DNA of 55,415 nucleotides from positions 1 to 55,415 of the forward strand of contig CBFGJG010000010.1 in the NCBI GenBank assembly GCA_965649055.1, written 5' to 3'. A program made the position numbers and the translations under genes. Origin of the DNA: a candidate division WOR-3 bacterium (GTDB lineage Bacteria; Hydrothermota; UBA3072; B12-G15). This document shows, piece after piece, positions 1-55,415 of this stretch (its first letter is position 1; every line of letters begins with the position of its first letter). The notes under the pieces were generated by a model that saw nothing but the letters and a program-made list of their open reading frames with translations, was not told the DNA's origin and made no database searches.

Positions 1-297
1 ACCTATAATAATTGATGAGATTTATGATAAAATTTTTAGACAAAACTTAAATGTTAATTATAATAAATTGTACCACCATGTCCCTGATCTTCCCGTATTT
101 TTTTGGTTGTGGTTACTAATTTTTAATATCATATAATAGTTATTTTTCTAAAGATATTATGGTTTTTTTGAATTAAAGAAATTTGGAAAATGTTAATTCT
201 TTTATTAAAGCCAATGAAAAGTTATAAAGGTAAAATGATTAATATAATATTAAATAAAACTTTGTTATATTATAACAGGAAAATGAATTTTAAATAT

Positions 298-325
298 TTG
301 ACATAATATTCTTTTTGTCTATAAT
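298..325 (+). promoter_or_regulatory. sigma70-type promoter of alr, probably leaderless
   Basis: TTGACA (298-303), 16-bp spacer, TATAAT (320-325); ATG only 6 nt downstream and no SD. Confidence 0.75.
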
Positions 326-331
326 AAACAT

Positions 332-1420
332 ATGAGACCTTCAAGAGTTGAGATAGACCTTTCAAGGTTTGAAAATAATCTAAAGGAAGCCTTAAAGAAT
401 TCAAAAGGGAAAAAAGTAATGGTAGTTGTCAAGGCGGATGCGTACGGTCATGGTTCAATAGCAATATCATCAAGGGCACAGGCTCTTGGAATAGAATGGT
501 TTGGTGTAGGAATAGTTGAAGAAGGAATAGAACTGAGGAATGCGGGAATTACCTGTAAAATACAGATTCTTTCACAGGAACTTGAAGAAAGGGCAGAAGA
601 AATAGTCCAGCATAATCTTATCCCGACTGTATGTTCAAGAAATTTTCTTCTTGCAATTGACAGGGAAGGTAAAAGACAGAAAAAAAAGGTTCCTGTTTTT
701 GTAAAAGTGGATACAGGAATGGGAAGATATGGCCTATTACCGGAAGAATTTATATATTTTTTGAAAGTTGCAAGGGCTTGCGAAAACATCGAGATACTTG
801 GTGCTATGAGCCATTTACCTTCTGCAGATTCGGATGAAAAATTTACAAGGTCTCAATTCAAACAATTCAAGGAATTGATAGACTCTGCAAGGAGTATTGG
901 AATAAAATTAAATCTTAATCAGATTGAAAATAGTGCAGGTTTTCTAAATTTTAATGAAACTGATCTTAATTTAATAAGGCTTGGTATAATACTTTATGGA
1001 ATATCTCCACAGAAAAATCAGAGATTACCGTATGAACCTGTTATGTCAGTAAAATCGAAGATATCATTTATAAAAACAATTCCAAAAGATTTCTCTGTTA
1101 GTTATTCAAGGACATATATTGCAAAAAGACCGACAAAGGTCGCGGTTGTCCCAATAGGATATGCCGATGGATATGATAGACATCTTTCAAATAAAGGTTT
1201 TATGTTTGTAAAAGATAAGAAATGCCCTATTATAGGAAATGTAACTATGGATGGGACAATGATAGATGTTACGGATGTTAAAGATGTTTCTGTTGGAGAT
1301 GAAGTTGAAATACTTGGAAAAAATATTTCTGCTTGGGATATAGCTGAATTAATCGGGACAATTCCATACGAAGTAGTTTCAAGGATGGGGAAAAGGCTTC
1401 CAAGAATCTTTAAGTATTAA
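332..1420 (+). CDS. alr: Alanine racemase
   Basis: VVKADAYGHG PLP-lysine motif, KVDTGMGRYG, PIGYADG, TIPYEV. Confidence 0.97.
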   Translation: MRPSRVEIDLSRFENNLKEALKNSKGKKVMVVVKADAYGHGSIAISSRAQALGIEWFGVGIVEEGIELRNAGITCKIQILSQELEERAEEIVQHNLIPTVCSRNFLLAIDREGKRQKKKVPVFVKVDTGMGRYGLLPEEFIYFLKVARACENIEILGAMSHLPSADSDEKFTRSQFKQFKELIDSARSIGIKLNLNQIENSAGFLNFNETDLNLIRLGIILYGISPQKNQRLPYEPVMSVKSKISFIKTIPKDFSVSYSRTYIAKRPTKVAVVPIGYADGYDRHLSNKGFMFVKDKKCPIIGNVTMDGTMIDVTDVKDVSVGDEVEILGKNISAWDIAELIGTIPYEVVSRMGKRLPRIFKY

Positions 1421-2139
1421 AATGTGAATGATATTCCAAAGAAAACAAGGTCTTCAGGATTCCTTAAGGGGTCTTTTATCTTAAAATAGTAATCAATGAA
1501 TATACTGAAAATACCTCTTTGGTTCTTATAGAAGATACCTAATTGTGGAACTATTTTATAAAATGTTTTTTTAGGATAGTAATCTTCTTCCCTACTTATT
1601 GTATATTCAACAGTGTTTTCAAAATAAAAAAACCTGTAAAACTTGTATGAACCATTCATTATAAATCTGCGTCTATAGTAAGGTCTTGAATTAAGCCAGT
1701 CAACTATGATAGCATCAGGATAAAATGCATATGTGAAATTGAAAGAAAAATTGTTATCAAATCTGTTAAATCTGTTCTTGTAATTTCTAATAGAATAAAA
1801 TTCGCCATTAAAAACAACCTTCCCTTCTTCAAGTTCTTTATCAATATAATGCCTGCAATAATGGTCTAAATAAAAATCAAACCATAAATATTTCTTGTAT
1901 TTAATTCCAAAAACAATGGAATATGTTGCAAACATAGGATCAAGAAATACCCTTCCCATCTGTTCAGCCATCTCAAGTAAAGATGAATATTTAACATAAA
2001 ATGAAAGATTTTCTTTGAAATTGAAGTCAACTGTTAAAGAGATATATGCATCAGAATTATATAATGTATCCTTCCCTGAAAAAAAACCATAATAAATTTC
2101 TCCTGAAGGACTATAGAAGAAAGAAAAAATTATAAACAT
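1417..2139 (-). CDS. Hypothetical protein, probable outer-membrane beta-barrel
   Basis: Aromatic-rich alternating strands, C-terminal FGISFTF (terminal Phe), short hydrophobic N-terminus. Confidence 0.55.
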   Translation of the reverse strand: MFIIFSFFYSPSGEIYYGFFSGKDTLYNSDAYISLTVDFNFKENLSFYVKYSSLLEMAEQMGRVFLDPMFATYSIVFGIKYKKYLWFDFYLDHYCRHYIDKELEEGKVVFNGEFYSIRNYKNRFNRFDNNFSFNFTYAFYPDAIIVDWLNSRPYYRRRFIMNGSYKFYRFFYFENTVEYTISREEDYYPKKTFYKIVPQLGIFYKNQRGIFSIFIDYYFKIKDPLRNPEDLVFFGISFTF

Positions 2140-2145
2140 ATTAAT

Positions 2146-2173
2146 AAGATAAATAAATTAGTTAAATTGTCAA
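2146..2173 (-). promoter_or_regulatory. sigma70-type promoter, probably leaderless
   Basis: Minus strand TTGACA-16-TATCTT, then 6 nt to the ATG at 2139. Confidence 0.55.
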
Positions 2174-2199
2174 ATGGTTTCTAAGATTAACAATGTTAA

Positions 2200-3027
2200 T
2201 TATTCAGATAAAAAAATCCCACCTGATATATATTTGAATTTGAAATTCTCTATATCATTAATATTAACTTTTTTAATCCTCCTTTCCCATTCTTCAAAAA
2301 AGTTCCATCTGTTCAGACCTGAAACAGAAAGAAAGATATTCAGTAGTATTTCATCGTTTTTTATCTCTTTATATTCCTTATAAAAATCGTTCAATGCATT
2401 TTTAAAATCCTTTAATTCTATTCCTTCCTTAAATATTTTTATCACTTCATCTTTACTCTTTAACTTTATAAAAAAAGGTATCTTTTTACCAAACCTTGAA
2501 TATCTGACAGGGATTTGAATATTTTCAAGGTATTTCATAAAAATTCTAAAAACAATGTAATCATTTGAATTAACATCGGGTGGAATATTTAAATACCACT
2601 CGATACTTTCAGAATCAAAGAAAAAACCTTGAACTGGTTGTAGATCTATTTCATATAACCCTTTAAAGTTATTGAAAGAAATCTTCTCTAAGATATTTAT
2701 TATTTCACTATCCTTTTCAGGTATGAAAAACTTTACCGAAGAATAGGATAGCGTTTCTGGAAGGTAATAACCCGATAATATATTTACAATATCAAATTGT
2801 GATTTCTTTATATTCTTTACATATTTTAAATTTAATTTTTCTTTTATTTTCGTTAAATCTTTTGTATCTTTCAGCCTTAAATATGTCAAACCCAAATCAA
2901 ATTCTTCGTTTTTATCTATCTTTAAGAAATAAGGAGACTCAAAGATAACAAGAATTTCTTTTTCATTATATTGAAAAACCTCAATCCCATTTTTTAAAAT
3001 TATATAAGATATAAAAACTATTCCCAT
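2200..3027 (-). CDS. Hypothetical protein, weak resemblance to an inactive M16 peptidase-like domain
   Basis: 275-aa ORF overlapping the guaA stop; C-terminal RRIKKVNINDIENFKFKY resembles M16 domain ends; no HxxEH. Confidence 0.45.
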   Translation of the reverse strand: MGIVFISYIILKNGIEVFQYNEKEILVIFESPYFLKIDKNEEFDLGLTYLRLKDTKDLTKIKEKLNLKYVKNIKKSQFDIVNILSGYYLPETLSYSSVKFFIPEKDSEIINILEKISFNNFKGLYEIDLQPVQGFFFDSESIEWYLNIPPDVNSNDYIVFRIFMKYLENIQIPVRYSRFGKKIPFFIKLKSKDEVIKIFKEGIELKDFKNALNDFYKEYKEIKNDEILLNIFLSVSGLNRWNFFEEWERRIKKVNINDIENFKFKYISGGIFLSE

Positions 3028-4526
3028 TCAATAGTAGAAGGGGGTTTTGATGATATATCATAAACAACCCTGTTTACACCTTTTACATTGTTTATAATTT
3101 TAGTTGAGACTTTTTTCAGGAAACCAAGATCAAATTCAAAGACATCCGCTGTCATACCATCTTCACTTATAACTGCCCTCAATGATATAACATATTCGTA
3201 TGTCCTCAAATCCCCCATAACACCAACAGTTCTTACAGGGATTAAAACAGCAAAAGCCTGCCATATCTTTTCATAAAGCCCTTCTTCTTTTAATGCATTT
3301 ATATATATGTGGTCTGCTTCCCTTAAAATATTCAGCCTTTTTTCATTAACTTCCCCTATTATTCTTACACCAAGACCTGGTCCAGGGAAAGGATGTCTTA
3401 AATATATACTTTCAGGAATACCTACTTCTCTGGATATCTTTCTGACTTCGTCTTTAAAAAACTCTTTTAAAGGTTCTACAACCTTAAGATTTAATTTTTC
3501 AGGTAAACCACCAACATTGTGATGTGTTTTTATCTTTGAAGATGTTTTCGAAACACCTGCACTTTCAATCCTGTCAGGATACAGTGTTCCCTGTATTAAA
3601 TATTCTGCCTTAAAAGATTTTGCTTCTTTCTCAAAAATATTTATAAATTTTTCACCTATTATCTTCCTCTTTTTTTCAGGGTCTTTTACACCTTTAAGTG
3701 CCTTTAGAAATATCTCTTTTGCATCTATTACTTTTATATCAATATCAATACTCTTCAAAAATTCAACCACTTCATCAACTTCCCATTTCCTTAAAAGTCC
3801 TGTATCAACAAGAACCGGCAGGAATTTCCCGTTAAGAAATTTTTTTGAGAGAACCGCGCATAAGGTTGAATCAACACCACCTGATATACCTAATATCGCA
3901 TTACCTTTCACTCTTTTTAACTCATTCAATGCTTCCTCTATCTGTTCTTTGTATTCCCAGTCCTTCTTAGCATCTGCTATTTTAAAGATGAAATTTTCTA
4001 TTATTTTTTTACCATATACAGAATGTGTTACTTCCGGATGGAACTGAATCCCAAAAATATTATCTTTTCTTATTGCGGCAAAAGGATTTGTATCTGTAAA
4101 TCCTATCACCTTGAAATCTTCAGGTATTTTCTTTATTTCATCCCCATGGCTCATCCATACAACTGATTCTTTAGGTATTCCTTCAAATAGATCATCTCCT
4201 TTATGTAAAAAAATCTTCTCACCGTATTCCCTTTTTTTACCTTTTATAACCTCTCCACCAAAAAAGTCTGTTATTATCTGTAAACCGTAGCAAATACCAA
4301 GTATTGGTTTATTTAATCCGAATATATTGCGGTCAGGGATAGGTGCATCTTTATCATATATACTTGAAGGTCCACCTGAAAGTATTATTCCATCTGCATT
4401 TTTTAATTCTTTAATATTTACATCGAACGGGAATATAATTGACTTTACTCCAAATTCCCTTATTCTTCTTGCAATAAGTTTTGTGTATTGAGAACCAAAA
4501 TCAATTACCGCTATCATATTTTTCAA
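3018..4526 (-). CDS. guaA: GMP synthase (glutamine-hydrolysing)
   Basis: DFGSQY, GICYG, QFHPE, SGGVDS, IKTHHNVGGLP, RHPFPGPGLG, KPPSTIEWE. Confidence 0.98.
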   Translation of the reverse strand: MKNMIAVIDFGSQYTKLIARRIREFGVKSIIFPFDVNIKELKNADGIILSGGPSSIYDKDAPIPDRNIFGLNKPILGICYGLQIITDFFGGEVIKGKKREYGEKIFLHKGDDLFEGIPKESVVWMSHGDEIKKIPEDFKVIGFTDTNPFAAIRKDNIFGIQFHPEVTHSVYGKKIIENFIFKIADAKKDWEYKEQIEEALNELKRVKGNAILGISGGVDSTLCAVLSKKFLNGKFLPVLVDTGLLRKWEVDEVVEFLKSIDIDIKVIDAKEIFLKALKGVKDPEKKRKIIGEKFINIFEKEAKSFKAEYLIQGTLYPDRIESAGVSKTSSKIKTHHNVGGLPEKLNLKVVEPLKEFFKDEVRKISREVGIPESIYLRHPFPGPGLGVRIIGEVNEKRLNILREADHIYINALKEEGLYEKIWQAFAVLIPVRTVGVMGDLRTYEYVISLRAVISEDGMTADVFEFDLGFLKKVSTKIINNVKGVNRVVYDISSKPPSTIEWE

Positions 4527-5283
4527 TCATTGAATAAAGCTCTTTGTTCAATCTAAGTTCATCCATACCTTTTAATTTTCTTATGAAATCTTTGTCCTTT
4601 TTTTCGTTAATAAACCTTAATGCCTCAAGCTGTTCTTTGCCCATAAGATTGAAGAAATTCCTTTTTAATATTTCAAGGGAATCTTCATCATTAATATCAA
4701 TAAGTGCAAGCAGTGCCTCTCTTTGTATAAGCATATTAGAAGATTTCAGGAATTCTTCAAGCATTTTTTTCATTCCCTCTGTTTTTATCTTAGCAGCAAT
4801 CTTTATTCCTTTCATAATCAAGTTTGAATCTTTGCTTTCGAAAAATTCTTCTATGAATGGTAGGATTACATTTTTTTTCTTCTCAAGAAATTTTAACACA
4901 GCGTTAGAAACATTTTCAAGGTCGGTTTCTTCAAGTATCTCTATTGCATTTCTTATCAAGTCCTCATCTGAAAACTGGAGTAAAATTATATATGTTAATG
5001 GTTCAGCCTCAATTATAACAAGTTTTTCAAGCAATGACTTAATAACGTTACTTTTACCTCTTTTAGCAATTTCTTTTTCTATCTTATCCTGTAAAGTTCC
5101 ATCAGATGTCATTTCAAACAACTCCTCTTTTAACTTCTCTATCAGTCTTGTATTTTCTCCTTTTTCAAGATTCTTATCATAATTTATTATTTCTTTTATC
5201 CTATCAATACATTGTGGAAGTTCACATTTTAAGAATATTCTTCTTAGAAATTCAGTTTCAGCCATACCCTTTAAGTTTCCCAA
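4501..5283 (-). CDS. HEAT/armadillo-like repeat protein
   Basis: Helical repeats such as DEDLIRNAIEIL, DSNLIMKGIKIA, SNMLIQREALLAL; start uncertain. Confidence 0.6.
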   Translation of the reverse strand: MGNLKGMAETEFLRRIFLKCELPQCIDRIKEIINYDKNLEKGENTRLIEKLKEELFEMTSDGTLQDKIEKEIAKRGKSNVIKSLLEKLVIIEAEPLTYIILLQFSDEDLIRNAIEILEETDLENVSNAVLKFLEKKKNVILPFIEEFFESKDSNLIMKGIKIAAKIKTEGMKKMLEEFLKSSNMLIQREALLALIDINDEDSLEILKRNFFNLMGKEQLEALRFINEKKDKDFIRKLKGMDELRLNKELYSMIEKYDSGN

Positions 5284-5890
5284 TTGCTTTCTTTCTGTCA
5301 GGATGTTTAAATATATATGCTCCTGATACTATAATATCCACACCTATATCGAGGAATTCTCCTGCATTATCCCCGTTTATACCACCATCCACTTCAATTA
5401 ATTTACCTGTCATTTGTCTTAATGTTCTTACTTTCTGAACAGTATCAGGTAACATTTTCTGACCATAAAAACCCGGGTTTACAAGCATAACAAGAACAAA
5501 GTCCACATATTCAAAAAATTTCTCTATTTTCTCTATAGGCGTTCCGGGATTTAATGCTATACCAGACATTACATTATTCTCTTTAAGATAAGAAAAAAGG
5601 CTAACAGGCTCTTTTACTGTTTCAATATGAAAAGATATCATACTGCAACCAGATTTCACAAATTCTTTGATATACTTCTCAGGTTCTGATATCATAAGAT
5701 GCGCATCAAGCTCAAGTTTTGTCAATTTTCTTATACCATCTACAACGATAGGACCAAATGTGATATTGGGGACAAAATGTCCATCCATCACATCAAGATG
5801 GATAAGGTCTGCTCCTGCTTCTTCGATTGAATTAATTTCTTCTTTCAGTTTTGAAAAATCACAAGCTATAATGGATGGTGCAACCTTCAT
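5258..5890 (-). CDS. rpe: Ribulose-phosphate 3-epimerase
   Basis: APSI, HLDVMDGHFVPNITFG, DAHLM, EVDGGIN. Confidence 0.97.
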   Translation of the reverse strand: MKVAPSIIACDFSKLKEEINSIEEAGADLIHLDVMDGHFVPNITFGPIVVDGIRKLTKLELDAHLMISEPEKYIKEFVKSGCSMISFHIETVKEPVSLFSYLKENNVMSGIALNPGTPIEKIEKFFEYVDFVLVMLVNPGFYGQKMLPDTVQKVRTLRQMTGKLIEVDGGINGDNAGEFLDIGVDIIVSGAYIFKHPDRKKAIGKLKGYG

Positions 5891-6621
5891 TATAATTGTG
5901 CTGTTTTTAAGATCTTCTTGAGTTTCAGTATATATTTTTGGTCGAGCGGCATCTGTGTGATTTTCTTCAATGTCTTTTTTATATCATACTTTTTCTTCTT
6001 CAAAATTATATTCCCATCCTCTATTATTGCATAAGAAGCGAGAGGAAAACCATCCCGTGGTTGCCCAATACTTCCGGGATTTAAAATAACCTTTTTCTCA
6101 AAATATTTCAGAAACTGGAAATGGGAATGACCCAAAAGTATAATATGAGCATCTTCTATATTCGATGTTCCACCAAGATAAAATCTTGGTGGAACAAGTT
6201 CTGACCTGAATTTTTCATCTTTATCACAGGGATAAAGATAACCAAAAAGCTGATTTTTAGGTGTTCCGTGAAATGCAGCAAACTTAATGTTATCATATGT
6301 AAATGTAGACACAGGGTAAAGTGTTTTAAGGTATTCAATATCACCTGTTTTTAGAACAAATTTCGTATATTTTCTTGTTGCAATGGATAAATCCTTAAGT
6401 TCTTCAGAACAATTGCAATCAACATTATGGGCAACAGCATTATCGTGATTACCAAGAACAAAAATATGTGTCTCGTTTTTCAATATTTCCATAACAGGCT
6501 CAGGGTCAGGCCCATAATCACAGGCATCTCCAAGAAATACAAAATAATTATAATCCTCTTCCAAAATTGATTCTAATGCCTCAAGATTTCCATGAATATC
6601 TGAACCTATTAAAATTTTCAT
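5890..6621 (-). CDS. Metallophosphoesterase (calcineurin-like, YfcE-like)
   Basis: SDIHGN, LGD..DYG, GNHD, FHG, GHSH, NPGSIGQPRDG. Confidence 0.92.
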   Translation of the reverse strand: MKILIGSDIHGNLEALESILEEDYNYFVFLGDACDYGPDPEPVMEILKNETHIFVLGNHDNAVAHNVDCNCSEELKDLSIATRKYTKFVLKTGDIEYLKTLYPVSTFTYDNIKFAAFHGTPKNQLFGYLYPCDKDEKFRSELVPPRFYLGGTSNIEDAHIILLGHSHFQFLKYFEKKVILNPGSIGQPRDGFPLASYAIIEDGNIILKKKKYDIKKTLKKITQMPLDQKYILKLKKILKTAQL

Positions 6622-6653
6622 TTATATATATATAACACATTTTTAATAATTTG

Positions 6654-7418
6654 TCAAGTGTTTTTTTGGGCGATTACGTAGAGCCTTATACCTTCCTTAA
6701 ATATGAATTTCTGTATTTTTATAAGACCCGTATCATTCATAAAATTGTATAAATAATCCATAACCTTTGGTGCAAAATACCAGTAAAACCTTGGTAGCCT
6801 TTTAAGTAACAATATGGGTTTGCCAATCCCTCTGAATTCATTTTCTAATGTTCCAATTTCTAAAATCTTAAATCCTGCATTTTGAACTAAAGATTTAATT
6901 TCTTCCCTTGTAAATGACCTGTGGAAATATTCATTGTTTTCTATTCCGTTTTTTATACCAAAGTGTTTTATCGATTCCACAGAGAAGGTCTCTTTTGTTC
7001 TTCTGAGTTTATTGGGTGTTGTTATAATGATTATCCCATTTTTTTCAACGACACTATCTAATGATTTAAGAAACTTTTCAGGTTCTCTAAGATGTTCTAT
7101 CACCTCAGAAATCAGGACAATATTGAATTTTTTTTTCAAGAAATTCAGATTTTCAATATCTCCTGATATATAAATTCCATCTGGATTTTTCCTTCTTGCC
7201 CTGATAAGTTTCTCAAAAGATATATCAATCCCTACAACTTTCTTATGAGCAGTTAATCTTCCTTCACCACAACCAAGGTCAAGAACAACATCGTTGTATC
7301 TTTTGAGGATTTCTTTTATAAATCTTTCCCTTATCCTTGCGTTCGGGAATGAATATGTTAACTCCTCTTCAGGTAGTTTTTTACCTATCTCTTTATAAAA
7401 CTCTATAAATCTATCCAT
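6654..7418 (-). CDS. Class I SAM-dependent methyltransferase
   Basis: VLDLGCGEG, GIDIS, SEVIEHL, ITTPN. Confidence 0.88.
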   Translation of the reverse strand: MDRFIEFYKEIGKKLPEEELTYSFPNARIRERFIKEILKRYNDVVLDLGCGEGRLTAHKKVVGIDISFEKLIRARRKNPDGIYISGDIENLNFLKKKFNIVLISEVIEHLREPEKFLKSLDSVVEKNGIIIITTPNKLRRTKETFSVESIKHFGIKNGIENNEYFHRSFTREEIKSLVQNAGFKILEIGTLENEFRGIGKPILLLKRLPRFYWYFAPKVMDYLYNFMNDTGLIKIQKFIFKEGIRLYVIAQKNT

Positions 7419-9822
7419 TGAAGAAATTCAAGAGTTTTTCTTTTAATTCTTCATTACTTTCAACCTTCTCCACATCTACGGGTAAGGAATCAATTATCAT
7501 ACTGCTATAATCTTTTTCCAGCATCCTTCTATCAAGTATTATTATAGCACATTTATCAAAAGATAAATTAAGTATCTTTATGAGACTTTTCTTTATCTTC
7601 ATAATTGCAGTTGGCAGAAGGTAATCATTGAATGAATTCAGTTCAGTCTTTGAAAATGCTTCAGCCCTTCTTTTAACAATTTCATCTGCCATGTTCGGGA
7701 AAGGAATCTTTGGTATAACAAGAATATCGAATTTTTTTTCCTTAACCCTATCAAAGAGATGTGTTGTCCCAAGGACTATGTATTCTTCAACATTTTTTAA
7801 GACATTGTTAAGGTTTTTATACTTTGCATGCTTTATAAAAGCACCTTCCTCTTTCTCATCTATTAAATCAAAAACCTTCTCGGCATTTGTATAAGAAGTG
7901 AACATAACATAACTCTTTCTGAATCCTCCTAATACTTTTTTTAGCATCGAGCCAACATCTTTATTGAATTCATTGGAATTATAAGGTGGATGGAATGTTG
8001 AAATATATATTCTGAATTTATCTATAACATCTTTTGAGAAATTGTAGGAACTGGTCCTTATTTCTCTTTTAATCCTATCAATACCTGATATTCTTTTGAA
8101 GAAATCAAAATTGCAACCGGTTGTTACTGTCCTTGAAATAAAAAGACCTCTTTTAATCCCTGAAATCTTTTCACAGGTCCTGTTCCATACTAAAACAGGA
8201 TAAAAAATATAGAATGCAGATAGTATATCTTCTGGCTTCGTGAAATTTACTTTCATGACATAATCATTATCCTTAATAAATAGATTGTTCAATTTATCTA
8301 AAATCCTGTTTAAACTTTTGATGAACTTATTACCTGATTTATTTCTTATTGTTGTCATAATCTCTGATATTGAAATGAATCTATCTTTATACTCTGAAAA
8401 TATTATTCCATTCTTAAATTTTTCATTGTTTCCAATTATTTCCTTTCCCATTAATATGAAATTTTCTTTTAACATATCATAATCGTCTTTTATCAGTTCG
8501 TAAGTTTGTGGAGAACTTTCAAGTATCTTTTTAATTATGTATTCAATTTCTTTAAATTCAATTATTATTGAGAATCCCTGAGTTGCCTTTTCTTCTATCT
8601 CTTCTGCATCAAAAAAAACAAAATTATTATATTCAAGTTCATTCCTGAAGAAATTCATATAATTTGTTATAATAATATCAGATTCATTTTCTTTCCTGAT
8701 CATTTCATAATAAAAGCATCTATCAAAGAATTCGCATTCTTCACCAGAGCAGGTTTCGTCCACTGATATTTTCATATCATCATCCTTTATAATATTTTTA
8801 ATCTCATTTATGTTACCAGTTTTGGTTTTCTTAATCCAGAATTTCAATGAAGCCATTGTAAATGGTTCTATATTTTTTGTTCCATTAACTTCGTTAAATT
8901 TTCTTAAACAAAGATAGCTTTCCTTATTATTGATAAAAACTGCTTTTATACCGCAATCATTCTCATTTGCTAAATTGTTAATATATCTTAAAAAATCATT
9001 TATATTTTCGCCTTCTGTCTTTATAAGTATAAATTTTTCATTGTTCTCTTTTATAAACTTTAATATAGGTAAAATAACAAAATCCTTCAGGTCCTTCACA
9101 CTCGCTATTTCAAGAATATACAGATTATTTTCTCTGATATTATCGTATATTTCCTTTTGAATATCATCTATAAGATTAATCTCCTTATAGGATTTATCAA
9201 TGTAACAATAATTTTCAGGTATCTCGTAATCGTATCTCATCTCATTTTTTACATCTTTCAGCAGCCCTTTTATATAGTTTCTCTCAGGTGATTCGGATAA
9301 TGTATCCATTATTTCAAATACTGTTTTAAATCCCATATTAATTATGTCATCGTTCATCTTAAGTATTATCATTGCGGTTGTTATTGCATCATCGAGTGCC
9401 CTGTGTTCAACATCAATTTTAATTCCAAGATACTTTGCAAGATGTCCCAAAGAGTGTGTCTGTGAAAATGGATAAAATATCTTTGCAAGTTTTAACGTGT
9501 CAACAAATTCATTATCCAGTGATATAAATTTTTTTATAAAACCAATATCAAAAACGACATTATGACCAACTATTATATCTTCACCTATGAATTCCTTTGT
9601 TTTATCAATAACATCTGTAATTCTGGGTGCTTCATCAAGCATCTTCTGATTTATACCTGTAAGTTCGGTGATATCCCTTGGTATTTTCTTTGCAGGTTTT
9701 ACAAGGGTTGAAAACTTTTCTGTTATTTTCCCGTCCCTTATTCTTACAAGACCTATTTCAATTATCTCATCGTATTCTGAAAGCCCTGTTGTTTCAAGGT
9801 CGAATGAAACAAAGTTTCTCAC
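7411..9822 (-). CDS. DnaQ-like 3'-5' exonuclease fused to a degenerate DinG-family helicase body
   Basis: Intact DEDDh motifs (FDLETTG, HNVVFD, HRALDDA); DinG-like YLCLRKF, Cys cluster, KIPFPN, IILDRR; helicase ATPase motifs degenerate. Confidence 0.85.
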   Translation of the reverse strand: MRNFVSFDLETTGLSEYDEIIEIGLVRIRDGKITEKFSTLVKPAKKIPRDITELTGINQKMLDEAPRITDVIDKTKEFIGEDIIVGHNVVFDIGFIKKFISLDNEFVDTLKLAKIFYPFSQTHSLGHLAKYLGIKIDVEHRALDDAITTAMIILKMNDDIINMGFKTVFEIMDTLSESPERNYIKGLLKDVKNEMRYDYEIPENYCYIDKSYKEINLIDDIQKEIYDNIRENNLYILEIASVKDLKDFVILPILKFIKENNEKFILIKTEGENINDFLRYINNLANENDCGIKAVFINNKESYLCLRKFNEVNGTKNIEPFTMASLKFWIKKTKTGNINEIKNIIKDDDMKISVDETCSGEECEFFDRCFYYEMIRKENESDIIITNYMNFFRNELEYNNFVFFDAEEIEEKATQGFSIIIEFKEIEYIIKKILESSPQTYELIKDDYDMLKENFILMGKEIIGNNEKFKNGIIFSEYKDRFISISEIMTTIRNKSGNKFIKSLNRILDKLNNLFIKDNDYVMKVNFTKPEDILSAFYIFYPVLVWNRTCEKISGIKRGLFISRTVTTGCNFDFFKRISGIDRIKREIRTSSYNFSKDVIDKFRIYISTFHPPYNSNEFNKDVGSMLKKVLGGFRKSYVMFTSYTNAEKVFDLIDEKEEGAFIKHAKYKNLNNVLKNVEEYIVLGTTHLFDRVKEKKFDILVIPKIPFPNMADEIVKRRAEAFSKTELNSFNDYLLPTAIMKIKKSLIKILNLSFDKCAIIILDRRMLEKDYSSMIIDSLPVDVEKVESNEELKEKLLNFFNG

Positions 9823-10523
9823 TGAATACCCACATATTGTTTTAACATTTTAATTTCCTTATTATTCAGTCTTCTTTTTTCTCCTTCTTTCAGGTTACCA
9901 AGTCTTAAAGGTCCTTCTCTAACCCTTATAAGCCTTGTTACCTTACAACCAATTGCACCAAGCATTCTCCTTATCTCCCTCTTTTTACCTTCTTTCAAGA
10001 TTATCCTTACTTTATTTTTTCCAATCCTTTCAATATAATCAGCCTTCAAGAAATCTTCACCTACATTTATCCCATACAACAATGTTTCAAGTTCATCACC
10101 AAGTTCACCTTCATAGTAAACAATGTACTCTTTTTCAATCCCATATTTAGGATGTGTCATCCTGTATGTAAGTTCACCATCATCTGTCATAATTAAAAGC
10201 CCTTCAGAGTTATAGTCAAGTCTTCCTACCGGGAATAACCTCCCTTTAAAATCTTTAAAAAAGTCCTTAACAAGTTTTCTTCCGTATTTGTCATTTGAAG
10301 CAGTTAGAACACCAACTGGTTTATAGAAGATAAAATAATTCTTTTCTTTCTTTAATTCAATCCTTCTATTATCAAAAATAACCACATCTTTTAAAGGGTC
10401 TACTTTATACGAAAGATTCCTTATCACTCTTCCGTTTACCTTTACAAGTCCCTTTAAGACAAGTTTTTCAGCCTTCCTCCGTGATGTTATTCCCGCCTGT
10501 GAAAGGAAATGGGATATCCTCAT
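9819..10523 (-). CDS. rluB: rRNA pseudouridine synthase (RsuA/RluB family)
   Basis: N-terminal S4 domain (SRRKAE), VGRLD catalytic motif, EGKKREIRRM; follows scpB. Confidence 0.85.
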   Translation of the reverse strand: MRISHFLSQAGITSRRKAEKLVLKGLVKVNGRVIRNLSYKVDPLKDVVIFDNRRIELKKEKNYFIFYKPVGVLTASNDKYGRKLVKDFFKDFKGRLFPVGRLDYNSEGLLIMTDDGELTYRMTHPKYGIEKEYIVYYEGELGDELETLLYGINVGEDFLKADYIERIGKNKVRIILKEGKKREIRRMLGAIGCKVTRLIRVREGPLRLGNLKEGEKRRLNNKEIKMLKQYVGIQ

Positions 10524-11025
10524 CTTTTATCTCCGGTAATTCCTTCAAGTCTTTTAACTGAAAGACTTCAAGAAATTTCTTTGTTGTTCCATAAAGTAAA
10601 GGTCTTCCAGGTGCATCTTTTTCACCAACAACCTTGATGAGTTCAAGTTCAATCAATGTCTGTAAAGGTCCTGATGAATCAACACCTCTTATTATATCAA
10701 TCTCCTTTTTTGATATTGGTTGCTTGTAAGAAATAATTCCAAGTGTAACGAGTGCAGGTTTTGATAGCCTTATATTTTTTTTACCAATCACCTCACCTAT
10801 AATCTCTCCATATTCAGGTAGTGTCAAAAGCAAGAATCCACCACCTATTTCTTTTATTGTGTATGGTTTTTCATTCCTTGAATATTCTTCATTCAGTTCA
10901 TCTATAATTTTTTTTACTTCTTGCGTCTTAACATTAAGGACGTTTGCTATCCTTGAGATAGTAACAGGTTCGTATGCAGCAAATATTATTGCTTCTATCC
11001 TGTTTTTTAATTCCTTGTTTTCCAT
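10468..11025 (-). CDS. scpB: SMC-Scp complex subunit ScpB
   Basis: IEAIIF, LSKPALVTLGIISYKQP, IRGVDS, PGRPLLYGTT. Confidence 0.95.
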   Translation of the reverse strand: MENKELKNRIEAIIFAAYEPVTISRIANVLNVKTQEVKKIIDELNEEYSRNEKPYTIKEIGGGFLLLTLPEYGEIIGEVIGKKNIRLSKPALVTLGIISYKQPISKKEIDIIRGVDSSGPLQTLIELELIKVVGEKDAPGRPLLYGTTKKFLEVFQLKDLKELPEIKDEDIPFPFTGGNNITEEG

Positions 11026-11033
11026 ATGATTTT

Positions 11034-11113
11034 AAAATATATAAATTATCACTAATGTCAATAATAAAACTAAAAATTTATCCTTGACATAATTTTTGTT
11101 TTTATAATAATTT
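11034..11113. promoter_or_regulatory. Divergent promoters for scpB (-) and asnS (+)
   Basis: TGTCAA 11056-11061 (minus -35) and TTGACA 11084-11089 (plus -35); AT-rich -10 boxes a few nt before each ATG; no SD. Confidence 0.55.
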
Positions 11114-11117
11114 AACT

Positions 11118-12431
11118 ATGAAATGGATTTACATTGAAGATATTGATAAATATGTTGGAGAAGATGTTGAATTACGCGGTTGGGTATTCAATATAAGGAC
11201 TGGTGGAAAGGTAATTTTTCTTCTTTTAAGGGATGGAACAGGTATAATACAGTCTGTTATTTCTTTAAATGATGTAGGTGAAGAGAAATTCTTGAAGGCA
11301 AAGGAATTAACACAGGAATCTTCTTTAATCATTCGTGGAAAAGTCCGTGAAGATAAAAGGGCACCTGGTGGATATGAGATAACCGTAAAAGATATTGATA
11401 TTATTTTCATAACAAAAGATTATCCGATAACTCCAAAGGAACATGGAACTGCATTCCTTATGGAAAATAGACACTTATGGATAAGGTCTAAAAGACAGAA
11501 TGCAATTTTGAGGATTCGCTCTGAGATAATACAGGCAGTCCGTGATTTCTTCTATGAAAACAAATTTATTATGCTTGATGCACCAATATTCACTCCATCA
11601 GCGTGCGAAGGAACAACAACACTATTTGAAGTTGATTATTTTGGTAAACCTGCCTATCTATCACAGAGTGGTCAGCTTTACAATGAAGCTGGCTGTATGG
11701 CATTTGGAAGGGTCTATTGCTTCGGTCCATCGTTCAGGGCAGAGAAATCAAAGACAAGAAGGCATTTAACAGAATTCTGGCAGGTTGAACCTGAAATGGC
11801 TTTCGCACATATAGATGATGCTATGGATGTTGCAGAAAGGCTTGTTGTATACATTATTGAAAGGGTCCTTGAAAAAAGGAAGAAGGAATTCGAGGTTATT
11901 GAAAGGGACACTTCAAAACTTGAAAATATAAAATCACCTTTCCCAAGAATCTCTTATAAAGAAGCTGTTAAGAAGATAAATGAGCTGGGAGAAATTAAAG
12001 AAGGTGAAAAGGTAAAAATAGAATATGGTGAAGATTTTGGCTCTCCACAGGAGACAGTTATATCTGAATACTTCACAACGCCTTTCTTTGTTCACAGGTA
12101 TCCTGCAGATATCAAGGCTTTTTATATGAGGAAAGACCCTGAAGATGAAACATTGTCATTATCATTTGATATGCTTGCACCCGAAGGATATGGTGAGATA
12201 GTTGGCGGTGGAGAAAGGGAATACGATATTAACAAACTATTGGAATCAATAAAAAAGCACAATTTACCACTGGATGCATTTCAATGGTATCTTGATTTAA
12301 GGAGGTTTGGTTCAGTTCCACATGCTGGTTTTGGTCTCGGGATAGAAAGGACTGTCTGCTGGATATGCAAACTCCCGCATGTTAGGGAAAGCACTCCTTT
12401 CCCGAGGATGCTTGATACAGTATATCCTTAA
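11118..12431 (+). CDS. asnS: Asparagine--tRNA ligase
   Basis: OB-fold N-terminus, YLSQSGQLY, FRAEKSKTRRHLTEFW, EIVGGGERE, PHAGFGLGIER. Confidence 0.95.
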   Translation: MKWIYIEDIDKYVGEDVELRGWVFNIRTGGKVIFLLLRDGTGIIQSVISLNDVGEEKFLKAKELTQESSLIIRGKVREDKRAPGGYEITVKDIDIIFITKDYPITPKEHGTAFLMENRHLWIRSKRQNAILRIRSEIIQAVRDFFYENKFIMLDAPIFTPSACEGTTTLFEVDYFGKPAYLSQSGQLYNEAGCMAFGRVYCFGPSFRAEKSKTRRHLTEFWQVEPEMAFAHIDDAMDVAERLVVYIIERVLEKRKKEFEVIERDTSKLENIKSPFPRISYKEAVKKINELGEIKEGEKVKIEYGEDFGSPQETVISEYFTTPFFVHRYPADIKAFYMRKDPEDETLSLSFDMLAPEGYGEIVGGGEREYDINKLLESIKKHNLPLDAFQWYLDLRRFGSVPHAGFGLGIERTVCWICKLPHVRESTPFPRMLDTVYP

Positions 12432-12443
12432 AATGGAGGTATT

Positions 12444-13967
12444 ATGATATTTCTTATTTTCTTTTTTACATCACATGGTTATTCCAAATTAACATTTGTA
12501 AATAATTCCATACCTGTTAATCTTTATTTTCTTGATGAGGCATTTCTTGATGTCTCAAGGGGAAATGGTATAATCGGTGCTTCATTCAATCCAGCAGCAT
12601 TGGGAAAGGCAGGTAAACTTAACATCTATGCTGGAATTGGTTTTTCCAAGTCAAACTATGTTAACAGGGACATAATTATTAATTTTGAAGATGAAGAAAA
12701 CGGAACACAGATAAACGATTCTTTGATTCTTCCCGTTTCAATAGGATTCCTTGAAAGTGGTGGTATCGATTATTTTGGTATATCAAAAAAATTCGGTCCT
12801 TTTGGTATTGGCTTTTCCATTGATAGAGGTTATGAACTCGGATTCCTTGTTGATATAGACCAGACAATAGAAAAAGATTTTAATTTCACCTATGAAACCG
12901 GTTTCACGAATGAAGATGACCCTAATATCCCTGCTGGCGATACAATTAATGTTTCAATCCCTCTTACAGGTTATGTTCATATAACAGGTAATGGAAAAGG
13001 TAACATATTTTATAAAGAATTACCAATTTTTTTGGGTGTAGGAACAGGTTTTGGTCCTTTGAATATAGGTATAGGTGCAAGGATAACAAGGGTTTCCCTA
13101 TCAGGCGAGACAAACTTTACGTTTACCGGTGCTGTAGATTCAATATGGACATATGTTGATACTTCCGTTCAGGATTATCAGGGGAATATCTGGACCATTG
13201 ACAGTGTCCAGATATTTGCATCAAGTGTTGAAGATACAATAATATTAGGTGGAATAAATGGCTCATATAAAGGAACAAGGCTTGGTGGTATGATAGGATT
13301 CCTTCTTGATTTAAGATTCTTTAAATTTGGTATTTCATGTGAAAAGACCTCAAGTATAAGCCTTGATGGAAAACACACTTTAATCTATGGCTTTCCATCT
13401 GCGCCACCGGATTATCTTGATATAGATACAACAGGGCTTGAAGCGGATTCAATATCAAGAAGGATATGGGGGAAAATAGGACTCTATGCTGGAGAATGGC
13501 CTCTTAGAAGGGAAACAGAAGATGAAACAAACAGATTTACATTCCTTCCTATGGATAGATACAGGGCTGGTATATATCTTAATCTTCTTGCTATGACATT
13601 AAGTTTAGGTGGAAATTTTGACTGGACAAACGATTCAATTGCACTTGGTGAAGGTTATTTTGGTTTATCCATTGGTCTGCCAGTTCCTGTTATCTCAACA
13701 AGGATATGTCTTGCCGGAAAGATTATGTATGTAAAATTTCCGTCAGAAGATAATGAATTAATATTTACACCACCAACAATAACAGCAGGTTTGGGTCTTA
13801 GATATTCAAGGGAACCAATCACATTGAGTTTTACAACAAGGATGAATCTGACCCAGGGATTATTCGGTATTTTGAATATGGTTGAAGATTTTGAAAAACA
13901 GGGTCAGGTCAGATTTGATCCTATCTCTTCTTTTAATTTTGGTTTTGGAATAGGTATAAATTTATAA
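12444..13967 (+). CDS. Hypothetical outer-membrane protein (FadL/PorV-like N-terminal motif)
   Basis: SD GGAGG; ASFNPAALG motif; Gly/aromatic beta-strands; C-terminal FGFGIGINL. Confidence 0.55.
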   Translation: MIFLIFFFTSHGYSKLTFVNNSIPVNLYFLDEAFLDVSRGNGIIGASFNPAALGKAGKLNIYAGIGFSKSNYVNRDIIINFEDEENGTQINDSLILPVSIGFLESGGIDYFGISKKFGPFGIGFSIDRGYELGFLVDIDQTIEKDFNFTYETGFTNEDDPNIPAGDTINVSIPLTGYVHITGNGKGNIFYKELPIFLGVGTGFGPLNIGIGARITRVSLSGETNFTFTGAVDSIWTYVDTSVQDYQGNIWTIDSVQIFASSVEDTIILGGINGSYKGTRLGGMIGFLLDLRFFKFGISCEKTSSISLDGKHTLIYGFPSAPPDYLDIDTTGLEADSISRRIWGKIGLYAGEWPLRRETEDETNRFTFLPMDRYRAGIYLNLLAMTLSLGGNFDWTNDSIALGEGYFGLSIGLPVPVISTRICLAGKIMYVKFPSEDNELIFTPPTITAGLGLRYSREPITLSFTTRMNLTQGLFGILNMVEDFEKQGQVRFDPISSFNFGFGIGINL

Positions 13968-16167
<2,200 letters not shown>

Positions 16168-16171
<4 letters not shown>

Positions 16172-16902
16172 GAAGTTTTCTGGTTGCTGGAAATTGGAAG
16201 ATGAATCTCGGTGGGAAAGATGCAATAAATGTTATAGATAAAATAGAAGACGGGATTAAGGTTTTAAATGAAAATGTAAATGTGATGGTAGCACCACCTT
16301 TCACGGCAATACCATTATTGTCTGATAGAATAAAAAGAATAGAACTTGGTGCCCAGAATATGTTTTATGAAGAGGCAGGTGCATTTACAGGTGAAATTTC
16401 TCCAAAATTTCTCCTTGACTTTAATGTAAAATATGTTATATTAGGTCATTCGGAAAGAAGAAAGTATTTTAAGGAAGATGATGATATAATAGTAAGAAAG
16501 GCAAAGAAAGCCAAAGACTTAGGTTTTAAATATATAGTTTGTGTTGGTGAAACTTTAGAAGAAAGAGATAAAGGATTAGCAAAAGAGGTTGTAAAAAGGC
16601 AGGTTTCTTATATTTTAGATGCTGACCTTGTTAATGAATATTTGATTTTTGCTTATGAACCTGTCTGGGCAATAGGAACAGGTAAGGTTGCAACACCTGA
16701 GATTGCAGAAGAAATGCATTTTTTTATAAGGGATATGTTAAAGGGAAAAGAGATTATGATAATTTATGGTGGTAGTGTTGACGAAAATAATGTAAAAGGA
16801 CTTTTTGAAATGCCTGATATTGATGGTGCACTCGTTGGTGGTGCAAGTTTAAAACCTGAAAAATTTTTAAAAATAATTAAAACAGCGGAGAGTTTATTAT
16901 GA
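16168..16902 (+). CDS. tpiA: Triosephosphate isomerase
   Basis: AGNWKMN, GHSERR, AYEPVWAIGTG, YGGSV, LVGGASL. Confidence 0.98.
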
Positions 16903-17195
16903 TTGGATTTCTTATGACCTTACATGTTATTATAGCAGTTATACTTATAATTGCTGTCCTCCTTCAGCAGGAACACAAGGGAGGACTTGGAGGTATTTTC
17001 GGTGGTTCAACACAGGCTTATTTTGGTGCAAGAGGGATTGAACCTTTTCTTATGAAGGTAACAATAGTTTTTGGAAGTTTATTCTTCATAAGTTCTGTTT
17101 TGATAGCTTTAACAATAGGCTCAAGACAGAAGATATTTACTCCTAAACCAACAGAACAACCAGTAAAGCAGGAAATGCCAGTTGGAGGTGAATAA
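16899..17195 (+). CDS. secG: Preprotein translocase subunit SecG
   Basis: Two TM segments flanking VLLQ...GGLGGIFGG; follows tpiA. Confidence 0.92.
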   Translation: MIGFLMTLHVIIAVILIIAVLLQQEHKGGLGGIFGGSTQAYFGARGIEPFLMKVTIVFGSLFFISSVLIALTIGSRQKIFTPKPTEQPVKQEMPVGGE

Positions 17196-17506
17196 TGCTA
17201 ATAGTATTCGAAAAAGACGGATTTCAATACATTGCAGATAAAGGTAGTGTATTGAAACTACAAAAACTCGATGCAAAAGAAGGCGACAAGATATTTATCG
17301 ATAAGATATTACTTTTGAAGGATGATGGTAATCTAAAGATTGGTCAGCCTTATTTAGATGGTGTAAAAATAGAAGCAGAAGTAATAAAACACGGTAAAGA
17401 GAAGAAGATACTTGTATACAAGTATAAGAAGAAGAAAAATTACAGAAAGATGCAGGGTCACAGACAGGAATTTACTATTATAAAGGTAAACGAGATTATC
17501 GCCTAA
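17195..17506 (+). CDS. rplU: 50S ribosomal protein L21
   Basis: IGQPY, GHRQEFT, 103 aa, upstream of rpmA. Confidence 0.93.
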   Translation: MLIVFEKDGFQYIADKGSVLKLQKLDAKEGDKIFIDKILLLKDDGNLKIGQPYLDGVKIEAEVIKHGKEKKILVYKYKKKKNYRKMQGHRQEFTIIKVNEIIA

Positions 17507-17515
17507 GGAGGTTTT

Positions 17516-17770
17516 ATGGCACATAAGAAAGGTGTTGGTTCATCAAGAAACGGAAGGGATTCAAATCCACAATACCTTGGTGTTAAGAAATTTGGAAGTG
17601 AATTTATAAAAACTGGAATGGTTATTATAAGACAAAGAGGGACAAAGATCCATCCGGGTAAGAATGTTGGAAGGGGCAGGGATGATACACTCTTTGCATT
17701 GATAGATGGAACACTTAAATACTATACATTAAAAGGAAGAAGATTCGTAAGTGTCATACCAAAAGAATAG
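17516..17770 (+). CDS. rpmA: 50S ribosomal protein L27
   Basis: [30 protein letters not shown]. Confidence 0.98.
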
Positions 17771-17775
17771 TCTAT

Positions 17776-18570
17776 ATGAGATTTTCAATAATAGGTATGG
17801 GGAGGATTGGTTCCTCCCTTTATTTTTCTTTAAAGGATACTGATTTTCGTTTCGACGGATATTATTCTACGAAACCAATAAAAGAAATAGATAATAAATT
17901 TTATAAGAAGATAGATGAACTGGAGTCTGATATATTTTTCTTCACACTTCCTGATAGGTTTATTTATTCAGTATCCGAGATGATAAACAAAAAAGACAGA
18001 TATTTTGTCCACTGCAGTGGCTATCTTACTTCGGATATCTTTTCTAAATCAAAGGTTCTTTCACTACATCCTTTAATATCTGTAAGCAAATCTTTCTCAC
18101 TCTTAAAAAATATCTCTTGGGGAATAGAAGGCGATGATGAAGGAATTTTACTCGGTAAAAAAATTGTGAGTGCGTTGAATGGAACTTATTATGTTATAAA
18201 AAAAGAAGATAAACCGCTCTATCACGCTGCCTGTGTTATATCAACCAACCTTGTCAACACCTTACTTTTTTATTCTGCTGAGATTATGAAAGGATTGAAT
18301 ATTAAAGAAATTGAGATTTTGAAGCTTACCGAATCAGTAATAAAAAATTCCTATGATTCGGGTATTTTGAATTCACTGACAGGACCCATTGAAAGAGGAG
18401 ATGTTGAAACAATTGAAGGTGAACTCCTTGCTTTGAAAAAAAGATTCCCGTATTTATTTTATTCATTATTGCAGTTATTTGTCTTAAACGCTCAAACAGC
18501 AATAAAGAAAGGAAAAGATGAAAAGGAAATTATTGATATTATTAATCGTATCAGCTCTCTTAGGGGCTGA
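17776..18570 (+). CDS. Rossmann-like / DUF2520 oxidoreductase (PanG-like)
   Basis: IIGMGRIG, VHCSG, SLHPL, YHAACV, LTGPIERGD. Confidence 0.85.
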   Translation: MRFSIIGMGRIGSSLYFSLKDTDFRFDGYYSTKPIKEIDNKFYKKIDELESDIFFFTLPDRFIYSVSEMINKKDRYFVHCSGYLTSDIFSKSKVLSLHPLISVSKSFSLLKNISWGIEGDDEGILLGKKIVSALNGTYYVIKKEDKPLYHAACVISTNLVNTLLFYSAEIMKGLNIKEIEILKLTESVIKNSYDSGILNSLTGPIERGDVETIEGELLALKKRFPYLFYSLLQLFVLNAQTAIKKGKDEKEIIDIINRISSLRG

Positions 18571-20086
18571 AGAGTTTAATTTTTTAAAGATAGATGAAAT
18601 AAAAGAAGGTGATAAAGGTTTTGGATTAACATCTTTTATAGGTTCTAAGATTGACACCTTCTATGTAGAAATACTCAGTATTCTTAAGGGGACAGGAACA
18701 GGCCAGGATATTATTCTTGCAAAATTATCAGGTGATAAGATTGAAAAAACAGGTGTAATTGCAGGTATGAGTGGTTCACCTGTATTCATAAATGGAAAGC
18801 TGATTGGAGCAGTTGCCTATGCCTGGTCATTCTCAAAGGAACCAATCTGTGGTATAACACCTGTTGAAGATATGTTTAAGATGACTTCAAAGAGCTTATT
18901 TGAAAATATTGTTCCAATAAAAGGAATATTAACATTATCAGGTGTGTCAAGGAATGAATTTATTGATTCAATAGCAAATAAGCTTTCACTTGAGATAGTT
19001 CCCGGTGGAATCTCAAAAAAAGATATAAAATTAACACCTGGTGCACCATGCGGTATTCTCCTTGCATATGGTGATGCAATTGTATCAGTCTTTGGAACAC
19101 TCACATTTGTAAAGGATGGTTTCGTCTACGCATTTGGTCATCCTGCATTCTCAGGTGGAAATGTAAAGATGCCATTTGCACTTGGGGAAGTAAACGCAGT
19201 TCTTCCATCATTTTATAATTCGTTCAAAATTTCATCACCAGCATCTATAAGTGGTGCAGTTGTTTATGATGGACCAAACGGAATAATTGCAAAATTAAAT
19301 GAGAATGCAGATGTTATTGAATGCAATATAAGGTTTTCCAATCTTAAGAGAAAATATTACATAACGAAAGAAGATTTCATTTTCAAATCTATTTTAGCAT
19401 CACTTCTATTCAGCAATTTAATAGAATATTTCGGGAATAATTTTGAAGGTTCTATTACAGGATTAACAAAATTTTATCTTAAGAATAATGACACATTAAT
19501 TTACAGCAATTACTCTTACGATAATGCTGAAAGAATTTTAACATTAGACATTTACGAATATCTAAATTATCTAAGCAGTAATAATGTTTCTAAGTTAGAA
19601 ATAACAAAAATAGATATTGATGTATCTGGCAATTCAATCATAAAAGAATACAAAATAAAAGATATTGTTCTGAATAAGAATGAATATAAACCAGATGAAA
19701 AAGTATATATGAAAATAATTTTAGAAAAATACAGGGATAAAGACACCACGATTCATATAGAATTAAATGCCCCATCAAATGAAGGTAATTATTACATATA
19801 CACAGGTTCAGAAAGAGAGATTTATTTTAACACTGAAAATGTTCCTATTAACAGAAAAGAAATAATAAAATTCTTAAAAAATATACCTTCATTTGATATT
19901 CTTTCAGTAAATATAATAAAGGAAGATGAAGTTTTTAAAAATGGCAGGCAAACAATGAATACTACAAAAAAATTGATATTTAAAGAAGAAATTTCATCAA
20001 GAGGAATTGTTATTTGTAAGAAAAAAATAAAGATGGATGGTAATTTATCAGGTAACAAAACCAAACAAATAAAAGTTAGGAGGTAA
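18518..20086 (+). CDS. Secreted SpoIVB-type (S55) peptidase domain protein
   Basis: Signal peptide; GVIAGMSGSPVFINGKLIGAVAY; GTLT...AFGHP. Confidence 0.85.
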   Translation: MKRKLLILLIVSALLGAEEFNFLKIDEIKEGDKGFGLTSFIGSKIDTFYVEILSILKGTGTGQDIILAKLSGDKIEKTGVIAGMSGSPVFINGKLIGAVAYAWSFSKEPICGITPVEDMFKMTSKSLFENIVPIKGILTLSGVSRNEFIDSIANKLSLEIVPGGISKKDIKLTPGAPCGILLAYGDAIVSVFGTLTFVKDGFVYAFGHPAFSGGNVKMPFALGEVNAVLPSFYNSFKISSPASISGAVVYDGPNGIIAKLNENADVIECNIRFSNLKRKYYITKEDFIFKSILASLLFSNLIEYFGNNFEGSITGLTKFYLKNNDTLIYSNYSYDNAERILTLDIYEYLNYLSSNNVSKLEITKIDIDVSGNSIIKEYKIKDIVLNKNEYKPDEKVYMKIILEKYRDKDTTIHIELNAPSNEGNYYIYTGSEREIYFNTENVPINRKEIIKFLKNIPSFDILSVNIIKEDEVFKNGRQTMNTTKKLIFKEEISSRGIVICKKKIKMDGNLSGNKTKQIKVRR

Positions 20087-20087
20087 A

Positions 20088-21905
20088 TTGATATTATTAA
20101 TCACATTTGGAATAGTTTTGAATATTAATGAAGAAAAGTTCTTCAATGGAACTGGTAAAGGAATTATTATCTCAGAATATGGAATTTATTCTGGTTATAA
20201 ACCAACGAAATTAAAAGATATTAAAGGAAGAAAGGCATATGGTTTTTATGGTGATTATTTTGTAGTTGATGGAAAACTCTATTATAAAGACAGGGTTATA
20301 TTTGAAAAGGATGAATTGTTGAATATAGCAAATTATAAGAATTATATTCTATGTGTTTCAATTCCCTCCAGTGTTATTTATATCTTTTCTGAAGGAAAAT
20401 TGAAAGATTCAATAGATACAAGGATAGAAAATATTTCAGGTATTCAGGTGGTTGGAGAAGAAATATTTCTTTTTACAGGTGGTGATGGCAGGGTATTAAA
20501 AATGGATATTAAAGGGAATGTTAAAGAATTTATTAAAATCCCTGTATCAAATGTGGTAGGTGTTTATAAAAATAAAAATAAATTATATTTCTACACATAC
20601 AATCCTGGAAGAATATATGAATACGAGAATGGAAAATTAAGGATTTACTATGACCCTAATATTACAGAAATAAATGGATTTTTTATCTTTAGTGACACAA
20701 TTTATATTTCAGGTAATAATGAGATTGGAAGCAACATCGAAGGTTATGTAATATTAATCTATGGTGGCATTGAAAATATTGTATACAAAGGAACACCAAT
20801 AATAAGCTCCTGTCTCACAGATATAGGGTTTTTATGTGGTGAAAACGAAGATGGTCAAATAGGTGTTTTCACAAAAGATGGTCTCAAAATAATCGCTGAT
20901 TTTGATGAGAAAGAAATCCTTTCAATTATACAGTTTGATAAAAGAATAATTGTATTAACAGGTGAAGATGCGGGTATATATGAAATAAAACCTGTTATAA
21001 AAGATGGATATTATGAAACAGAAGTAATTGATGGTGGTTATGGAGTTATATGGGGTAACATAAGATATACCGGTTCAGGTGACTTTAAAATATTCTACAG
21101 GACCGGGAAAACTAACAGGGTTGATTCAACCTGGAAGGATTGGGAAGAATACAAAGGTAAAATTAATTCCGATGATAGATATCTGAAATTAAAGTTTAAT
21201 TTTCTATCAGGTAAAGAAATTTTATCCGAGATTTTTATAAATTTTGAAAGAAAAAATAGAGCCCCTGAAATTATTAAATTTATGGTTTTACCGCAGTTTG
21301 TTGGATTCGGTTCAGCCCCAAATTATTTCGGTGGTAATCAACTACGGATGGAAGATTTAAAAAGATTCAGGGATAAAGGCATTGATGTCCCTGACGGTTC
21401 ATATTTTGTAGAAAAGGATGTACGTTGTATATTCTGGGATATAAAAGATGAAGATAATGAACCTTTGTATGTAAAGTTATTTTTGAAAGATGGTAATAAA
21501 TGGAAGTTGATACAGGAAAATATTCAAGGTAATGCTTTCTTTATAAATGCACAGGAACTGCCTGATGGTGAATACACTCTTAAACTTATTGTTTATGATT
21601 CTGAAGATTCAGTATATAGGACCTGCAATTTCCTTAACGATATTTCTTCACCAGAATTGAAATCTTACGAAATAAAGAATGATAGGTTTTATGGTATTTG
21701 TTATGATAAATATTCCGAGATTTGGGAGGTAACTTATAAATTTGAAGGCGAAGAAATTTTTAGAAAGGCAAAACCCGAAGATGGTGTATTTGATGAAAAA
21801 GAAGAAAGATTTTATTTCAATCTGCACAAAACAAAGGAAAACGTAACTATAAAAATCGAAGACAGGTTAGGGAATTTAAAAATTATTCCTGTAAAATTAA
21901 AATGA
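20088..21905 (+). CDS. Hypothetical secreted protein (probable beta-propeller plus Ig/FN3-like domains)
   Basis: TTG start after AGGAGG; repeated beta-rich units; WKDW, LPDGEYTLKL, DGVFD motifs. Confidence 0.6.
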   Translation: MILLITFGIVLNINEEKFFNGTGKGIIISEYGIYSGYKPTKLKDIKGRKAYGFYGDYFVVDGKLYYKDRVIFEKDELLNIANYKNYILCVSIPSSVIYIFSEGKLKDSIDTRIENISGIQVVGEEIFLFTGGDGRVLKMDIKGNVKEFIKIPVSNVVGVYKNKNKLYFYTYNPGRIYEYENGKLRIYYDPNITEINGFFIFSDTIYISGNNEIGSNIEGYVILIYGGIENIVYKGTPIISSCLTDIGFLCGENEDGQIGVFTKDGLKIIADFDEKEILSIIQFDKRIIVLTGEDAGIYEIKPVIKDGYYETEVIDGGYGVIWGNIRYTGSGDFKIFYRTGKTNRVDSTWKDWEEYKGKINSDDRYLKLKFNFLSGKEILSEIFINFERKNRAPEIIKFMVLPQFVGFGSAPNYFGGNQLRMEDLKRFRDKGIDVPDGSYFVEKDVRCIFWDIKDEDNEPLYVKLFLKDGNKWKLIQENIQGNAFFINAQELPDGEYTLKLIVYDSEDSVYRTCNFLNDISSPELKSYEIKNDRFYGICYDKYSEIWEVTYKFEGEEIFRKAKPEDGVFDEKEERFYFNLHKTKENVTIKIEDRLGNLKIIPVKLK

Positions 21906-22792
21906 AGATTGGAGTTCTTTACGGAGGATGGTCTCCCGAAAGGGAAATATCATTAATTTCAGGTAAAAATGTTTATGAAGCTTTAATAAGAAAAGGATAT
22001 GATGCTGTTCTGATAGATGTTAAAAAAGATTTCTTTGAAAGAATAAAAAAAGAAAAGATTGACATAGCATTTAACATACTCCATGGAACGCCGGGAGAAG
22101 ATGGTATAATACAGGGAGTCCTTGAATTCCTTGGAATTCCCTATACAGGTTCAAAGGTTGATGGGGCAATTCTTTCTATGGATAAGATTATCTCAAAAAA
22201 AATTTTTATTTCTTCCGGGATTCCAACACCTGATTTTATTTATCCGGTTGACGAAAAAAATCTAAAAATCGAAAAATTTCCCGTTGTTGTAAAACCACGT
22301 TCACAGGGTTCAAGTGTAGGTGTAAGCATTGCTGACAATTATAAGGAATTATTAAATGCTATTGAAGTCGCAAAAAAATACGGTGAATATTTTATTGAAG
22401 AATATATAGAAGGTATGACTGCAACCTGCGGGATTTTGGGTGAAGAACCTCTACCAATCCTTGAACTTGTCCCAAAAAGAAGAAGATTTTACGATTACAC
22501 TGCAAAATATACTGAAGGGGAGACTGAATTTATATGCCCTGCAAGACTCACACCTGAAATTACTGATAAGGTCCAGAAAATTTCACTTGAAGTCCATAAG
22601 CTTTTATCATTAAGACATTTCTCAAGGATAGACCTTGTTATAAAAGATAATAAATTTCCATATGTCCTTGAAGCAAATTCTATTCCTGGTATGACACCAC
22701 TTTCAGATTTACCAAAGGAAGCACAGGTTATCGGTTTATCCTATGATGATGTTGTTGAAAAAATACTAAAATCAGCTATGGAGGAGAGTTGA
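21902..22792 (+). CDS. ddl: D-alanine--D-alanine ligase
   Basis: GGWSPEREISL, LHGTPGEDG, GSSVG, FYDYTAKY, LEANSIPGMT. Confidence 0.97.
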   Translation: MKIGVLYGGWSPEREISLISGKNVYEALIRKGYDAVLIDVKKDFFERIKKEKIDIAFNILHGTPGEDGIIQGVLEFLGIPYTGSKVDGAILSMDKIISKKIFISSGIPTPDFIYPVDEKNLKIEKFPVVVKPRSQGSSVGVSIADNYKELLNAIEVAKKYGEYFIEEYIEGMTATCGILGEEPLPILELVPKRRRFYDYTAKYTEGETEFICPARLTPEITDKVQKISLEVHKLLSLRHFSRIDLVIKDNKFPYVLEANSIPGMTPLSDLPKEAQVIGLSYDDVVEKILKSAMEES

Positions 22793-24393
22793 AAGAATTA
22801 AAATTTCATATTATTTTTATATTTTTAATTTTATCATTTTCAATGATAGGTCTTATAGGTATAAAATGGGGACTGCCACAGAAAAACCAGATACAGCAAT
22901 CATTCCATCCTGATGAGACACCAAACCTTGAATCATCAATATCAATCTTAAAATCAGGGAAATTCCTTTATCCCGGTGAATGGGCTTTTATGCCGGGAAC
23001 AATGCAACATTATATTGTTGCAATTGCTTATATCATTTTTTCAAAATTTAAACCTTTAAGGTTATACACTGTTCAGCAACATCTTGATATGTTTAAGGAA
23101 GGAAGATTAACTTTCAATGCAACAACGAATATAAGATGGCTCACATTGATACCAAGATATGTTACATTCTTTATGTTTCTTGTTTCTGCTATAACCTTAT
23201 ATTTTATAGGTATTTTTTTAACTGGCAGCAAATTTCGTTCATTTTTATACTCAATGTTTTTTATCTCTTTACCAACGATTATAATTAATGCACAGTATTT
23301 CAAAAAAGATATACCTGCGTTATTCTGGATACTTTTTTCATTACTTTTCATGATTTTATGGGATAAAAAAAACAAATATTTATTCCTTTCATTATCCGGT
23401 CTTTTTGCAGGATTTGCAACAGCGACCAAATACAACAGTGTCTTTATTATTATCGCATTTTTCTCTTTAATCATATTAAACAAGAGATACCATTATAAAA
23501 ACTTTCTATTTTTCTTTTTACCATTCATAATTGGCTTTATCATAGGATGTCCAGGTTCTATACTTTATACAAAAAGTTTTATTAATGGTATAAAGAAACA
23601 ATTTTTAACAAAGGAATCGAGGAGTATTTATAACAGATTGGGAGTTGGACACTGGAGTATAAACTACCTCACATGGGTTGGAAGATACGCATTAGGACTT
23701 CCAATCGTTATATTAATACCTTTTGTATTTATTTACGGAATTATATCAAAAAATAAATATCATAAGGTTTTTCTGATTACAGCCATATCTTATTACTTAA
23801 TTATTACAATGTCTTCAGGTAGATTCTTCAGATATCTTGTTCCATTATCACCATTCATTATTTTTATGATTGTTGATCTTATCTTCTATCTTTTTGATTT
23901 TTCAAAGAAGAAAAAGTATAGGTTTTTAAGATATGTAGTTCCTACGGTATCTGTATTTATTTTTATGTATACTACAATCCTAACATTATCTTACTGCAAT
24001 CTTAAAGCGAATGATAGAATCCCAAATCAGTATACTGAATTTTTATGCACAAGGATTCCTCCAGGTTCAAAGATAGGTGTGTATCATCACCCTGCTTTCT
24101 TCTTACAGCCCTGTGCAAATTTTCAGGTTTATTCAAATCTTGTGAAAAAACCCGAAGAACTTCCAAATGTTCAGTATATTGTTGTTCCTGATATGTTCAG
24201 TTGGAAGTACTATCTTTATCCTGATATATTCAGGGGTTGGTATAGAGAGTTAAAATTTATTGAATATAATTTTATTCTTTTGAAGACACTTGAAACAGAA
24301 AGAAGGTTATTATTCTTCAAATTCAAGAAAGGAACACCACCCGAAGATATACTATATTTCTATCAAACAGTAAAGATATATATGAGAAAATAA
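22789..24393 (+). CDS. GT-C fold membrane glycosyltransferase (ArnT/PMT-like)
   Basis: FHPDE motif after TM1, ATKYN, many TM helices, RYLVP. Confidence 0.8.
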   Translation: MKELKFHIIFIFLILSFSMIGLIGIKWGLPQKNQIQQSFHPDETPNLESSISILKSGKFLYPGEWAFMPGTMQHYIVAIAYIIFSKFKPLRLYTVQQHLDMFKEGRLTFNATTNIRWLTLIPRYVTFFMFLVSAITLYFIGIFLTGSKFRSFLYSMFFISLPTIIINAQYFKKDIPALFWILFSLLFMILWDKKNKYLFLSLSGLFAGFATATKYNSVFIIIAFFSLIILNKRYHYKNFLFFFLPFIIGFIIGCPGSILYTKSFINGIKKQFLTKESRSIYNRLGVGHWSINYLTWVGRYALGLPIVILIPFVFIYGIISKNKYHKVFLITAISYYLIITMSSGRFFRYLVPLSPFIIFMIVDLIFYLFDFSKKKKYRFLRYVVPTVSVFIFMYTTILTLSYCNLKANDRIPNQYTEFLCTRIPPGSKIGVYHHPAFFLQPCANFQVYSNLVKKPEELPNVQYIVVPDMFSWKYYLYPDIFRGWYRELKFIEYNFILLKTLETERRLLFFKFKKGTPPEDILYFYQTVKIYMRK

Positions 24394-25635
24394 ATGGCAG
24401 GGGTAAGAAAGGGTTTTATATTAAGTCTTTCAGGGCAGATAGTAGCAGCATTATTCATATTCCTTTTCCAGACATTATCAGGAAGGTATCTCTCTGTTGA
24501 AGAATTTGGTCTTTTAAGAATCCTTTACGACCTTATTTTATCGTTCACTGCAATAATTAATACAGGTCCAAGGGATGTATTAATAAGGAATATAACATAT
24601 TATGAAGGGAAAAAAGACCTGAAAAAGATTAGATTCGTTAATAGGAATGTTTTTTTGTTCTTTTCCTTATTCATTTTTATCTTTCTTATCTTAATCTTAT
24701 CTTTCAATTCCTTTTTTATTAGATTCCTTGACAATTCATGCATATTATTTTTATCCTTTATATTTGGAACTATAAACCTATCTTTATTCTATCTTCTCCT
24801 TGCTTATACGGAAGCAAAAAGGGAGTTTAAATATTACAGTATCCTGAATATCATCTATGGAATTTCTTTATTTTCTTTTATTCTTTATAGATACAATTTT
24901 AATTTTTATAGTTTGGTCTTATCATTTTCACCTTTAGTTCCGTTTTTATTCTGCATTTATTATATAAATAAATTTGGCTGGTTAGAAATAAAAGGAGAAA
25001 GAGAGATTGTAAAGAATCTTCATCATCAGTTTTTCACATTATCATTAATAAATTTCTTTGATACATTCATTTTTAGAGCAGGGAGTTTCATCATTAAATT
25101 TTCTGGAGGAAATTTAGCAAACAGGATAGCAGGTGAATTTAACTATGTTTTTGCTCCTTTATCAGTATTACGTGTTGTTATGTTGGCTTTTTTTGTTGGT
25201 TTCTTCCCTTATCTTTCAAAGGCGATTGGTGAAGGTGATGAGAAACTTTCAAAAAAATATATAATTAATGGTTTTCTTTTTATATTATCTGTATGTTCCA
25301 TATTCACCGTCTTTTTTTATCTGACCGGCGATATTGTTTTAAAAATTCTTTATGGTAAACCTTCCAATGTAGGGAAGATTGATTTTCTTCTAATATCAAT
25401 ATTTATTTCACTTATTATACTTGGCAGGATGGGTAACAGAATCTTACTTGCCCAGGATAGGAATCTTATCTCACTGTTTGCAATGATATTAAGCGTTATA
25501 TCACTTCCAACAATACCCTTTTTGCTTAAAAATATGAATATTCTTCTAATGACAGAAATAACACTTATTGTAAGTGGAATTATATATTCAGGTTTCCAGT
25601 CTCTTTTTATCTTTGTTTTTAACAAAAAATCCTGA
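24394..25635 (+). CDS. Wzx/MOP-family oligosaccharide flippase
   Basis: Many TM helices; RYLSVEEFG after TM1; FFPYLSK. Confidence 0.75.
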   Translation: MAGVRKGFILSLSGQIVAALFIFLFQTLSGRYLSVEEFGLLRILYDLILSFTAIINTGPRDVLIRNITYYEGKKDLKKIRFVNRNVFLFFSLFIFIFLILILSFNSFFIRFLDNSCILFLSFIFGTINLSLFYLLLAYTEAKREFKYYSILNIIYGISLFSFILYRYNFNFYSLVLSFSPLVPFLFCIYYINKFGWLEIKGEREIVKNLHHQFFTLSLINFFDTFIFRAGSFIIKFSGGNLANRIAGEFNYVFAPLSVLRVVMLAFFVGFFPYLSKAIGEGDEKLSKKYIINGFLFILSVCSIFTVFFYLTGDIVLKILYGKPSNVGKIDFLLISIFISLIILGRMGNRILLAQDRNLISLFAMILSVISLPTIPFLLKNMNILLMTEITLIVSGIIYSGFQSLFIFVFNKKS

Positions 25636-27966
25636 TATAAAAATCAAATATCCTATAGCTGTCAAAATGGTTCCAATCCTCTCAGCACTTGAATTATAAA
25701 CCATCTTCACATTATGTTTACCCGATTTCAATTCAACACCCCTGAAAAGATAGTTTACACGAAGTAGTTTTTCTTTTTTACCATCAACATAAACATTCCA
25801 TGAAGGATGCCAGTTTTCTGAGAATATAAGGATTCCGGGTATATCATTCTCAACATTTACTTCAATGATATTGGGTAGAAATTTCAAAACATCTATTTTA
25901 TATAAAGGTTTTTTATTCATTCTTTCATAATTGGGTTTTTCAAAAACGAATACAGAATCGTTAAATGAGAATTCAAGGTCTGAGATTCTCTCAAGCATTT
26001 TTTCTTCGTCTTTCTCTACTGTATAGTTATGTGTAAAATAAATCCTTTCGCAGGTATATGGATTGTTATAAATAGTATATCTTTGAGTCCTATAGACAAT
26101 TTCGTATCTTGAGAAAAACTGGGCAATATAAAGGATCTGTTGCTTTATATCATCAAGATACATTGAGATATCATCAGGTAATGTATAATCTATTATGTAT
26201 TTTACATTAAGCATATCTATCAATTTTGGGTATCTCATAAGCCTTGTTGGTGTAAACATAACAGACTTTCCAGCACCTATATAGTTCTGATATATTCTTA
26301 ATGGATTTGGACCATATCCACCAATATTATAGATGTTATATTTATGGAGTATTCCATCATTCGACCTTTCATATCTCAATGGGAATACCCTGTATATTGA
26401 TTTATCGTTCTGTAAGAACTGGACAACTTCGTCTGGTTTATAAAATTCTTTTTCTGATTCCATAGTTTTCGCAAACTTTAAATTTACAGGTAGAAGCTCT
26501 ATAAGGATTAGAATCACAAATGGAGTTATAATATAATATTCTTTTATCTTCTTGTTATCCTTAAAAATTATAAGTAAAGAATAAATAACTGAAAAAACAG
26601 ACGAAAGAAAGAAACCTGACAATAAGAGATTATAATTCTTATCAATATTTCTTATTTTTTCCATTATAATATCACTCGTGTATGATTTTCTTAATGAAGA
26701 TGATATGAAATCTGATAATAAGTTTACAATTGGGGTCTTAAAGATTAAAAATATAAAAGTTAAAGCAAAAAGGATTCCCGAGAAATAAAAAAGGTACTTT
26801 TTACGTTTTTTTGGATTGAATCTATCAAGGAATAAAGCACCTATAAAGCACATTGAGAAAATAACCTGATAAAATATAAGATTAGGTGCCCTGAATTTTT
26901 TAATTCCCGGGATTAAATAATAAAATATAAAGAAAAAAATGGTATGTCCACCCCATGAGAATATCAATGTGATTATAAAAAGATAGAAGAAGAATCTAAA
27001 ATAAGGTTCTTTTCTTAGATATATTATACCACCTATAAAAAGCAATACCAAAAGGATACTGCTGAACTCAGTATGGAGCTTGAAATAATTCCTTCCCCAG
27101 TAATTATCAAGTATACCTGAAAAATAAGGGTTTATAAGTGTCATTGTCTCTTCGGGTGGCATTGACCATGATGTTGAAAATTCATATCCTCTTGTTTCAC
27201 CCCTTGCACCATAGGGAAGATTTTTATAAACAGGGAATATATAAACAGAATACATAAGGATAGGGATAATAATTGTAATAGCAAGATACAAAATTATCTT
27301 TGGTATATCTTTCTTTATTTCATTTCTTTTCGAAACAATGTAATAGATTATAAAACCAAGGAAAGTATAGAACATATAATAAGTCATTTGGAAATGACCG
27401 AGTAATAACGCTATTCCTGCTGTCCCACCTGCAAGAATAAAATATCTGATATTTTTTGTTTTTAACCCTCTAAGCAAAAGGTAAAATATCAAAGGGAATA
27501 TCTCAAAACTTGTCATCCTTGCTAAATGTCCTGAATATATTGTTGACAATGGGAAAGAAGAAAATCCATAAATAATGCTAATAATTATTCTTACATAAAA
27601 TTTAAATCCTATTTCTTTCAAAAATAAATACATACCAAATAATCCAATAGTGATAACAATGGTAAAAGAGATTGTAAATGCTTTCTGGACCGGGATAAAT
27701 AATTTTAACAATGTTGAAGGTGCCATAACTTCAGCAAAGAATGAACCTATTGTAGGATATCCACAAAAGATAAACGGGTCCCAGTATGAAAAAGATTTGA
27801 AAATCTTTAAATGATTTATCATCCACTCCTGACTTGTCAAACCTCCCAGAAGCCAATCACTTGCATAAAACATCCTATCTGGAAAGATGAAACGGGACAT
27901 ATAAATAAATGAAAACAAAAAAAATGATAAAAACACATATAAATCAATATATTTTTTATCTTTCAT
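25588..27966 (-). CDS. YfhO-family GT-C membrane protein
   Basis: WDPFIFCGYP, GHFQMTYY, FRAP, SENWHPSWNVYVDG..LLRVNYLFRGV C-terminal domain. Confidence 0.85.
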   Translation of the reverse strand: MKDKKYIDLYVFLSFFLFSFIYMSRFIFPDRMFYASDWLLGGLTSQEWMINHLKIFKSFSYWDPFIFCGYPTIGSFFAEVMAPSTLLKLFIPVQKAFTISFTIVITIGLFGMYLFLKEIGFKFYVRIIISIIYGFSSFPLSTIYSGHLARMTSFEIFPLIFYLLLRGLKTKNIRYFILAGGTAGIALLLGHFQMTYYMFYTFLGFIIYYIVSKRNEIKKDIPKIILYLAITIIIPILMYSVYIFPVYKNLPYGARGETRGYEFSTSWSMPPEETMTLINPYFSGILDNYWGRNYFKLHTEFSSILLVLLFIGGIIYLRKEPYFRFFFYLFIITLIFSWGGHTIFFFIFYYLIPGIKKFRAPNLIFYQVIFSMCFIGALFLDRFNPKKRKKYLFYFSGILFALTFIFLIFKTPIVNLLSDFISSSLRKSYTSDIIMEKIRNIDKNYNLLLSGFFLSSVFSVIYSLLIIFKDNKKIKEYYIITPFVILILIELLPVNLKFAKTMESEKEFYKPDEVVQFLQNDKSIYRVFPLRYERSNDGILHKYNIYNIGGYGPNPLRIYQNYIGAGKSVMFTPTRLMRYPKLIDMLNVKYIIDYTLPDDISMYLDDIKQQILYIAQFFSRYEIVYRTQRYTIYNNPYTCERIYFTHNYTVEKDEEKMLERISDLEFSFNDSVFVFEKPNYERMNKKPLYKIDVLKFLPNIIEVNVENDIPGILIFSENWHPSWNVYVDGKKEKLLRVNYLFRGVELKSGKHNVKMVYNSSAERIGTILTAIGYLIFISGFFVKNKDKKRLET

Positions 27967-28038
27967 ATATCCTCCATTTTTAGTATCGTAAATTTTTTTA
28001 AAAAATTGTCAATATTTTTCAGTTAATAAACAAAACTA

Positions 28039-28066
28039 TTTACAAATATTTTTGTTTTAATATAAT
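28039..28066 (+). promoter_or_regulatory. sigma70-type promoter, probably leaderless
   Basis: TTTACA-16-TATAAT, ATG 7 nt downstream, no SD. Confidence 0.6.
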
Positions 28067-28073
28067 TTAACTA

Positions 28074-28793
28074 ATGTTTGATATAAGGAAATTTTTTATT
28101 CCAAAAGAATTCAAGGATTTAGATGTTAAAATTGAAAATTTTAATTTGTCGTATATTCTTCCAAGAAACGATATTATCAAGATAATAAAAGAATTTAAAT
28201 CACCACAGAAAGTCCTTGATGTTGGTTGCAGTGTTGGAATTCTGGGTAATGAGATAAAAAAAATTTTTAAAAATTGCGAGGTTTATGGAATTGAATTAAA
28301 CAACGAAATGGCAAACATTGCAAAAAGATTTCTTGACAAAGTTATTGTTGGTGATGTAGAAAATTTAAATTTAGATAAGTATTTTAAAGAGGAATATTTT
28401 GATATAATTATTTTCGCAGATTTACTTGAACATATAAAAAATCCTTGGAAACTATTAAAAGAATATAAAAGATTTTTAAAAAAAGATGGAATTATTGTTG
28501 CAAGCATCCCAAATATAAGGCATTATTCAACTATATTTTCACTTGTTTTCTTAAATTATTGGCCTTATAGAACACGTGGCATACATGACTTTACACATTT
28601 AAGGTTTTTCACTATTAGAAATATAAAATTTTTATTTGAAGAAGCCGGGTTTAAAATTATAAAGATAATTAGAAAATATAGAATCATTGAAGCACCTAAC
28701 ATTCTAAATGTTTTTTCAAGGCTTTTTGTTATTCCGGGTCTTGAAGATTTTCTAACTTTTCAATTTCTTGTTGTTGCAAAAAAGATTATTTAA
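28074..28793 (+). CDS. Class I SAM-dependent methyltransferase (type often found in glycan loci)
   Basis: VLDVGCSVG, DLLEH, ASIPN, THLRFFT. Confidence 0.88.
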   Translation: MFDIRKFFIPKEFKDLDVKIENFNLSYILPRNDIIKIIKEFKSPQKVLDVGCSVGILGNEIKKIFKNCEVYGIELNNEMANIAKRFLDKVIVGDVENLNLDKYFKEEYFDIIIFADLLEHIKNPWKLLKEYKRFLKKDGIIVASIPNIRHYSTIFSLVFLNYWPYRTRGIHDFTHLRFFTIRNIKFLFEEAGFKIIKIIRKYRIIEAPNILNVFSRLFVIPGLEDFLTFQFLVVAKKII

Positions 28794-28855
28794 ACTAATT
28801 TTTCTTGACATTTCTTTTAAGACCTGTATTTTATAGTAAAAAATGGAGGTGGTTT

Positions 28856-29320
28856 GTGAAAAGGACAATGATTTTTTTAATTACATTATTTTTTTTAACA
28901 GGATGTAAGGAGAAGAAAGAAGGTGGTAAATTTACACCACCAAGGGATGGACTTATTAGAAAAGAAATGGCAGATAGATACATAAAGGTATCTGTTGAGT
29001 TTGAAAAGGTTTTAAAATTACAGAGTGAAAAGATAAGTGAATTTAAAAAGAAATATAAGTTATCAGAAAACCTTGAAGAACTTTACAAGGCAGAATTCAG
29101 GCAGAAGAATCCTGATATAGTTAAAGAATGGGATGAGATAAATGCAATGTGGAATAATGCAGAAGATTCCATTTATAAATTGTATGGTTCTTCTGACGAA
29201 GAATTTACCTGGATAGCAAGCGCATTAATAAATCCAAAAAATAAACCAATGCAGGAATACATACAGAGAAGGATTACCGAGCTAACCAGGGAAGAAGCAA
29301 AAATAGAAGAACAGAAATAG
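28856..29320 (+). CDS. Hypothetical lipoprotein
   Basis: GTG start after GGAGGTGG; MKRTMIFLITLFFLTGC lipobox; the track's TTG at 28805 is part of a TTGACA -35 box. Confidence 0.7.
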   Translation: MKRTMIFLITLFFLTGCKEKKEGGKFTPPRDGLIRKEMADRYIKVSVEFEKVLKLQSEKISEFKKKYKLSENLEELYKAEFRQKNPDIVKEWDEINAMWNNAEDSIYKLYGSSDEEFTWIASALINPKNKPMQEYIQRRITELTREEAKIEEQK

Positions 29321-30020
29321 TCCACAAATAATAACTGAAGAACCTTAATTTTTTTAACTGAATTACCTTAGAAAAAACATAAAGAGCAATAAGACCAGAG
29401 AGAAATGAGAAAATAGTTCCAGTAATCAGTGGTAGGATATTTCCTATGTTGTTGATATCCTTTAATTCAAGTATAAAAGCACCTGTTAATGCAGGAATAG
29501 AAAGAATAAAAGAGAATTCAAATGCAAGTTGCCTTGATAAACCTGACAGTAAACCTGTAGAAGTGGTCCATCCTGACCTTGATATTCCCGGGAGTAATGC
29601 AAACCCCTGTGCTAAACCGATTAATAAAGCGTCCTTTATTCTCAATTCATTTTTTCTTTCTTTATATCTCGTTTCACTTATAAAAAGATAAATGCCTGTT
29701 AGGATAAATGCAGGAATAACGAAAAAAATAGAATTAAATGCCTTTTCAACATAATCCTTAAAAAGAATCCCAAGGAGACCTGCTGGTATAGTTCCTATAA
29801 CAATAAACAATAGATTCCTTGGTTTTAAATAATTTAAGATTCTTTTATTAAAAAATACGATAATTGAAAGCAATGTTCCAAAATGAAGAAAAACTTCAAG
29901 AGCAATCCCTTTCTCCTCAAAATTTAATAAATATTTTAAGACAACAAGATGTCCTGAACTTGATACTGGCAGGAATTCTGTGATTCCCTGGAATATACCC
30001 ATTATTATACATTTTAGCAT
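29274..30020 (-). CDS. uppP: Undecaprenyl-diphosphate phosphatase
   Basis: QGITEFLPVSSSGH, PGISRSG, FSFILSIP. Confidence 0.95.
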   Translation of the reverse strand: MLKCIIMGIFQGITEFLPVSSSGHLVVLKYLLNFEEKGIALEVFLHFGTLLSIIVFFNKRILNYLKPRNLLFIVIGTIPAGLLGILFKDYVEKAFNSIFFVIPAFILTGIYLFISETRYKERKNELRIKDALLIGLAQGFALLPGISRSGWTTSTGLLSGLSRQLAFEFSFILSIPALTGAFILELKDINNIGNILPLITGTIFSFLSGLIALYVFSKVIQLKKLRFFSYYLWTISVLLFLLLPWLAR

Positions 30021-30817
30021 TTTATACCTCCTGATATTAGGACAATAAGCCCTGTTAACATTAATTTCTTTAGTGATTTTTCAAGATAAGATGCCTTTAA
30101 TCTATTATCTTTTTTCTTCCGGGAATTTATTAAAAAATAAATTAGTGGTAAATGGAACAGGGAAATCATCGTTATCTTGAAATAAAGATTGAAATAAAAA
30201 AGTGAAAAAATTGTTATAATAAACAAAATAGCTATTAGAATGTATGAAAAAATTAATGTTTTTTCTTCACCCAAAACTACGGGTAATGTCTTAAGACCTT
30301 CTTTCTTATCACCTTCAATATCTTCTAAATCTTTCAAAATCTCCCTTGGTAGATGCAGAAAAAATGCGAATAAAAAAGGAAATATATTTGATTCTATTCT
30401 GCCAGCAGTTAATCCACCAAGTATGAATGTGAAACCGGATATAGCAGAGATGATTAAATTACCAAAGAAAAAATACGGTTTTAAAAATGGTGTGTAAATA
30501 ATCAAAATTACTGTTGCGGTTATTGTTATAAAAAAGTAAAAAATACCCGAAAAGAGGGAAAGAGTATTACTAAAAAAAAACAAAGATAAAGAAATCATTA
30601 AAAAATTTTTTCTTCCTAATCTATACAACAATTTCTGTCTTTGTGGTCTATTCACTTTATCAATTTCAATATCAAAATAATCATTTATCATATTACCTGC
30701 AATAACACAGAAGAAAACAACAATAGACATTATTATTGAATCTTTATTTATATCACCTGAGAGAAATGCACCTACAAGGACACAAAGAAGAGCTATGAGA
30801 CCATTAAGAATCCTCAT
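30014..30817 (-). CDS. UbiA-family prenyltransferase, DGGGP-synthase-like
   Basis: GNMINDYFDIEIDKVNRP and REILKDLEDIEGD..G.KTLP Asp-rich motifs. Confidence 0.8.
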   Translation of the reverse strand: MRILNGLIALLCVLVGAFLSGDINKDSIIMSIVVFFCVIAGNMINDYFDIEIDKVNRPQRQKLLYRLGRKNFLMISLSLFFFSNTLSLFSGIFYFFITITATVILIIYTPFLKPYFFFGNLIISAISGFTFILGGLTAGRIESNIFPFLFAFFLHLPREILKDLEDIEGDKKEGLKTLPVVLGEEKTLIFSYILIAILFIITIFSLFYFNLYFKITMISLFHLPLIYFLINSRKKKDNRLKASYLEKSLKKLMLTGLIVLISGGIKC

Positions 30818-32781
30818 TATTTAACGATTGAACCTGTTTTTATATCCTTATCAGGTGAAAGTAAACTTATAATTTCACCATCACTTGCTGCAAGAAGCAT
30901 TCCATTTGATTCAACACCTTTGATCTTTGCAGGTTCAAGATTTGTTATAACAACAATCAATCTTCCTAAAAGTTCCTCTTTTTTGTATTGTTTCTTTATT
31001 CCTGCAACTATTGTTCTTTTTTCTTCCCCAATTTCAATAGTAATCTTATAAAGTTTATCCGCACCTTGAATATCTTCAACATCTAATATCTTTGCAACCT
31101 TTAAATCAAGTTTTTTGAATTCTTCATAACTTATTGTATTCATCTTCTCTCCTTTCTCATCTTTTTCATCATTGAATTTTTCATATATTGGTTTTACATC
31201 TCCGATAACCTCTCCACCTTTTATTATATTTTCTGTAATCTCATTCCAACTTCTTAAAGGTCTATTCAACATCTCTTTTGCCTTTCTTGCACCTTCAGGT
31301 ATAAATATCTCGGAAATATCAGCAAGTGCATCTATCAGTATAGTTGAAATATTTATAACTGTATCACATCTATCTTTATCTTGCTTTATTAGTTTCCAGG
31401 GTGCTGATGAATCAAAGTATCTATTCCCTTCAGAAGATAGTTCTATAAAATCTTTTAGTCCATCCCTGAATCTGTAAGAAAATATATTATTTTCAAATGA
31501 TTTTAGAGTCACTTCTATTTTCTTCAGGATTTCATTATCTTTCTCTGATAATTTTTTTGATGAAGGTATTCTACCTGCATAATTTTTCTTTATAAATGAT
31601 AATGTCCTGTTCACAAGATTTCCAAAATTATTTATAAGGTCTGATTCTACCCTTATTTTGAAATCTTCAAATGTAAAGTTCGAATCCTTTGTCTCCGGCA
31701 TTATCAGTGTTATATAAAATCTTAAATAATCAGGGTTGTATTTCCTTGAAATCTCGTCAATCCATACTGCGAGATTCCTGCTCGTTGACATCTTTTCATC
31801 TTTAAAATTCAAGAATTCGTTTGCAGGAACATTATCTGGTAATATAAATTCACCATACCCCATAAGCATTGCAGGCCAGATTAATGTATGGAAGACAATA
31901 TTATCTTTTCCTATGAAATGTATAAGCTTTGTTTCCTTATCCTTCCAGAGTTCTTCCCATAATCTCTCATTCCCGATTTTCCTTGCATATTCAATCGTTG
32001 AAGAGATATAACCTATAGGTGCATCAAACCAGACATATAAAACCTTTCCTTCTGCTTCTTTCAACGGAACAGGAACACCCCAGTTTAAATCCCTTGTTAT
32101 TGGTCTTGGCTTTAACCCTTCATTCAGCCATTTATAAACAGACCTTATAACATTTTCCTTCCAATCTTTTGTCTTTATCCAGTCTTCCAACCTCTTCTGG
32201 AAATCATCAAGTTTCAGATACCAGTGATATGTTGTTCTTATCACAGGTTTATGCCCACATATTTTACATTTAGGTTCTATTAATAATGTTGGTTCAAGCC
32301 ATCTCCCACATTTCTCACACTGGTCACCCCTTGCACCTTCTGATTTACAATAAGGGCATATTCCTTCTATGTATCTATCTGGAAGGAATCTTTTACAATT
32401 CTCGCAATAGAACTGTTCTGTCCTTTTCTTCTCAATATATCCTTTCTCAAGCAACCTTAGGAAGAAATCCTGAGAAAGTTTCCTGTGAATCTCTGTTGTT
32501 GTCCTTGAAAAATTATCAAATTCTATATAGACAGAATCAAATTGACTTTTTATTATTTTATGATACTTATCCACAACGTCCTTGGGTGTAATCCCTTCCT
32601 TCTCTGCTGTTATCGTTATTGGAACACCATTCTCATCTGTTCCGCCAATATGTATAGCAAAAATCCCTTTCTTCTTAAGGAATCTTGTGAATATATCAGC
32701 TGGAAGATAAGCACCAGCAAGATGTCCTATATGTAAAGGGCCATTTGCGTATGGCAATGCAGAAGTTATTAAATATTTCAT
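30817..32781 (-). CDS. metG: Methionine--tRNA ligase with C-terminal tRNA-binding domain
   Basis: ALPYANGPLHIGH, Zn knuckle, YVWFDAPIGY, KMSTS, ESNGMLLAA; start at 32781 gives an ATGA overlap with ricT. Confidence 0.97.
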   Translation of the reverse strand: MKYLITSALPYANGPLHIGHLAGAYLPADIFTRFLKKKGIFAIHIGGTDENGVPITITAEKEGITPKDVVDKYHKIIKSQFDSVYIEFDNFSRTTTEIHRKLSQDFFLRLLEKGYIEKKRTEQFYCENCKRFLPDRYIEGICPYCKSEGARGDQCEKCGRWLEPTLLIEPKCKICGHKPVIRTTYHWYLKLDDFQKRLEDWIKTKDWKENVIRSVYKWLNEGLKPRPITRDLNWGVPVPLKEAEGKVLYVWFDAPIGYISSTIEYARKIGNERLWEELWKDKETKLIHFIGKDNIVFHTLIWPAMLMGYGEFILPDNVPANEFLNFKDEKMSTSRNLAVWIDEISRKYNPDYLRFYITLIMPETKDSNFTFEDFKIRVESDLINNFGNLVNRTLSFIKKNYAGRIPSSKKLSEKDNEILKKIEVTLKSFENNIFSYRFRDGLKDFIELSSEGNRYFDSSAPWKLIKQDKDRCDTVINISTILIDALADISEIFIPEGARKAKEMLNRPLRSWNEITENIIKGGEVIGDVKPIYEKFNDEKDEKGEKMNTISYEEFKKLDLKVAKILDVEDIQGADKLYKITIEIGEEKRTIVAGIKKQYKKEELLGRLIVVITNLEPAKIKGVESNGMLLAASDGEIISLLSPDKDIKTGSIVK

Positions 32782-33572
32782 TTTTTCTTCTGGAATATCC
32801 ACCAAGGTTTTTTGTATTTTATCTGGTTTACATTCAGTGTCTCTTCGGAACCATCTTTGTATTTAACACGGACGTATTGTAGGATAAAGTTTGTGTATAA
32901 AACCTCTGCTTTCCCTTTCTCTGTATCAACTATAGAACCTATCTTTGGTAATGCTTCCGCCATCTCTTTATAAAATTCCTGCTCGTATACAAGGCAACAG
33001 AACAATCTTCCGCAAATACCTGAAATCCTTGAAGCATCTATAACAATATTCTGTTCCCTTGCAGTTTCAAGTTTCACAGAAACCTTGTTATCAAGGAATG
33101 TAGCACAGCAAAGTGGTCTTCCGCAAGGACCAACACCACCAAAATAACTTGCAAAATCCCTTACACCTATCTGTCTTAATTCAATCCTGACCTTATATTT
33201 TCTTGCAAGGTCCTTGACAAGTTCCCTGAAATCAACCCTCTGGTCAGCAAGGAAATAAAATTTTATCTTCCTGCCTTCCCATTCTTTTTCCACACCCACA
33301 AGTTTCATATCAAGCCCTCTTATCTTTACCCTTTCTTCAAAGAACCTTGAACATTCATTCTCTTCTTCTTCAAGTCTTTTAACCTTATCCATTTCTTTAT
33401 CATAAACAGGCCTTAGGACTTTTCCTTCGGGTTCACCTTTCTTTATCTCATCGATAACATTTCCTCTATAAATCTCATCTTCAAATTTACATAGAACCAG
33501 TTCATTTTTCTTCAAAGTATAATTGCATTCTACAGGTCTTGATACAACCTTTAATTTTACTACATAGTTCAA
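32778..33572 (-). CDS. ricT: PSP1-domain Fe-S regulatory subunit RicT (YaaT)
   Basis: RVDFRELVKDLA, RIELRQIGVRD, GPCGRPLCC, SGICGRLFCC; holB-ricT-metG synteny. Confidence 0.9.
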   Translation of the reverse strand: MNYVVKLKVVSRPVECNYTLKKNELVLCKFEDEIYRGNVIDEIKKGEPEGKVLRPVYDKEMDKVKRLEEEENECSRFFEERVKIRGLDMKLVGVEKEWEGRKIKFYFLADQRVDFRELVKDLARKYKVRIELRQIGVRDFASYFGGVGPCGRPLCCATFLDNKVSVKLETAREQNIVIDASRISGICGRLFCCLVYEQEFYKEMAEALPKIGSIVDTEKGKAEVLYTNFILQYVRVKYKDGSEETLNVNQIKYKKPWWIFQKKK

Positions 33573-33574
33573 CT

Positions 33575-34504
33575 TTAGACCTCCAAGCTTATATATCTTA
33601 AAATGTTCTCTTTACTAACATTTCTTTCAAAATAAAAATTGGCATTTTTTATCACATCCAGCATATGTTCAATCTTCTCCAAACTCAAATTTTTTCTATT
33701 TCTGTCAATAAGTTTTAGCAATAAATTAATCAAAACACCTGGAGAAATTTCCGAAATCTTATCAAATTCCTTAATTCTTTCTTCCCTGCTTTTTTCAAAG
33801 AAAAAGATATACAAATTTTTGAATAAGTCAAGATTATCTTTTAAAAACATATAATCTTCAATACCTCTTGAATATTCAATGAGTTCTTCATTTATATCTA
33901 TATTCAATTTTTTTAAAACTTTCATTATTTCATCTTTTTTCAGTGGCTTGAAATAGATACTGGTTCCTCTTGAACGAATAGTTTCTATAAGCATATTTTT
34001 GTGTTCTGTTATAAGAATGAAGATATTTTCCGGATTGGGCTCCTCAAGAATTTTTAAAAATGCCTGATTTGCTTCATCTGTCATCCTTTCTGCCTGAACT
34101 ATGACAAAGAATCTATAACCACCCGAGAATGTCGTCAAAGATGCATTCCTTATTATCTCCCTTATATCTTCTATGAAAATATTACCTGCTTCATTACTTA
34201 ATTTATGATAATTCCCCGAGATTTTCATCTGGAATATCTCTTCAATATCAACATCTTTGAAATGTGGGAAGATAGTTATGAAATCAGGAAATCTATTTTT
34301 CAATATAAGTTCACCTTTACCTGTAAGGGTTGAAGCAAAATTTACAGCAAGTGTAAATTTACCAACACCTGGTGGTCCCCAGAATATTAAAGTATTAGGG
34401 AACCTTTTATTTCTTATAAAAGATTCTATAATCCTTTTTGGGATTTCCTGTCCAAAAAACTCATTAACTTCCAAGATAGTGCATTGGGTCAACTGGTTGT
34501 CCAT
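33575..34504 (-). CDS. holB: DNA polymerase III delta-prime subunit
   Basis: GPPGVGK, ANQAFLKILEEP, TIRSR; true start may be TTG at 34474. Confidence 0.85.
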   Translation of the reverse strand: MDNQLTQCTILEVNEFFGQEIPKRIIESFIRNKRFPNTLIFWGPPGVGKFTLAVNFASTLTGKGELILKNRFPDFITIFPHFKDVDIEEIFQMKISGNYHKLSNEAGNIFIEDIREIIRNASLTTFSGGYRFFVIVQAERMTDEANQAFLKILEEPNPENIFILITEHKNMLIETIRSRGTSIYFKPLKKDEIMKVLKKLNIDINEELIEYSRGIEDYMFLKDNLDLFKNLYIFFFEKSREERIKEFDKISEISPGVLINLLLKLIDRNRKNLSLEKIEHMLDVIKNANFYFERNVSKENILRYISLEV

Positions 34505-35546
34505 TCCTTCTTATTTCAAAATGTAGTTGTGGTTCATCAAGTGAACCTGTATCACCAACAAGTCCCACTATATCTCCCTGTCTTAGATTATTCCCGACTT
34601 CAACGGATATTGTTGAAAGGTGTGCATAAAGTGAAATAAAACCATTCCCGTGGTCAACTATCACCATTTTTCCGTATCCTAAAAAATTATCCGCAAACAC
34701 AACCTTTCCATCTGCAACAACCTTAACATTCTCACCGAATGATGCTGCGATATCTATTCCGTTATTCTTTGTAATAGTCCCATATTTTGGGTCTTTCTTA
34801 AATCCGAATTTTCCGACAATCTTTCCTTCAACAGGGAAGATTAATTTTGTTTTGAAAAAGTCGACATTCCCCTTTTCCTGTTTTGGTAAAGATGCAATCA
34901 GTTTTTTTAAGTCCTGTTCTGCCTTCTCAAGTTCCTTAGCCATAATTTCAGCCTGTTCCCTTTTTGAAGAGATTTCAGAAAGAAAATCCTTTTTCCCTCT
35001 AAGTGTCTTCTTGAGGTTCTCCTCTTCTATCTCGGCTTCCACCTTCAATTCATCAAGGTCTTCAAGTTTTGTAAGGAGTATCTTCCTTTTTTCATCAAGG
35101 AGCCCTTTTATCCTTTTTATTTCTTTAAGTATCCTTAAATCCTGCTCAGCAATTATTGAAAGATATTTCATCCTCTTCATAGCATCATCAAAGGAATATG
35201 ATAAAAGGATAACTGCAAGTGGATGAAGTTTCCCATATTTATATATATTTCGAACCCTTTTTGCAAGTATAACTTTTTTTTGCTTCAAATTATAATCAAG
35301 TTCAACAACAAGGTTTTCTATCTCTTTTATCTCTTCTTGTAGGAACATTGTCTGCTTTTTCAATTCATCCACAAGTTTTCTTGTTAATGTAATCTCATTA
35401 TCTATTTCCTGTATGCTTCTTAAAATACCTAATTCCCTGACCTTAAGTTCCTGGACATTCTTCCTCTGTTCGTTAAGTTTCTTCCTTATCTCTTCTAATT
35501 TCTTCTCAGGTTCCTGAGATATCAATAAAAGTAATATTAGTAACAA
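34464..35546 (-). CDS. EnvC-like murein hydrolase activator (coiled coil plus degenerate M23 domain)
   Basis: Long coiled coil; M23 with NNGID and PQLHFE lacking the Zn-binding His residues of HxxxD/HxH. Confidence 0.85.
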   Translation of the reverse strand: MLLILLLLISQEPEKKLEEIRKKLNEQRKNVQELKVRELGILRSIQEIDNEITLTRKLVDELKKQTMFLQEEIKEIENLVVELDYNLKQKKVILAKRVRNIYKYGKLHPLAVILLSYSFDDAMKRMKYLSIIAEQDLRILKEIKRIKGLLDEKRKILLTKLEDLDELKVEAEIEEENLKKTLRGKKDFLSEISSKREQAEIMAKELEKAEQDLKKLIASLPKQEKGNVDFFKTKLIFPVEGKIVGKFGFKKDPKYGTITKNNGIDIAASFGENVKVVADGKVVFADNFLGYGKMVIVDHGNGFISLYAHLSTISVEVGNNLRQGDIVGLVGDTGSLDEPQLHFEIRRNGQPVDPMHYLGS

Positions 35547-35555
35547 TTTTCTTCC

Positions 35556-35657
35556 TTATTCAGTTTTTAATGCCTGTTTCTTCTTTTCTAATCTTCTTTT
35601 TCTTTTCAGATTTCTTAAATGTTTCATTCTTTTCTGTTTACTTTTTGACCTTGCCAT
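35556..35657 (-). CDS. Small basic protein, 33 aa (MARSKSKQKRMKHLRNLKRKRRLEKKKQALKTE)
   Basis: Not in ORF track; AAGGAGG SD just upstream; co-oriented within the era-envC operon. Confidence 0.65.
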   Translation of the reverse strand: MARSKSKQKRMKHLRNLKRKRRLEKKKQALKTE

Positions 35658-35665
35658 ATTCCTCC

Positions 35666-35785
35666 TTATCCTAAGAGTTTTTCATCTGTTTTTAATAGAA
35701 ATTCAGGTATTCTTCCCAAAAATCTGAAAGGAGATTTCAAAAAAAGAATAAATAGTAATGATAGGATAAAATTCCTTCTATCCAT
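35666..35785 (-). CDS. Small protein, 39 aa, with twin-arginine-like N-terminus (MDRRNFILSLLFILFLKSPFRFLGRIPEFLLKTDEKLLG)
   Basis: ATG overlaps the era stop (ATGGATAG); its stop overlaps the SD of the next small ORF; fills the gap exactly. Confidence 0.5.
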   Translation of the reverse strand: MDRRNFILSLLFILFLKSPFRFLGRIPEFLLKTDEKLLG

Positions 35786-36629
35786 AATAACCAAATCTCC
35801 TTACAAGTTCTTCGTCCTTTCTCCAGTTCTTCTTAACCTTCACCCATAGTTCTATAAATACTTTCTTCCCTAAAAAATGTTCTATAGATTCCCTCGCCAG
35901 GATTCCAACCTTCTTTATCTTTTCACCATCCTTACCAATCAGTATACCCTTCTGGGATTCCTTTTCAACTATGATATTTGCCTTTATATAATTATCCCTC
36001 ATTTCTTCAATTTCAACAGCACAGGAATAGGGAATTTCCTGCCCATAAACATAATAAAGTTTTTCCCTTATAAATTCAGAAACGAAGAACGACAATGGCC
36101 TATCAGATATCTGGTCATCAAAAAATAGTTTCTCACCTTCAGGAAGATATTTCTTTGTAGTATCAATGAGTTCCATAACATTTATATTTTTCAATGCACT
36201 AACAGGGAATATCTCATCAAAACCATAGTCTTTGTATCTCTCGATGATTGGTAAAAGCAGATTCTTCTCAATCTTATCAATCTTATTTATCAGTAGAAAC
36301 TTCTTGTTCTCTTTTATCTTTTTGTATGCATTCTCATCTATTTCTTGGTCATAAATGTCAATCATATAGTAAACAATATCCGTATCTACAAGGGTGAATT
36401 TAATAGATTCAGCCATTGCCTTCTCAAGTTCGTTTTTTGGTTCAAATATTCCGGGTGTATCAACAAATGCTATCTGTGCATCTTCTGTATTAAGAACACC
36501 CATAATCCTATGCCTTGTTGTCTGTGGTTTTGGAGAGACTATAAAAAGATTCGTCTTCAAAATAGTATTAAGCAATGTTGATTTACCAACATTTGTTTTT
36601 CCTATTACTGCTACGATTCCGACTTTCAT
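35778..36629 (-). CDS. era: GTPase Era
   Basis: GKTNVGKST, KPQTTR, DTPG, NKID, EIPYS, KH domain. Confidence 0.97.
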   Translation of the reverse strand: MKVGIVAVIGKTNVGKSTLLNTILKTNLFIVSPKPQTTRHRIMGVLNTEDAQIAFVDTPGIFEPKNELEKAMAESIKFTLVDTDIVYYMIDIYDQEIDENAYKKIKENKKFLLINKIDKIEKNLLLPIIERYKDYGFDEIFPVSALKNINVMELIDTTKKYLPEGEKLFFDDQISDRPLSFFVSEFIREKLYYVYGQEIPYSCAVEIEEMRDNYIKANIIVEKESQKGILIGKDGEKIKKVGILARESIEHFLGKKVFIELWVKVKKNWRKDEELVRRFGYYG

Positions 36630-36637
36630 CTTATTAT

Positions 36638-36666
36638 ATTTTATTTTAACAAAATAGTTTTGTCAA
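36638..36666 (-). promoter_or_regulatory. sigma70-type promoter of era, probably leaderless
   Basis: Minus strand TTGACA-17-TAAAAT, 8 nt to ATG, no SD. Confidence 0.6.
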
Positions 36667-36684
36667 TACACCTTTATAAGAAAA

Positions 36685-38319
36685 TCATTCTTCATTCATA
36701 AATGGATATCTATAATTTAATGGTGGTGCAAATGTCTCTTTAATTGCCCTTGGTGATATCCATCTATAAAGGTTCAGCTTACTCCCAGCCTTGTCGTTCG
36801 TTCCAGAAGCCCTTGAACCACCAAATGGTTGTTGTGCAACAACTGCACCTGTTGGTTTATCATTTATATAGAAATTACCTGCTGCATGTGTTAAAATCTT
36901 TTCTGCAAGTATTATACCTTCCCTTTTCTGTGCAAAAACTGCTCCTGTTAACCCATATGGTGATGTTTCATTACACAAATGTAAAGCCTTTTCGTATTCA
37001 TTATCCTTATAAACATAGATTGTTATAACAGGTCCAAATATCTCTTCAACCATTGTTTTGTATTTTGGATTTGAAGTAAGTATTATAGTAGGTCTTATAA
37101 AGTATCCTTCTTTATCATCATAAGAACCACCAGCAATTATCTTTGCATCGTTAGAATTCCTTGCTTCATCAATGTATTTTGTGATGGAATCAAATGCCTT
37201 TTTATCAATAACTGCAGACATAAAGTTCCTGAAGTCTTCAGGTGAACCCATCTTTATACCTTCTGTTGTCTCTATAAGTTCGTCTTTGAACTCACTATTC
37301 CATATGCTTTCAGGGATATAAGCCCTTGATGCAGCAGAGCATTTCTGTCCCTGATATTCAAATGCACCACGGATTATTGCAGTAAGAAGTGCCTTTCTAT
37401 CTGCGCACGGGAATGCAAAAATAAAGTCTTTTCCGCCTGTCTCACCAACAATCCTTGGATAAGTCTTGTAATTATGTATATTATTTCCTATTGTCCTCCA
37501 CATATTCTGGAATGTTGAAGTGGAACCTGTGAAATGAACACCTGCAAGATTCGGATTTGAAAGAATAACATCACCTATAACAGCACCATCTGAAGGGACA
37601 AAGTTTATAACACCTTCAGGTAATCCTGCATCCATAAAAACCTTCATAATCCAGTATGCCGAATAAACAGCAGAAGATGCGGGTTTCCACAGGACAACAT
37701 TCCCGAGCATAGCAGGTGTTGAAGGAAGATTTCCTGCAATTGATGCAAAGTTAAATGGTGTTACAGCAAATACAAATCCTTCAAGCGGTCTATATTCCAT
37801 CCTGTTATATGCTGATTTCAATGTTATGGGCTGGTCAGAATAAATCTCTGTCATAAAATATGCATTGAATCTGAAGAAATCAACGAGTTCACATACGATA
37901 TCTATCTCTGCCTGGAAGATAGTCTTGCTCTGACAATGCATACATGCTGCATTCATCGTTGCCCTTAATGGTCCAGACATCATCTCTGCTGCTTTAAGGA
38001 ATATAGAAGCACGATGTTCATAAGGCATCTTTTCCCACTCTTTCTGTGCCTTAAGAGCTGCATCTATAGCCATCTCTATCTCTTTCTGACCTGCCTTATG
38101 ATATTTACCAAGTATTTTTTTATTCTCGTGTGGTATTATGCAATTACCAAGATTTCCCGTCCTTATTTCCTTACCACCTATTATAAGTGGTATCTCAATC
38201 TCTTTTTCTTTTAATTCTTTAAGTTTTGCTTTAACTGCCTTTTTTTCAGGGCTTCCAGGCCCATATTCAAGCACAGGCTCATTTGTTGGTCTTTCAAACC
38301 TCAATATATTATTACCCAT
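36685..38319 (-). CDS. pruA: L-glutamate gamma-semialdehyde (P5C) dehydrogenase
   Basis: NEPVLEY, FTGSTSTF, GETGGKDF, FEYQGQKCSA, NFYINDKPTGAVV. Confidence 0.95.
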   Translation of the reverse strand: MGNNILRFERPTNEPVLEYGPGSPEKKAVKAKLKELKEKEIEIPLIIGGKEIRTGNLGNCIIPHENKKILGKYHKAGQKEIEMAIDAALKAQKEWEKMPYEHRASIFLKAAEMMSGPLRATMNAACMHCQSKTIFQAEIDIVCELVDFFRFNAYFMTEIYSDQPITLKSAYNRMEYRPLEGFVFAVTPFNFASIAGNLPSTPAMLGNVVLWKPASSAVYSAYWIMKVFMDAGLPEGVINFVPSDGAVIGDVILSNPNLAGVHFTGSTSTFQNMWRTIGNNIHNYKTYPRIVGETGGKDFIFAFPCADRKALLTAIIRGAFEYQGQKCSAASRAYIPESIWNSEFKDELIETTEGIKMGSPEDFRNFMSAVIDKKAFDSITKYIDEARNSNDAKIIAGGSYDDKEGYFIRPTIILTSNPKYKTMVEEIFGPVITIYVYKDNEYEKALHLCNETSPYGLTGAVFAQKREGIILAEKILTHAAGNFYINDKPTGAVVAQQPFGGSRASGTNDKAGSKLNLYRWISPRAIKETFAPPLNYRYPFMNEE

Positions 38320-38502
38320 TTAAAACCTCCTTATTTATTTTTTTGTTTAATGATATAAACCATCAAGAAAAAATCAAGGAATATTTTATAAAAATTTAGG
38401 TTCACTTCTTTTATCCTGAAATTTAAAAATCCCTTCTTTAACAAAAATCAACATCTTCAGGACAGGGCAAAAATTGTTGAAAAATATTAAGGCGTATGAA
38501 TC

Positions 38503-39180
38503 TCAGTTTTCAAGATCAAAAGTTGAAAGTTTATGACTGACCCTACCTTCTTCTAAAAAAATTGTTCTTGTGCATGTCTCTTTTATAAGACCAATATCGT
38601 GTGATGCTATTATTACTGTTTCTTTAAGATTCTTTATTATATCTATCATCTTCCTTCTTATCTTTGGTGAGAGATTTGCAGTTGGTTCATCAAGGATTAT
38701 AATCCTTGGCTTCATTGATAATATTGTCGCTATTGCAACCCTTTTCTTCTCACCCAGGCTTAAATGGTAAGGGGAACGATGCTCAAAACCTTCAAGTTCA
38801 ACCAGACTTAATGCTTCTTTCACCCTTTCTTTTACTTCTTCTTTTTTTAGCCCCATATTTAGTGGACCATATGCAACATCATCAAATACATTTGTTGAAA
38901 ATAACTGGTCATCAGGTTCCTGAAAGACAAGACCAACCATTTTTCTTATCTCCTTGATATTTCTGTTATCAAGAATCCTATCAAATATCCATATCTCACC
39001 TTCACCTTTAAGTATACCATTAAGGTGTAAAAGGAGTGTTGTTTTGCCAGAACCATTCTCACCGATAATCCCTATCTTCTCACCTTCATAAACCTGAAGG
39101 TCTATACCTTTCAGGACATAATTTCCATCAGGATATCTGTAATGCAGATTTTTAATCCTTATAGCAGTTTTATTCTCCAT
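38503..39180 (-). CDS. nikO: ECF transporter ATPase NikO/CbiO; last residues encoded by a repeat copy
   Basis: GENGSGKT, LSLGEKKRVAIA, ILDEPT, SHD; C-terminal RVSHKLSTF is read from the 28-bp repeat at 38518-38545. Confidence 0.88.
   Translation of the reverse strand: MENKTAIRIKNLHYRYPDGNYVLKGIDLQVYEGEKIGIIGENGSGKTTLLLHLNGILKGEGEIWIFDRILDNRNIKEIRKMVGLVFQEPDDQLFSTNVFDDVAYGPLNMGLKKEEVKERVKEALSLVELEGFEHRSPYHLSLGEKKRVAIATILSMKPRIIILDEPTANLSPKIRRKMIDIIKNLKETVIIASHDIGLIKETCTRTIFLEEGRVSHKLSTFDLEN
38518..38545 (+). repeat. 28-bp GGGGTCAG-family repeat, distal copy
   Basis: AAAAGTTGAAAGTTTATGACTGACCCTA; 26/28 identical to the copy at 48387-48414. Confidence 0.85.
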
Positions 39181-39884
39181 AATCTCACGCATATTAATAC
39201 AGAAATTGATAAAATCAATGATATATAGTCTCTCTTTGAAAATCTCAATTCATTCATAGTTATAATCTCACCATTAAATCCCCTTGCGAGCATCGAATTA
39301 TAAATCCTTTCAGCCCTCTCATAAGACCTTATAAAAAGAACACCAATGATATTACCGAATACTTTTATTTGATTTATTATCCTTCCACCAAAGTATCTTG
39401 TATCCCTTGCCATTTTTAACTTCAACATCTCATCCATTATAACAAAAAGATATCTGAACATAAAAGAAAGCATCTGAATAAATATATCCGGTATCTTCAT
39501 CCTCTCAAGCCCTTTTAAAAGGCTTACAAAATCAGTTGTTGATGATAGCAAAATCATAGAAAGAATGGATAGGAATGTTCTTATTGCGATATTGTAAAAT
39601 ATAATAATCCCATCTTCCCTGAAAAATATATTGAATATAGAAATAAGGAGGACAAAAGGGATAATAACAAGCGACCTTGAAAATATATAACCCAATGGAA
39701 CATTTGATATAAGGATTAAAATAATTATAATGAAAAAATAAATGAGAAAACTTATGTAATCATTATTACCTGTTGTAATAATGTTTAATATAATTATTAT
39801 TGCGATTATGAATTTTACCCTTGGGTCAAGGGAATGAAGAAAACTTTTCCTATCAGAAAATCTGTCTATGAAAGAATGTCTCAT
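39159..39884 (-). CDS. nikQ: ECF transporter T component NikQ/CbiQ
   Basis: LDPRVK, FMFRY, RSYERAERIYNSMLARGF; start at 39884 gives an ATGA overlap. Confidence 0.88.
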   Translation of the reverse strand: MRHSFIDRFSDRKSFLHSLDPRVKFIIAIIIILNIITTGNNDYISFLIYFFIIIILILISNVPLGYIFSRSLVIIPFVLLISIFNIFFREDGIIIFYNIAIRTFLSILSMILLSSTTDFVSLLKGLERMKIPDIFIQMLSFMFRYLFVIMDEMLKLKMARDTRYFGGRIINQIKVFGNIIGVLFIRSYERAERIYNSMLARGFNGEIITMNELRFSKRDYISLILSISVLICVRLWRIKLL

Positions 39885-40165
39885 TTTCTCTTTATTATCA
39901 AAGAACCGGCAAGGAATGAAACACAAAATGTTATAACGGTCCCTATTATACCTGCTATTGATGTGCTTAATCTTTCGTTCTTAATGAATGGTAATGAATA
40001 ATCAGGTATAGGTGAATTTATCAAGGTCTTACCTTCCTGTTTTGATATAAATCCTTTATCTTCTGCAACCCTTTCAAGACCATCAGGTGAACTTGAAGCA
40101 AAAGGTGAAATGAAGAACGCAAGTATTAAAGAAACTACAAAAAATAAAATAAAGAAATTTCTCAT
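39881..40165 (-). CDS. nikN: PDGLE-domain protein NikN
   Basis: ASSSPDGLE, PIPDY, two TM segments. Confidence 0.88.
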   Translation of the reverse strand: MRNFFILFFVVSLILAFFISPFASSSPDGLERVAEDKGFISKQEGKTLINSPIPDYSLPFIKNERLSTSIAGIIGTVITFCVSFLAGSLIIKRK

Positions 40166-40177
40166 TTTTCCCCCTTT

Positions 40178-40816
40178 TTAAAATTTCTGAATCTCAAGTA
40201 AATCCTTCCTTGTCTTCATTATGAATAAAATGACTATTGTTGTTATCACACCTTCACCAATCCCTATAACCATATGTATAAAAGCCATAGCAGGTAATGA
40301 CACATTTATAGGTGTTGTTCCTGATAAAGCAAGCTGTATTGCACAGGATACACTTGCAAGAACAATCGCAAACCATGAACCTAAAAACCCACCTATAAAT
40401 AATCCTTTCTCATTCCTTAAAAGTTTTCTAAAAAAAAGATAGATAAAGAAACCTGAAAAAGAACCTATTATTCCCATATTGAAGATATTTGCACCTAAAG
40501 CAAGTATCCCGCCATCCTGGAATAATATCGACTGAATTATTAAGACAATTGTCATTATTATACTTCCTGTAAAAGGACCAAGAAGGATTGAAGCGAGTGT
40601 AGAACCCATAAAATGTCCTGATGTTCCACCAAGAACAGGAAAGTTCAACATCTGTGCAGCAAATATAAATGCAGATACAACACCTGTAAGAGGTATCCTT
40701 TTTTCGAAATCCGTCTTTTTATTTATCCTTGAAATTCCATATCCTATAAAACCCGCTGATATTACATTGAATGTAATCATTGTTTTTGTATCAAGAAAAC
40801 CATCAGGTATATGCAT
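40178..40816 (-). CDS. nikM: ECF transporter S component NikM/CbiM
   Basis: MHIPDGF metal-binding N-terminus, GTSGH, QDGG.LALGAN, HMVIGIGEG. Confidence 0.92.
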   Translation of the reverse strand: MHIPDGFLDTKTMITFNVISAGFIGYGISRINKKTDFEKRIPLTGVVSAFIFAAQMLNFPVLGGTSGHFMGSTLASILLGPFTGSIIMTIVLIIQSILFQDGGILALGANIFNMGIIGSFSGFFIYLFFRKLLRNEKGLFIGGFLGSWFAIVLASVSCAIQLALSGTTPINVSLPAMAFIHMVIGIGEGVITTIVILFIMKTRKDLLEIQKF

Positions 40817-40824
40817 AGAGCCTC

Positions 40825-41442
40825 CTAAAAGTTAAATGTTAATCCGGATGTTATCTTTATTTCTCTGTCATTGTTCATGGAAAAACCGATATCAGTTGAA
40901 AGTTTTTCAAACAAACTTAATCTTAAGCCAATAAGACCTTCAAATACAGATTCATCCGAAACCTTTGAAATAAAAATATCAGAACAAAAATTTAATTTTT
41001 CTTTTAAAGGTAATTCAATCGCAAATGAACCTGAAAAATTTTTAACATCAAATATATAAGCAATGTTGAGATGCCCAATAACATAACCAAAATCCTTTGA
41101 TAATATGAGATTAATACCGAATTCCCTGGATAAAACATTTTTTAAACCTAAAGATATATCAGGGATTTTTTCATTATCCTTCAATATTCCGCATTTGAAA
41201 ATTAATTCAGGTTTCCCGAAGGATTCAAAATCATAAGGCAGTGAAACACCAATATCAAACCTGTCAGTCAATCCATGCTTTAATTGCAGATAGGTTTCCC
41301 TTGACCATTCACCAGACCTTGTTAAATCAAAACCAAACTCAAATTCAAAAAGACCTTTTTCAACAATCCCTGCATCATCCGTTATCAAAGGACGGGCTGC
41401 AAAAACAAAAACCGGGATAAAAAACAAAAGAATAAACCTCAT
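40825..41442 (-). CDS. Putative outer-membrane beta-barrel ('transporter' family)
   Basis: Signal peptide ending VFA, ARPLITDDAGIVEKG.FEFE start, alternating beta-strands, terminal GLTFNF. Confidence 0.7.
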   Translation of the reverse strand: MRFILLFFIPVFVFAARPLITDDAGIVEKGLFEFEFGFDLTRSGEWSRETYLQLKHGLTDRFDIGVSLPYDFESFGKPELIFKCGILKDNEKIPDISLGLKNVLSREFGINLILSKDFGYVIGHLNIAYIFDVKNFSGSFAIELPLKEKLNFCSDIFISKVSDESVFEGLIGLRLSLFEKLSTDIGFSMNNDREIKITSGLTFNF

Positions 41443-41455
41443 AAATCCTCCTTTT

Positions 41456-41481
41456 TATTACATTTTTTAAATTTTGTAATA
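41456..41481. promoter_or_regulatory. Putative NikR operator 1
   Basis: TATTACA-N12-TGTAATA immediately upstream of the OMP-nikMNQO SD. Confidence 0.75.
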
Positions 41482-41502
41482 CATAATAATAAAAAAAATT
41501 AT

Positions 41503-41907
41503 TCATAAAATCCTTGTTATGCTTAGCGAGCAGTGTTTAACACCTTTTATATTCCTTATATTATCCATCAGTTCTTCTATATCTTTTCCATCGCCTTTTA
41601 CGACGATAACTTCAAGGCAGTTTTCTTCATCAAGGTGTATGTGTAAGGTCGAAAGTATCATCTTATGTCTTGAATGTTGAACATCAGTTAATCTGCTTTT
41701 CAAATCCCTTCTATGATGGTGATATAAAATTGTTATAACACCAAAGACATCCTTACCTGAAACATATTCCTTCTTTATTATCTCGTTTCTTATAATATCT
41801 GTTATTGCCATAGATTTTGTCTTGTATTTTTTCTCTTTTATAAAATCTTCAAATCTTTTTAACAATTCTTCATCTATGGAGAATGATACACTCTTCCTCT
41901 TTATCAT
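41503..41907 (-). CDS. nikR: Nickel-responsive regulator NikR
   Basis: RHH N-terminus; VQH...HIHLDEENCLEV nickel ligands intact. Confidence 0.95.
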   Translation of the reverse strand: MIKRKSVSFSIDEELLKRFEDFIKEKKYKTKSMAITDIIRNEIIKKEYVSGKDVFGVITILYHHHRRDLKSRLTDVQHSRHKMILSTLHIHLDEENCLEVIVVKGDGKDIEELMDNIRNIKGVKHCSLSITRIL

Positions 41908-41916
41908 ATTCTTTCC

Positions 41917-41944
41917 TTATTACAAATATAAAATAATGTAATAA
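41917..41944. promoter_or_regulatory. Putative NikR operator 2 (autoregulation)
   Basis: TTATTACA-N12-TGTAATAA between the nikR -35 (TGTCAA 41952-41957) and its start codon. Confidence 0.75.
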
Positions 41945-42008
41945 AAAAATTTGTCAATTTTTTTCTTGACAAAAATATTTTAAAAAATAAATTTAATATA
42001 CGAAAACA

Positions 42009-42058
42009 GGATGGAAAAATTCATGAAAGGGGGTGATGATTTTGAATTTATTCCATCC
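42009..42058 (+). promoter_or_regulatory. Hairpin in the 5' leader of the 1.5-kaa secreted protein gene
   Basis: GGATGGAA-AAATTCA pairs with TGAATTT-A-TTCCATCC; 19-nt loop containing AAAGGGGGTGA; TTGACA at 41966. Confidence 0.5.
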
Positions 42059-42105
42059 AGAGGTTTATTGTTTTTAGGTTTAAAAACTTAAAAATGGAGG
42101 TTTTT

Positions 42106-45100
42106 ATGAAGCGTTTTCTTTTTGTCATTCTTTTTATTGCGGTGATATCCATTACCGCAAAAGAAATTCCTGAACCTGTTCTAACGTATGGTAAGGTGAA
42201 TATCATTGGTAATGCTAAAGCTGTAGCGCCTGTATTTGATACGAGTCGTATTTTTATTTCAGGTGGTACTACCAGAGAAGTGGCTATAGGAACAAATTTC
42301 AAGGATTGGGCAGATGACACGATAAGGGTAATAGGAATTCAGTCAGGTTCTCCAAGAAACCTTTATATCTGCACGGATACATCCACAACGGTATTTGGTG
42401 ATAACAAGTTCAGGATAGAAACACCTTATTCATTCGTTGCCTCAAGTATGCCTAATGCAGTTGCAATTGGCCAAATTCACATAATGGATTTACCAAGTAT
42501 ATTTGTAGGTCAGTTATACACACCTTATAGTTTCTTCAGATTCCAATGGGACGCAACAATCCCCGGATGGGCATTGAAGGATTCATTCTCGGTTGGAGAC
42601 TCAATAAATGATATTGCAATAGGTCTTATATCAAGTAATGAATACCCTGATATCTTTATCGCAACATCAAGAATTTCACCATCTTCACAGATACTGTGGC
42701 TAAGATGGAATGGAACTATGATGGGATATGATTCATTAAGGATTTATCTTACAGGAACACAAAGGGTGAAAGGGGTTGCGGTTGGAGATGTCCGTCCGGA
42801 TATACCGGGTGATGAAGTCTATGTTGTAGGTGGAACAAACCTTTGGATGGTCTATTATGATGGTCTTTCAGCATCATGGCAGTCTGAACTTATAACAAGT
42901 GGTCTTTCATCCTGCACTGATGTTGCAGTAGGCGATGTAGACCCGACATTACCGGGTAATGAAGTGGTTATTTGTAATTCAAGCTCAAGTTATCAACTTT
43001 CAATTTTATCTTATAGTGGTGGTTTATGGAGTGGGATATTATGGAATATTACAGGTGCAGCAAATGCTACAGAAGTTGCTGTTGGTGATGTTATGTTAGA
43101 TAATCCCGGTAATGAAGTTATAGTTGTTTTTGCATCAACTACCGTTAATCCAAGGCTATTCTGGTATGCACCAAACAGGACAGCTTGGGCAATGTCACTT
43201 CCAAAGAATGTTTCATCCACAACCGATTATGGTATCGCAATTGGTGATGTGAATAAATTCAGAAATGTTAATTATGAATATGTCCTATCAGGTGGTAACG
43301 GATTTTATGAAGGTGAACAGATACTTGTTCCTTTAAATATAGGAACATACTATTACAATATTGACAAACCAATATCAATAAAGAATGTTCCTCAGCAGAT
43401 AAATATGGTTATATTCAATGCTGGAGAGAACCCTGCAACTGGTTTTACATACGGATATTATTTAAAGAATCATCCTTATATAAGCAATACATATATATAT
43501 TCTGGAATTTTAAATCCAAATACCTATGTTAATGTCACAATGGATTTCATTCCTGACTTTGATGGATACGATACTATCTTTGCCTATGTCTTTGACCCTG
43601 CTGACCCAATTCCATTTAACGATACAACGAAACTGCATCTTGAAGTCTGGGATGATTCAACAGTCGCTGCATCTGGATTTAACTCAGCAGTATTCCCACC
43701 TATAAATGGAACAACCTATGATGGAATATTAGGTTCTAATTATAAATGGACAAGGTATATTATAAGTGGCTCTTATAACTGGCTAAGGACAACCGCACCC
43801 ACATATCCATCTGCACCTGTCCTTGAAGGATATGGTGTTGCATCTTACCCATGTTATAATGCTACTTCAGGTTCTTCTGCAAGGCTTCTAACACATAAAT
43901 TCAATATAGGTCCTGTTGCAAGGAAGGTAATCCTTGATTTCTATATGTATCATGATAACGGATATTCGGGAAATCTTGACTCCCTCTATGTTGAATATAG
44001 TTATGATACATTAACATTCAATACACTTACAGGTTTCCAGAGATATTATGGGACGAACGGATGGCAGAAGCATACTGTTGAAATAGGTGATTTTTCAGGT
44101 GGGACTGAAATTTATGTCGGTTTCAGGGCAGTCTCAAAATTTGGTAATAATATCTTTATTGATTCTGTCCGTGTATTCACAACAACACCAACTGCACCTG
44201 CAACAGATGCAGGTATTATTGCTGTGAAACTTCCAAATCCACCATATTTTGTAGGGCAGAGTTATCCTGTAACAGTTACAATAAAGAATTTCGGTCTTGA
44301 CCCATTGACATTCTGCCCTGTTTATTATAATTGGGGTAAGAACATAGGAACACCGGTAGGTGAGATGTGGACAGGTTATCTTCTTGCTAATCAGACTGCT
44401 GATTTTACATTCTCTTTACAGTGGACACCACAGGACCCTGGGATTGATACAATATGGGCATGGACGGACTTGCCAGGTGATATGGTCCCGGCTAACGATA
44501 CATCTTATAAAGAGGTTAATGTCTGTCCTGAATACCATATCCCACCATACTCAGAGAACTTTGAAGGTGATTGGTTAAACTCAACGAAACCACCTTTCTG
44601 TGGATGGACTATTATAGATGGTGGTTCCGAGACACCGAATATTGTGAATAACAATGACTGGCATAAATATTTATTGAGCGCAACATACAGGAATAGCAAT
44701 GTTGCAAGGATATACTGGTCTCCTGTTGAATGGTCTGATGACTGGCTTATTTCACCAAGGTTCAACTGTTCAGCATATGGAACATACACATTGAACTACT
44801 GGCATTATTATAATGATTTTGGTACATCAAACTTGGATTCAGGTAATGTGATGCTTTCAACAGATGGTGGTTTAAACTGGACAAGGATAGCATTATATCA
44901 GAATGCAGATGATTCAGGGTATAAAACAATAGATATAACACCTTATGTTAATGGTGAGCCTTTTGTCAAGATAGGTTTCTGGTATGTTGCAAATAATGAA
45001 TGGTACTGGTATATTGACTCATTCTCAATTGATTTTGTCCCTGACAATGAACCACCTACAATAACATTTGACCAGCAGCCACAGAATACATACAATAATG

Positions 45101-46779
45101 GTCCATATCCGGTAAGGGCAATTATTAGAGATATCTCAAAACCGATTTATGCAACATTGTATTCTATAGTAAATGATGAGCTTGATACAATATACCCAAA
45201 TTCGATAATTGAAGATACATTCACATTCTATATTGATGATGTTTCTCCTGGAACTGTGATTGAATATTCTCTATATGCAGAAGATGCAGCAGGTAATGGC
45301 GTATCCACCAATTCCTACAGGTTCTTTAAGCTCGCACCACTTGGTCAGGATACTATATTTGCAACTGCACTGCCGGATTCAAGTGTATTACTTGAATGGT
45401 TTAATCCTTATGAATTCCTTGCCTATGATGATGGTCCATACATTGCTGGTTCGTTTGGACCAAATTATTATTTTGCCACACAATTCACACCACAGTATTC
45501 ACCGGTAAGGCTGATAGGTTTTGCTTCATATTTCTATACAGATGCACCACCTATTACTGATTCATTAAGGTTTATTGTATGGGATGATAACAATGGAATT
45601 CCTAACATTGAAATATTTGATACCACGATTGTTCCATTGAATTATCCACAACTTACATACGTAGACCTTTCAGAATACAATATTGTTATTCCATCAGGTG
45701 ATTTCCATATAGGCTGGCAGTATTACAATTCAATCTATCCATTTTCAGTTCTGGATGATGGTTCTAACACCACAAGGTCAAAATATAGTGATGGAACAGA
45801 CTGGTGGCCATTAGAATATGATGTATGCACTTATGCCTTTGTTGAATATCTACCACAATCAAAGTCCAATACAAATTCAGTTGTTGCAAATCTTCCAAAA
45901 GGTGAGAAGAGATTCGAGTTTATAAAGATTCCTGACATCTATGCAAGGAATGCAAAAAGACCTGTATTCACACCTAAGAATATCAATCATTATGAAGTAT
46001 TAAGAAGGGATATAATGGGTGGACCATGGATAACAATAGGAACACCGAATACGAATTCCTGGATAGATAGCCCGCTTAATCTTGTGAACCATACAATATA
46101 CCAGTATGCAGTCCGCACTGTCTACACTTCACCTGATAGTGTTTCTGAGATTTCACCATATAGGGAGATGGTAATAGACTGGTCACCACCGCAGTATTCA
46201 AATCTATTCGTTGATAGTGTCCAGAACTATCTCTTACCTTCTATTGAGATATTTGACTTTATCTGGTATCCACCTGAAGAACCACTACTTTTTGATTCAC
46301 TCTTCTACTCAATAAATGATGGACCATTTGTAGGTGTTACACACGATAGTATGACAACTTCTTATCCGTACAGGTTCTATTACACAATTCCATTACAGAC
46401 AAAGGTTCCAACGAATGTCAAATTCTACTTCACATCTGCTGATAAGAGTGAATGGGCAAATACCGGGAGAGACCCAGTATCTGGATACTATGAGACAACT
46501 GTTGGAATAACAGAAATTATTCCTGATAAACTCTTCTTAAAGATTTCAAGCCTTGTATCCGGAAGATTGGATATAGAATTTGGATTACCGAAGGCAACAG
46601 ATGTGAAATTCTCAATATACAACACACTTGGACAGAAGATAACAACGATTGACAAAGGCAAGATGAAGGCAGGATACTACAATGAAAGGATAGAACTGAA
46701 TATACCGAATGGTATATACTTCATAAGGCTTGAAACAGGCGAAGGTAAGATAATAAACAAGTTAATCAAGGTATTCTAA
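42106..46779 (+). CDS. Large secreted multidomain protein (FG-GAP-like propeller, CARDB/Ig-like, cleaved-adhesin-like domains, T9SS-like CTD)
   Basis: GGAGG then MKRFLF signal peptide; repeated VAVGDV..PGNEV; DDWLISP; C-terminal IYNTLGQKI...NGIYFIRL...KLIK. Confidence 0.8.
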   Translation: MKRFLFVILFIAVISITAKEIPEPVLTYGKVNIIGNAKAVAPVFDTSRIFISGGTTREVAIGTNFKDWADDTIRVIGIQSGSPRNLYICTDTSTTVFGDNKFRIETPYSFVASSMPNAVAIGQIHIMDLPSIFVGQLYTPYSFFRFQWDATIPGWALKDSFSVGDSINDIAIGLISSNEYPDIFIATSRISPSSQILWLRWNGTMMGYDSLRIYLTGTQRVKGVAVGDVRPDIPGDEVYVVGGTNLWMVYYDGLSASWQSELITSGLSSCTDVAVGDVDPTLPGNEVVICNSSSSYQLSILSYSGGLWSGILWNITGAANATEVAVGDVMLDNPGNEVIVVFASTTVNPRLFWYAPNRTAWAMSLPKNVSSTTDYGIAIGDVNKFRNVNYEYVLSGGNGFYEGEQILVPLNIGTYYYNIDKPISIKNVPQQINMVIFNAGENPATGFTYGYYLKNHPYISNTYIYSGILNPNTYVNVTMDFIPDFDGYDTIFAYVFDPADPIPFNDTTKLHLEVWDDSTVAASGFNSAVFPPINGTTYDGILGSNYKWTRYIISGSYNWLRTTAPTYPSAPVLEGYGVASYPCYNATSGSSARLLTHKFNIGPVARKVILDFYMYHDNGYSGNLDSLYVEYSYDTLTFNTLTGFQRYYGTNGWQKHTVEIGDFSGGTEIYVGFRAVSKFGNNIFIDSVRVFTTTPTAPATDAGIIAVKLPNPPYFVGQSYPVTVTIKNFGLDPLTFCPVYYNWGKNIGTPVGEMWTGYLLANQTADFTFSLQWTPQDPGIDTIWAWTDLPGDMVPANDTSYKEVNVCPEYHIPPYSENFEGDWLNSTKPPFCGWTIIDGGSETPNIVNNNDWHKYLLSATYRNSNVARIYWSPVEWSDDWLISPRFNCSAYGTYTLNYWHYYNDFGTSNLDSGNVMLSTDGGLNWTRIALYQNADDSGYKTIDITPYVNGEPFVKIGFWYVANNEWYWYIDSFSIDFVPDNEPPTITFDQQPQNTYNNGPYPVRAIIRDISKPIYATLYSIVNDELDTIYPNSIIEDTFTFYIDDVSPGTVIEYSLYAEDAAGNGVSTNSYRFFKLAPLGQDTIFATALPDSSVLLEWFNPYEFLAYDDGPYIAGSFGPNYYFATQFTPQYSPVRLIGFASYFYTDAPPITDSLRFIVWDDNNGIPNIEIFDTTIVPLNYPQLTYVDLSEYNIVIPSGDFHIGWQYYNSIYPFSVLDDGSNTTRSKYSDGTDWWPLEYDVCTYAFVEYLPQSKSNTNSVVANLPKGEKRFEFIKIPDIYARNAKRPVFTPKNINHYEVLRRDIMGGPWITIGTPNTNSWIDSPLNLVNHTIYQYAVRTVYTSPDSVSEISPYREMVIDWSPPQYSNLFVDSVQNYLLPSIEIFDFIWYPPEEPLLFDSLFYSINDGPFVGVTHDSMTTSYPYRFYYTIPLQTKVPTNVKFYFTSADKSEWANTGRDPVSGYYETTVGITEIIPDKLFLKISSLVSGRLDIEFGLPKATDVKFSIYNTLGQKITTIDKGKMKAGYYNERIELNIPNGIYFIRLETGEGKIINKLIKVF

Positions 46780-46808
46780 AAAAGGGGGCTTTAAGCCCCC
46801 TTTTTTTT
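46778..46808 (+). terminator. Rho-independent terminator
   Basis: AAAAAAGGGGGCT-TTA-AGCCCCC-TTTTTTTT right after the stop codon. Confidence 0.9.
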
Positions 46809-46835
46809 GGGGTCAGTCATAAACCTTCAACCTTT
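46808..46835 (-). repeat. 28-bp repeat, left inverted copy
   Basis: TGGGGTCAGTCATAAACCTTCAACCTTT, the exact reverse complement of 47757-47784. Confidence 0.95.
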
Positions 46836-46839
46836 CTCC

Positions 46840-46868
46840 TTGACATTTATAAAATTTTAAAATAATAT
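46840..46868 (+). promoter_or_regulatory. Transposase promoter, probably leaderless
   Basis: TTGACA (46840)-17-TAATAT (46863), ATG at 46874. Confidence 0.6.
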
Positions 46869-46873
46869 TTCTT

Positions 46874-47779
46874 ATGGCAAGAAGCGTAAGAATTGATTTT
46901 GAAGGTGCTATTCATCATGTTATAGTTAAAGGAAATAATGACAGGGCAATATTCCTTGATGAAGATGATAATGCTTCTTTCTTGAAAAAATTATATGAGT
47001 TTTCCCAAAAATATCCTTTTAAGATATATGCATATTGTCTTATGAAAAATCATTTTCATCTTTTAATAGAAACAGGGGAAGAACCATTATATCTTTTTAT
47101 GCAAAGGCTCCTTACAAATTATGTCCAATGGTTTAATAAAAAATACGAACTTAAAGGACACCTTCTTGGTGATAGATACAAGGCAATACTTGTGGATAAA
47201 GAGAATTATTTCCTGACAGTTCTTAGATACATACACTTTAATCCAGTTAAGGCAAATATAGTTGAAAATATAGAAGATTATAAATGGTCAAGTTATAATG
47301 AATATATAAACAAAGAATGGATTGTTTCAAAAGAAGAAGTATTATTACATTTTGATTCATTAAACGAGTTTATAGAATTCCACAAACCAATCATTATAGA
47401 AGAACCAGAATTGAAAAAGGTCAAAAATATCCTATTTTATGGAGAAGATTCTTTTATACAAAATATTCTTGCGAAGAAAGGCAAAGATGAAAGAAAAGAA
47501 AAAAGAAAAGTGAAGATTGAATTTTATCATCTTGAGAAATTCTTGGAAGAAACATTCAATGTGAATTTAGATAATTTAAAAAAACATCAAAAAGGATTCG
47601 CAAAACAATATGCAATACTTATCCTGAGGGAAAGACTCCATCAAACATGGGAGGAAATTGCAAAATATTGGGATGTGACTCCACAGGCAACAAAAAAAAT
47701 CTTTGATAAAATTTTGAATAAAGAAGAAAGATTAAAGAAATTTGATGATTGGGTAAAAAGGTTGAAGGTTTATGACTGA
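46874..47779 (+). CDS. REP-associated-type tyrosine (HUH, Y1) transposase with C-terminal HTH-like extension
   Basis: YAYCLMKNHFHLL (HUH), GHL..RYK, RYIHFNPVKA (catalytic Tyr), YKWSSY; C-terminal TWEEIAKYW helix; last codons lie in the repeat. Confidence 0.92.
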   Translation: MARSVRIDFEGAIHHVIVKGNNDRAIFLDEDDNASFLKKLYEFSQKYPFKIYAYCLMKNHFHLLIETGEEPLYLFMQRLLTNYVQWFNKKYELKGHLLGDRYKAILVDKENYFLTVLRYIHFNPVKANIVENIEDYKWSSYNEYINKEWIVSKEEVLLHFDSLNEFIEFHKPIIIEEPELKKVKNILFYGEDSFIQNILAKKGKDERKEKRKVKIEFYHLEKFLEETFNVNLDNLKKHQKGFAKQYAILILRERLHQTWEEIAKYWDVTPQATKKIFDKILNKEERLKKFDDWVKRLKVYD

Positions 47780-47784
47780 CCCCA
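47757..47784 (+). repeat. 28-bp repeat, right inverted copy; contains the transposase stop and the yggS start
   Basis: AAAGGTTGAAGGTTTATGACTGACCCCA. Confidence 0.95.
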
Positions 47785-48395
47785 TTGTTGTGGCAGCAAC
47801 GAAGTATTTTAAGAAAGAAGAAGTTTTGAAGATTATTGATGGAGGTATCATACATATCGGAGAAAATTATGTGAAGGATTTTTTAGAGAAATATTATTAT
47901 GTTACGGGGAAGACAGATAAAAAAATCTACTGGCATATTATAGGACATTTACAGAAAAATAAAGTGAAAAAAATTATAGATATAGTTGACTTTATTCAGA
48001 CACTTGATTCTATTGAACTTGCTGAAGAGATAAACAAAAGGGCAAAAAAGAAAATATCGTGCTTTATAGAGATAAATAGTGCTAAAGAAGAACAAAAAAC
48101 AGGGATATTCCCCGAAGATGTCTTTAATTTCGTTGACGAGATAAAAAAATTTGAGAATATAAAGATAGAAGGTGTTATGACCATGGGACCAAATGTTGAA
48201 AATATAGAAGATATAAGACCATACTTTAAACTTACAAAGGAGATTTTTGAAAAATTAAAAGAAGACAAAGATATTGGTAAAGATATTAAATATCTTTCAA
48301 TGGGAATGTCAGATTCTTATAAAATTGCTATAGAAGAAGGTGCAAATATGATTAGAATCGGAAGAAAAATCTTTGATTTCCTAAAGAAAGGTTGA
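47772..48395 (+). CDS. yggS: YggS/PLPBP pyridoxal-phosphate homeostasis protein, N-terminally shortened
   Basis: AATK (PLP Lys), GENY, WHIIGHLQKNK, LSMGMSDSY, EGANMIRIG; in-frame stop at 47763 precludes a longer N-terminus. Confidence 0.92.
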   Translation: MTDPIVVAATKYFKKEEVLKIIDGGIIHIGENYVKDFLEKYYYVTGKTDKKIYWHIIGHLQKNKVKKIIDIVDFIQTLDSIELAEEINKRAKKKISCFIEINSAKEEQKTGIFPEDVFNFVDEIKKFENIKIEGVMTMGPNVENIEDIRPYFKLTKEIFEKLKEDKDIGKDIKYLSMGMSDSYKIAIEEGANMIRIGRKIFDFLKKG

Positions 48396-48415
48396 AAGTT
48401 TATGACTGACCCCAA
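48385..48415 (+). repeat. Repeat copy containing the yggS stop codon
   Basis: AGAAAGGTTGAAAGTTTATGACTGACCCCAA; 30/31 match to the reverse complement of 46807-46837. Confidence 0.95.
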
Positions 48416-48536
48416 GGTGTGCAAAATTTTCATAGTTTGCAAAAATTTCACAGTCTTTAAAAATTAAGTCTTTGAAAATGAATATAAAAATTTGGGAACA
48501 AAATTTTTATATATATATTAAAAAAGGGAGGTATTT

Positions 48537-49052
48537 ATGGTGCTTTTACTTTTTTGTGTAAATGTTTTAAATGATGTGTTACCTATGGAAAAGGTCCCTT
48601 TAAATGACTATGTTATACCTTTCAGGCTTCCTGAAGAACTTACAAAGGGTTATACAATTCCTAAACTGATAACCGATTATGGAATGTTTTATAAGGAAGA
48701 TATTGTTAGTTTTCTGAAGGTTGAAGATAATCTACCTGTTGTTTCAGGAAAATCAATCGGACAGGTCCTTACATTGAGATCAGGTGAGCATGATGTTGAT
48801 ATTAAAGATGAAGTTGAAAGATGTTATCTTGAAGCGATTATATTTAAAAACACACTGCCATTTATACAGGAACTACAGGAATTATCCAAAAATACAGTGG
48901 ATAAAACGGATATTGAATCACACAAGGAACTGGAAAGGAGAAAATTTGAAGGAAAGACGAAGATAATGATGAAGAGAAATGAAGAATTGACAAGGATTAA
49001 GAGTGAGGCGAAGGAAAGGAAGGAAAAAAGGATTAAAGAGGAAGGGAGGTAA
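48537..49052 (+). CDS. Hypothetical protein
   Basis: GGGAGGT SD, short hydrophobic N-terminus, charged helical C-terminus; 2 nt upstream of the S8 protease gene. Confidence 0.6.
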   Translation: MVLLLFCVNVLNDVLPMEKVPLNDYVIPFRLPEELTKGYTIPKLITDYGMFYKEDIVSFLKVEDNLPVVSGKSIGQVLTLRSGEHDVDIKDEVERCYLEAIIFKNTLPFIQELQELSKNTVDKTDIESHKELERRKFEGKTKIMMKRNEELTRIKSEAKERKEKRIKEEGR

Positions 49053-49054
49053 AG

Positions 49055-52000
49055 ATGGCTTATTTATTCTTAATTCTTTCTATAATAAATCCAAAATTAC
49101 AGGCGAAACTTGATAAAATGAAGTCAGATGATGTTATAAATATAGTTATCCAGCTTCCTTCTGCTGATTATAATTATGCCTGGAAACTGAAATCAGAAGG
49201 CTATGACCCATTTGCCTACTTAAAAGAGTTCTGTTATTCAACACAGCAACCGTTTGTTGATTTCCTTATTAAAAATGGTATTAAAAAAGATGATATTATA
49301 CAGCTTTATATTGCAAACAAGATAGGTGTTCATAATGTTCCTAAAGGACTTGTATTAAGTCTTGAGAATGAGCTCGGGAAAAATACAGTTGATATTAGGG
49401 AAGATGAAGTTGTTGCACAAATTCCACCAAATGAGACATATGTTCCTTTAAGTAATTTCTTCCCAGGTGAAGATTATGTTTCTCCATCACAGGAAAATAT
49501 AAAGACACCGCATCTCTGGGCAAAAGGATATAAGGGAAATGGAATAGTGATTGCAATTATGGATACAGGTGCTGATATATTGAATTGCCCGCAGATAAGG
49601 CACAGATGGAGGAAGCAATCTGGATGGTATTATGCAGCGAATCCTACTGGTATTACAACACCACAGGATACTTTTTCAAACTCAGGATACCATGGAACTG
49701 CATGTTCTGGATTGGCAGTTGGTGAACATGGAATAGGTGGAGCACCTGGTGCTACTTTAATTGTCTGTGGAATTATGGATGCTACAGAGGCACAGATGAG
49801 TTTGGCATATCAAAGGCTTATTAATTATGATACTTTAAGGCCACATATAACATCAAACTCCTGGGGTTTTACATCTACACTTGTTACTTCTTTCTGGGAT
49901 GAAATGCAATCCCAGATGCTTGCAAATATAATAACAGTGGCAGCAGTTGGTAATAGTGGGCCGAGTGCATCTACGGTCACACCTCCTGGAAGTTACCCTA
50001 TGGTGATTGGTGTTGGTGCAACATACTGGGATGAGGAATGGGTAACTGAATATTCTTCAAGGGGTCCTGCACCTAACCAAGCCCCTTGGACCGATACACA
50101 ATGGTGGCCAAGGTCTGATTGGGATAGACATAAACCTGATATTATTGCACCAGCTGAGCCTACAATTACGATAATGGCAGGTGGGAACTGGCAAACATTC
50201 TCAGGAACATCTGCTGCAACACCACATGTCGCAGGTGCACTTGCTTTGATACTTCAGGCAAACACATTTGGAGAATATCAGGATACTGCAAGATTAAGAA
50301 GGATATATAGGTTAATCACAGATTATGCATATCTACAGGGCGCTATAACAACATGGCCAAATGACTCATTTGGATGGGGAAGGATAGATGTTGAAAAAAT
50401 ACTTAATAATCTACCTGAACCAAAGGTTCCACATATATTTATATCCAATGTTCGTGTGAAAGACCATAATAATAACACATTATCATCGGGTGAAGTTGAT
50501 ACACTTTATATAACATTAAAGAATACCGGTGCTAATGCGACGAATGTGGTTGCTGAAATTGTTTATAAAGACCCATCAGGTATAAATATTAATGATGGTT
50601 CAAGTTCTTATGGAACTTTGAACAGGTTTGAAGAGAAAGAGAATTCATCTTCTGATAGATTCCTGGTAACTATGCCTGTAATGGGTGATACTGTCTGGAC
50701 ATACTGGACATTGAGGATAAGGTTCCAGTATACAATTGATGGTGTAACAAAGACAGATACAATCTGGGATTGTTTCCACCTTGTGAGTGATTTTACTAAT
50801 AAACCAACATACAGGGATACATTAAGAAATGATGATGGAACAGCTACTACTTATTACTCAGCTGCATATTGTGCCGCTCAGTTCTCTACGCCATCCTATG
50901 ATACTATTATTGCTGTAAAATATCTTTTATATCAGGGTGCTGGGACTGTTTGCACATTGATGGTCTGGAATGATAATAATGGTTTACCACAAGACCCACC
51001 TGTGTATACTCAGGCTTTTACAGCTGACTCTGTTTACACAAACTGGAAGACTGTCTGGTTAACTACAAAACCTGTGATGAGTGGCAATTACTGGGTAGGT
51101 GTCTGGACACCACAAGGTGCGGCAACATATCCTTTATCTGATAATGGTGCATCTGGTGTTATGGCTTTTAAAAATCAGGGTGGTAGTTGGAGTATAAATA
51201 CTACTGGTGATTTCATGTTTAGACCTTATGTTGGAAGGAATCCAGTTTCGACTCCTTTAATAAGGTCTTTATCATATAATATAAACGATAAAGAATTTGG
51301 GAATGATAATGGTATTATTGAACCTTCTGAAAGGGTTGGACTTTACATATCTTTGAAGAATCTTGGCGTTAATGCTATTCAATGCACATTATGGCTTGTA
51401 AGAGCGGATGCCTATACACAGTTAAGGGTTACACCCATTGATACAATATCATATATAAAAGAGATAAATAACGGGATAGATGTTGCGAATAACTATAATG
51501 ACCCCTGGATTATTCAATTCTGGGATAATGATTCATTACAGAGTAGGAATTTAAATTTTAAGGTAAAAATTAAAGGAAGATATGGAACAGGTTCAACATA
51601 CACAGATTCATTCAATATTGCAGTAAGGGAGCCTTTTGTTCCAACATGGGGCGATACATTTCTTTACAGATTTGGCTCAAGTCCAAGTGGATATTTATTT
51701 ATAGGTTCTGGAAATTCTGGAACAACTACATATTGGGCAACCAGGTTCTATTTTGGGAACTCAAGGTATGACTCATTTTATATTGATTCTGCATATATTC
51801 GTGCATACAATGATGGAAGTACAGCAAGAACAATGTATTTTTATCTCTGGCGCGATAGTGTCGCAACAGGTTTTCCCGGTGATACATTTTGCCGTGCTTC
51901 ACTATCGGTTAATGGAAATACTTCAAGTTTATGGAGGCTACTACCAAGGGTTCGCTATCTCCCGGGTTATGTCTGGTATGGACAGAATTGTATAATTGCT

Positions 52001-53821
52001 ACTACAGGAACAGGGCTTAAAGTGCTTCTCTGGGAGGCACCAAATATTGCAGATAAGACTTATTACAGCTCTTCTTGGAGAAACTGGGCACCTTCAGGTG
52101 CTACCTTTTGGGGAAGAATGCCTATTACTTATTCAATCTGGATAAGACACGACCATCCAACTCTTTCTTATTATAGACCTTCTTCTTGGACATGGCCTGC
52201 TGTCTTAACAAATACATCAGGGACACAGACATTACCAACAATTATAAATGGATGCTGGCCTGGTCAGACAATATATTCACATATGGCATTCATAAACCGC
52301 TCAACAAGGAATATAAATACAACAAGCCCAAGGACTGCAAGGGGGACATGGGAAAATCATTTCTTCCTTGATAATCATTCAAGATGGTATGGAACTGCAA
52401 CAAACCTTAACCAATATACAACTTTAACTTATGTAAATCAAACTATTTATGTCCCAGGTGGAAGGCATACTGTGATGCTTTATGGTGATAGAACAAACAA
52501 TGTTATGGGTAATGTTATGAATGTTCAATACAGATTCTGGGGAAAGCAGTATTCATTAGCAGCACCAAATTTCCCTTCTGATTCATCAATAAAAGAACCC
52601 TGGGTCCCACCTATGACAGGACCTTTTGCAGGTGATTACCCAAATATCACTGCTTATAAACTGAAATTCCCGGGAACAAACACAAAATACTATTGTTTTG
52701 CAGTCCGTCCTATAAGGATGAATATTGCATCAGATACTATTGATATCGATATTGAAGTATATTCTGATTTCCCGACCTCACCTTACAATGGATATACAAA
52801 TTTCATAATTGGTTCAGGGCTTGGTCCTGGAAAGGTTGATTTCGTTGTTTTCAATGATAAGAATTATGATTCACTTGCAGCAGGTATATATAACTTCCTT
52901 GATGCAAGGGATTCTGCATTCGTAGATTTCAGGGCAGGTAATAAATACATAACAAACTGGTCTTCTACAAGGGTTGCAGCAGCGGTTGATTCATTTAAGA
53001 GCGCAAAGGATGTTGTGAAGGTTTATAACTTCGTTGTTCCAACAACTGCACAATATGCCTGCTCTGTAAAATCACTTGCAGGAACAAATGTTGGTATTGC
53101 AATATTCCCAAAAGGGAGTATCTTCTCCCGTTCAAGGGCACTAAAAGAAGATGACGATGGTGGTGCAGGTGTTATGGAAGGATTTGCAAATATCTCACTC
53201 ACTGCCGGTGATACACTTGCTGTTGTTATCTGGAAGAATGATAACTATGAGGCTAAAGCACCTGTTCCCTGCTCTCTCTTCATAAGGAGACAATCAGATG
53301 GTTATTATGGTGGCCAACCACTTTCAACACACCTGATAGAACTTTCATATTTTGCAACATATGAAGGTGTGAATATAATGTTCACCACCTACAATATTGA
53401 ATATGTTGAGATATACAGAAAATCTGATAATTCTGACTATGAACTTATAACAAAGACAAACAGTTCACCATTTATTGATAAGAATGTTGAGAATGGAAAG
53501 ACATATGATTACAGGTTGAATTTTGTCTTCACTGATGGATACAACGAAGAAAAAACATTCAGTATAACATATTACGGGATAACGAAACTTGATATCACTT
53601 ACGATACAAAGACAAATAGAATGATTCTTTATATACCAAAAGATGGTGAATACAGGGTCTCAATATACGATATAACTGGAAGACTGATTACTGAACCTAT
53701 TTCAGGGAATCAGAAATATGGCATATTAAGGATTCCTGTTGATATAAAAAATGGTATCTATTTTGTGGTTGCAGAAGGGAATAAAGAAAAGAAGATACTG
53801 AAGATCCCGATAATCAGATAA
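49055..53821 (+). CDS. Large S8 (subtilisin-family) serine peptidase with T9SS-like CTD
   Basis: Triad IAIMDTG / YHGT / SGTSAATPHVAG, oxyanion AVGNSG; C-terminal IYDITGRLI...NGIYFV. Confidence 0.9.
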   Translation: MAYLFLILSIINPKLQAKLDKMKSDDVINIVIQLPSADYNYAWKLKSEGYDPFAYLKEFCYSTQQPFVDFLIKNGIKKDDIIQLYIANKIGVHNVPKGLVLSLENELGKNTVDIREDEVVAQIPPNETYVPLSNFFPGEDYVSPSQENIKTPHLWAKGYKGNGIVIAIMDTGADILNCPQIRHRWRKQSGWYYAANPTGITTPQDTFSNSGYHGTACSGLAVGEHGIGGAPGATLIVCGIMDATEAQMSLAYQRLINYDTLRPHITSNSWGFTSTLVTSFWDEMQSQMLANIITVAAVGNSGPSASTVTPPGSYPMVIGVGATYWDEEWVTEYSSRGPAPNQAPWTDTQWWPRSDWDRHKPDIIAPAEPTITIMAGGNWQTFSGTSAATPHVAGALALILQANTFGEYQDTARLRRIYRLITDYAYLQGAITTWPNDSFGWGRIDVEKILNNLPEPKVPHIFISNVRVKDHNNNTLSSGEVDTLYITLKNTGANATNVVAEIVYKDPSGININDGSSSYGTLNRFEEKENSSSDRFLVTMPVMGDTVWTYWTLRIRFQYTIDGVTKTDTIWDCFHLVSDFTNKPTYRDTLRNDDGTATTYYSAAYCAAQFSTPSYDTIIAVKYLLYQGAGTVCTLMVWNDNNGLPQDPPVYTQAFTADSVYTNWKTVWLTTKPVMSGNYWVGVWTPQGAATYPLSDNGASGVMAFKNQGGSWSINTTGDFMFRPYVGRNPVSTPLIRSLSYNINDKEFGNDNGIIEPSERVGLYISLKNLGVNAIQCTLWLVRADAYTQLRVTPIDTISYIKEINNGIDVANNYNDPWIIQFWDNDSLQSRNLNFKVKIKGRYGTGSTYTDSFNIAVREPFVPTWGDTFLYRFGSSPSGYLFIGSGNSGTTTYWATRFYFGNSRYDSFYIDSAYIRAYNDGSTARTMYFYLWRDSVATGFPGDTFCRASLSVNGNTSSLWRLLPRVRYLPGYVWYGQNCIIATTGTGLKVLLWEAPNIADKTYYSSSWRNWAPSGATFWGRMPITYSIWIRHDHPTLSYYRPSSWTWPAVLTNTSGTQTLPTIINGCWPGQTIYSHMAFINRSTRNINTTSPRTARGTWENHFFLDNHSRWYGTATNLNQYTTLTYVNQTIYVPGGRHTVMLYGDRTNNVMGNVMNVQYRFWGKQYSLAAPNFPSDSSIKEPWVPPMTGPFAGDYPNITAYKLKFPGTNTKYYCFAVRPIRMNIASDTIDIDIEVYSDFPTSPYNGYTNFIIGSGLGPGKVDFVVFNDKNYDSLAAGIYNFLDARDSAFVDFRAGNKYITNWSSTRVAAAVDSFKSAKDVVKVYNFVVPTTAQYACSVKSLAGTNVGIAIFPKGSIFSRSRALKEDDDGGAGVMEGFANISLTAGDTLAVVIWKNDNYEAKAPVPCSLFIRRQSDGYYGGQPLSTHLIELSYFATYEGVNIMFTTYNIEYVEIYRKSDNSDYELITKTNSSPFIDKNVENGKTYDYRLNFVFTDGYNEEKTFSITYYGITKLDITYDTKTNRMILYIPKDGEYRVSIYDITGRLITEPISGNQKYGILRIPVDIKNGIYFVVAEGNKEKKILKIPIIR

Positions 53822-53831
53822 TCTTTAATTT

Positions 53832-53858
53832 AAGGGGGAGTTAAACTCCCCCTTTTTT
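53832..53858 (+). terminator. Rho-independent terminator
   Basis: AAGGGGGAGT-TAA-ACTCCCCCTT followed by T tract. Confidence 0.9.
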
Positions 53859-53911
53859 CTTTTGACAAATCTTTTTTATCCCATATATTTATAATAAAAA
53901 ATGGAGGTTTT

Positions 53912-55415
53912 ATGAGAAGAATTTTTATGTTTTTCTTCATCACCTTCCTTATATCAGCACATACAATTGAACTTTACGATGGTTCAATTATCCAGACTGA
54001 TTTTATAATCCTTAAAGGTGATACAATATTCATAATGGATAAAACTATTCCAAGAAATGATGTTAAATCTATCATCTATGAAGCAGGTGAAGTCAAATAC
54101 GACGAGACTGAAAAATCAGATGTTTCAAATCTTCTAAAACTTGCTAATGAATTATATGATGTATTTGCTGAATATAAAGGTGTTGTCCTTATTGATGATG
54201 GATATTTTGAATTATTTCCAAATGGTGAAAGAAGCTATAGATATCATTTTGCAGGTCTTGTTTTAAAGGATGAAAGAAGGGAATGGGCAAATTTTGTAAG
54301 ATATTTTCAGGAAGATGCTGAAAGGTTCAAGGTTATACTTGCAAGGGTGATAAAAAAGAATGGTGAAGTGATAGAAATTGATAAATCAAAGATAAAGATA
54401 ACAAAACCAAGGCAGGATATGGAATTCTTTGGAAAAGGAAAGGTTGTCACATTTACATTCCCGAATGTTGAAATAGGTGATATTGTTGAATACATATATG
54501 AAGATTATGAGTTCAATCCATGGAATAAGGATTTCTTCGAAGTTTCCTGGTTTTTTGGTGGTGAAGACCCTGTTTATTATTCTAAGGTTTCAGTGAAATT
54601 ACCGGAAGGAAAAACATTGTATTATAAATTGAAAAATGTTCAGGATATAAAAATAGATTCTACTTATGATAAAGGTAAGATCTATACTTTTGAGCATTAC
54701 AACGCAATACCAATAATTCAAGAACCAAGGATGCCTTCACAAGAAGAGCTTTTACCTAAACTAATCTCAGGTATTTATAAAGACTGGGATTATATAATGA
54801 ACTGGTATGCTGAATTCCAGAAAAACAGGATGATTGTAACAAAGAAGATACAGGCATTAACAGATAGTATAATAAAGGATGCAAAGGAAGATGATGAGAA
54901 GATAGCAAGATTGTATCACTGGGTCCAGAGAAACATAAGATACATATCAATAAAAGGTGCTGCTTCAAGCAGTGTATCAGGACATAAGGCAGAAGAGACT
55001 TTAAAGAATGGTTATGGTGATTGCACAGATAAGTCGATACTTTTCTCAACGATGCTCAAAGCAGCAGGTATAGAAGCGTATCCTGTTTATCTTGAAACAA
55101 ACGATGGACCTGACCTTGTTGTTGAAATCCCTACATTCTGGGGTAATCACGCAATAGTTGAGGTATTTCCGAAAGATAAAGTGCCTTTCTTCTTGGACCC
55201 TGTTTCAACATTTAACAGATACCCATCTTTTGCATCTATGGACCATGGTGTCCATTCAATATGTGCTATGAAGAATGCAATTCATTTTATAAATGTTCCC
55301 GAACCTGAAAAGAACCACAGAAATTACAATTATGATATTTATATAAATAATGAACTTTCAGGTATTGTTAATTTCCTTTCAAACTATGAAGGTGATTACG
55401 AAGCAGGAATAAGAG
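53912..55415 (+). CDS. DUF3857 / transglutaminase-like domain protein (runs off the window end)
   Basis: Not in track (no stop in window). GGAGG SD, MRRIFMFF signal peptide; FPNVEIGDIVEY; WVQRNIRY; GDCTDKS, GNHAIV, FLDP (Cys-His-Asp). Confidence 0.88.
   Translation, partial: MRRIFMFFFITFLISAHTIELYDGSIIQTDFIILKGDTIFIMDKTIPRNDVKSIIYEAGEVKYDETEKSDVSNLLKLANELYDVFAEYKGVVLIDDGYFELFPNGERSYRYHFAGLVLKDERREWANFVRYFQEDAERFKVILARVIKKNGEVIEIDKSKIKITKPRQDMEFFGKGKVVTFTFPNVEIGDIVEYIYEDYEFNPWNKDFFEVSWFFGGEDPVYYSKVSVKLPEGKTLYYKLKNVQDIKIDSTYDKGKIYTFEHYNAIPIIQEPRMPSQEELLPKLISGIYKDWDYIMNWYAEFQKNRMIVTKKIQALTDSIIKDAKEDDEKIARLYHWVQRNIRYISIKGAASSSVSGHKAEETLKNGYGDCTDKSILFSTMLKAAGIEAYPVYLETNDGPDLVVEIPTFWGNHAIVEVFPKDKVPFFLDPVSTFNRYPSFASMDHGVHSICAMKNAIHFINVPEPEKNHRNYNYDIYINNELSGIVNFLSNYEGDYEAGIR

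Follow-up and report, generated by a model that had tools for sequence, protein, structure and literature searches.

The window, a stretch of 55,415 nt, contains a gene for a Y1 HUH transposase with a C-terminal helical extension (TIRYT; 46874..47779, + strand), recognized by a PF01797 match, alignment and a structure model, together with four copies of a repeat, at 38518 (+), 46808-46835 (-), 47757 (+) and 48387 (+). The first-pass annotation had placed such repeats at gene boundaries. All four copies were located, 0/100 shuffles gave a match, and each copy lies at the boundary that had been named for it. The copies at 46808-46835 and 47757-47784 form a perfect inverted pair of 28 nt that reads GGGGTCAG and fits GGGG[AT][CG]A[CG]; 46807-46837 and 48385-48415 form an inverted pair of 31 nt at 97%. 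The copy at 38518 ends in CCCT and has three mismatches to the 28-mer. No folding was detected for any of the four copies (MFE -0.3 to -1.5 kcal/mol, z -0.05 to 1.3).

The left TIR of the element (46808..46835, -), as defined by inverted-repeat and 7-mer analysis, consists of two tandem 7-mers and a CTGACCCC tip. Just inside it, and 5 nt upstream of the transposase ATG, lies a putative sigma-70-like promoter (TTGACA-17-TAATAT, 46840..46868, +), assigned by consensus match only. A terminator-like GC hairpin followed by a T run abuts the left tip (46784..46808, +); the terminator tail that had been attributed to the large upstream gene is visible by eye here, but was not flagged in a terminator scan. 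The right TIR, R1 (47757..47784, +), contains the transposase stop, which from sequence and translation overlaps an ATG in frame with yggS. A second right TIR, R2 (48385..48415, +; repeat comparison), supplies the yggS stop, and its tip lies 123 nt upstream of the next gene.

Judged by its sequence, the element is a TIRtron, and its enzyme a TIRYT of TnpA-REP subclass 2.1. The protein has 301 aa, and residues H60, H62 and Y136 are invariant among 11 aligned sequences. Its best fold match in Foldseek is TnpA-REP (4er8), with IS200/IS605 TnpA (2vic) also among the best, and it scores 74.8 bits against NF047646, below the cut-off of 80. The structure model has four C-terminal helices. No HTH profile matched the window protein itself; PF08299 was found in many TIRYT homologs, and a paralog on contig C13 gives a weak DnaA match. 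The window gene is single copy in its genome (G000), with paralogs at 43% and 28%. Other assignments were rejected: REPtrons and RAYT groups 2-3, as there are no GTAG-tagged palindromic REPs at the gene; IS200/IS605, given the single copy, the distant paralogs and the lack of a hairpin; and IS91/ISCR, as the enzyme is Y1, not Y2, and the inverted ends are symmetric.

The earlier assignment to a RAYT-like family with GGGGWSAS ends proved correct. TIRtrons were described as Y1 HUH genes flanked by long inverted repeats that are not REPs and match GGGGWSAS, with a TIR overlapping the 3' end of the gene, dispersed TIR copies that are single, dimeric or grouped, and several TIRYTs with different TIRs in one genome (Di Nocera et al. 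2013, PMC3733652). Subclass 2.1, the second largest, comprises long proteins with a C-terminal HTH/DnaA_C-like extension and no REP hairpins (Quentin et al. 2018, PMC6006769); the window TIRYT is likewise long and without REP hairpins, and in the accessible text of that paper the function is left open, with no target or mechanism given. The subclass has been equated with RAYT group 1 (bioRxiv 2020.03.09.984088), the most IS-like RAYT group (Bertels et al. 2017, PMC5581495). In our survey, inverted repeats surrounded 32/35 TIRYT homolog loci examined, and tandem 7-mers were found at p<0.05 in 10/12 TIR families, the typical TIR combining a tandem pair of 7-mers with a conserved tip. A genome has between three and nine TIRYT genes, and every one of them has ends of its own.

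Repeats form the ends of host genes at this locus. The cbiO/nikO ABC ATPase gene (38503..39192, -; profile and structure homology) ends in the solo family-A copy (38518..38545, +; repeat comparison), whose tip at 38544 points right, into nikO. Similarity to a solved CbiO of 275 aa ends with residue 218, where the tip lies, and the repeat provides the final 13 codons as well as the stop. The yggS/PLPBP gene (47772..48395, +), the sole copy found in a genome search, lies between two direct TIR copies. Its product matches TIGR00044 from model position 31 onward only; about 15 N-terminal residues present in relatives are missing, the start, MTDP, lies inside the repeat, and the last few C-terminal codons are also replaced, with the stop inside the 48387 copy. 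By alignment and translation, repeats write both ends of yggS and the tail of nikO. The earlier observation of native coding sequence cut at two copies holds for nikO and the yggS start, but a third gene end is rewritten too.

The four copies of the window belong to a genome-wide family: the search for the 28-mer that had been proposed returned 31 copies, mostly solo. Two further TIRtrons with their own repeats bring the tips to 62, and each of the three TIRYT genes of the genome has a separate TIR family. TIR sites number 51, on 25 contigs and in both orientations, and occupy 51/585 intergenic gaps. Tip-side joints are sharp; on the inner side, solo copies retain ~25-45 nt, and in other copies this side holds hairpin arrays, the interior of a MITE, or genes. 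No target duplication was found at 24 outward pairs (one 4-nt and two 1-nt matches), and an 8-nt duplication rule prompted by two loci was rejected (3/61 vs a 4.5% null). Viral contigs contained no exact TIR match, and a plasmid collection gave three weak hits; when metagenome and genome collections were scanned with the one protein, 4 and 2 distant loci, respectively, came up, none with these TIRs. Three hot-spring read runs were available as contigs only, at a depth of ~2-10. One piece spans R1 (47533-48252) with 0 differences, and no credible joint at a tip was found in these contigs, the depth of which is too low to judge circles or inversions.

Hairpin arrays also end in these repeats. 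A family-A tip terminates 16/20 arrays, and 0/20 have a tip at the opposite end. The 73 hairpin units (TGTC 65, CGTC 8) gave no Rfam match and have stems as in the published account of CGTC REPs, which have a CGTC/TGTC foot, an 8-9 bp stem opening with AT and a CCA-like tail, and are described as having no dedicated transposase (PMC3733652). Here, by contrast, arrays of CGTC/TGTC type terminate in a TIR tip. TIRYT is a candidate mobiliser for these repeats.

The tips at 38544 and 46809 face each other across an 8.3-kb block, as had been proposed. The block comprises a cbi/nik ECF transporter operon with nikR (38503..41907, -; profile matches) and a gene for a secreted protein of 1561 aa with a Por_Secre_tail match (42094..46779, +). 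A search of 25 further genomes from the class recovered neither CbiM nor the N-terminal half of the 1561-aa protein, and the block is lineage-specific to that extent. It may nevertheless be two pieces, since its parts differ in GC (31.4% vs 37.5%) and a paralog of the large gene lies on contig C27 of this genome. Downstream of R2, a 171-aa gene and a 1588-aa S8 peptidase gene (48537..53821, +) form a pair that is kept in G002 beside a different gene. We take that neighbour to be BamA-like. A NikO search of five relatives at E 1e-40 returned no match. The window itself is a weak test of synteny because the nearest genomes belong to other genera (~50% aa identity), the putA neighbours differ in each and the yggS neighbours vary.

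Stronger evidence comes from comparisons within two related genera. Genomes G002 and G003, of genus g3, are 85-94% identical in nucleotides, G003 being a metagenome bin that is 75% complete. Six of nine rearrangement junctions not selected for tips bear TIRYT tips (binomial probability 6e-5 with a background of 10% and 0.01 with one of 25%, the junctions being non-independent and the background density an estimate for the two genomes). Where both flanks of a G003 MITE site could be mapped, which was so at two sites, they fall on different G002 contigs. Genes X and Z are adjacent in G002 without a TIR; in G003, a tip that lies 6 nt from the breakpoint is attached to X, and a solo TIR of ~30 nt connects Z with ffh. 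A toxin-antitoxin pair on G003 contig C84 lies between direct TIR copies; it was not found in G002, where the site is one decayed MITE, and a second copy of its 3' end has no TIR alongside. For the C79 break, a search of G003 did not recover one of the reciprocal genes. In genus g4, an MBL-fold gene is followed by xth in 11/13 congeners, none with a tip, while in the TIRtron carrier G004 a tip replaces the final codons of the MBL-fold gene and a different block follows.

In both genera, breakpoints and tips coincide, and relatives with no tip at the site polarise two of the cases. The first-pass reading of the repeats as portable sites for joining and rearranging host modules receives comparative support, but not every copy marks a break: at the waaF pair, a solo copy leaves the gene junction intact. 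In favour of the reading, four other G003 contigs are colinear over ~45/54 kb with no interior translocation; against it, 3/5 of their decidable discontinuities have no tip. The TIRtron junction of G019 shows six different neighbours among 12 congeners, none of which carries a tip; certain sites are thus hot spots in any case. The TIRtron and one MITE are common to G002 and G003 and colinear, which indicates low activity. Since solo copies sit at gene-block joints in relatives, the lone TIR copies at cut-and-rejoined blocks suggest that the enzymes reshuffle and fuse host genes beyond copying themselves.

We consider it somewhat probable that the TIRtron enzyme works on each TIR separately, as a joining site with one end, by which it inserts, erodes, inverts and sometimes captures DNA. 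The C-terminal helical domain would bind the 7-mers, and the HUH/Tyr site would nick single-stranded DNA at the tip and join it to a new A/T-rich target, in the manner of IS608 or IS91 with one specific end. With a nearby target, DNA would be deleted until a stop codon or promoter is reached, where selection would halt the creep; a distant one would invert or translocate a block. A circle of a tip and its inner DNA could insert a solo repeat, hairpin array or gene behind an existing tip, producing the order L-tiryt-R1-cargo-R2 seen with yggS. A tip that owns a host start or stop would leave the element no longer cleanly lost.

The enzyme would here be the cause of the rearrangements. The two-step account, in which TIRYT does no more than insert two-ended TIRtrons and MITEs, as an ordinary IS would, inversions and translocations arise by host homologous recombination between dispersed copies, and solo tips are decayed MITEs, seems rather unlikely to us. 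Two-ended MITEs of 80-690 bp do occur in G000, G002, G003 and G024, and several breakpoints carry whole MITEs, with decayed ends also present. However, most G000 copies are unpartnered, and a PWM scan added only two convincing degenerate copies. Inner homology common to copies is usually <45 nt, hairpin arrays aside, and MITE copies are mutually 68-86% alike; the arrays are tipped at one end only, and breakpoints fall at the outer tip, within codons. A very unlikely reading is coincidence under selection, whereby only transcription-unit boundaries of a compact genome tolerate insertions and rearrangements and tips cause nothing. Tips do lie close to stop codons and -35 boxes, but unrelated IS ends hug boundaries too (<=15 nt from a stop, tips 18/24 vs IS ends 6/14, Fisher p 0.08; -35 boxes, 15/32 vs 4/12, p 0.5), so boundary hugging was rejected as TIR-specific evidence; tip-free breaks also exist. 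Against coincidence, tip sites take up 51/585 gaps in G000, six of the nine unselected junctions bear tips, and tips cut coding sequence exactly at the break.

We give equally little credence to integron-like capture that benefits the host, with the TIR as att, a gene plus TIR as cassette and TIRYT as a domesticated integrase. Genes do lie between direct TIR copies beside the enzyme gene, once in G000 (yggS) and twice in G024 (C140 and C222); accessory cargo is missing from a congener, tips are clustered (63% vs 32% with a neighbour <10 kb), and the 8.3-kb block is lineage-specific. But the enzyme gene is not accompanied by a long co-oriented array, the 51 sites are dispersed, no cargo was seen twice with its TIR, and several TIRYT genes per genome with their own ends resemble an element family. 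Many of the genes that face a tip are housekeeping (purD-, tilS-, rtcB-, mtaB- and waaF-like) and have promoters of their own. Integrons have genes between direct site copies beside the recombinase gene, in a promoterless cassette array with IntI and palindromic attC sites. The window shares the first feature but lacks palindromic attC and a promoterless array. The earlier view, which put the system closer to integrons than to IS elements, is unsupported because the adjacent recombinase is HUH, not IntI, and the sites are non-palindromic and dispersed among self-promoted genes. IS91/ISCR elements are one-ended, with a Y2 transposase, oriIS and terIS, one fixed end, a variable other end and adjacent genes carried along; IS26 and IS1, multi-copy elements with DDE enzymes, make adjacent deletions and inversions and leave blocks bounded by inward ends. 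The TIRtron would share the fixed end, the variable other end and the carried genes with the former, and the blocks between inward ends with the latter, but the ends of these elements are not known as dispersed 30-nt solo copies.

IS200/IS605 TnpA and E. coli TnpA-REP share the fold, HUH/Tyr chemistry and absence of target duplication (4er8, 2vic; text available of PMC3479197), but they recognise hairpins, whereas the window repeat does not fold. For TnpA-REP of the same subclass near prochlorosin genes, diversifying recombination was proposed from genome structure, and an authors' note withdraws the causal claim (bioRxiv 10.1101/2020.03.09.984088); the accessible text concerns one cyanobacterial gene family and has no TIR-breakpoint analysis. 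TIRYTs as a kind are already known (2013/2018). Within the literature covered, which excludes most subscription journals, two papers alone, those of 2013 and 2018, deal with TIRYTs, and the accessible texts do not tie TIRs to breakpoints or capture. The 2013 text likewise links TIRs to no breakpoints, gene-end fusion, direct-copy cargo or 7-mers, all of which are seen here.

The function of RAYT-like transposases and the persistence of their single copies is a standing question, and no activity of subclass 2.1 has been demonstrated in the accessible literature. Persistence may be explained by the tip at a host start or stop, which would block clean loss. A bolder, and in our view unlikely, extension is that TIRYTs are domesticated one-ended recombinases and the 28-nt TIR, with a 7-mer pair for binding and a tip for nicking, a self-sufficient attachment site by which the enzyme would excise, circularise and re-insert promoter-to-stop modules; TIRYTs would be a dispersed HUH counterpart of integrons and the mobiliser of CGTC-type REP arrays, locked in via host start and stop codons. 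For one-ended joining, the predicted substrate is the 7-mer pair plus tip, the joint would link the tip to an A/T-rich target without duplication, and the products would be adjacent deletion, inversion, solo insertion and cargo between direct copies. If homologous recombination does the rearranging, the case would be one of usual IS behaviour, in a family that is new. A compact enzyme that joins DNA at one short site, and for which nature offers orthogonal enzyme/site pairs, would be a possible tool.

The 28-nt terminal repeat (TIR) that the first-pass annotation had reported in the window is real, with four copies found and none in 100 shuffles. Folding the repeat gave no hairpin. A 301-aa gene for a Y1 HUH transposase (TIRYT; 46874..47779, forward strand) is flanked by a perfect 28-nt inverted TIR pair, and yggS also lies inside a pair, of 31 nt. 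The source genome, G000, comprises 2.08 Mb at 31.6% GC in 85 contigs, the window being contig C10. The transposase/yggS joint was spanned, with 0 differences, by one contig piece from a hot-spring run, which is possibly not independent of the source. A profile search identified the Y1 domain of the protein, H60, H62 and Y136 were invariant in alignment, and the best fold match of the structure model was TnpA-REP, with a C-terminal extension predicted to be helical. The closest named homolog (62%) was labelled candidate division WOR-3, a hint at the lineage.

A gene with GGGGTCAG inverted ends corresponds to the TIRtron described in the text of Di Nocera et al. (PMC3733652), and the same element type is described in that of Quentin et al. 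(PMC6006769) as subclass 2.1. The window element is a member of this already described family, which the RAYT-like family named by the earlier reading, with its short terminal inverted repeats, matches. RAYT group 1 is presented in the text of Bertels et al. (PMC5581495) as the most IS-like RAYTs. G000 holds two further TIRYT genes, 43% and 28% identical to that of the window and each inside its own repeat. TIR copies of the three families (31, 9 and 22) occupy 51 sites on 25 contigs and are clustered beyond chance. TIRYT homologs were found in 21 of 26 genomes of the class, with inverted ends at 32 of the 35 loci examined, these being the loci returned for 30 of 58 homolog matches plus five from fetched regions. 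Two tandem 7-mers followed by the conserved tip formed the repeat layout in 10 of 12 TIR families tested (shuffle p < 0.05), as would suit a putative binding site plus nick site. No target duplication was seen at 24 outward TIR pairs.

Several smaller observations concern the repeats. Directly inside the left TIR of the window TIRtron lies a match to the promoter consensus (46840-46874), which would put the transcription start at about the ATG, giving a leaderless message; TIR 7-mers adjoin its -35 box, and autorepression is possible. Just beyond a tip, at 48419-48457, an 18-mer is present twice. Short tandem duplications or stuttered part-tips occur past the right tips of loci L044, L046, L047, L140 and L142, and 8-mers in G016 and G018. 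A second repeat of ~40 nt (window 38456-38495, G000 C2:887 and C2:30385) marks the inner side of two solo copies of family A, the window family, and the start of one hairpin array. The tip of one family lies directly behind the repeat of another (A in C, C in B, A in B) at G000 C11:9529-9565, C18:1226-1257, C20:12480-12511, C11:37581-37608 and C36:145-179, and C28:3209-3292 is a hybrid A/C mini-element. Other TIRYT subfamilies of the class (L052, L055, L056, L057, L049, L063, L064, L227) have different ends, either palindromic ~40-nt repeats or non-CCCC tips.

G000 also contains 73 TGTC/CGTC-footed hairpins, forming 20 arrays. Sixteen lead to a family-A tip of matching orientation 75–158 nt on; of the other four, two are cut off where the contig ends and two belong to longer arrays as their upstream parts. 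No TIR was found at the far end of any of the 20. Except for A tips nested in C repeats, array copies differ in the DNA past the tip, indicating that the unit which moved ends at the tip. The arrays agree with the text description of CGTC REPs, there stated to be without transposase (PMC3733652). A GIY-YIG gene lies inside one array, and its product would be an alternative mobiliser.

Tips in G000 sat close to genes, 56 of the 58 outermost facing an ORF of at least 120 aa. The tip was within 15 nt of the stop in 18 of 24 stop-facing cases (nulls 8.6% and 32%), and TTGAC[AT] was within 30 nt of the tip in 15 of 32 start-facing cases, 11 of them at 10–13 nt (nulls 6–15%); gene calls were simple ORFs with rough start positions. 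The control, ends of an unrelated multi-copy IS (26 copies, including window 79-95), hugged boundaries too, with 6 of 14 at stops and 4 of 12 at -35 boxes, and the difference from the tips was not significant. Boundary hugging therefore reflects selection and is alone no proof of capture. The control IS end also breaks the assembly, at window 79-95 and at 22 of 170 contig ends. Among 29 ends (TIRtrons and extra copies), four write the neighbour's stop, two have the stop at the tip, and seven give the outward gene an in-frame ATG (yggS, mtaB, truA, HAD hydrolase, mnmA and two unknown genes, the last four assigned by our own reading); in six of the seven genes an alternative start lies within 12 codons. 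The genes faced have housekeeping and accessory functions (66 proteins, a subset of neighbours).

The same gene's promoter is faced by a tip in two genera (G000 C4:82014, G003 C33:1499), and in G002 and G003 the tips facing eutN-like genes belong to different families; both are possible cases of repeated targeting. TIRs lie directly beside CRISPR arrays at G000 C5:185-211, inner edge against the repeat, and on G003 C33 (L189:1-1219), tip ~50 nt from the last repeat.

Congeners G002 and G003 (genus g3; DNA 85–94% identical) carry a TIR family related to that of the window, plus a second family (D). Five G003 sites of MITE type (short, two-ended) were compared with G002. On C45 and C79, the two flanks each mapped inside different G002 contigs; on C33, one flank was a CRISPR array absent from G002; on C28, a single gene had tips fused to its first and its last codons and, relative to G002, had lost 225 nt upstream and ~490 nt downstream. 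The C46 site was common to G002 and colinear. Junctions not selected for tips were then read, six in G002 and three found in G003. Tips were present at three of the six (beside gene 268, gene 358 and eutN) and not at the others (radical SAM gene, radC, X/Z), and at all three in G003 (ffh/Z, radical SAM gene, X), that is, at 6 of 9 in total; one more reciprocal gene sought gave no match. X and Z are neighbours in G002 with no repeat between them. In G003, homology behind X stops 6 nt short of a tip, and a solo repeat joins Z's promoter to ffh. This arrangement, the clearest case, is what an inversion between two tips facing inward would produce.

In 54 kb of further G003 sequence (the four longest of 20 contigs fetched, two carrying a known tip elsewhere), ~45 kb was colinear with G002 and held no interior translocation; of five decidable discontinuities, two were at tips and three were not. 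An MntA-type toxin-antitoxin pair flanked by direct repeats accounts for one of the two at tips; it had no match in G002, whose site has one decayed MITE, and the toxin-antitoxin 3′ end has a second copy without a repeat. Since MITE copies are 68–86% alike, assembly chimeras through them are an unlikely source of the breaks. A MITE-adjacent gene (L161:305-1153, L142:425-1273) shares 99% identity between the two genomes, compared with 85–94% elsewhere, hinting at recent transfer.

In a second genus, g4, the G004 TIRtron has an MBL-fold gene on its left. At 11 of 13 loci in congeners (two unresolved), the next gene after this one is xth, in convergent orientation, and none of the loci has a tip. 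In G004, homology stops 5–7 nt before the tip and the repeat supplies the last seven codons of the MBL-fold gene; in all five congeners that have the right flank, it is found on other contigs or 250 kb off. By this comparison, the G004 break is derived and located at the tip. The G019 TIRtron, whose right flank has 6 neighbour types among 12 congeners, is less telling. Other insertions left gene order intact: two glycosyltransferase-9 genes flanking a solo repeat on G000 C16 are adjacent in G001 without a repeat, and one TIRtron is common to G002 and G003. TIRtrons also separate hypF from hypC (G010) and ecfT from truA (G024), in orders we take to be ancestral; the latter, like one on G024 C222, has an additional gene between direct repeats, as in the window.

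In the window, yggS, found as a single copy in G000, starts inside right TIR R1, stops inside R2 and lacks ~15 N-terminal residues; in G002 and G003 it lies behind a homolog of window gene 1417-2139. The gene pair beyond R2 is kept in G002, beside a different gene. In the 8.3-kb block from nikO to the 1561-aa secreted protein gene, NikO is truncated at residue 218. Across 25 further genomes of the class, neither CbiM nor the N-terminal half of the 1561-aa protein had a match; 8 of these genomes do have putA, which lies outside the block. The pattern is compatible with capture or rearrangement at tips, but synteny with the relatives, which belong to other genera, is poor, and GC differs between the two halves of the block. 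Two very large secreted proteins (42094-46779 and 49055-53821; 37% GC) lie on either side of the element, the former having a C-terminal sorting domain as its sole Pfam match.

If the tip is fixed and the inner end variable, one reaction, in which the HUH enzyme nicks at the tip and joins it to a new target, would account for solo copies, for erosion reaching stops and promoters, for pairs that face inward, for cargo flanked by direct copies and for arrays tipped at one end only. The nick-and-join step is modelled on the chemistry of IS200/IS605 and IS91. We consider such one-ended joining somewhat more likely than not. TIR insertion plus homologous recombination is a less likely route to the same arrangements. 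Coincidence would fit the boundary hugging of unrelated IS ends, but tips at 6 of 9 unselected g3 junctions speak against it, and we think it improbable. A dedicated integron-like system, as first proposed, seems equally doubtful, and we judge that this is not an integron.

Our literature search, which covered the main text of mostly open-access papers, found nothing that links TIRs to breakpoints, to gene fusion or to capture. The text of a preprint (bioRxiv 10.1101/2020.03.09.984088) proposed diversifying recombination for the same subclass, a claim later softened. The repeats and the element are real and the family is known; the evidence on its action is new and testable.
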